Shown piece by piece: positions 1-35,360 of a DNA stretch of 35,360 nucleotides. Under the pieces are notes generated by a model. It ran no database searches. It saw only the letters and a program-made list of their open reading frames with translations, and was not told where the DNA came from. The translations under genes and the position numbers were made by a program. Position 1 is the first letter of the stretch; each line of letters starts with the position of its first letter. Origin of the DNA: Candidatus Woesearchaeota archaeon (GTDB taxonomy: Archaea > Nanobdellota > Nanobdellia > Woesearchaeales > ARS49); contig WJKI01000057.1 of NCBI GenBank assembly GCA_014729195.1, forward strand, positions 1-35,360, read 5' to 3'.

Positions 1-10
1 AGTTATTAAG

Positions 11-1570
11 ATGAGCATAAGAGGAAGCAAACGCCTGATAATGGCCGGATTTGCCACAGACGAGTTTAAAAAGGAATACCCAAACTGGGGCTCATTATCA
101 GACTCAGAAAAAAAAGAACTGCTGGACAAAATAGAATCAAAAGCAAAAGACAATGCAGAAGAAAAACTTGCATCATATGCCAAACATGATGAAATAGTAA
201 TGGGACAAGACCAATTAATGCTTGTAGATTATCCCAAACCAATAAACAGGTATCAAGTAGTATATGAAAGCCCACATTCTTCAGTAGAACCATACTATTA
301 TTTTGTATACCATAACCTTCATTATTCATTTAATTTTCCAATAGTGGACAAAATAACAGACATATTCACAGCATCAGAACACAGCTCATTCTATGGAGCA
401 GCAGCACAAAGACTAGGACTTGCACAAGACAAAGTATCGCAATACATGGCAGCAATAGGACAATTTGTTAGAAAAGATCTGTTTCAGTTGATTCGTGATT
501 TACGCTGGCTGGAAGAAAGAATAAAAATACATGAAGACGCCCGTCAATACACAAAAGAAGGCAAATTGCAGGACGAATCAGCAGAAATAACCTTGAAGGG
601 GATATGGACAGACTTGGTTGACGGAGTAGTGCAGGGACAAAGAGTATCTGCAAATGTCTTTCAAATGGCACAGCAGCTGCAGTTTACATCTCTTCCAGAT
701 TTCTTTTTTTCAATACACCCACAAAACGACGCAGAAATAAACAAAAAAGTAGATGCACTGGATACAACAAACAACCTGAAAAGCGTGCTAAAAAGAAAAC
801 TAAAAGATTTTCTGATATGGAAAGAAGCAAACTACAAGGAATTAAAAGTCCGTAAGAATTTTGAACTAAAATATTTAAGACAACATTACAGCATAATAAA
901 CATGTATCTCCAATGGGTAAAACCCTACATGAAACACATGGCAAAACTCCGCGGAGACGTGGAAAAAGCAGACACAGCAGAACTAATATCTGCATTTGAA
1001 GGCTCAATGATAGAAATAGAAGTTTTGGGACAAAGACTGGAAAGAGGCAATAAAAAAGTCTTTACATGCATACTAGCAACAATTGAATACCGAACAAGAC
1101 CTTCTTTGAGTTATCAGCAAGAAGCAGGATTCCACCGCGGACCAATACACATGGGCGAAATGAAATTGACATATAGATGCTATGCATGGACAAAAAAACA
1201 AATAGAAGCATACAAAAAAATGAAACAAAAAGAAGACATGGAATTATTTGAGGAAGTAAGTTCAGGAGTCAAGGCAACAATGGATGCGATTCGCGAAGAC
1301 TTGGACAGATTCCTAAAAGAAGCAGAAGGAAAAAAAGAAGAAGCAAAAGAAAAGAAAAAACCAGAAAGTGTCTTAGCACCATTCACTTCAATAGGCAAAG
1401 GATTTGGAGACGTATTTAAGATGTTCATTCCCAATCCTCCAAAACCAGGAGCAAAAGCAGAAAAAGCAATGATAAAAGGAGAAACAAAAACAGCAGAAAA
1501 ATCTGCCAAAAGTTTCATGTGGCTGAACTATAAAGCATTTAAGAAAGCACACAAAATGCTTACTTGGTAG
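11..1570 (+). CDS. Hypothetical protein (519 aa), predicted largely alpha-helical and soluble
   Basis: Long ORF with host-like A/C-ending codons; no recognised catalytic motif; true start could be the ATG at 41. Confidence 0.85.
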   Translation: MSIRGSKRLIMAGFATDEFKKEYPNWGSLSDSEKKELLDKIESKAKDNAEEKLASYAKHDEIVMGQDQLMLVDYPKPINRYQVVYESPHSSVEPYYYFVYHNLHYSFNFPIVDKITDIFTASEHSSFYGAAAQRLGLAQDKVSQYMAAIGQFVRKDLFQLIRDLRWLEERIKIHEDARQYTKEGKLQDESAEITLKGIWTDLVDGVVQGQRVSANVFQMAQQLQFTSLPDFFFSIHPQNDAEINKKVDALDTTNNLKSVLKRKLKDFLIWKEANYKELKVRKNFELKYLRQHYSIINMYLQWVKPYMKHMAKLRGDVEKADTAELISAFEGSMIEIEVLGQRLERGNKKVFTCILATIEYRTRPSLSYQQEAGFHRGPIHMGEMKLTYRCYAWTKKQIEAYKKMKQKEDMELFEEVSSGVKATMDAIREDLDRFLKEAEGKKEEAKEKKKPESVLAPFTSIGKGFGDVFKMFIPNPPKPGAKAEKAMIKGETKTAEKSAKSFMWLNYKAFKKAHKMLTW

Positions 1571-1571
1571 A

Positions 1572-2348
1572 TTATTCTGGACGGGGTATAAAAACTTTTT
1601 TTGATTCTCTAATTTCTAGCGGTTCAAAAGTATAGTTAGGTTTTTTTGTTCCAAGTCCAATATGTCTTACAAATTGTATAAATTCTCCATCTCCCCAGTT
1701 TATATCTGCTGCGCGGAATTTAAACTGATAAAATTCTATTTTTCTTCCTGTAGACATCAGTGTCGGATTAATTTCAAATTGTACTGGCAGAGGTGCTCCT
1801 TCTTCTTCAGCTTTTTGATACGCTTTTGACTTGAATTTTGCCCAGCTATACCCCGCATCGCTAGTCAATGTCCCAAATTGCGAATGACAAGTACTTAACT
1901 CCAAGCCATACCTATGAGATCGAATAGGTATTACTTGCTTTTTGTTTATCATTATTAATATATCATATAAATTAGCAGCATCACGATATTTTGATGTTCG
2001 TCTTTTTCTTGCCCAACAATTTGGATTAGGAGAAAGTGATTTGTCTGATATGTCTGGCAGCAGAATATCTGAATTAAGAGTAATTGCCATTTCAACGCTA
2101 TGTCCTAGCGGGCCGAGTAATTCCTCTGCCTCAAAAAAAAACTTAATCGAAGGTCTACCTTCATAGGAATAGAAAAAACGCCCCCAACTAACAAATTCAT
2201 TTTTTTCAATTAATTTACGTAATTTATCTATATCCTTATTTGCTTTGCCAAGCACTTTTTCATATTTTATAATTGCATTAGTTATGATATTCCTAGAAGC
2301 TAATTCCTCAAGAGTGTCTATATGTATTGCTGTTTTTAGTCTTTTCAT
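1572..2348 (-). CDS. Hypothetical protein (258 aa, MKRLKTAIHID...)
   Basis: ORF-track ORF 1572-2567 trimmed to the ATG at 2348, which removes the overlap with mdh and has a TTTAAA box about 25 nt upstream. Confidence 0.7.
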   Translation of the reverse strand: MKRLKTAIHIDTLEELASRNIITNAIIKYEKVLGKANKDIDKLRKLIEKNEFVSWGRFFYSYEGRPSIKFFFEAEELLGPLGHSVEMAITLNSDILLPDISDKSLSPNPNCWARKRRTSKYRDAANLYDILIMINKKQVIPIRSHRYGLELSTCHSQFGTLTSDAGYSWAKFKSKAYQKAEEEGAPLPVQFEINPTLMSTGRKIEFYQFKFRAADINWGDGEFIQFVRHIGLGTKKPNYTFEPLEIRESKKVFIPRPE

Positions 2349-2445
2349 CTTGAAAAAGAAGTAGAAGAACATTTTTAAAGATTTATGTTCGCGAGTTATA
2401 TCTGATTCGCAATGTTTATAAATCACCAGGCACTGTTTTTGTCCT

Positions 2446-3339
2446 ATGACCAAAATCAGTTTTATTGGGGCGGGGAACGTAGGAACAACTGCTGCTTTGA
2501 GAGTAATTGAGAAACAACTAGGAGATGTTGTATTGTTAGATATTGATTCTGAAATGGCTCTTGGCAAATCACTTGATTTATCTGACTATCAAAGCTCTGT
2601 TAACGGCAAATGCAAGATAATCGGAACATCTGATTATTCTTTGATAAAAGATTCAGATATAATCGTTGTAACAGCTGGCAGAGCAAGAAAAAAAGAAGAG
2701 AAAATAACGCGCGAAGGTCTTGCACAAATTAATACAGATATTATTAAAACAGTTGCAGAAAACATAAAAAAATATTCTCCTGACTCAATAGTATTAACAG
2801 TTACTAATCCAGTAGACAAAATGAACAAAATAATATTTGATATACTGCAAACTGACAGGAAAAAAATAATCGGGGTTGGCAGTCTGCTTGATTCTTTTAG
2901 ATTAAAAACAGTCATTTCTGAAGAATTGAAAACTCCTTCATCCGCTGTTTTAGGAATGGTTATTGGTCCTCACAATGATGATATGATACCCTTGTTCAGC
3001 AAAACAACTGTTAATGGAAAAAAAATTACTGAATTAATTACTGCTGACCGTTTAACTGAATTGAAAAAAGAAATACAATTACGCGGTAAAAAAATAACTT
3101 CTTTAATGGGGAGCGGGTATTATGCAATAGGAAATACAATTTCCTTGATGATAGAAACGATATTACAAGATAAAAAGGAAATAATCCCTGCAAGTATCAT
3201 TCTTGAAGGAGAATACGGCATTACTGATATCAGTGTGGGTGTTCCAATAAAGTTAGGTAGAAATGGAGCTGAAGTAGTTGAAATGGACTTTTCTGAGAAG
3301 GAAGAATTAGTTGAGATTGCTGGAAATATGCTTAATTAA
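2446..3339 (+). CDS. mdh: Malate dehydrogenase (LDH/MDH superfamily, LDH-like)
   Basis: Rossmann GAGNVG, VVTAGxxR loop with Arg at the specificity position, VTNPVD, LDSFR, catalytic His in GPHND. Confidence 0.9.
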   Translation: MTKISFIGAGNVGTTAALRVIEKQLGDVVLLDIDSEMALGKSLDLSDYQSSVNGKCKIIGTSDYSLIKDSDIIVVTAGRARKKEEKITREGLAQINTDIIKTVAENIKKYSPDSIVLTVTNPVDKMNKIIFDILQTDRKKIIGVGSLLDSFRLKTVISEELKTPSSAVLGMVIGPHNDDMIPLFSKTTVNGKKITELITADRLTELKKEIQLRGKKITSLMGSGYYAIGNTISLMIETILQDKKEIIPASIILEGEYGITDISVGVPIKLGRNGAEVVEMDFSEKEELVEIAGNMLN

Positions 3340-3505
3340 ATTTTCTAGAATATCCTGAAATCTATTCAAAACTGGAATATTTATTGCTTTTTTGATTGTA
3401 AAAAGGAATAAACTTCTTAATTTTCCATATTCAAATATGATATTATGGGATAATCCCTAATAAGAAAAAAATATTTATATTATATTTGTAATATATTCCA
3501 ATAAA

Positions 3506-3952
3506 ATGAAAATAACTGAAAAAGATTTGAAAATACTTGCTGAACTGGGCAAGAATTCCAAAAACACAGTTGCTTTGATATCTGCAGCCACTGGAGTTCC
3601 TGTAACCACTGTTCATAATAGAATAAAGCAAATGGAACGCTCTGGAGTGATTAAGAAATACACTTTAGAACTAAACCATGCAATCTTGGGAAATACACTA
3701 ACTGCTTATTTAATGATACATACCAACACCATGCTTGCAAACGGAATGAAAGTCAATCAAAAAGATATTGCTAATGAAATAAAAGAAATAAAAGGTGTTG
3801 AAAAAGTAGAATTATTAGCAGGACATGGAGACATACTAACTAAAGTCAGAGCAAAAGATACTGCCGAGCTTAATGAGTCTGTAATGCAAAAAGTAAGAAA
3901 AATAGACGGTGTAGACAAAACACAAACAATGGTTGTGCTTGAGGAATTCTAA
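3506..3952 (+). CDS. Lrp/AsnC family transcriptional regulator
   Basis: N-terminal HTH (DLKILAEL...TVHNRIKQMERSGVIKKY) and C-terminal RAM domain (GHGDILTKV...IDGVDKTQT). Confidence 0.92.
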   Translation: MKITEKDLKILAELGKNSKNTVALISAATGVPVTTVHNRIKQMERSGVIKKYTLELNHAILGNTLTAYLMIHTNTMLANGMKVNQKDIANEIKEIKGVEKVELLAGHGDILTKVRAKDTAELNESVMQKVRKIDGVDKTQTMVVLEEF

Positions 3953-4761
3953 AGAACAAAATGAATAACCTTTGCACTTACAAATACTTCTAAAACAGCT
4001 GCAAAAAAAATAAAGGCCAGGCCGGCAACAAACATTAACAAAGAATTCTGAACAACATTCTTAAAATAAGAAGAACCCCAATGCTCACGCATAATAGCAA
4101 CAGACAAGACAGAACCCGCCATTGCAGCAAGAAGAAAACCGGCAATCTCAGGAATAAAATGAACAAACAAAACCAAACTAGGCAGTTTAGGACTAAGATT
4201 GTTAACAACAAACAAGAAAAAGCCAGCAAAAAGAGTAGCATTCAAAACTATCAAAAAAACAGCACCAGCACCATAAAAAACAGACAAAACCAAACAAATC
4301 AAAGCAACCTCAAGATTAAAAGTAAACAAACCAAGAGCATCACCAAAAGAAGGATTAAACACGCCAGAACCAAATTCCTGCATCAAAGAAAGACCTCTAT
4401 GTCTAAACAGAAAATCAGTCTGATAAGAGAACAACTCAGAAGGAAGAAAAAAACTCACAGCCAGCAAACCAAGAATAACACCCAAAAAAACAAAACAAAA
4501 AACCTTGAAAAAATGCCGGTGATTAGAAATAAAATGCTTTAAGCCCTCCTTGCGCTCTGTCTTTTCCTCAACAGAAACAATATGATGCAAAGAAGGAACC
4601 AACAACAAAGTTAAAGTAAAAACAGCAACAACAGAAACAGAAGATGAAAAAAACAAATAAGCAATGCCATAAGCGATTAAAACATAAAAAAAAGTCAACA
4701 ACAAAATAAAAAAAGGATTCTGCTTAATCCTATTTGTATCCAGCAACTGCTCAAAAACCAT
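3949..4761 (-). CDS. SpoIIM/DUF95-family integral membrane protein
   Basis: Multiple TM helices; HFIPEIAGFLLAAMAG and C-terminal AAVLEVFVS motifs. Confidence 0.75.
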   Translation of the reverse strand: MVFEQLLDTNRIKQNPFFILLLTFFYVLIAYGIAYLFFSSSVSVVAVFTLTLLLVPSLHHIVSVEEKTERKEGLKHFISNHRHFFKVFCFVFLGVILGLLAVSFFLPSELFSYQTDFLFRHRGLSLMQEFGSGVFNPSFGDALGLFTFNLEVALICLVLSVFYGAGAVFLIVLNATLFAGFFLFVVNNLSPKLPSLVLFVHFIPEIAGFLLAAMAGSVLSVAIMREHWGSSYFKNVVQNSLLMFVAGLAFIFFAAVLEVFVSAKVIHFVL

Positions 4762-4764
4762 TCT

Positions 4765-7176
4765 TTACCTGAACTTGGGACCCCAATCAATCTCATCAGA
4801 GCCCTTTTTCTTTTTCCTAAAACTATAAACTCCTCCAGCAATTAATCCTGCAAGAGTCAATATTATCAAGCCCCACTTGACTGGCTGTCCAAGACTGTCA
4901 AACAATCCAGTTGCAGCGCCAGTAGCCAACGGAACTCTTGGCTCTTCTTCAGGAATTTCCTCTACAACAACCGGTTCTTCTGTTGGTTCAATTAATTCAG
5001 AAGCAGAAGCTTCTCCAGATGGCTCTGGTTCTGGTTCAGGAGCAGGTTCTTCTGGCTTGATACCTGAATAACCTCCCTGATAATCAAAAGGAATGCCTTT
5101 GCTTCCGCTGCCGCTATCACTTGTCTGCTGAGCAGGGGAAACAACACTAAAAGACTCTGTTGCACGGTAAATAAGGTTTTCAGTTTCATAAGCCACAATA
5201 ACATCATAACTGCCGTCTGAATCAGGAGCAGTAAAGTCATAACTAAAATCAGAATTCTCATTTAGTTCAACATCTGCTGCACCATCAGGATAAGTAATAG
5301 TAACTATTCCTGCAACTTCTGAAGAATCATCCTTTGTAACACCGCCAGTCACTGCAATATTAGCATTTGGTTCAACAGAACCAGGCAGATTCACATTTAC
5401 TTCATAATTTTCAACAACAGTCATTTCCTCAACAACAGTGTTTATCTGGTCATTATTATCCATTGCTTCTACAGTAATATCATAATCTCCAGGAGTCTGA
5501 TCTGCAGGAATTGAAATAACTGCCTGATAAACATCATTACCCTGGTCTACTAAGGTTAATAAATCACCTTCAAAGTTAGCAGTAACCTGCTTGACACCGC
5601 TGATGTCTGTTACAGCAGCTTCCAAGGTCAAATCAGTTCCTCTGGCAACATAATTGATATCATCAACAAAAATATCAGGACCTGTCAAGTCTTCAGCAGT
5701 TGCAGTCCTCTGCTCTGACTGTGCAGAATTACCCAAATCATCAACACAAAGCATATACCATGAGAAATTACCCAAAGGAAGCATAACATTAATTGTAGAT
5801 TCTTCGCCGGAATTAACTTCCTGAGTAACAGGCTCGGCAACACTTGTGCTTACCGCGCACTCAATAGAATCATCATAATCATCGGTTACTTGAACAACAA
5901 AAGTTCCATGATAATCAAAAGAAGCACCATCTTCAGGACTGACAATACTAATTTCAGGAGCCTTCCGGTCAACATAAAAATTAAAAACTTCCTCTGCAGT
6001 ATTTCCTGCCTTATCAACTGCGATTACTGATAAGGTATTTTCTCCATCAGGCCACACAGAAGAGTTCAATTCCCGACTATAATCAACTGTATCAATCTCA
6101 TAATTATCTGAAACAGCAATATCAATCATGACATCTTTTATTCCAGAATTATCAGCAGGACCATTCAAGTCAATCATTGGAGGGGTAATGTCATAAATGA
6201 AGGAATCCTGGTCCTCACCTTGCAAACCAACAGCATCTGTGCACATGATTTTCCAGTCATGTGCTCCTTCACTGACATTAGCCTCTAATGCAAACGCGTT
6301 AATGCCCTCAAATGCTTCTATCTCCTGAATATCATTCAAAGTATCAATCTCTATTTCGCAGTCGAATTGGGTTGCTTTATTATCAAAAACCTCAAACCTG
6401 AACATATTGTTAGAATAACTATTATTCACAGGAGATAATAAAGTAACAGTGGGCGGTGTGTTGTCAAAACCAAAAGAACCGCTTATTGTTGTTGTTTCTT
6501 CTGCATTGTTTGTTATTTCAACTGTAAAGCAGGCAGTATCGTTTTCGCCGTAATTTGCGAAATCAGCATTTCCAGTGCATTCTCCTTCATTGCAGGTTAA
6601 GTTCACTTGCGTCGCAGGGTTTGTGCAGTCACTATACTCATATTGAACTTCTTTGATTCCTGTTTCAGAGTCAGAAGCATTAATCCTTATTTCCTGATTA
6701 TTATTATACGCTCTTGCATAACTGTTATTCGCAGGGAAAATATTGTTTAAAACAGGGGGAGTATTATCATTTTTGATTGTAACGTTTATTGAGAAATCCT
6801 CTGTTGTAAAGTCATCATAAGTCAAAGTGCCGGCAATAGTTCCTGCTTCATCCTGATTTACTAAGCCTGCCTTGGCAGTATAAACAAATAAGGCATTTTT
6901 GACATTATTTTCTACGGTTCCATCATACCATGTGATTTGCGAGGAGGATAAATCACTAGACCAACCAAGAAAATCCAAAACATCAATCAATTCCAAATCA
7001 GGAGAATTTAATTCAACCTGGGTTATTACATCATAACCTAAATAATTATCAATCTGCATATTGAACTCTGCTTCAACACTCTCATAAGTTTCTACAGGTG
7101 TTAAAGTCACTTCAGCTGCTAAAACTGGTGCAACCAGAATTAGTAATACTACCGCAAATACAAAGACATTTTTCAT
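4765..7176 (-). CDS. Acidic surface protein with tandem Ig-like domains and C-terminal TM anchor
   Basis: Signal peptide MKNVFVFAVVLL..AA; repeated D(N/I)TPP, DRKAP and DLTGP domain junctions; Pro/Glu linker; TM followed by RKKKK; start trimmed from 7194. Confidence 0.85.
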   Translation of the reverse strand: MKNVFVFAVVLLILVAPVLAAEVTLTPVETYESVEAEFNMQIDNYLGYDVITQVELNSPDLELIDVLDFLGWSSDLSSSQITWYDGTVENNVKNALFVYTAKAGLVNQDEAGTIAGTLTYDDFTTEDFSINVTIKNDNTPPVLNNIFPANNSYARAYNNNQEIRINASDSETGIKEVQYEYSDCTNPATQVNLTCNEGECTGNADFANYGENDTACFTVEITNNAEETTTISGSFGFDNTPPTVTLLSPVNNSYSNNMFRFEVFDNKATQFDCEIEIDTLNDIQEIEAFEGINAFALEANVSEGAHDWKIMCTDAVGLQGEDQDSFIYDITPPMIDLNGPADNSGIKDVMIDIAVSDNYEIDTVDYSRELNSSVWPDGENTLSVIAVDKAGNTAEEVFNFYVDRKAPEISIVSPEDGASFDYHGTFVVQVTDDYDDSIECAVSTSVAEPVTQEVNSGEESTINVMLPLGNFSWYMLCVDDLGNSAQSEQRTATAEDLTGPDIFVDDINYVARGTDLTLEAAVTDISGVKQVTANFEGDLLTLVDQGNDVYQAVISIPADQTPGDYDITVEAMDNNDQINTVVEEMTVVENYEVNVNLPGSVEPNANIAVTGGVTKDDSSEVAGIVTITYPDGAADVELNENSDFSYDFTAPDSDGSYDVIVAYETENLIYRATESFSVVSPAQQTSDSGSGSKGIPFDYQGGYSGIKPEEPAPEPEPEPSGEASASELIEPTEEPVVVEEIPEEEPRVPLATGAATGLFDSLGQPVKWGLIILTLAGLIAGGVYSFRKKKKGSDEIDWGPKFR

Positions 7177-7326
7177 CCTCTTTTTCCCTCGCAAAATTGT
7201 TATATATAGTGCTCATACATAATTACTATATAAATATATTGATTTGTATACTGGTTTCTGAGAGCATTATTTAGTAGTGATAAAGAATTTTAAAGCTGAG
7301 AAATCAAATTCAATATAGGGGATGGT

Positions 7327-7794
7327 ATGAGAGTTGAACTAGTATATGTTGGGATACTATTGTTTATCCTAGGATTTAGTGTATCATCAATGCTGTCAGA
7401 AGTTCAGACAAGAGTGGCTATCGGGGGAACTGTGGATAGAAACAACCCATCTGATTCTATTAATTCAGATGAAATACATTTATACTCTGACAGAATGGTG
7501 GTAGAGAAAAAAGGATTAACATATGCTCCTGTGGAAGATACAAAATCAATGGAGCCATTATTAAGCTCTAATTCACATGTGATCGAAAAAGAAGTTGATT
7601 TTTCAGAATTAGTTGTTGGAGATATTATCTCTTTTTCTAAAAAAGGACAAGTAATAGTTCATTCTGTTGTTGAAATAGGAGAAGATTCTATTGGAAAATA
7701 CGCTTTGACAAAAGGATATAACAATGATTTTATAGATGACTGGAAAGTTAGAGCATTTGAACTGAAAGGAAAAGTAGTAGGAGTTCTGAATTAA
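7327..7794 (+). CDS. Peptidase S26B (archaeal/SEC11-type signal peptidase I)-like protein
   Basis: N-terminal TM; TKSMEP (catalytic Ser), GDII, IVHSVV (His), TKGYNN..D. Confidence 0.75.
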   Translation: MRVELVYVGILLFILGFSVSSMLSEVQTRVAIGGTVDRNNPSDSINSDEIHLYSDRMVVEKKGLTYAPVEDTKSMEPLLSSNSHVIEKEVDFSELVVGDIISFSKKGQVIVHSVVEIGEDSIGKYALTKGYNNDFIDDWKVRAFELKGKVVGVLN

Positions 7795-7832
7795 AGATAA
7801 TTTTAAATAAATCAAGCACATATTCTCCATTA

Positions 7833-8375
7833 ATGAAAAAAATAGATTTTACGCAAATCAAGAAGTTACCTCCTGAAGAAAAAATCAAGGTACTTGAAAG
7901 AGTAGAGGGAGAATTAAAAACATTAATTGAAAAACGCAAAAAAGAAATTGAAGAGAAAAATCTAGAAATAGAAAATGCAGAAGAATTATTACAAGAAGCA
8001 CAAAACGAAGCAAAAGTTTTAGAAGAAATCAAGACACCGGAAATTAAAAAAGTAGACATCGGAAAATTATTCCATCCTGAAGAAAAAGATCTGGAAGGAA
8101 TAGCAGCAACAGCACCCTCTGAAGCAGAAAAAAAAGCACAAATTGAAGAGCTAAGCAAGCAACCAGTGCAGGAATTATATAACACTGTTGTTGGAATCAA
8201 AAGCGAAATAGATAAAACAGGAATAGAAACTTTATATCAACAGGAGAAAATAGAGCAGATAAATGAAGCCCTTTATGAGAAGAAAAAAGCAGTAGAGAAC
8301 AAACAATATAATCCCACCAAAAAAGCGCGGCACTTACTGACTGCTGCAGAGCAAATGATGGAAAATTATATGTAG
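7833..8375 (+). CDS. Hypothetical Glu/Lys-rich coiled-coil protein
   Basis: 180-aa ORF with heptad-like charged sequence; TATA about 25 nt upstream. Confidence 0.75.
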   Translation: MKKIDFTQIKKLPPEEKIKVLERVEGELKTLIEKRKKEIEEKNLEIENAEELLQEAQNEAKVLEEIKTPEIKKVDIGKLFHPEEKDLEGIAATAPSEAEKKAQIEELSKQPVQELYNTVVGIKSEIDKTGIETLYQQEKIEQINEALYEKKKAVENKQYNPTKKARHLLTAAEQMMENYM

Positions 8376-8378
8376 AAA

Positions 8379-9452
8379 ATGATTAAAAAAATAATAGTGA
8401 TGACAATTCTCTTATTTTTAATAGGCTGTGTTATCGAACCCCGAGAAGAAATTCAAAAAGAAAATGTAAATGATACGCAAATTCAAGCTGGCGAAGTTAT
8501 AGTTAAGGAAAGTGCTGTTGAAGAAAAATCAGTAGACATTCGGCGATGTAATGACGGAACATTGTATAATGAATGCTCTGTACAAAAACCATACTATTGT
8601 TTAGACGGCAATATTATCAAAAAAGCTTCTGTCTGTGGATGCCCCAAGAATCAAATCGCGTCTTATGAAAATTGTGTGTCTGCATTTGAAATAACGCCTT
8701 TTGAACAAACATTTACTTACACTCTTAACGGCAGAGAAAACTCAATTTCATTAACAGTCTACAAAGAACTAAACGATTTTTTAAGCGCAAAACCAAGAAA
8801 ATATTACTGCAATCCGGAATGCCCTTCTTCGCGCGAAATAGAAATGAAATACATAGATAATACAGAACAAAAACCATATATGAAAAAATTAGTTTCTAAG
8901 ATCAAATCCAAAACCTCAGATAAAAAAGAACAAGCAAGAATAGCAATCGCTCTGGTTCAAAGAATACCATATGCAGACACTGAACGCAGAAATAACGCAT
9001 TAACCGGAAGATATCCATACGAAGTTCTTTTTGATAACCGCGGTGTTTGCGGAGAAAAATCCTTATTATTAGCATTCTTATTACGCGAAATAGGATACGG
9101 AGTTTCCCTATTCCATTATCCCGAAGAAAAACACATGACTGTTGGATTAAAATGTCCCTTAGAATATTCTTATCAGGAATCAGGCTATTGTTTCATAGAA
9201 ACAGTAGAGCCAATAATACCAACATATATTCCTTCAAAATATGTAGATATCGGTTCTCTTGATTCTGACCCGGAAATAATACAAGTATCAGAAGGAAAAA
9301 CATTTGACATATCTGAAGAATATTCTGACGCCCGTGAACTGAAACGAATCAATTCAATCGGATTAGTGTTACAGCCAAAAGACTATGCAATCTGGAGAGA
9401 CCTGATGAAAAAATACGGAATATATGTTAGAGGAAGATTGTTTTTTAGGTAG
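8379..9452 (+). CDS. Lipoprotein with Cys-rich N-terminal region and transglutaminase-like (Cys-His-acid) domain
   Basis: Lipobox-like LIGC; YPYEVL...GVCGEKSLLLAFLL; KHMTVG; YCFIETV. Confidence 0.75.
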   Translation: MIKKIIVMTILLFLIGCVIEPREEIQKENVNDTQIQAGEVIVKESAVEEKSVDIRRCNDGTLYNECSVQKPYYCLDGNIIKKASVCGCPKNQIASYENCVSAFEITPFEQTFTYTLNGRENSISLTVYKELNDFLSAKPRKYYCNPECPSSREIEMKYIDNTEQKPYMKKLVSKIKSKTSDKKEQARIAIALVQRIPYADTERRNNALTGRYPYEVLFDNRGVCGEKSLLLAFLLREIGYGVSLFHYPEEKHMTVGLKCPLEYSYQESGYCFIETVEPIIPTYIPSKYVDIGSLDSDPEIIQVSEGKTFDISEEYSDARELKRINSIGLVLQPKDYAIWRDLMKKYGIYVRGRLFFR

Positions 9453-9528
9453 CTCTATCAGAAATTCTACTGTTAAACACGGAAATAATCTGATTTTTCT
9501 TGGGAAAGACATATTAAACATTAATACG

Positions 9529-9551
9529 TAATCTAATATCATAATAGATTA
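9529..9551. promoter_or_regulatory. Palindrome TAATCTAATAT-C-ATAATAGATTA upstream of the TA operon, putative operator
   Basis: 10 of 11 positions complementary; about 35 nt upstream of the TTTTATATA box at ~9584. Confidence 0.35.
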
Positions 9552-9607
9552 ACATATAGTTTAACATTAAATTTAACCTAAAGTTTTATATACTCGCGGT
9601 GTTTACA

Positions 9608-9875
9608 ATGAAAAAGAAGCAGATAAATATCGAAACATATGCCTTTTTCAGAATGCTTGAAAGAGGAATGCAATACGAACTCGATTATTATGAAACAAAA
9701 GAACGCGCATATGAGGCCGTAAGAACCGGCAAACGTAACAAAAAAACGCAAATCAAGAATATTCAAAACATATTATCGGTATTTTAATGATAATCTGTCT
9801 TTTTATGTTATCTGCCAGAAAAACAAAAACCAGATGTTAATCAAAACCGTCATAATAGAAAAAGGTAAAAAATGA
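9608..9875 (+). pseudogene. Frameshifted putative toxin (DUF4258/RelE-superfamily-like, ~88 aa if repaired)
   Basis: 5' frame MKKKQINIETYAFFRMLERG...; +1 frame after the A7 run (9740-9746) reads RKSRIFKTYYRYFNDNLSFYVIC...IKTVIIEKGKK with its TGA overlapping the next ATG (ATGA). Confidence 0.65.
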
Positions 9876-10192
9876 AAAAGAAATGCATCAATTGCAACAT
9901 CCCGATGAAAAAAACCTCTGTAAAATATAAAGGAATAAAATTTGAAGCAATGCAATGCCCCAAATGCAAACAAAAAATCTTTACAGAGGACTTGGCAATG
10001 AAAGCAATAAACAAAATAGAATCAGAAAGACTAAAATCAGAATATATAAAACACCCAATAAAAATAGGCCACAGCTGGGGAATAACATTTCCAAAAGAAA
10101 TCACAGACGTGTTTGAACTAAACAAAGGAAACACAAAACTAAAAATACATCCAGATGTTACAAGAGGAAAAATAGAAATTTCATTAAAATAA
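9872..10192 (+). CDS. Putative antitoxin: YgiT/MqsA-type Zn finger plus AbrB/MazE-like domain
   Basis: CINC...CPKC zinc ribbon; KIGHSWGITFPKEI swapped-hairpin signature. Confidence 0.75.
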   Translation: MKKKCINCNIPMKKTSVKYKGIKFEAMQCPKCKQKIFTEDLAMKAINKIESERLKSEYIKHPIKIGHSWGITFPKEITDVFELNKGNTKLKIHPDVTRGKIEISLK

Positions 10193-10329
10193 GCTTTTTA
10201 AACCTCTAAACATTATTACAAAACAAGGCTTTCTACCCAAAAATCATACACCGAAAAATATAATTTTTCAAGATTAAAAGTTTCTGACGAAACTTTTAAA
10301 TACTTAATATACTAAAAAGTATACTGAAA

Positions 10330-12144
10330 ATGGTAGAATTTCAAAGTGACTATTACCATCCAATGGACCGCGAGTATGAAGTAGGCATAGCTTCAGGAGT
10401 AGGAAAACAAAACAAAATAGAAGAACCAATAGTAACAATAGGAGAACTAGGACAAACAGTGCCGGAAAAAGATCCTGCAGGAAAATTCAAAAACATGGTC
10501 CAGGGAGTACAGGCAGCAATGAGAGCCGGCTCAAAAAACATCCAATTAGTAATGTCAGAATCCCATACAAGTCCGATGGGCGGAAGACCAAAAGCATATG
10601 GCAAAGAAGTAAGACAAGCAATGAAAGATGCTTTCCTGGCAAATGATGCACGATTAATCGGAATAGAAATGCCAACCAGATCTATGAACAACTTATCAGG
10701 ATTTGACCAGCAACAAGGAGTATTCAGTGAAACAGCAAGAAAAAAATCACTAGACGAAGTAAAAGAAGCAATACGATTTGCATCAGACGTAGGACAAGGA
10801 GGAGGAGTAGACATAGTTGCATTTGAATACAACAGACCAATATCTGATATTGCAAATGAAAAACAAGGATTCATGCCAGAAGAAGAGGAAGTAGTACAAA
10901 TAGTTGACAAAGAAACAGGACAAATACAAGCATTCAGAAAATCACAAGTAAGAATACAACTGCCTTATGATCCAAAAACAGGAAAAGAAATAACCGATAT
11001 TCAAGACGGATTGCCGGTATTAAAAGAATGGAGATGGGAAGATTTTGAAAAACTGGCAGAAAGAAAAGGTCCGGACTATGACCCTGGAAAAGAATTCTTA
11101 AAAATGCAATACGACGGTCAAATAAGGATTGCACAAAGCTGGGCAAGAAATTATGCAGGAAGATTAGACAAATTGAAAGAAGCAAAAGATGAACTAGAAC
11201 AAATTCCCCATAGAACTCCTACACAAGAAAGTGAATTACACAATATAAAAATGCAAATACAATCTTCAAGAGATATGGCATTTGGACAACAACAACAAGC
11301 AGCAGAATACGAAGAAAGAAAAAAAAGAATGATTCCTGTATCAGATTATGCTCAAAAGAAATCAATGATGTCATATGCAGAATTAGGAGTTGCAGCAATG
11401 GATGAATCAAACAATAATCCAAAAATAAGACATCCAATACACGTCGGACCTGAAATAGGATGGCCGCATGCATACGGCGGACATCCAGAAGAATTCATAG
11501 AACTAATACGGGGCGCAAGAAAAGAAATGATAAACTTGCTTACAAAACCAGAAATATTAGACCCAAAAACCGGCGGAATAAAACGAAATCCTTTTTATAG
11601 AGGACTAAACCCAAAACAAGCTCAAAAAGAAGCAAATGAACACATAAGAGGAATGTTTGACACAGGACACTTAGGAATGTGGCTGGAACATTTTAAACCT
11701 CATCTGCCTTACAGAGAAAGAGTAAAACAATTCAACAATTGGTTCATGGAACAAGTTGATAAAATCTCCAAAGCAGATGTAGTAGGAGGAATACAGGCGG
11801 TAGATTCAGCAGGGGCAGCACACGGACACCTACCTGCAGGACAAGGAATATTTCCAGTAGTAGAAGCAGTAAAAAAACTAAAAAAAGAAGGATTTAAAGG
11901 ATATATTGTATCAGAAGGACATGAAGAAGAACAATTTGGAGAAGGAAGAATATTATTAAACACCTGGAAAGCATTTAATGCACCAATAGAATCAAGATAT
12001 GGGCCAGGAGTTCACGGCGGAAGACAATTCAATGATGTTCATCAAGGATATTTTGGAAGACAAAGACCTCCTCAACAAATGTTTGGGTCATACACCCCTC
12101 CATTTGGAGAATACAAGCCATGGTCTGAAATACCCTTTGAATAA
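10330..12144 (+). CDS. Xylose isomerase/AP endonuclease 2-like TIM-barrel protein with large helical insertion (604 aa)
   Basis: EVKEAIRFASDV; VGPEIG; FDTGHL; GHLPAGQG; SEGH metal-site motifs. Confidence 0.7.
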   Translation: MVEFQSDYYHPMDREYEVGIASGVGKQNKIEEPIVTIGELGQTVPEKDPAGKFKNMVQGVQAAMRAGSKNIQLVMSESHTSPMGGRPKAYGKEVRQAMKDAFLANDARLIGIEMPTRSMNNLSGFDQQQGVFSETARKKSLDEVKEAIRFASDVGQGGGVDIVAFEYNRPISDIANEKQGFMPEEEEVVQIVDKETGQIQAFRKSQVRIQLPYDPKTGKEITDIQDGLPVLKEWRWEDFEKLAERKGPDYDPGKEFLKMQYDGQIRIAQSWARNYAGRLDKLKEAKDELEQIPHRTPTQESELHNIKMQIQSSRDMAFGQQQQAAEYEERKKRMIPVSDYAQKKSMMSYAELGVAAMDESNNNPKIRHPIHVGPEIGWPHAYGGHPEEFIELIRGARKEMINLLTKPEILDPKTGGIKRNPFYRGLNPKQAQKEANEHIRGMFDTGHLGMWLEHFKPHLPYRERVKQFNNWFMEQVDKISKADVVGGIQAVDSAGAAHGHLPAGQGIFPVVEAVKKLKKEGFKGYIVSEGHEEEQFGEGRILLNTWKAFNAPIESRYGPGVHGGRQFNDVHQGYFGRQRPPQQMFGSYTPPFGEYKPWSEIPFE

Positions 12145-12146
12145 AC

Positions 12147-12272
12147 TCATTTCTTTGAATGTTTCTTAGCCAAATAAGCTTTGTAGGCCCGCATTGCAGC
12201 AGACTTGGTCTTATACATACATTTTCCAGAGCCAATACGCCACTTTCCATTAGAACATTTTCTCACAGGCAT
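12147..12272 (-). CDS. Small basic protein, 41 aa (MPVRKCSNGKWRIGSGKCMYKTKSAAMRAYKAYLAKKHSKK); not in ORF track
   Basis: GAGGTGA SD 4 nt before the ATG, TTTAAATA box upstream, fills the intergenic gap. Confidence 0.75.
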   Translation of the reverse strand: MPVRKCSNGKWRIGSGKCMYKTKSAAMRAYKAYLAKKHSKK

Positions 12273-12365
12273 GGTTTCACCTCTTTTATTGATTAATAAA
12301 TTTGAACTATTTAAAATATTTGTACTTGACGAATCTTTTTAAACGCAAAGCAATTCTTAGGAAAT

Positions 12366-12992
12366 ATGCAATATTTTTCATTTTCAAAAAAAGGAAACAG
12401 ACCAATCAATGCAGATTATCTTATCACTGATGCAAAAAAAGGCATATTCATAATTGCAGACGCAGTTGGAAGCAATGATTCAGCAAAAAAAACAAGCCAA
12501 ACAGCATGTACAATTGCACACGAGGAATGCCTGAAAAAAGAAATCAAAGAACCAATGATAAAAATTATTTCTGCATTGGATGAAGCACATAATTCTGTAG
12601 TAAGAAATCTTCCTGGCAGCGCAACAACACTTGACCTGCTTTTAATTGAGAATAAACAAGCATATATCGGGCACTTAGGAGATTCAAGAGTTTATCTATT
12701 CAGAAACCATGAATTACGGCAGTTAACAGAAGATCATTCAATCAGACACAAGATATACCAGGCAATAGGCCTGCCAGATTCAGTTCCTGACCAAATAAAT
12801 CCGCCAAAACTTAAAAGAGGCGACTTGATAGCAATGACCACTGATGGAGTTCATAACTCTGTATCAAGAGAAGACTTGACATACCTGTTTAATACAGGGA
12901 TAGCACTTCCAGATCTTGCAGAGGTTCTTATATGGGAAATAGAACGAAAAGGAGAATATGATAATTATACAGGGATATTGATAAGAATTTAA
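12366..12992 (+). CDS. PP2C/PPM-family Ser/Thr protein phosphatase
   Basis: R..NAD, IIADAVG, TTL, HLGDSRVY, LTEDHS, TTDGV, DNYT motifs. Confidence 0.9.
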   Translation: MQYFSFSKKGNRPINADYLITDAKKGIFIIADAVGSNDSAKKTSQTACTIAHEECLKKEIKEPMIKIISALDEAHNSVVRNLPGSATTLDLLLIENKQAYIGHLGDSRVYLFRNHELRQLTEDHSIRHKIYQAIGLPDSVPDQINPPKLKRGDLIAMTTDGVHNSVSREDLTYLFNTGIALPDLAEVLIWEIERKGEYDNYTGILIRI

Positions 12993-13074
12993 GTTGAATA
13001 AGTCGTTTCTGTGGGCGATAGAAATCGCGGGTGTGGGGGGATTGCTATGCCCACTTCACGACATTATTGTAACT
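12992..13074 (-). ncRNA. Candidate structured ncRNA (long imperfect hairpin, unknown family)
   Basis: Nested helices AGUU/AACU, AAUAA/UUAUU, GUCGU/ACGAC, GUGGGC/GCCCAC, AUAG/CUAU, AAUC/GAUU; GC-rich island; TTTATAAA box at ~13097-13104. Confidence 0.5.
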
Positions 13075-13138
13075 AGAGAGTGATAATATATCGGCCTTTA
13101 TAAAGCTTATGGTTATTTGGTACTGAACAGTGGTTAAT

Positions 13139-13693
13139 CTATTTTGTTGAGAATACCATAAAAGAACTAGCATCATACATGAACTTCCAAAGCCCTGGAT
13201 TCATGGCCTTGAAAAACAAATTACTTTCTTTTTCTTCAAAAGTCTCATATTCACCCACAAAAAGACCCTCATTTTTCATCTTGGCATGAAAATTAGTCTT
13301 GATTGCAGTATTAAATGCTTTTGTTTCCCGAGCCTGAATAGTATTATTTTCCTGTTTATCTGATTGATACGGTTTTTCATAATACGTATTTAAAGTAGTA
13401 GGAGAATCCTCTCTCTGCCAGTACTGCAAAATATTGGAATAAGACGTCTCAATCTGCTCAGGCATCTGCTGATAAACATCCAAATCCACAGTAACAGGTT
13501 CAGAAATATCCGTGTCATCGATAACAGAATCAATAGCGTCTTCAATCTCTTTGTTAATCAATTCTGTCTCATCAGGCTCTGTCAAAGAAGCAATAGACTT
13601 AATTTCTTCTGTTTCATTCGGCTCTACAACAGAATTTAAAACAGTATCAATAACATTCAATTCTTCTATTGGTGTTTCATCTTCCCCTGACAT
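13139..13693 (-). CDS. Hypothetical acidic protein (184 aa)
   Basis: ORF with Asp/Glu-rich, probably disordered N-terminus and aromatic C-terminal segment. Confidence 0.7.
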   Translation of the reverse strand: MSGEDETPIEELNVIDTVLNSVVEPNETEEIKSIASLTEPDETELINKEIEDAIDSVIDDTDISEPVTVDLDVYQQMPEQIETSYSNILQYWQREDSPTTLNTYYEKPYQSDKQENNTIQARETKAFNTAIKTNFHAKMKNEGLFVGEYETFEEKESNLFFKAMNPGLWKFMYDASSFMVFSTK

Positions 13694-13816
13694 CGTAATG
13701 CATAAAGGTTTTTTATTTTCTTTTTAAGCTTTACTAATCATAAGCATCTTACTCACGAAGTGACCATTCTTCAATAGTGATAAAGTTATTTAAAAACTCC
13801 TGATAGTAACAGAATA

Positions 13817-14629
13817 ATGGAGTTTGAAACTAGAGAAAGGACTCATCCAAACATAAGAAGCTACAGTGCTGACGATTTTAAGCTGGCAAGAGAATTCTCA
13901 GACAAGATACAAAAAGAACTTGAAGGAGGCTTCCTGAAAGCGACAATACTATTCGGAAGCACTGCAAGAAAAGAAAAAACATATCACGAGCCAGACATAG
14001 ACATTTTATTAGTCATTAATGACCTAACCATGATCCTAAGCCCAGAAGTAGTAGAGGCGTATAGGGTAATAACACGAAACGTTGCTTCAAAAATATCTAA
14101 ACGACTTCACATAACAACATTTAAAATAACCTCATTTTGGGACTATCTGCGAAACGGAGACCCAGTAGCAGTGAATATACTCAGGGATGGTGTGCCATTA
14201 TACGACGCCGGCTTTTTTGAACCTGCGCAGGCTCTACTATTTCAAGGCAGGATAAGACCAACAAAAGAAAGTGTATGGACCTATTTTACTCGCGCTCCAA
14301 ACACAATCAAAAGTGCTGAATGGCATTTATTACAGGCTTCTTTGGACTTATATTGGGCAGTAATAGATTCAGCACATGCTGCTTTGATGCATTACAAAGA
14401 AGTACCGCCATCACCATCGCATGTTGCAGACATGATAATGTCCAAATTAGTAACAAGAAAACTCTGCACAAAAAGAGAAGCAGAAACAATGAAATTCTTC
14501 TATGATCTAAGCAAGAAAATAACACACAGACAAATAGCAGAAATCACAGGAAAACAATACGACGAACATTTGAAAAGAGCAAAACAATTTGTTGATGCCA
14601 TGGAACGAATAATTGAAGGAAGAAGGTAA
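13817..14629 (+). CDS. Minimal nucleotidyltransferase (Pol beta-type) fused to HEPN domain
   Basis: ILFGSTAR...DIDILLVIND; C-terminal LYWAVIDSAHAALM..PPSPSH...ITHR. Confidence 0.85.
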   Translation: MEFETRERTHPNIRSYSADDFKLAREFSDKIQKELEGGFLKATILFGSTARKEKTYHEPDIDILLVINDLTMILSPEVVEAYRVITRNVASKISKRLHITTFKITSFWDYLRNGDPVAVNILRDGVPLYDAGFFEPAQALLFQGRIRPTKESVWTYFTRAPNTIKSAEWHLLQASLDLYWAVIDSAHAALMHYKEVPPSPSHVADMIMSKLVTRKLCTKREAETMKFFYDLSKKITHRQIAEITGKQYDEHLKRAKQFVDAMERIIEGRR

Positions 14630-14662
14630 AGCTTTATATTCTGAATTCTAATCAATTCAATC

Positions 14663-15220
14663 ATGACTTTTGAACTGGACAAACAAAATATACTAGGGAA
14701 AATAGATAAATCTCAGATTGGGACAATCGATTCTGGAATTGCCGAGATTTGCGATTTAATAAATTATAAAGAAAACTATTACACAACATCATCATGTTCC
14801 GGAAGAATAGTTCTGCTTGAATCTGAATCTGACAAGAAAAACGAAGTAAACTGGTTATTTGTTTCGCATGATTTAGTTGATTTTAATGAAGCGAGTTCTA
14901 AGCTTTCATCTGAAAAAGATATCTGGCTAAGACAGGAAGGAGCAATACTCCATGTTTGCTGTAAAACAATAAAAGATGCAGAAAAATTAATCAATTTAGT
15001 CAAATCAATCGGATTTAAACGAACAGGAATGATATCAGTTAATAGCAGGTTTATAGTAGAGATAATAAGTTCTGAGCATTTATGCGCTCCTGTGATGAAA
15101 AAAGGAATTAAGGTTGTTTCTGATGAGTATTTTAAACTATTAATTTCTGAGGCCAAGTATAAGATGGAAAAGAATAAGAAGAAGCTAAACAAACTTACCA
15201 AAGAGCTACGAAACCTTTAA
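14663..15220 (+). CDS. taw3: tRNA wyosine-pathway methyltransferase Taw3/TYW3
   Basis: DKS..G.ID, YYTTSSCSGRI, WLFVSH, ILHVCC, GFKRTG motifs. Confidence 0.92.
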   Translation: MTFELDKQNILGKIDKSQIGTIDSGIAEICDLINYKENYYTTSSCSGRIVLLESESDKKNEVNWLFVSHDLVDFNEASSKLSSEKDIWLRQEGAILHVCCKTIKDAEKLINLVKSIGFKRTGMISVNSRFIVEIISSEHLCAPVMKKGIKVVSDEYFKLLISEAKYKMEKNKKKLNKLTKELRNL

Positions 15221-15244
15221 AAACTAAAGAATATTAGTAATATT

Positions 15245-15370
15245 ATGGAAGTGAAGATGACTAAAGAGGCCAAGGACCCTTGTTTTGGAAAAAAATACAA
15301 GACCTGCCCTCAATGCGAAAACTGCTGGGTAGAAACAGCATGCCTGATTTGTTTCAGAAATAAAAAATAA
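15245..15370 (+). CDS. Small Cys-rich protein, 41 aa (MEVKMTKEAKDPCFGKKYKTCPQCENCWVETACLICFRNKK); not in ORF track
   Basis: TTTAAA about 25 nt upstream; 6 Cys in 24 residues; alternative start at 15257. Confidence 0.65.
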   Translation: MEVKMTKEAKDPCFGKKYKTCPQCENCWVETACLICFRNKK

Positions 15371-16498
15371 TCATTCTGCACGTAGGACAATCAAATCCTC
15401 ATAACTTCCCAAGTCAGTATTCTCCGGAATCTCAACCTTTAAGGACAACTCCTGCTGTTTGCCTGCTCCTAATTCAAAACTATCCTCAAAAGTCAGAAAA
15501 TCATCCTCTAGTTTGTATTGAAAATTGAACATGCTTTCTGTCTCAAGGTTAAAAAGAAGATTAACATTTCCTTTGTTAAGGATTTTGATCTTATTCGAGG
15601 AAATACTGGAAGTTCCTGGAATAACATTAAACTTAATCTTGTCTGCAATTACCTTGTAAGAAACAATTTCCTTTATTTCAAACTGTAATTCAGTATTGTC
15701 TGAGAAATAAATAGAGTAATTGCCCGGTGCCTGATAATAAGGAATGAAAAATCTTGTTTCATAAGTTGAATTATCAATTTTTGTCAATGTTTTTGTAATA
15801 TCCAAGAAGGTAGCAGACATTGATTTCCCTGCACGGACATGAATCGTCGTGTTTGAACCGGCATTTGGGATAATGCTGCCGCCCTCTAAAAGATAAGCAT
15901 TGCTTTGAACAGAATTTGTAATGTTAATCTCGGTTTGAACTATATTATTTCCATAAAAATCCGGCTCTGTGATGATAAAATCATTGGAATTGTCTCCTGT
16001 GTTATTTATCCTTAACAGAGCAAATCCCTGTGAAGCATCATTAGTCGGAGTGCCTGAAAATAGATTATTATTTATTCCCTCAACAGCTCCCCAACCAACT
16101 GCATCTATCAATTGATTTGAGGAATTGAAAAGAGCAACACCTGAATCAACATTATTCAAAGTAATGGGTGTCATGAAATCAGCATTTCTCCAATTTGAAT
16201 CATCCTTTCTCTCATCCCAGCGGTTATCAGCTAATAAATAATAATCATTAGATTTGATAGTGGTATTGGCTGGAATTATTGCATCCTGCATTGAAGACTC
16301 TGTAGCAATAATCCAGCCGCCAATATCCACATCAAAGGGGTGCGGGTTAAAGAACTCTACAGCTTCACCACCAGATTCGCTGTTAACAGGATCATAATAG
16401 ATTTGATGAATTTCCACTGCTGAAACAAGTTTTGGAAAGATTAAAAGACAAATGATTAATAATATTTTTTTGTTGTTCATAATTGAAATTTTATTCAT
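15371..16498 (-). CDS. Secreted lamin-tail-domain (LTD) protein with C-terminal Ig-like domain
   Basis: Signal peptide; IHQIYYDP...EAVEFFNP...VDIGGWII; LNN.DSGVALFN...IDAVGWG; GAGGTGA SD 7 nt before ATG 16498. Confidence 0.85.
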   Translation of the reverse strand: MNKISIMNNKKILLIICLLIFPKLVSAVEIHQIYYDPVNSESGGEAVEFFNPHPFDVDIGGWIIATESSMQDAIIPANTTIKSNDYYLLADNRWDERKDDSNWRNADFMTPITLNNVDSGVALFNSSNQLIDAVGWGAVEGINNNLFSGTPTNDASQGFALLRINNTGDNSNDFIITEPDFYGNNIVQTEINITNSVQSNAYLLEGGSIIPNAGSNTTIHVRAGKSMSATFLDITKTLTKIDNSTYETRFFIPYYQAPGNYSIYFSDNTELQFEIKEIVSYKVIADKIKFNVIPGTSSISSNKIKILNKGNVNLLFNLETESMFNFQYKLEDDFLTFEDSFELGAGKQQELSLKVEIPENTDLGSYEDLIVLRAE

Positions 16499-16533
16499 TT
16501 TCAAATCACCTCAAGAATTAGAAAAAATTAATC

Positions 16534-16618
16534 TTTAAAATATATTACTGAGAGAAAACCGGAAAAATCGAGGAGAGAATCGGAAGATGTAATGGATTAT
16601 CCAGAAGGAATATTTGAA
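16534..16618. repeat. 85-bp direct repeat, copy 1
   Basis: TTTAAAATATATTACTGAGAG...CCAGAAGGAATATTTGAA, 84/85 identical to 17861-17945. Confidence 0.95.
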
Positions 16619-16698
16619 TCAAGAAATAAAACACGGAAAATTTTTGGAGAAATCGGAAAAAATAATCGAGTTTAATCTTCTAATTAGTATAATTTTTA

Positions 16699-17241
16699 TT
16701 ATTCTTTTAGTTTGAACATAAGTGTAGTTGAAATTATGAAAATTACTGCCACTATATAAAATACTATTTCAAAACCAAACTGTCCTACTAGAAAACCACC
16801 TGCAAAAATAGCAATTGCTTCTGAAATTCCTACTACTGCATCGTATTTTCCAATGTCTGCGCCGCGTTTTTCTTTTTCAGTCATATCTCCTAAAAACGCT
16901 GCTTCAGATGTTTCAAAAAGAGCTATAATTAGACCACTAAAAATCTGTAATAGATATAATTGCCAAAGAGAACCTATTATAGTATAAAGAAAAACAACTA
17001 AAGCAGAAGCATATCCTCCAAAAATAAGGAAAGGCTTTCTGCCAAACTTATCAGAATATTTGCCGACAAGTAAAGAAGTTAATGCTCCAGATAAGACAAC
17101 TAAGCCGACTGCAATACCGAAATTTTCTATACTGCCCCCGATTTTATTGATGAAAATTAAGTAAAACGGTCCAAACAATCCAAAAGCAAGAGCTATTAAA
17201 GCATTAGAAAAAGTAAATATTTTAAGATTTCTTTTTTTCAT
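16699..17241 (-). CDS. Half-size (6-TM) MFS transporter
   Basis: MFS motif A GKYSDKFGRK; six hydrophobic segments; 180 aa; own BRE/TATA (GAAAACTATTTAAGTA). Confidence 0.85.
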   Translation of the reverse strand: MKKRNLKIFTFSNALIALAFGLFGPFYLIFINKIGGSIENFGIAVGLVVLSGALTSLLVGKYSDKFGRKPFLIFGGYASALVVFLYTIIGSLWQLYLLQIFSGLIIALFETSEAAFLGDMTEKEKRGADIGKYDAVVGISEAIAIFAGGFLVGQFGFEIVFYIVAVIFIISTTLMFKLKE

Positions 17242-17316
17242 TGATTTAATATAAAATGTTAATACTTAAATAGTTTTCTAATATTAATGATTCTGCACAC
17301 TTTAAAAACCAATTTT

Positions 17317-17568
17317 TTATTCCTTATAAATCTCTTTTCTGTGGGCGATTTTTATGACCAGAATTAGTAGTTTATTATCTTTTATGTTCATTATAACTCT
17401 GTAATTTCCTATTCTTAACCTAAAATAAGGACTATTAACTAATCTTTTGACATGAGCATGAGGACGGATTCTGCATCTTTCAAGAACTGTGATTATTCTT
17501 TCTTTGTGTTGTTTATCTAATTTTTTAAGGAATTTCTTTGCATTTTGAGAAAGAGTTACTTGATACAT
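17317..17568 (-). CDS. relE: RelE/ParE family type II toxin
   Basis: MYQVTLSQNAKKFLKKLD...YFRLRIGNYRVI...IAHRKEIY. Confidence 0.92.
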   Translation of the reverse strand: MYQVTLSQNAKKFLKKLDKQHKERIITVLERCRIRPHAHVKRLVNSPYFRLRIGNYRVIMNIKDNKLLILVIKIAHRKEIYKE

Positions 17569-17787
17569 CTAAAGCCTCAATTCTTTTTTAATCTCTTCAA
17601 GAGTGTGGAATTTTCCCTCTTTGAACTCTTTTTCTGCTTGTTTAATATCTTTTATAGTTTCCTCGCTTAATTCCATTGTATCCTCAATTAAATCCCAAAT
17701 AACATCTTCATAGCTTTCTTTAGAATACATTTTTCTCTTTTTAAGTTCTTGAAGTAAATCATTACTTATCTGAATTGTTGTTGCCAT
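17569..17787 (-). CDS. Cognate antitoxin (RHH-like N-terminus, 72 aa)
   Basis: MATTIQIS..LLQELK...ESYEDVIWDLIE; acidic C-terminus ..GKFHTLEEIKKEL; abuts relE; start trimmed from 17838. Confidence 0.85.
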   Translation of the reverse strand: MATTIQISNDLLQELKKRKMYSKESYEDVIWDLIEDTMELSEETIKDIKQAEKEFKEGKFHTLEEIKKELRL

Positions 17788-17860
17788 AGAGACTATATAA
17801 GTTGATATAGTATTTAAAGGTTTTGATTCAATATCCATGTTTTTAGAAAAATCAGGATTG

Positions 17861-17945
17861 TTTAAAATATATTACTGAGAGAAAACCGGAAAAATCGAGG
17901 AGAGAATCGGAAGATGTAATGGATTATCCAGAAGGAACATTTGAA
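17861..17945. repeat. 85-bp direct repeat, copy 2
   Basis: Single T/C difference from copy 1. Confidence 0.95.
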
Positions 17946-18011
17946 ATAGGTCAAAAAAATCGTAAGAAACACAGGTTAATCGGAAAAAAGTAAAAGAAAA
18001 AAATAAAGAAA

Positions 18012-19397
18012 TTATTCTTCGTCCAAAGGTCTTCTGAACAACACAATCAGCAACACTATAACAATAACTGCCAATAGCACGCTGATACCGGCCAACAACC
18101 AGATATATGCTGGACTGTCCTTAAATGAGGAAGCACTAGCACTTCTAACTCTTGCACTTGTTGCGCCAGTAGTTGTAACACTTGTATCAGAGGTTGTCAC
18201 AGTAGTAGTTGAATCATCATCAGATGAATCATCTGTTGTTTCAGCTGTTTTTTCACACTCTTCAACAACAAAATCAAACCTTTGAGTATTGCTTAAGGCT
18301 GTTGTGTCAAAAAATGTTTTCAGTTCAAGCGAATAAACTCTTGATTCAGTGTCTTTAGGTATTGTGAAACTAAAGGTCATTCTTTCAGAGTCATCCTCGT
18401 CCAATTCAGTGGTTTTTTTCTGCTCTAACTCCAAATCTGGAATTATTGCCTTGACAACAACTTCTTCTTCGTCTCTTTTACCAATGTTAAGAACGGTTGC
18501 ATCAACATTAAGTCTAGTATCACTGCAAGCACTCATCTGAACCGGCGTTATTGAAGCGGACTTAATCTTCAAATCATGCTTCAATCTGTCAACTTCCAAA
18601 TCAATTTCCCACATTTCCCCGTGGTAAGCATTGTTTTCGTCAATTCCGTAAACACGGATTTCAACAGGATAATTTCCATCTTCAAGATCTTCTTCAAGCT
18701 CAAAATCAAATGTGATTTCATCCTTATCATCTGCACTTAAATCAAGATCATCATCTTCATCCAGGTCCAAATCACTATCCATGCTTTCCACTTCGATATA
18801 TACCGGATCAAATTCAATATCTCCGATTTTCTGGTCATTCCGATCATCATCATTAAACGTATTTTCAAATTCAACAGTTATATAACAGTCCATATCAGGA
18901 GAAAGTTCTTCAAATTCCTCTCCATCATCAAGTCTTTCTGAATTATCATTACATACAACATTAACTTCATCTATTTCCAGTTGGTTAACTGCCTGCATGT
19001 TGAGATCTGCGATAATTTCAGTAGAACCAGATGCTGCTTTTATTGTTCCTATCTTGAAGGGGGTTTCATCAAGGAAATCTGAAGCGCCGGAGTTTTTAAC
19101 AACAGCATCAAAATTAACAGGAATGTCTCCTTTAACTGTGACTGTCTGTGTGGCTCCTGCAGCCAGATTAAATGTAGTAGGTTCAAATCGTATATTATAT
19201 GTAGAATCACCTGCAAAAGACATCACTACGTTTGTCAGATTAGTAGTTCCGTCATTTGTGACTGTGACAGTTGTGGACACGTCTTTAATACGGTCCTGGT
19301 CTGCGTTACCAATAGTTGCAGAACTTAGCTGCAATGCACTTGCTCCTGTTGCGAACAACACAACAAAAACCATTAACATCAATAAAATCTTTTTCAT
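18012..19397 (-). CDS. Putative S-layer/surface glycoprotein with CARDB/Ig-like domains
   Basis: Signal peptide; very acidic; V.N.G..DEEEV CARDB-like motif; Thr/Ser linker; C-terminal TM; GGGGAG SD. Confidence 0.8.
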   Translation of the reverse strand: MKKILLMLMVFVVLFATGASALQLSSATIGNADQDRIKDVSTTVTVTNDGTTNLTNVVMSFAGDSTYNIRFEPTTFNLAAGATQTVTVKGDIPVNFDAVVKNSGASDFLDETPFKIGTIKAASGSTEIIADLNMQAVNQLEIDEVNVVCNDNSERLDDGEEFEELSPDMDCYITVEFENTFNDDDRNDQKIGDIEFDPVYIEVESMDSDLDLDEDDDLDLSADDKDEITFDFELEEDLEDGNYPVEIRVYGIDENNAYHGEMWEIDLEVDRLKHDLKIKSASITPVQMSACSDTRLNVDATVLNIGKRDEEEVVVKAIIPDLELEQKKTTELDEDDSERMTFSFTIPKDTESRVYSLELKTFFDTTALSNTQRFDFVVEECEKTAETTDDSSDDDSTTTVTTSDTSVTTTGATSARVRSASASSFKDSPAYIWLLAGISVLLAVIVIVLLIVLFRRPLDEE

Positions 19398-19523
19398 GTT
19401 AAATCTCCCCCCAATATCTTTGTTATTAGTCTAGAGTAGTTACTTATTATTTAAAGGTTTTGGTTTTAGTTATATTACAATCTATATGTTATAGAATATA
19501 AAAGAAAAAGGTAAAAAATAAAA

Positions 19524-19901
19524 TTACTGCTGTTTTCCAGCCAATAAAATAACAGCTACCAAAGCAATTGCTGCAACAACCATAACAATACCTGTTGACA
19601 AGGGAGGCATTGAAAGAACAGAACTACCTACTCCAGCTGCGACACCACCAGTAATGGTTCTATAACCATAGTATATTAGTAAGATTGCCAAAACTATTAC
19701 TATTAACGCAGCTATTATAGCAAAATTATTTCTCTTAACAGGCTTTCTTTGAACTGCAGATAAATTAACTGTTGCAGGAGTATAGGCTCTAACAGGCCTT
19801 GCTTTTCTGGAAACTCTCTTAACAGGCTTTGGCTTAGTAGGTCTTTTTCTTCTTCTTTTAGGAGCCTTTTTTTTAGCTTTCTTCCTTTTTTTCTTAGCCA
19901 T
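19524..19901 (-). CDS. Membrane protein with very basic N-terminal tail and two TM helices
   Basis: MAKKKRKKAKKKAPKRRRKR...; two hydrophobic segments; GGGTGA SD. Confidence 0.75.
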   Translation of the reverse strand: MAKKKRKKAKKKAPKRRRKRPTKPKPVKRVSRKARPVRAYTPATVNLSAVQRKPVKRNNFAIIAALIVIVLAILLIYYGYRTITGGVAAGVGSSVLSMPPLSTGIVMVVAAIALVAVILLAGKQQ

Positions 19902-19953
19902 AAAATATCACCCTAGTCAATACTCTAGTACATCGCATATATAAACTTTACTA

Positions 19954-20334
19954 TTATCCCTGAACATCTTCTGCAACTTCTATGATGTCTTCTACTTCTT
20001 TAACATCCTGTTTAATTTCATTAATTTTCTTTTTCACTTTTTCAAATGTCTTATCATCTTTCCCACATTCTTTAATATCCTTTTTCAACTCTTCCTTGAC
20101 TTCTTCAAGTCCTTTCTTGATTTCTTTTAACTTTTCTTTTTCCTTTTTTTCCTTTTGTTCAAGCCCTTTAATTTCTTCTTCCATCAAATCACCTATTGGT
20201 TTTGTTTCATTTTCAACAGAATTCTCAATAATTTCCCTGGCTCTCTGAGTTGCTTCTTCAATAGAACAAGCAATATGCATGTTCTTCAGCTGCAAAGCCA
20301 GCTTAGACACCCTTGCCTCTTTTGAGTTAGTCAT
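19954..20334 (-). CDS. Hypothetical coiled-coil protein
   Basis: Charged heptad-like sequence; start at ATG 20334 (MTNSKEARV). Confidence 0.7.
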   Translation of the reverse strand: MTNSKEARVSKLALQLKNMHIACSIEEATQRAREIIENSVENETKPIGDLMEEEIKGLEQKEKKEKEKLKEIKKGLEEVKEELKKDIKECGKDDKTFEKVKKKINEIKQDVKEVEDIIEVAEDVQG

Positions 20335-20360
20335 TAGGCAAAGAGAATACAAGCAATATA

Positions 20361-21140
20361 TTAATTTTTTGAATGCTTCTGGGACTTAAAGAAATGGAGC
20401 AAAACAACAAACGCCAAGGACAAAATCAACCAGGCAACAAGAGGTATAAGATAAATATGCAAATTCCAAAAAGAAACCAAAGGAACCATCCATTTGGAAT
20501 AAACCGCAGAAGAAACAGTCTCAACACTGATTATTATAGTAGAAGAATAACAGGTTGCAAGAACACATTTTCTCCAAGGCTGACTAAACCTTGTCAAATC
20601 CGCCATAAGAAAAACAATCGTTCCCACCAAAAAAGCAAACAAAAAATATTTCAACCAAATACCTGCAAAAGTATAGAATATAACAGACGGAGCAATGAAT
20701 AACAGTATGTATAATAATAACTTACTTACCACCGGCTTGTCCAGATTCTTAATCTGGGACAAAGGAACCTCTTTTCTTCCTGCAAAAAATTTATAATATA
20801 ATGAATCCCTTGTTATAGTCACTTTTTCTCTTCCTGGATTTACTTCATTACCAGTAGCATCAATAATTATTAACGGCTCTTTCTCGGGAATCTGAATAGC
20901 ACTGGACTGCAAAACAGTACCCTTTGCCTCAAACTGCTCAAATTTTGTTAATTCATCCTGAATATCAGATTTCAACGAAACCAAGGAAGGAATCAACAAA
21001 ATTACCATGACTAAATAAGCAATAACCAGAATTTTAGTATAATATTTAATTCCCTTAGAAATCGGTGCATCAACCAAAGTATCATACCATTTAGGATTAA
21101 ACGTCCTTGCAATATCCTTTGTAAAATCTTCCAAAAACAT
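20361..21140 (-). CDS. DUF1189-like integral membrane protein
   Basis: N-terminal FNPKWY + TM, soluble loop, C-terminal TM bundle. Confidence 0.6.
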   Translation of the reverse strand: MFLEDFTKDIARTFNPKWYDTLVDAPISKGIKYYTKILVIAYLVMVILLIPSLVSLKSDIQDELTKFEQFEAKGTVLQSSAIQIPEKEPLIIIDATGNEVNPGREKVTITRDSLYYKFFAGRKEVPLSQIKNLDKPVVSKLLLYILLFIAPSVIFYTFAGIWLKYFLFAFLVGTIVFLMADLTRFSQPWRKCVLATCYSSTIIISVETVSSAVYSKWMVPLVSFWNLHIYLIPLVAWLILSLAFVVLLHFFKSQKHSKN

Positions 21141-21216
21141 GTTTATATAATATAATTGAACTAATATATAAATATTTAGTGAAATTTTTTAAAGAAACCA
21201 CACTTTCCAAACCAAA

Positions 21217-21693
21217 ATGATAGACCAAATAATAAACTCACTAAAAAGGCCAATAAAAAAACACAAGGCAAAATACAGGGGGAACAGTTATTTTCATCCA
21301 CTCTTTTCGATGATGCCCTATGAATTAGGAAACACACGCGGAGTAATGATACAAACCAAAAGAGAAGATTTTCTTGAAATAAACCTATCCTCAGATCCAG
21401 ATGGAGAAGAAAACCTGCTCGAACTGGCTATTGCGAACACAGATAATATATCTTTGCAAAATGAACTGGAACAATACAAATCAAAATCAAAAAAATACAC
21501 AAAAGTTATCGAAAAAATCCTGGATTACCTGCGCCACAGAATGGATTTTGGAACAGACCCTGCAAAAGCAGAAGTAATAATACCCTATTCAAAACAAGAG
21601 CAAAAATACGTGATAAGAATAATCAATTCATTAATCACTCACAAAAACAAATCAAATCAAAAGCATCGACGTCCAAAAAACGAACATTACTGA
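21217..21693 (+). CDS. Hypothetical protein (158 aa)
   Basis: ORF with TATA upstream; 3' end overlaps the convergent methyltransferase by ~59 nt. Confidence 0.6.
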   Translation: MIDQIINSLKRPIKKHKAKYRGNSYFHPLFSMMPYELGNTRGVMIQTKREDFLEINLSSDPDGEENLLELAIANTDNISLQNELEQYKSKSKKYTKVIEKILDYLRHRMDFGTDPAKAEVIIPYSKQEQKYVIRIINSLITHKNKSNQKHRRPKNEHY

Positions 21694-22111
21694 ATAACTG
21701 CGAAATCAATATTAAAATCTTATCCTTATTCCCAGACTTCTTCAGAACAGTCAAGGCAAAAATATTTTTTCCAACTCTTCTGATTTCTTTCAAACCTTTT
21801 TCAATATCATTAAAATTGTGTATTGACGTAACTGCAATAACTACATCAAATTCATTATCGCTAAAAGGCAACTTTTCTGCACATGCTTTAACTGTCTTAA
21901 AAGGACAATTAGCCAACAATTTTTCAGCAGGATCAACACCAGTTATATTACAATCGAAAACCCTTGCAGACAAGCCGGTGCCGCATCCAATATCCAACAA
22001 TTTTGTGTCTTTATTTATCTGCAGATACTGCGCAATTATTTTTAATTTAGCAAGCTGTTCACTGCCGTGTAATTCATCATATCCTTCTGCAATATCGTCG
22101 TAATAAGACAT
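21635..22111 (-). CDS. Class I SAM-dependent methyltransferase (Methyltransf_11-like)
   Basis: LLDIGCGTG, GVDP, AEKLPFSDNEFDVV, GLKEIRRV; start trimmed to MSYYDDIA. Confidence 0.9.
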   Translation of the reverse strand: MSYYDDIAEGYDELHGSEQLAKLKIIAQYLQINKDTKLLDIGCGTGLSARVFDCNITGVDPAEKLLANCPFKTVKACAEKLPFSDNEFDVVIAVTSIHNFNDIEKGLKEIRRVGKNIFALTVLKKSGNKDKILILISQLFSNVRFLDVDAFDLICFCE

Positions 22112-22145
22112 AAGCTTTATTAAGCCCCAGAACTTTATATTAGTT
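22112..22145. promoter_or_regulatory. 34-bp interleaved divergent promoter pair
   Basis: TTTATTAA (+) and AATATAAA (-) each about 23-25 nt from opposite ATGs. Confidence 0.55.
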
Positions 22146-22922
22146 ATGGAAGTCACAGAAAAACTCCACGAATTATTCAGAAAAAATAACATCAAACTAG
22201 TTGAATCAGGAGACCACGCCATCTTTTCTGTACTTAAATATCTTCAATCAAAAAACAAATCAAAAGTGCTTATACAAGACCAAGGAGGATGGCTGACCTA
22301 TAGAGATTACCCTAAAAAATGTGACATGCAGATAATTGAATTAAAGACCGATTATGGATTAATAGACTTAGACGACCTGCGTATGAAGGCAGACGCCAAT
22401 TCAGTCCTGCTTGTAAATTCCCTAAACGGATATTTTGCAGAACAAAACATGAAAGAAATTCAGCAAATATGCGCTGATAAGAATTGTCAACTCATCAATG
22501 ACGCATCAGGCTCGGTTGGAACAGAAAACGCAGTTTTTGGAGACATAATAATCTGCAGTTTTGGAAAAGACAAACCGATAAATTTACATTACGGAGGATG
22601 CATAGCATTTAACACCGGAACATTCTCCGGAGAATTTGATGAAAAGAAAACAGACAAATTAAGCAAAGAACTGGACGCACTGTTTTTCAGGCTGCAAAAA
22701 TGGGAAGAAACCCATCACAAAATCAAAAAAGATCTCAAGGATTTTGAAATAATTCATCCTGAATCACGGGGAATAAATGTAATTGTCAAATTTAAAGACG
22801 ATGAAGAAAAAAATAAAATAATCAAATACTGTGATGCGAATAAATACCCATATACTTTATGTCCAAGATACATCCGTGTTAAAGAGAAAGCAGTTTCTAT
22901 TGAGGTCAAAAGAATCAATTAA
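22146..22922 (+). CDS. Fold-type I PLP-dependent transferase (DegT/DnrJ/StrS-like, short)
   Basis: INDASGSVG (PLP Asp); CSFGKDKPINLHYGG (Schiff-base Lys). Confidence 0.75.
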   Translation: MEVTEKLHELFRKNNIKLVESGDHAIFSVLKYLQSKNKSKVLIQDQGGWLTYRDYPKKCDMQIIELKTDYGLIDLDDLRMKADANSVLLVNSLNGYFAEQNMKEIQQICADKNCQLINDASGSVGTENAVFGDIIICSFGKDKPINLHYGGCIAFNTGTFSGEFDEKKTDKLSKELDALFFRLQKWEETHHKIKKDLKDFEIIHPESRGINVIVKFKDDEEKNKIIKYCDANKYPYTLCPRYIRVKEKAVSIEVKRIN

Positions 22923-22974
22923 CAAAAAATTTAAAAACAAAAACAATTACTTGTTTTAGTGAGGTGAAGTTCGT

Positions 22975-23394
22975 ATGGTTTTAAAGATGCCCAATTCAAT
23001 GGAAGAATGTGTTTATTTTACCCGGCGCAAATTAGAGGACAAAGGATTTGCAATCGCCTGGGTCTACAGGGAAAAATGCCCCAAATGCAAAAAAGGATTA
23101 ATGGGAAAACCCAGAGATGAAAAAACAGGCAAAGTCAAGATTCTTGCCAAAGAATACGTATGCCCTGAATGCGGATACACAATGGAAAAAGGGGAATACG
23201 AAGACACTTTAACTGCAGATATCCAATATACCTGTCCTCACTGCGAATACAAAGGAGAACACCAGATGAGCTTTAAAAGAAAAAAAGTAAAGGTATTTGA
23301 CAAAGAAGAACAAAAAAAGAAATCAGTGGATGCACTCAAGTTCAAATGCGGAAAATGCGGAGAAGACATATTGATTACCAAGAAGATGAAATGA
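22975..23394 (+). CDS. Multi-zinc-ribbon protein (four CxxC pairs)
   Basis: CPKC, CPEC, CPHC, CGKC; GAGGTGA SD. Confidence 0.8.
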   Translation: MVLKMPNSMEECVYFTRRKLEDKGFAIAWVYREKCPKCKKGLMGKPRDEKTGKVKILAKEYVCPECGYTMEKGEYEDTLTADIQYTCPHCEYKGEHQMSFKRKKVKVFDKEEQKKKSVDALKFKCGKCGEDILITKKMK

Positions 23395-23433
23395 TAGGCA
23401 ACATTTAAATACAGTTGCCTTTTAATTCTTACT

Positions 23434-25410
23434 ATGACCAAAAAGAAATTTTACATAACCACAGCAATATTTTATCCTAATGCAAAACCGCATGTAGGAC
23501 ACTTGTACGAACAAGTAGTAGCTGATGCTATTGCGCGATGGCACAGACTAAAAGGAGAAGACGTATTCTTTCTTACAGGAACAGACGAGCACGGCCAGAA
23601 AATATACAAGACAGCAATAGAGCAAGGAAAAAAACCAAAAGTATTCGTAGACGAAATGCTCCCATTTTTCAAGGAACTCTGCACAAAACTAAATATCTCC
23701 CACACCCGTTTTATCAGGACAACAGAAGAAGGACATATCAAAACATGCCAGGAAATATTCAAAAAACTGGAAAAGTCAGGAGACATATATAAGGGAAGCT
23801 ATGAAGGACTTTATTGTTACGGATGTGAGGCATACTACACTGAAAAGGAACTGATAGAAGGTTTATGCCCGGTGCATAAAAGAAAACCAGAAGCATTCAA
23901 AGAGGAAACATATTTCTTTAAAATGTCAAGATATCAAACAAAATTAATAGACCACATCAAAAAAAATCCAGAATTCATACAACCAGAGTCTAAAAGAAAT
24001 GAAATATTAAACAGATTAAAAGAACCCTTAAGGGACTTATGCATTTCCAGACCATCAAAATCACTTCCGTGGGGAGTTCCTGTTCCCGGAGATCCAGATC
24101 AGATATTATATGTTTGGCTGGATGCGTTACTGAATTATATTTCCGGTATAGACTACCCCTCTGAAACATTCAAAAAATACTGGCCAGCAGATGTGCACAT
24201 AATCGGCAAAGACATAAATTGGTTTCATACAGTAATATGGCCCTGCGAGCTAATGTCTGCAGGAATAGAACTGCCAAAAACAGTGCAAATCCACGGATTT
24301 GTAAATCTCGGAGGAGAAAAATTATCCAAGTCAAGAGGAATAACTGTTGACCCAATAAAATTAGTAGAAGAATACGGAGTTGACCAAGTAAGATATTTCT
24401 TTATCAAAGAAATACCTGCAGGAGAAGACGGAAATTTCTCGTACGAAGCATTAACAGAAAGAACAAACTCTGACTTGGCAGACGACCTTGGAAATTTATT
24501 ACAACGAACAATGGTTTTGATTCACAAAAACTTTGCAGGAAAAATACCCTCCCCCTCAGAACTCACATCTACAGAAGAAGAACTAATAAAAGAATCAGAC
24601 ATTTTCAAAGAAACAGATTCACTAATGCAAAAATACGAATGGCACAGGGCAATAAACAAAATATGGGGATTTATACGAATGTGCAACAAATACATCAATG
24701 AAACAGAACCATGGAGATGCAAGGATGACAAAAAAAGATTAGCAACAATACTATACACACTTGCAGAAAGCCTGAGAATCATCTCAATTTATATACGGCC
24801 GTTTATTCCAGCAACTGCAGAAAAAATAACAGAGCAAATAGGACAAAATAAAGAGGACTTTTCAAGCATAAAATTCAGAAAAACAACCAAAGGAACACTT
24901 GAAAAACCGGAAATATTATTCAAAAAAACAGAAATAAAATCAGAAGATCCCTTTTCACATTTAAGCCTGAGAGTTGCAGAAATTAAAGAAGTAAAAGAAC
25001 ACCCATCAGCAGACAAATTGTTGATACTCCAAATTGATTTAGGAAAAGAAAAAAGACAAATAGTTGCAGGACTAAAACCATACTTTGACAAAGATGAACT
25101 AACAGGGAAACATATTGTTGTGGTAACTAATCTTAAACCAACCAAACTAAAAGGCGAAGAAAGCAATGGAATGCTATTAGCTGCAGAACACAAAGACAAA
25201 GTAGTATTATTAGAAGCGCCCTGCTCAGAACCAGGAGACCTGGTAAAAGTAGAAGGGATAGAACCAGAAGGAAAACAAATAACAATCAAGAACTTTACAA
25301 AAATCAAAATCACAACCAAAGACGGAAGAGCAGTCTACAAAGACAAGCCATTAAAAACCAAAAAAGAAGAAATAGAAGCAAACATAAAAGATGGAGCACA
25401 AATATCTTAG
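23434..25410 (+). CDS. metG: Methionyl-tRNA synthetase with C-terminal tRNA-binding (Trbp111-like) domain
   Basis: YITTAIFYPN..PHVGH, TGTDEHGQKI, YVWLDAL, IGKDI..FH, KLSKS; HPSADKL...RQIVAG...SNGMLLAA. Confidence 0.97.
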   Translation: MTKKKFYITTAIFYPNAKPHVGHLYEQVVADAIARWHRLKGEDVFFLTGTDEHGQKIYKTAIEQGKKPKVFVDEMLPFFKELCTKLNISHTRFIRTTEEGHIKTCQEIFKKLEKSGDIYKGSYEGLYCYGCEAYYTEKELIEGLCPVHKRKPEAFKEETYFFKMSRYQTKLIDHIKKNPEFIQPESKRNEILNRLKEPLRDLCISRPSKSLPWGVPVPGDPDQILYVWLDALLNYISGIDYPSETFKKYWPADVHIIGKDINWFHTVIWPCELMSAGIELPKTVQIHGFVNLGGEKLSKSRGITVDPIKLVEEYGVDQVRYFFIKEIPAGEDGNFSYEALTERTNSDLADDLGNLLQRTMVLIHKNFAGKIPSPSELTSTEEELIKESDIFKETDSLMQKYEWHRAINKIWGFIRMCNKYINETEPWRCKDDKKRLATILYTLAESLRIISIYIRPFIPATAEKITEQIGQNKEDFSSIKFRKTTKGTLEKPEILFKKTEIKSEDPFSHLSLRVAEIKEVKEHPSADKLLILQIDLGKEKRQIVAGLKPYFDKDELTGKHIVVVTNLKPTKLKGEESNGMLLAAEHKDKVVLLEAPCSEPGDLVKVEGIEPEGKQITIKNFTKIKITTKDGRAVYKDKPLKTKKEEIEANIKDGAQIS

Positions 25411-25981
25411 ACTTCTCGGAATTGTTCTTGTTGTTGTTTCTGTTTACTTGTTAAGTTTTTCAATGGTTGTGTTTCATTATCCTATTTATGAGAAATTTAT
25501 TTTACAATACAGCGCAGACAAGACAACAGCAGAACTGCAAACAAAAAACATTATTTCATATTTTCAAGGCAAAGAAGAACTTCGCGGATTTACAAAACCT
25601 GAAGCAGACCATCTGAAAGATGCAAGATTTGTGATATGGCTTTTGATTCTTGTCTTAATATTTTCAATAATTGGTTTGTTCCTGATTAAAGATCAAAAAG
25701 CAATGGTTTACGGAGGATTGCTTAGTTTAATCATTCCCTTGATTTTGTATGCAATTCCATTTGAGCTGTTGTTTAACTATTTTCATTTTATTTTTTTCCC
25801 GCAGGGAAACTGGATGTTTGATACAAATTCTGTTTTGATACAAATGTATCCGATAGATTTTTTTTATGGTTTTTTCAAAGACATAATTTTAAGAGGATTT
25901 ATCTTTGGGATAGTGATAACAATAGTTTTTTCAATGAAGTTTCTAAAACACAAAATATATTTTACACTACAACAAAATTAA
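25391..25981 (+). CDS. DUF1461 / Lit (lipoprotein intramolecular transacylase)-family membrane protein
   Basis: E..HLKDAR, F..FH..FFPQGNWMFD...LI.MYP..FF motifs; four TM segments. Confidence 0.75.
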   Translation: MEHKYLRLLGIVLVVVSVYLLSFSMVVFHYPIYEKFILQYSADKTTAELQTKNIISYFQGKEELRGFTKPEADHLKDARFVIWLLILVLIFSIIGLFLIKDQKAMVYGGLLSLIIPLILYAIPFELLFNYFHFIFFPQGNWMFDTNSVLIQMYPIDFFYGFFKDIILRGFIFGIVITIVFSMKFLKHKIYFTLQQN

Positions 25982-26032
25982 TAAATAGGATTGTTATTCT
26001 AAGATGATAACAACCTTAAAGAGGGGGATATT

Positions 26033-27292
26033 ATGGATACGAGAGTCAGAAAAATAATATTGGCAAGTTTAACAGTTCTAATAGTACTAATGCTAACAGG
26101 ATGTGCATTAAAGGATTTTAAAATCAAAAGAAAAGCACAGGTAACAGACACAGAAATGGACGACATAGACAAGGCACTGGAAGAAATAGAAAAAGTATCA
26201 GAACTGATAGAACAGGAAGACGCAGACGTGCCAATAGAAGAAATGAAAGACCAAACCCCTTCTGAAGATGAAGAAATAGATGAAAGCGGACTCCCAATCA
26301 AAAAGGTAAAAGAAGGAGAACTAATAAGCTTTCCAAACCTTAAAGCAACAGACCCAGACGGAGACCCAATCACATACACTTTCAGCTCACCATTAAACCA
26401 AAGAGGAATGTGGCAGACAAAAGAAGGAGACGCAGGAAGATACAAAGTAACAATCACTGCATCAGACGGAGTAAATAAAGTATCACAAGACGTAATACTA
26501 ATTGTAAAAGCACTAAACAAACCACCAAAACTAGAACTTGCAGAAAAAGAAATAATAGTCAAAGAAGGAGAAAAAGTAATACTAACAGCAAGAGCCACAG
26601 ATCCCGACGGTGATGAAGTAGAAATCTCATACACAGGATGGATGCTGATGCCCACAAAAGTAACTGACTACAGAGATGCAGGAGAACACACAGTAATAGT
26701 AACAGCATCAGACGGAAAAGAAAAAGTACAGGAAGAAGTCAAAGTAATAGTAGAAAACGTAAACAGAGGGCCAAAAATAGAACCAATAACAGACATAGTA
26801 ATAACAGAAGGAGACAAGATAACAATAGAACCGCGAGCAACAGACCCAGACGGAGACGACCTAAGATTTGAATACTCCAAACCAGTAGATAACATGGGAA
26901 AATGGCAGACACAAGAAGGAGATGCAGGAAAATACAGAATAACAGTCACTGTAACAGACGGAGAAGCCGAGGATCAGACAAGCTTTTACCTTGTTGTTGA
27001 ATCACTAAACAAAGCACCGATAATAACAGTGCCAGCAGACGTAATTTACGTAAACGAAGGAGAAACAGTAAGCATAAACGCAGAAATAACAGACCCAGAA
27101 AACGATGAAATGACAATAACCTACACCGGATGGATGAACTCAGACACATATGTTACCGACTACGAAGACCAAGGAACACACAAAGTAATAATCAAAGCAA
27201 CAGACGGCATAAACACCGCTGAGAAAGAACTAACAGTAGTAGTAAAAGACATAAACAGAGCACCGGTATTTGAAACAGGAGCTTTTGATTAA
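26033..27292 (+). CDS. Lipoprotein with four cadherin/Ig-like repeats (duplicated two-domain unit)
   Basis: Lipobox LTGC; ATDPDGD x3 and ITDPEND; N(K/R)xP junctions; WQTxEGDAG.Y and YTGWM each occur twice. Confidence 0.85.
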   Translation: MDTRVRKIILASLTVLIVLMLTGCALKDFKIKRKAQVTDTEMDDIDKALEEIEKVSELIEQEDADVPIEEMKDQTPSEDEEIDESGLPIKKVKEGELISFPNLKATDPDGDPITYTFSSPLNQRGMWQTKEGDAGRYKVTITASDGVNKVSQDVILIVKALNKPPKLELAEKEIIVKEGEKVILTARATDPDGDEVEISYTGWMLMPTKVTDYRDAGEHTVIVTASDGKEKVQEEVKVIVENVNRGPKIEPITDIVITEGDKITIEPRATDPDGDDLRFEYSKPVDNMGKWQTQEGDAGKYRITVTVTDGEAEDQTSFYLVVESLNKAPIITVPADVIYVNEGETVSINAEITDPENDEMTITYTGWMNSDTYVTDYEDQGTHKVIIKATDGINTAEKELTVVVKDINRAPVFETGAFD

Positions 27293-27387
27293 ATTCTTTT
27301 TTTTAACTTTTTTTTCCATAGAACTCTTCTAATATATTTCTCTCTAAAAGTATCTTTTCTAAATACTTTTATTATTTTAAAATAGAA

Positions 27388-27978
27388 TCAGAGTTTTGAA
27401 AAATCAGGCAATAAATCATGAGTTCTTAAAACCGAAACAAGAACTTCCAAAGGCAAGGAAAAATCAGCATGATAATATCCTTTTACAGTAAGACCAAATG
27501 TTCCTGCAAATTTACCCCTAGGATTTAACGCACCAGCATTACTAAACGGCTCTCCAGAAGCAATATAATTATCAACATCTACCTCTCTAAAACCACTAAA
27601 AATATAATTGGCGTGAAATGTCCGGGCAAACGATTCCTCAGGAGAAATAACACAAACGCCGGTATATTGATTATCAGGATATTTTTCAAGCATCATAATC
27701 ATTTCTTTAGCTTCTTCTTTTGTCCTGGGCTTGCCAAGAATTTTTCCATTACGAACACTAACAGTATCACAACCAACAACAATATAATCCCCTGATAAAT
27801 CAGCAGCAACGGTCTCAGCCTTTGTCTTTGCAAGAATTTCAACCAAGTCCAAAGGATCACTATGCTGCTCTATTATTTTGGCTTCATCGATATCTGCAGG
27901 AGCAATAATAAAAGGAATACCCAGTTCCCTTAATAACTCCGCTCTTGCAGAAGACCTAGAAGCAAGATATAATCTCAT
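27388..27978 (-). CDS. maf: Maf-family nucleoside triphosphate pyrophosphatase
   Basis: LYLASRSSARAELL, DIDE, LAKTKA, GCDT, ILGKP, AGA. Confidence 0.9.
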   Translation of the reverse strand: MRLYLASRSSARAELLRELGIPFIIAPADIDEAKIIEQHSDPLDLVEILAKTKAETVAADLSGDYIVVGCDTVSVRNGKILGKPRTKEEAKEMIMMLEKYPDNQYTGVCVISPEESFARTFHANYIFSGFREVDVDNYIASGEPFSNAGALNPRGKFAGTFGLTVKGYYHADFSLPLEVLVSVLRTHDLLPDFSKL

Positions 27979-28044
27979 ATTCAGAATAAATAAAGAAGTG
28001 TTTAAATGCTTTTATTAAGTGCAGAATATATTTCCTGAATAAAA

Positions 28045-28644
28045 CTAATGAGAAGAAAAATCACTAAACTCATAACCCCTTAAAATCTTCTCCAACTTAT
28101 CCCAGCATAGGTGATGAGTCAACACAGGATTGCGTATTCTTTTATCAAAATAATACCTGCAGGTAAATTTTACTATCGGCTCCAGACCGACAAATTCCGT
28201 TTTATCAGTTAAAAAATCTTTTATCTCCTTAATAGAACATTTGAACTGGCTTTCTGCACGGGTATACCCCGCAGTTTCTTTTCCAGTTTCAGAATCAACC
28301 ACATAGACAGCAGCATAAACACCAAAAGGATTCATGGCACAGCGCATCAATACTGATTTCATTTCTTTATTATCCCCGGGAGGCATGATAATTATTTCAG
28401 GACCCACTGCTTTTTTTTCAGCCAAAACACAACCGCAACCAACTATCAGTGCATCTCGCAACCTATCTGGCGCACTTAAGCAAGCGATTTCTGCATTTGC
28501 CTTTGCCTGCGTTAACGCAGTCTTAACAGCATTACCCTCAACAGCACTAACATCAAAACCAGGAATCCACTGATGAGGAATATCCCTTTTCTTCAAAAAC
28601 CTTGACGGAAATTCTTCATTTGCAATCACATATAATTCAGTCAT
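28045..28644 (-). CDS. Degenerate Maf-like paralogue
   Basis: Colinear with Maf (LYV, DIP, AKANA, LIVGCGCV, IIMPP, YAAVYVV) but catalytic motifs altered; start at MTELYV. Confidence 0.6.
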   Translation of the reverse strand: MTELYVIANEEFPSRFLKKRDIPHQWIPGFDVSAVEGNAVKTALTQAKANAEIACLSAPDRLRDALIVGCGCVLAEKKAVGPEIIIMPPGDNKEMKSVLMRCAMNPFGVYAAVYVVDSETGKETAGYTRAESQFKCSIKEIKDFLTDKTEFVGLEPIVKFTCRYYFDKRIRNPVLTHHLCWDKLEKILRGYEFSDFSSH

Positions 28645-28760
28645 GCAGTATATTCTCAACAAGGCATTTAAATTAATTTATCGTCTCTAAAATATATTTC
28701 ATAATAAACTGTATACTCTATCACAATAGACTTTAATAAATCTCTTGTTTTAATCTGATT

Positions 28761-30818
28761 ATGCTCCTGAAATCTCTTTATCTGGAAAACATACGAAGCT
28801 ACACTTCACAAAAAATAGAATTTCCCTCTGGAATTGTTTTATTATCCGGAGATATTGGCTCTGGAAAATCAACAATCCTGCTGGCCATTGAATTTGCACT
28901 GTTCGGAATACTGCCCGGAGAATTATCAGGAGGAACATTGCTGAGAAACGGAGAAGACAAAGGAACAGTAGAAATAATCTTTGAACTCAACAACCAAAAA
29001 ATAAAAATTCAAAGAACCCTGAAAAAAACCAAAACATCTGTGACACAAGGAAACGGCCACATCATAAAACAAGGAATAAAAAAAGACATGACGCCGGTAG
29101 AACTAAAAACCGCAGTGTTTGACTTGCTCGGATATCCCAAAGAAATGCTCACAAAAAGCAAAAATATCTACCGATTTACAGTCTATACTCCGCAGGAAGA
29201 CATGAAGCGGATTTTAATGGAAAAAAAAGAAGACAGACTTGATGTTCTCAGAAAACTATTCGACATAGACAAATACAAAAGAATTCAGGACAATACTTCA
29301 TTATATGTCAGGCAGATAAAAGAAAACCAAAAAGAAAAAGCAGGAATAACATCAGATCTGGAGGAAAAGAAAAAAAACAGAGATGCAAGGCAAAAAGAAT
29401 TTATACTCGCAGAAAAGAAATTACACGAATTAAAACCAAAAGTAGACGCGGCAAAAATAAAAGTGCAGCACAAACAAAAAATAATAACCGAAATTGAAAA
29501 AAGACAAAAAACATTAACTGAACTAAAACAAAAAATTGCAGTAATAGAGTCTGAAATAACCAGTAAAAAAGAACAGCACAAGACCAATCTCTCACAGGCA
29601 AAAGAACTCGAAAAGGAAACAACAAAATTAAGAGAAGAACTTTCGGGAACTGAAATAAAAAAATCTTTTATCGAAGAAATCGACTCATTAAACAAAAAAA
29701 TACAAAAAATATCCAAGGAAACACAAGCAATCCTTGAAAAGAAAACAATCCGCGAAACAGACAAAAAAAGAAGCGAAGAACTGAAGAAAAAAATAGCTGA
29801 ACTTAACAATTGCCCCACTTGCCTGCAAATCGTCGACAAAAACCACAAAGAACAAATTGCCTTTAAAGAAGACGAAAAAATACAGGAATTAATTTTACAT
29901 ATTGACAAACATTTAAAAGAAATATCTGAAAAAGAAACAATCAAAAAAGAACTGGAAAATAAAATAGAAGAACTGCGCAAAAAAGAGAAACAAACAGCAG
30001 AACTGCGAATAAAACAAAATACCCTTGAAAACAAAGAAAAACAGATTGATAATATCACGCAAACGCAGGAAAAACTTCTCAAAACAATAGACGCTGCTGA
30101 AACAGAAAAGGAGAAAATACAAACAGAAACAAAAAAATACAAAGATTTAGAAAAAGAACTGCAGGAGCACAAAAAAGAACTTAATTTCCTGCAGGAAACA
30201 GAGAAAAAAGAAGAAATAGAATTCAACAGGGCGGCAGAAAAAAAAGAAAACATAAAATCAATAATACAAGAACTTGATATGGAAATTAATAAAAAAGAAA
30301 AAATCCACTCTGAACTGATGAAACTAAATGACATAAAAAACTGGCTTTCAGACTATTTTATCAAACTGACAGAAACCATAGAAAAACAAGTAATGCTAAG
30401 AGTTTACCACGAATTCAACGAACTATTCCAGACCTGGTTTGATGCTCTGATAGCAGATGAAACCATTTCCTGCCGGCTAGACGATACATTCACTCCGGTA
30501 ATAATACAAAACGGATATGACGTGGATGTTGTTAATCTTAGCGGAGGAGAAAAAACCGCATGCGCACTTGCTTATAGACTTGCTCTGAATAAGGTAATCA
30601 ATGATTTAATCACAGGAATCAATACCAAGGAATTACTCATACTTGACGAGCCAACAGACGGATTTTCATCTGAACAACTAGACCAGATGAGAGATGTTTT
30701 AGAACAATTGAACATGAAACAAATAATAATAGTAAGCCATGAAACCAAAGTAGAAACATTTGCAGACCAAATAATAAAAGTACAAAAAAATGAACACATA
30801 AGTGAAATCCAGCAATAG
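28761..30818 (+). CDS. rad50: Rad50/SbcC SMC-like ATPase
   Basis: LENIRSY, Walker A GDIGSGKS, Q-loop YTPQ, CPTC zinc hook, LSGGE, LILDEPT, VSH. Confidence 0.9.
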   Translation: MLLKSLYLENIRSYTSQKIEFPSGIVLLSGDIGSGKSTILLAIEFALFGILPGELSGGTLLRNGEDKGTVEIIFELNNQKIKIQRTLKKTKTSVTQGNGHIIKQGIKKDMTPVELKTAVFDLLGYPKEMLTKSKNIYRFTVYTPQEDMKRILMEKKEDRLDVLRKLFDIDKYKRIQDNTSLYVRQIKENQKEKAGITSDLEEKKKNRDARQKEFILAEKKLHELKPKVDAAKIKVQHKQKIITEIEKRQKTLTELKQKIAVIESEITSKKEQHKTNLSQAKELEKETTKLREELSGTEIKKSFIEEIDSLNKKIQKISKETQAILEKKTIRETDKKRSEELKKKIAELNNCPTCLQIVDKNHKEQIAFKEDEKIQELILHIDKHLKEISEKETIKKELENKIEELRKKEKQTAELRIKQNTLENKEKQIDNITQTQEKLLKTIDAAETEKEKIQTETKKYKDLEKELQEHKKELNFLQETEKKEEIEFNRAAEKKENIKSIIQELDMEINKKEKIHSELMKLNDIKNWLSDYFIKLTETIEKQVMLRVYHEFNELFQTWFDALIADETISCRLDDTFTPVIIQNGYDVDVVNLSGGEKTACALAYRLALNKVINDLITGINTKELLILDEPTDGFSSEQLDQMRDVLEQLNMKQIIIVSHETKVETFADQIIKVQKNEHISEIQQ

Positions 30819-30865
30819 AAAAGTATATAAATAAGCAGAAATCTGAACTATATATAGGGGTAATA

Positions 30866-32281
30866 ATGAAAAAAATAGGTTTGATGCTCTTGTCGGTACT
30901 TATTCTAGCCACAGCAGTCTATGCCCAAGACTTCTCAGCATCACTCTTATCCCATTCTGACTCAATAAAACAAAACGAAACAGCAAAATACTCACTAATG
31001 ATATCACACCCATACGGGACACCGCAAACATTTGAAGTCTACTCAACAGACATACTGTGGGATGTAAGAACAAAAGACACCCTAATAGTAGAACCAGGAA
31101 AAACACTTGAAACAGAACTTTATTTACGTCCATTAAACCTAAATCCAGGACTATACAGCATACCAATCCACATCAAAAAAACAGGAACAGACCAAATAGT
31201 AAAACAACACGTGCAACTGGAAGTACTCTCACAAAGACCGCCAGTAGCAACATACCTGCCAGCAATAAGAGGAACAGTGACAATGGCACGCAAGGCAGAT
31301 CCAAAAGATCCAATAAGAGTATATGTCCGCCTGGAAAATCAAAACAAAAAACTACTAAAAAATGTCCAAATAAAACTAAGAAGCAATGTAATAAACAAAG
31401 ACTATGATGCTGAACTAAAACCGCAAGAATCCAAAAAATTTACATTTGAAGCAATAGTAGACCCATACACATCCCCGCAAAAAGACGTGATGAAAGTAAC
31501 AGTAGTAGTGCAGGAAGCAGGAGAAGTATACCAGTTTGACCTCAACCCCGTGGAATTCACAGTCATAGAATACAGCGACTTTATAAAACTAAAAGAAGAA
31601 ACAACCAAAGAAACATTCAAGACAATAACGGAAATATGGCTGGTAAACGAAGGAAACACCCATTTACAGGAAAAATACTACCTACCAACAAATTTCATTG
31701 AAAGCATGTTCACAATAACAGAACCAGAATCCGAACGAATGAGAACACAACTGGCATGGGAACTGGACATTCCAAAAGGACAAACACAAAAAATAGTAAT
31801 AGTTACCAATTACAGGCCATTGGCATTTCTGATAACTGCCTTTATTGTGCTAATAATCGCTTATTTTATTTTCCGAAGCCCCATCATAATGAGAAAACAA
31901 GCAGCAGTAATAGGAACACAAGAAGGAGGAATATCAGAACTAAAAGTTCTCCTAACAATAAGAAACAGAAGCAAAAATAAAGTAAAACACCTAAAAATAA
32001 TAGACTTAGTCCCCCGCATAGCTTCCCTGAAAACAGATTCAGAAATAGGAACAGTAAACCCAGACAAAGTAGTCCGCAATGAACTCCAAGGAACTATCTT
32101 AAAATGGCATCTTGACTCAATAGATCCAGGAGAAGAACGACTGATATCCTATAAAATACAATCAAAACTAAGCATCTTAGGAGGAGTGACTCTACCCGTT
32201 GCTGTAGCAAAATTTTCAACACTGCGCGGAAAAATCAGACATTCTAATTCTAACAAAGCAAGAATTGGATTTCTAGGATAA
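30866..32281 (+). CDS. Membrane-anchored protein with Ig-like domains on both sides of a TM helix
   Basis: Signal peptide, beta-rich domains, internal TM (LAFLITAFIVLIIAYFIF), C-terminal DUF11/BatD-like IIDLVP...PGEERLISY. Confidence 0.75.
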   Translation: MKKIGLMLLSVLILATAVYAQDFSASLLSHSDSIKQNETAKYSLMISHPYGTPQTFEVYSTDILWDVRTKDTLIVEPGKTLETELYLRPLNLNPGLYSIPIHIKKTGTDQIVKQHVQLEVLSQRPPVATYLPAIRGTVTMARKADPKDPIRVYVRLENQNKKLLKNVQIKLRSNVINKDYDAELKPQESKKFTFEAIVDPYTSPQKDVMKVTVVVQEAGEVYQFDLNPVEFTVIEYSDFIKLKEETTKETFKTITEIWLVNEGNTHLQEKYYLPTNFIESMFTITEPESERMRTQLAWELDIPKGQTQKIVIVTNYRPLAFLITAFIVLIIAYFIFRSPIIMRKQAAVIGTQEGGISELKVLLTIRNRSKNKVKHLKIIDLVPRIASLKTDSEIGTVNPDKVVRNELQGTILKWHLDSIDPGEERLISYKIQSKLSILGGVTLPVAVAKFSTLRGKIRHSNSNKARIGFLG

Positions 32282-32334
32282 ACAAGCCATTCTCGAAAAC
32301 TTTATAAAGATTTGAACAGTTGTTTTTACTAAGT

Positions 32335-32492
32335 CCCTGTGTAGCTCAATGGTGGAGCGTCCGGCTGTAGAAACATATCAGACTATAAGCATAAGATGCT
32401 AAGAATGATGATAAGTCAGCTGGAACCGGAAGGCTGCCGGAGATTTTCATAAACACTGTGAAAATCGGCGAATTCGAGTCCGGCCACAGGGA
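32335..32492 (+). tRNA. trnY: tRNA-Tyr(GTA) with two introns (32371-32424 at 37/38; 32441-32472 at 53/54)
   Basis: Acceptor CCCTGTG/CACAGGG + A73, D-stem GCTC/GAGC, anticodon stem TCCGG/CCGGA, T-stem GCCGG/CCGGC with TTCGAGT after removing intron 2; TTTATAAA at 32301. Confidence 0.92.
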
Positions 32493-33210
32493 TGTTTTTT
32501 AATATATTAATTCTTTCAGGATACTTAGTGTGCGCAGGACAGAAACCGGTTTTTTGCCAGAGAATCAATTTTGTTAAATGCTTAGGATTTCTAAAACCAA
32601 TACTATCCATCCATTTTTTTAGATTCTCAATACCATTTATATTAATGCAAAAACTAGGGTAATCCGCGGGATTGCCAAAACCAGTTTTCCTAATCCTTCT
32701 TGTGTATGTATAAGAAATGCCCAGCATACTAATTACTTCACAAATGTCTTGTATAAGTTTATTCGAAGCAAATTCTGCTGAAATTACCGGATAATAATTT
32801 ATTTGTTTATGTCTTTTTTTAAAAGTCAAACAGAAATCAGTATCTGCTAATCCTCGCATAAAAGATAATAAGAATTTCTTGTTTTGCTTTATTTTCTTAG
32901 GAATCTGTATTATTCTTGCTTTTTTACCGGCTTTTAATCCATTTTCTTCAAAAAATTCTAAAATAAATTTGAAATTTAAACGCAATCTCAAACAATCTTT
33001 ATTGACTATTAATTTCGGAATAATTCCGAATTGTTCTGAAAATAATTTAATTAGAATTTTGAAAAAATCTGGCTCGTCGATTAAATCTCCAAAAACTTCC
33101 ACTTTATAATCTGTTCGTTTAGAAGAAATATACTTAGTGATACACCCATCACCTGCTACAACTCCGATAAGATAGGCTGTATCTGAATTAAGATCGGGTG
33201 AATAAGACAT
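32416..33210 (-). CDS. Free-standing double-motif LAGLIDADG homing-endonuclease-like protein
   Basis: AYLIGVVAGDGCI and SFMRGLADTDFC motifs; WMDSIGFRNPKH. Confidence 0.85.
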   Translation of the reverse strand: MSYSPDLNSDTAYLIGVVAGDGCITKYISSKRTDYKVEVFGDLIDEPDFFKILIKLFSEQFGIIPKLIVNKDCLRLRLNFKFILEFFEENGLKAGKKARIIQIPKKIKQNKKFLLSFMRGLADTDFCLTFKKRHKQINYYPVISAEFASNKLIQDICEVISMLGISYTYTRRIRKTGFGNPADYPSFCININGIENLKKWMDSIGFRNPKHLTKLILWQKTGFCPAHTKYPERINILKNIPVAGLEFADFHSVYENLRQPSGSS

Positions 33211-33314
33211 ACTTTTATAAAGTGTTACTGATTTATAAATACTGCGCCAGACTGGCCAGTGGCGTTAATTTTTATGTCAGAACGTTTTTAAACTTATAAA
33301 ACTGGTAAAAACAC

Positions 33315-34139
33315 ATGAAAAGAATACTACCAACAGCATTAAGCATAATACTTGCATGTTGTTCATCTACAAAACCGATACAACTCACAGAAACACAATT
33401 AAATCCAATACCTGTCGGCGCACAAGAACAAACAATAAAACAAAAAAGAGAAAATTTACTTGAAGAAATACTTGAACAAAACCCCTGCAAGCACATTAAA
33501 AAAATAATATACTACGAAGACGAAAACAAAGACACCTTCTGCAAACTAATAGAACAAGAATACAACGCAACCAGAGCCCAAAGCACAAAACTCTGGCACG
33601 GACTAGCAACAAGACAAGAAGAATACGCAGCACTAACCCTAAGCTCAAGACAACAAACAGCTCAAGGAAAACAATCTATATGCGTAATATTTCCAAAACT
33701 ATTCCAAATAAGAGAAAACAAAGAAGACATCCTAAGCTGCATAGTAGACCACGAATACATACACGCAAAAGACAATTTTGAAGGAATAATACTCTGCAAT
33801 GAAAAAATAACAAATGAAATAATAAAAAAAATCAAACCCCTGAATTACCAGGACATACTGGAACTAAGAGCATATTCCCATCAACTGGAACAGATAGAAA
33901 AAGGAAAAAGAAAAACAAGCAAATCATGCAAAAAAGAAGCAATATACAAATACACCGAAGCATACATCAGAGTCCGCGACCAAAAAAACAAATACGCAAA
34001 CCAAGCACTCAAACAAGCACCATACTTTCCATTCCCCGACATTCCAAATGACAAACTTCTTTTATACAGAAAAGAAAATCTGCCCAAAATAAAAGAACAA
34101 TTAAGAAAATACCTAAAAGAATCATTCAAAGACAAATAA
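33315..34139 (+). CDS. Putative secreted/lipoprotein zincin metallopeptidase
   Basis: Signal/lipobox ILACC; HEYIH (HExxH) with downstream ELRAY. Confidence 0.7.
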   Translation: MKRILPTALSIILACCSSTKPIQLTETQLNPIPVGAQEQTIKQKRENLLEEILEQNPCKHIKKIIYYEDENKDTFCKLIEQEYNATRAQSTKLWHGLATRQEEYAALTLSSRQQTAQGKQSICVIFPKLFQIRENKEDILSCIVDHEYIHAKDNFEGIILCNEKITNEIIKKIKPLNYQDILELRAYSHQLEQIEKGKRKTSKSCKKEAIYKYTEAYIRVRDQKNKYANQALKQAPYFPFPDIPNDKLLLYRKENLPKIKEQLRKYLKESFKDK

Positions 34140-34237
34140 AGACACACAACCCTTTCTTAAACTCTCATCTTAACAATGTCATGCTGTTCTTTATTTACGC
34201 AAGATTTAAAAACTATCTTAATTTATTTGCCTTACAA

Positions 34238-34369
34238 GCCCCAGTAGTGTAGTGGCCTATCATGGAGCCCTGTCGAGTAACCTTTTAAAAAAAGGTTAAT
34301 CAAAACAGCGGACTAAATTCCGCCGTGCATAGAAAGGCTCCGACCTGGGTTCGACTCCCAGCTGGGGCG
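34238..34369 (+). tRNA. trnD: tRNA-Asp(GTC) with 59-nt intron at 37/38 (34276-34334)
   Basis: GCCCCAG/CTGGGGC + G73; GAGCC/GGCTC; CTGGG-TTCGACT-CCCAG; BHB helix CUGU/AUAG; TTTAAA about 28 nt upstream. Confidence 0.95.
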
Positions 34370-34371
34370 TT

Positions 34372-34731
34372 TTAAACCCTTAACAAATGTTCTGTGCAGG
34401 TAGAAACTATTCTTAATCTTTTGTCATCAGGCATGTCGCGCTCAATAACTTTTTCTAACTGAGCTTTACTTTTTTCAGGACATATTCTGCGCAGCAAAGA
34501 TTTTAAATCAATTTCGCTTTTATCAGGATTACAAACAGTCATGGTGACAGTTGTTTTACCCTTACTATCTGAAAGATACTCCAGGGATAATTCCTTTCCA
34601 TACTGCAATGCCTGCTTCAATGCCTGACCTTCATCAGAACCAGGAAATTCCTTTTCAACAATTGCTACATCATCATGTTTGCCACCCAAACATGTTACAC
34701 CGTGTGTTATTTCATAAGATGCATTATACAT
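34372..34731 (-). CDS. Hypothetical protein (~119 aa)
   Basis: GGGAGG SD before ATG 34731 (MYNASYE). Confidence 0.65.
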   Translation of the reverse strand: MYNASYEITHGVTCLGGKHDDVAIVEKEFPGSDEGQALKQALQYGKELSLEYLSDSKGKTTVTMTVCNPDKSEIDLKSLLRRICPEKSKAQLEKVIERDMPDDKRLRIVSTCTEHLLRV

Positions 34732-34847
34732 TTTAAATACCTCCCACAAAGACTATTAAGAGTGTAATTTATTTAAGCTTTTTGATGTATTTAAACCACA
34801 CTTTTAAATACTATTTCTGTTTTATATTGATAAGGAGGGATGCTAAC

Positions 34848-35246
34848 ATGAATAAAAACGCACCGTTATTTGGAATAATCACAACAATATTTGTTGTAGT
34901 TCTGATATTAGGGGCAATTCTTTACGGCTTTCCAAAATACAATGTTTGGAGAAAAGAACTAAGCGGAAAAGCCCAGCTAAAAGAAGCAGAGTGGAGCAGA
35001 CAAATAGCAGTAGAAGAAGCAAAAGCAAGAAAAGAAAGCGCAATATTAGACGCAGAAGCAGAAATAGAAAGAGCAAAAGGAGTAGCAAAAGCTAATAAAA
35101 TTATAGGAGACAGTCTTAAAGGAAATGAGGCATATCTAAGATATTTATGGATACAAGGATTACAGGATGAAACAAGCGAAGTAATCTATGTGCCAACAGA
35201 AACAAACCTTCCAATACTGGAAGCAACAAGAGGACTGCAAAGATAA
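34848..35246 (+). CDS. TM + coiled-coil protein resembling SPFH/prohibitin C-terminal region
   Basis: AGGAGG SD; N-terminal TM; EAEIERAKGVAKANKIIGDSL...YLRYLWIQ...VIYVPTE. Confidence 0.75.
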   Translation: MNKNAPLFGIITTIFVVVLILGAILYGFPKYNVWRKELSGKAQLKEAEWSRQIAVEEAKARKESAILDAEAEIERAKGVAKANKIIGDSLKGNEAYLRYLWIQGLQDETSEVIYVPTETNLPILEATRGLQR

Positions 35247-35308
35247 TTTTTTAATTTATATTTTGTTGTATCTAAAGATTTAAATAAGATGCAGGGTTAT
35301 TGATTAAT

Positions 35309-35360
35309 ATGAGCATAGACAACATAATTCAAAGAGCAACAATAGTTTTTCCACAGGGAA
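35309..35360 (+). CDS. Start of a gene truncated by the window edge (MSIDNIIQRATIVFPQG...)
   Basis: ATG about 25 nt after TTTAAATA; open to window end. Confidence 0.5.
   Translation, partial: MSIDNIIQRATIVFPQG

Follow-up and report, generated by a model that had tools for sequence, protein, structure and literature searches.

A kink-turn and antisense box conserved in archaeal tRNA-Tyr introns: a candidate self-targeting, H/ACA-like guide for U35

The window analyzed here, a 35,360-nt stretch of DNA from a Candidatus Woesearchaeota archaeon, contains a tRNA-Tyr gene that is interrupted twice (Table 1). ARAGORN called no tRNA in the window in its default mode and returned tRNA-Tyr when run with the intron option; an Rfam scan of the region gave the tRNA family and matches at chance level, and nothing else. 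Intron 2 has every feature of the archaeal bulge-helix-bulge (BHB) intron (two 3-nt bulges, a 4-bp helix, and splice sites within the bulges), with its 4-bp central helix at 32435-38/32467-70 and an 8-bp inner helix at 32442-49/32459-66. It lies outside the conserved elements described below and offers a comparison for intron 1 within the same gene. In intron 1, the central helix apposes C-G, U-U, G-C, and U-G, and a 4 × 2 internal loop replaces the clean 5′ bulge; its splice motif is a relaxed BHB. A gene for EndA is present in the genome. The 3′ end of intron 1 resembles the 3′ strand of the anticodon stem, which complicates automatic parsing of the intron.

Table 1. Coordinates of the tRNA-Tyr gene and of the elements of its introns (positions within the window)
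Feature	Position	Strand	Basis
tRNA-Tyr(GUA) gene, two introns	32335..32492	+	Rfam RF00005, 36.4 bits; direct reading; ARAGORN with intron option
tRNA positions 29-34 (CGGCUG), exon strand of alternative helix	32362..32367	+	
U35 (32368, predicted target), A36, G37	32368..32370	+	
Intron 1, 54 nt, canonical 37/38 position	32371..32424	+	Splice sites inferred from mature anticodon loop/stem
GA-stem 5′ strand, 8 nt + GA (32381-82)	32373..32382	+	Direct reading
K-turn C-stem hairpin: C83-G03, U84-A02, internal loop, AGCAU/AUGCU, loop AAG	32383..32403	+	
K-turn 3-nt bulge, AAU	32404..32406	+	Direct reading
GA-stem 3′ strand, GA + 8 nt = 10 layers	32407..32416	+	Direct reading
Box CAGCUG (32417-22) + GA, 3′-guide-like element	32417..32424	+	Direct reading, folds, relatives
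Intron 2, 32 nt, T-arm 53/54, regular hBHBh′	32441..32472	+	Direct reading

A preliminary description of this locus had seen a textbook kink-turn (K-turn) in intron 1, and direct reading finds every named element in place. The noncanonical (NC) stem pairs UAUCA (32376-80) with UGAUA (32409-13), the tandem GA at 32381-82 faces the GA at 32407-08, and the canonical (C) stem continues as CU/AG and then AGCAU (32388-92)/AUGCU (32396-400). Tandem sheared G-A/A-G pairs and a 3-nt bulge on one strand are therefore both present in this gene, with the C stem on the bulge side and the NC stem on the G-A side; both stems covary among relatives. A strict form of the pattern (GA/GA, a 5-bp NC stem, a 3-nt bulge, and a C stem of at least 2 bp) arose in 34 of 20,000 dinucleotide shuffles of intron 1, and the intron folded alone has ordinary stability (z = −0.35). 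Chance is ruled out as an explanation because the module to which this K-turn belongs is conserved in hundreds of species. The genome carries a gene for L7Ae, for which the K-turn is a predicted binding site.

The 3′ end of the intron, CAGCUGGA (32417-24), is complementary over 8 bp (one of them G-U) to tRNA positions 27 to 34 (32360-67) and stops just before U35 (32368). Folding the whole pre-tRNA (z = −5.05) gives this pairing in the minimum free energy (MFE) structure; in this gene the duplex is worth −12.2 kcal/mol, and across sequences the median is −9.8 kcal/mol. With the alternative helix formed, U35, A36, and G37 are left unpaired together with intron bases 1 and 2. In the splicing fold, the last four paired bases of the box contribute the intron side of the BHB central helix, and the GA that ends the intron falls within the 3′ splice bulge. 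The canonical central helix (CUGU/GCUG) had been called imperfect and incompatible with the antisense pairing, and it is both: one of its positions is a U-U mismatch, and it draws on the bases that the antisense pairing also needs.

Conservation in orthologous introns had been set beforehand as the test on which the idea of a functional element would stand or fall. The element passes it, with the K-turn and the antisense box kept, covarying, and held at a fixed spacing in DPANN, Asgard, and Thermoproteota archaea. The conserved module consists of a 5′ GA, a hairpin, a 3′ RAU-GA strand, 8 nt, and a CAGCYG box that pairs with tRNA positions 29 to 34, ending before U35. It was found in 15 of 17 tRNA-Tyr genes of close relatives, in approximately 139 of 151 genomes of the same class, and in 85 of the 89 tRNA-Tyr loci that were fetched; 22/30 Asgard loci, 16/30 Thermoproteota loci, and 73 named archaeal records carry it. 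Our search of the published literature found no report of the module.

The stems of the K-turn are maintained by compensatory change. All six distal pairs of the NC helix change on both sides across 72 sequences, in which 88.2% of cells are paired. The covariation score of this helix was 0.582, compared with 0.187 for shuffles (0/500 reached 0.582) and 0.07 to 0.13 for slid strands. Scored by a small alignment rather than ungapped, the 5′ strand usually being one base shorter, true partners had a mean pairing score of 5.15 versus 2.96 when strands were swapped between sequences. The closing pair of the C stem (position −1) is formed in 76 of 85 relatives, with five pair types, versus 29/85 when the partner is slid by one; farther out, the C stem is irregular (position −2 paired in 48/85 and −3 in 39/85). 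The hairpin is 16 to 21 nt long in most DPANN sequences. The 3′-strand GA and the RAU bulge are kept in relatives, the bulge being AAU in 34, GAU in 33, CAU in 5, and UAU in 3 of the parsed sequences (n = 82); in a few Asgard and Thermoproteota variants, AA or GU replaces one GA.

The distance between the K-turn and the box is nearly invariant. Eight nucleotides separate GA from the box in 74 of 82 parsed, model-derived sequences, and when tRNA-Tyr genes of relatives were picked by their 5′ exon only, 15 of the 16 that bear introns had the same spacing. Among the exceptions, one family has 7 nt, and some forms with a K-loop have 9 nt. On the opposite side, the 5′ strand of the GA stem is 7 nt long in 66/89 sequences, so that the count of 10 layers is strict for the 3′ strand only, with a bulged base stacked in. 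For real guides, a stacked bulged base has been described as compensating for a shorter strand.

The box itself is conserved over a shorter reach than the 8-bp antisense described at first. That duplex is present in this gene and ends where it was said to end, but the conserved part is 6 bp (positions 29 to 34). Among the 82 parsed relatives, a count that includes about four spurious entries (TAATCC, CAACGC, GAATAC, and GAATGA), pairing with the box is possible at position 34 in 79, 33 in 82, 32 in 82, 31 in 78, 30 in 67, and 29 in 65, and falls to chance level at 28 (42/82) and 27 (31/82). RNAalifold likewise picks the helix of positions 29 to 34. Position 5 of the box is a pyrimidine in 63 of the 72 sequences with G30, which pairs with G30 and not with the BHB partner U33. 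In about 20% of the sequences, either position 30 or position 29 is left without a pair, and the box has A in 5 of 7 sequences with C30, which is not compensatory. In the Asgard group with TCTGG, U29 is paired by an A in the box, which thus follows the change in the tRNA. Lineages with altered boxes (CAACCA and CAGCAU) also occur. Twenty of the 82 parsed sequences have a tail of 6 to 17 nt after the box, and wherever these long tails were read by eye, they supply a separate downstream BHB strand (e.g., loci L111, L011, L208, and L270-278). Since the box persists beside a separate BHB strand in many lineages, it is an element of its own.

We compared these features with those of H/ACA guide RNAs. 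In structural and biochemical reports, the GA stem, counted to the second G:A pair, has exactly 10 layers in every full RNP structure and in 14 of the 15 Pyrococcus abyssi guides that are productive, any change of length is deleterious, and the stem is described as a critical ruler of archaeal pseudouridylation RNPs. The module has this 10-layer stem from pocket to second G:A pair (GA plus 8 nt on the 3′ strand). It also has a 3′ guide of the classic size (5 to 6 nt), abutting the GA stem and pairing with the target 5′ of an unpaired U-N, here U35-A36. The module lacks a 5′ guide that would pair with the target on the 3′ side of U-N: in 52/85 sequences, G37 is separated from the stem by just 2 nt, and the target itself forms the 5′ strand of the "pocket." Nor is there a lower stem of 7 to 9 bp or an ACA/ANA box 14 to 15 nt from the closing pair. 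The trinucleotide 14 nt downstream of the stem, where the tail is 2 nt, is A44-G45-G46, and the distance changes in variants with longer tails. The earlier remark that no correctly spaced ACA box is visible and that this is not a standard H/ACA RNA thus holds, and the classic class was rejected for want of an ACA box, a lower stem, and a 5′ guide. The missing ACA box is no longer disqualifying, since H/ACA RNAs with neither ACA box nor lower stem are reported as functional. The ACA box has also been found dispensable with a typical "UN," pairing on the 3′ side counting for more.

The RNA features of that atypical, H/ACA-like class are present in intron 1; association with Cbf5, Nop10, and L7Ae is predicted. 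A check of the genome for Pus7/TruD, Cbf5, and L7Ae, suggested in the preliminary description, found all three, and Nop10 is encoded as well, as it is in 148 of the 151 genomes of the class. Gar1 was not detected: no class genome (0/151) had a PF04410 match above the cutoff, with a model that also misses the Sulfolobus acidocaldarius control. Gar1 is reportedly needed by atypical H/ACA RNPs when the substrate is external and less so for self-modification. Joint loss of H/ACA proteins and module had no discriminating power, Cbf5 being present in all five checked genomes that lacked the module or a Nop10 match.

On balance, we favor the reading that intron 1 is a minimal, atypical H/ACA-like guide acting in cis, with which L7Ae, Cbf5, and Nop10 make pseudouridine-35 (Ψ35) before the RNA takes up its splicing fold. 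We infer all of this function from sequence comparison: that L7Ae binds, that Cbf5 is recruited, what chemistry takes place at U35, and in which order the steps follow. The intron would fold into a K-turn hairpin as a site for L7Ae, with an NC stem of 10 layers made of the tandem G-A pairs and eight more. Directly 3′ of this stem, the 6-nt box CAGCYG would pair with tRNA positions 29 to 34, opening the three uppermost pairs of the anticodon stem and stacking beneath the K-turn stem. This would place U35 and A36, both unpaired, at the foot of the stem, the site at which the target "UN" is kept in an H/ACA RNP, and L7Ae, Nop10, and Cbf5 could turn U35 into Ψ35. Finally, the RNA would refold into the mutually exclusive BHB fold and EndA would excise the intron. 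The modify-then-splice switch first suggested for this locus, with either Cbf5 or Nop5-fibrillarin as the partner, appears to be supported as the best remaining explanation in its H/ACA (Cbf5) form: the geometry (10-layer GA stem, 6-nt 3′ guide, and adjoining U) fits H/ACA and does not fit box C/D.

The same competition between folds could serve another end. When the arm is considered alone, 72/85 sequences favor the alternative fold over the splicing fold, by a median of 2.9 kcal/mol; the two are mutually exclusive and close in energy, and intron 1 has a poor BHB next to the regular one in intron 2 of the same gene. These features would also suit a gate on folding or splicing that involves no modification, in which K-turn and box keep the precursor unspliceable pending the arrival or departure of L7Ae or another factor; removal of the intron would thereby be timed or subjected to a quality check. 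A preprint reports human intronic kink-loop RNAs that regulate how their host is spliced. We nevertheless consider such a gate unlikely, since it leaves unexplained both a stem of exactly H/ACA length and a duplex that ends at G34, beside U and then A. In addition, the K-turn-less tRNA-Tyr introns of the same clades splice through ordinary BHB helices, and archaeal splicing factors are not known to recognize K-turns, which counts against a gate.

Alternatively, the intron might act in trans after excision, the freed RNA (linear or circular) targeting another molecule such as the 16S rRNA sequence UGGCUG-U-A or another tRNA-Tyr. An excised intron would have the architecture of an atypical guide, with a K-turn hairpin and a single-stranded 3′ guide, and one reported guide has a 3′ guide only. 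A match, UGGCUGUA, does occur in both 16S copies of this genome, near Escherichia coli position 813 (by offset from the 515F site), although chance alone would produce a 7-nt match in about one of ten rRNAs of 1.5 kb. Five Asgard genomes, in which the rRNA is probably unassembled, gave no match when searched for the pattern of this 16S site. The box moreover follows a change in the tRNA in at least one lineage (the Asgard TCTGG group), and we regard action in trans as the purpose of the module as improbable.

TruD/Pus7 is encoded in 138/151 genomes of the class, and the enzyme of this genome looks intact, its catalytic motifs being kept on inspection by eye. Given Pus7 in most genomes, Ψ35 could be made without a guide. 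The alternative helix might then merely offer U35 to stand-alone Pus7/TruD by mimicking the context of U13 (paired bases at −2/−1, then an unpaired U-A-R), with the K-turn as an architectural part; eukaryotic Pus7 makes Ψ35 in an intron-dependent manner and favors U followed by A. However, the five genomes of one family (f64; 96 to 99% complete) keep the module in 5/5 cases, and neither the Pfam model nor a query with the protein of this genome detected TruD/Pus7 in any of them. P. abyssi Pus7 acts independently of the intron, and neither the K-turn nor the 10-layer ruler is explained by presentation to Pus7, which we judge distinctly improbable. A long form of TruD is perhaps linked to degenerate or absent modules, an association that is confounded by kinship.

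Box C/D RNAs have a C box (RUGAUGA), a D box (CUGA), and a free guide of about 12 nt, the target being the fifth base upstream of D or D′, and euryarchaeal tRNA-Trp introns carry such guides, a precedent for a guide within a tRNA intron. A box C/D-type half guide recruiting Nop5-fibrillarin for 2′-O-methylation in the anticodon loop is very improbable here and was rejected on geometry: the 3′ strand does read AUGAUGA (32405-11), the box C consensus, as first described, and genes for Nop5 and fibrillarin are present, but the match is not conserved (relatives mostly have RAUGAAA), the antisense box is not followed by a correctly spaced D box, the K-turn flanks pair with each other over eight more layers where a C/D RNA would have free guides, and the N+5 rule applied to the D′-like strand points to an intron base. 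The tRNA-Trp intron shares with the module an L7Ae K-turn, pairing with its own exons, and incompatibility with the BHB fold; it differs in serving 2′-O-methylation by Nop5-fibrillarin on another tRNA, in being much longer, and in having a full C/D/C′/D′ set.

The proposed cis guide for Ψ35 finds its closest counterparts among H/ACA RNAs. The atypical guide sRNAs of Pyrobaculum and Sulfolobus islandicus share with the module a single K-turn hairpin, a 10-layer GA stem without lower stem or ACA box, and a guide sequence directly flanking the stem. One of them, sR148, uses a 3′ guide alone and a 6-bp duplex, and two are pseudouridylated in their own 5′ flank through their own 3′ guide, much as proposed here for self-targeting. 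However, these guides are free-standing and act mainly in trans on rRNA, whereas the module lies within a tRNA intron, has a tRNA anticodon loop as its 5′ flank, and competes with a splicing fold. Atypical guides are reportedly accepted by the proteins of Pyrococcus furiosus. The H/ACA sRNA Sso1/sR115 of Sulfolobales and Aeropyrum, like the module, has a K-turn, targets U35 of an intron-containing pre-tRNA-Tyr, and pairs its 3′ guide with the anticodon stem-loop just 5′ of U35. Unlike the module, it acts in trans and has a lower stem; its ACA box lies 14 nt from the target, its 5′ guide pairs with the intron, and it has been linked to a defective Pus7, whereas genomes with the module mostly have Pus7. 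Formation of Ψ35 by eukaryotic Pus7 resembles the module in that tRNA-Tyr retains an intron to which modification of U35 is linked, but the enzyme is protein only and uses neither K-turn nor guide ruler.

If the proposed function is correct, the module would be the first H/ACA-type guide inside a tRNA intron that acts on its own host, a pseudouridylation counterpart to the C/D guide in the tRNA-Trp intron and a small, naturally occurring RNA switch whose first fold serves modification and whose second serves splicing. About 50 nt of RNA would be enough for a very small genome to ensure that an anticodon is modified, there would be a functional reason why so many tRNA-Tyr genes retain introns, and the range of atypical H/ACA guides, now two crenarchaeal genera, would grow to include DPANN, Asgard, and other Thermoproteota. 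Even without a role in Ψ35 formation, an invariant distance between K-turn and anticodon in hundreds of species is an unexplained and strongly selected feature of tRNA maturation. A broader speculation, which we hold to be rather unlikely, is that the tRNA-Tyr intron was the original home of RNA-guided Ψ35 formation. The self-targeting module would then predate the split of DPANN, Asgard, and TACK and would explain the stubborn retention of tRNA-Tyr introns, including those of eukaryotes, where Ψ35 is still intron dependent; the free-standing guide of Sulfolobales would be an escaped module, and the excised intron might moonlight as a trans guide on 16S UGGCUG-U-A.

A naive scan of the genome for classic H/ACA hairpins was unspecific, giving 61 loci versus 37 in shuffled sequence. 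A GC-rich candidate for a classic H/ACA hairpin lies on contig C13 at positions 5116-5193.

Reading the sequence of the tRNA-Tyr gene, which carries two introns, bore out the kink-turn (K-turn) that the preliminary description had placed in intron 1: UAUCA/UGAUA, the tandem GA/GA, an AAU bulge and AUGAUGA are all in place, as are a CU/AG closing step, an internal loop and AGCAU/AUGCU beyond them. A strict K-turn pattern arose in 34 of 20,000 dinucleotide shuffles of this intron. The bulge-helix-bulge (BHB) splicing fold is imperfect, as had also been noted, and only of the relaxed type: its central helix contains a U-U mismatch, and a 4x2 loop takes the place of a clean bulge. Intron 2, in contrast, has a regular motif; a same-genus relative (L002, L numbers denoting loci fetched from other genomes) has a much longer intron at about the same place. 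The mechanical ORF that overlaps the 3' part of the gene on the other strand, if a gene at all, probably has an internal start.

Positions of the features discussed (window coordinates unless a contig of the same genome is named)
Feature	Position	Strand	Basis
tRNA-Tyr(GUA) gene, two introns	32335-32492	+	Rfam tRNA, 36.4 bits; sequence read directly
Intron 1, 54 nt, canonical 37/38 position	32371-32424	+	sequence reading
C stem (hairpin side of the K-turn) of intron 1	32383-32403		
Intron 2, between T-arm positions 53 and 54, regular hBHBh' motif	32441-32472	+	sequence reading
264-aa mechanical ORF	32416-33210	-	
tRNA-Asp(GUC), by eye; intron of ~59 nt, two hairpins, no K-turn	34238-34369	+	43.2 bits, local Rfam
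Candidate classic H/ACA sRNA	contig C13, 5116-5193	+	otherwise unspecific scan
16S-like locus	contig C19, ~5871-6170		
16S-like locus	contig C46, ~958-1383		

The K-turn belongs to a module (a 5' GA, a hairpin, a RAU-GA 3' strand, 8 nt and a CAGCYG box that pairs with tRNA positions 29 to 34) that is a widespread, strongly constrained feature. The pre-tRNA was used as a query against 41 related genomes, and 18 loci were examined, one of which (L017) was another tRNA and was dropped. Since most of these matched through no more than their 5' exon, the intron played no part in their selection. The preliminary description had proposed conservation in orthologous introns as a check, and 15 of the 17 relatives' tRNA-Tyr genes have the K-turn followed by exactly 8 nt and CAGCYG or a box closely resembling it; one of the 15 has an extra intron. 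The other two are a variant (L015; 9 nt, degenerate box) and an intronless gene (L012). The intron sequences diverge widely despite the common module. A pattern scan covering one genome per prokaryotic species returned at least 80 loci, at least 73 of them archaeal tRNA-Tyr genes. Grouped by record title, these comprised Woesearchaeota (at least 36), 'uncultured Methanosarcinales' in third-party assemblies (at least 15), Nanoarchaeota/Nanoarchaeia/Nanoarchaeum (at least 12), Promethearchaeota (at least 4), 'archaeon' (at least 4), Hermodarchaeota (at least 1) and Thermoprotei (at least 1), alongside at least 7 bacterial chance matches outside tRNAs.

We also searched 151 genomes of the same phylum, each at least 90% complete, with a covariance model that assigned pairs to the D stem, the NC helix (between K-turn and box) and the canonical anticodon stem but not to the alternative intron-anticodon helix. 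Matches were found in 150/151 genomes; about 139 best matches, at E <= 4.2e-10, span 88 to 128 nt, the size of a module-bearing intron. Ninety loci were fetched, 30 from the top of the ranking and 60 from among the weakest, and after removal of one tRNA-Asn the module was present in 85 of 89 tRNA-Tyr loci; the other four (L235, L238, L243, L249) have a 13- to 19-nt intron or none. GA-to-box spacing was 8 nt in 74/82 parsed entries, which include about 4 spurious ones, 9 in 4, 10 in 2 and 7 in 2. The model matched 79/101 Asgard genomes (E <= 1e-4), with the module seen by eye in 22 of the 30 loci listed, including K-loop forms with 9-nt spacing (L259, L268, L280), and absent in 8. It likewise matched 77/101 Thermoproteota genomes (1e-5), with the module seen by eye in 16 of the 30 loci listed; in some of these, one GA is replaced by AA or GU. 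By eye, no such motif occurs in 15 other tRNA matches of the window's own genome (at least 9 with introns of 14 to 59 nt) or in the tRNA-Asn intron of a relative (L248). The tRNA-Asp in the table was missing from the whole-window Rfam gathering search. Four tRNA-Tyr genes (L241, L247, L250, L016) carry, besides the K-turn intron at 37/38, an extra intron of ~20 to 26 nt that splits the anticodon between U35 and A36, adjoining the proposed target base.

Covariation was measured in an alignment of 72 sequences from the pattern-scan loci and the relatives. All six distal NC-helix pairs show two-sided changes, with 88.2% of cells paired, and the whole tested structure scored 0.582 versus 0.187 when shuffled (0/500 reached it) and 0.07 to 0.13 with slid partners. 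The scan pattern prescribed the GA, the AUGA, the box and the spacing but left stem complementarity free, so this covariation is independent of selection. In a small alignment that allowed bulges, true strands averaged 5.15 versus 2.96 with 3' strands swapped between sequences. The 5' strand of the stem is 7 nt in 66/89 sequences and 8 nt in 20/89, and the 3' strand is always 8 nt in that set. The pair that closes the C stem is conserved in 76/85 sequences (29/85 when slid); here and in relatives it is followed by two poorly paired positions and then a helix, and total hairpin length is tightly held (16 to 21 nt in DPANN, 10 to 11 nt in Asgard).

The 8-bp antisense match described between the intron 3' end and the anticodon arm is real in this gene, where CAGCUGGA is complementary to tRNA 27 to 34, but only 6 bp of it are conserved: pairing potential from position 34 to 29 was 79/82, 82/82, 82/82, 78/82, 67/82 and 65/82, and fell to chance level at 28 and 27 (42/82 and 31/82). 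Four lines of evidence speak for a helix under selection in its own right rather than a by-product of the BHB. Box bases 1 and 2 (C/U, A) and G3 are nearly invariant, although the BHB register gives them no role. The base opposite box position 5 is U33 if the BHB register forms and G30 if the alternative one does; where tRNA position 30 is G, box position 5 is C or U in 63/72 sequences, pairing only with G30, whereas introns lacking the K-turn mostly have A or G opposite U33 (L235, L238, L263-266; L243 is an exception). A tail of 6 to 17 nt follows the box in 20/82 parsed sequences, and in the long tails read by eye a second, separate strand forms a good BHB helix while the box-K-turn distance is unchanged (L111 from Thermoprotei, L011, L010, L208-209, L240-244, Asgard L270-278). 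In Asgard L270-278, tRNA U29 is accompanied by a box-final A, a compensatory change; in the same loci A faces C32. The evidence from C30 sequences is nonuniform (box A in 5/7, four from one genus; G in 2/7), and CAGCAG or CAGCGG boxes in several lineages favour the BHB register. RNAalifold chose the 29-34 helix, a weak result since its alignment was selected for the box.

In the whole-precursor minimum-energy fold, the 8-bp duplex replaces the anticodon stem. For the isolated arm, the alternative fold beats any anticodon-stem fold in 72/85 sequences (median advantage 2.9 kcal/mol), and by these computed energies the two would be near enough to interconvert. A pure folding or splicing gate, the foremost of the rival readings, is unlikely in our judgment.

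We think it somewhat probable that intron 1 harbours an atypical H/ACA-like guide that would direct the formation of pseudouridine-35 (psi35) in its own tRNA; every functional step we infer from comparison with known guides. Toffano-Nioche et al. (PMC4652768) delimit a 'GA stem' in archaeal H/ACA guides, with the pair that closes the pseudouridylation pocket at one end and the second K-turn G:A pair at the other. In every crystal structure of a complete H/ACA RNP, this stem counts exactly 10 pairs or stacked layers, and among 15 productive P. abyssi guides the count is also 10 in 14; activity is abolished when the length is altered, although stacked bulged bases can complete the count. In their account, the 3' guide is 5 to 6 nt and the ACA lies 14 to 15 nt from the closing pair. 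The intron 3' strand likewise offers GA plus 8 nt, or 10 layers; the 6-nt box directly follows the stem, pairs just 5' of U35 and leaves U35-A36 unpaired. By this likeness, stem and box would amount to the upper half of a complex between an H/ACA guide and its substrate, here the anticodon loop of the same tRNA.

ACA, lower stem and 5' guide were all absent from the intron 1 module when tested, so membership in the classic H/ACA family is rejected, in agreement with the preliminary description; a C/D guide identity is also rejected. Guides without lower stem and ACA have been described in Pyrobaculum. In S. islandicus, such guides are reported as active in vivo and in vitro, one having only a 3' guide with a 6-bp duplex (PMC11077068). 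Given these two cases, the absence of both elements is no longer disqualifying. Two atypical guides are described as having their own 5' flank pseudouridylated by Cbf5 through 2 to 4 bp with their own 3' guide, with less dependence on Gar1 and L7Ae (PMC11077068). According to Majumder et al. (PMC7075261), a typical unpaired 'UN' needs no ACA and 3'-side pocket pairing matters more. In Sulfolobales, H/ACA guidance in trans is established for psi35 of pre-tRNA-Tyr (PMC2651775, PMC11077068). A full-text search, with subscription journals largely outside it, found no paper reporting that a tRNA-Tyr intron contains a K-turn or an H/ACA-like element.

That the intron, once excised, acts in trans, perhaps on the 16S site UGGCUG-U-A, is doubtful, though that site occurs in both 16S copies of the genome; both 16S-like loci hold UGGCUGUA, complementary to the box. 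In C46, the 515F site and UGGCUGUA lie ~126 nt farther apart than they do in C19, suggesting that one copy carries an insertion or an intron.

L7Ae, Cbf5 and TruD/Pus7, the three genes singled out beforehand for checking, are all encoded in the genome, together with Nop10, Nop5, fibrillarin and EndA. Gar1 was found neither there nor, over cut-off, in any of the 151 genomes (0/151), with a model that also fails one archaeal control. Nop10 is present in 148/151 genomes and TruD in 138/151. Cbf5 remains in the five genomes that lack the module or a Nop10 match, and these therefore give no usable co-loss pattern. Presentation of U35 to Pus7 by the module is the least probable of the main rivals, and improbable: all five genomes of one family (f64; 96 to 99% complete) keep the module with no TruD detected by family model or own-protein search, so it is retained there without Pus7.

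The genome's own TruD/Pus7 has 306 residues and keeps, by eye, the lysine of motif IIIa as well as the aspartate of motif II with a basic pair. TruD/Pus7 in the class comes in two sizes, ~300 to 350 aa with a reduced insertion domain and ~375 to 420 aa; some genomes have both, this one only the short form and f64 none. The long form occurs in at least two genomes lacking the K-turn module (G092, G120) and in several with degenerate modules, a distribution confounded by kinship. The candidate classic H/ACA sRNA on C13 is a GC-rich K-turn hairpin that has an internal loop and a 3' ACA and whose lower stem is 7 bp long.
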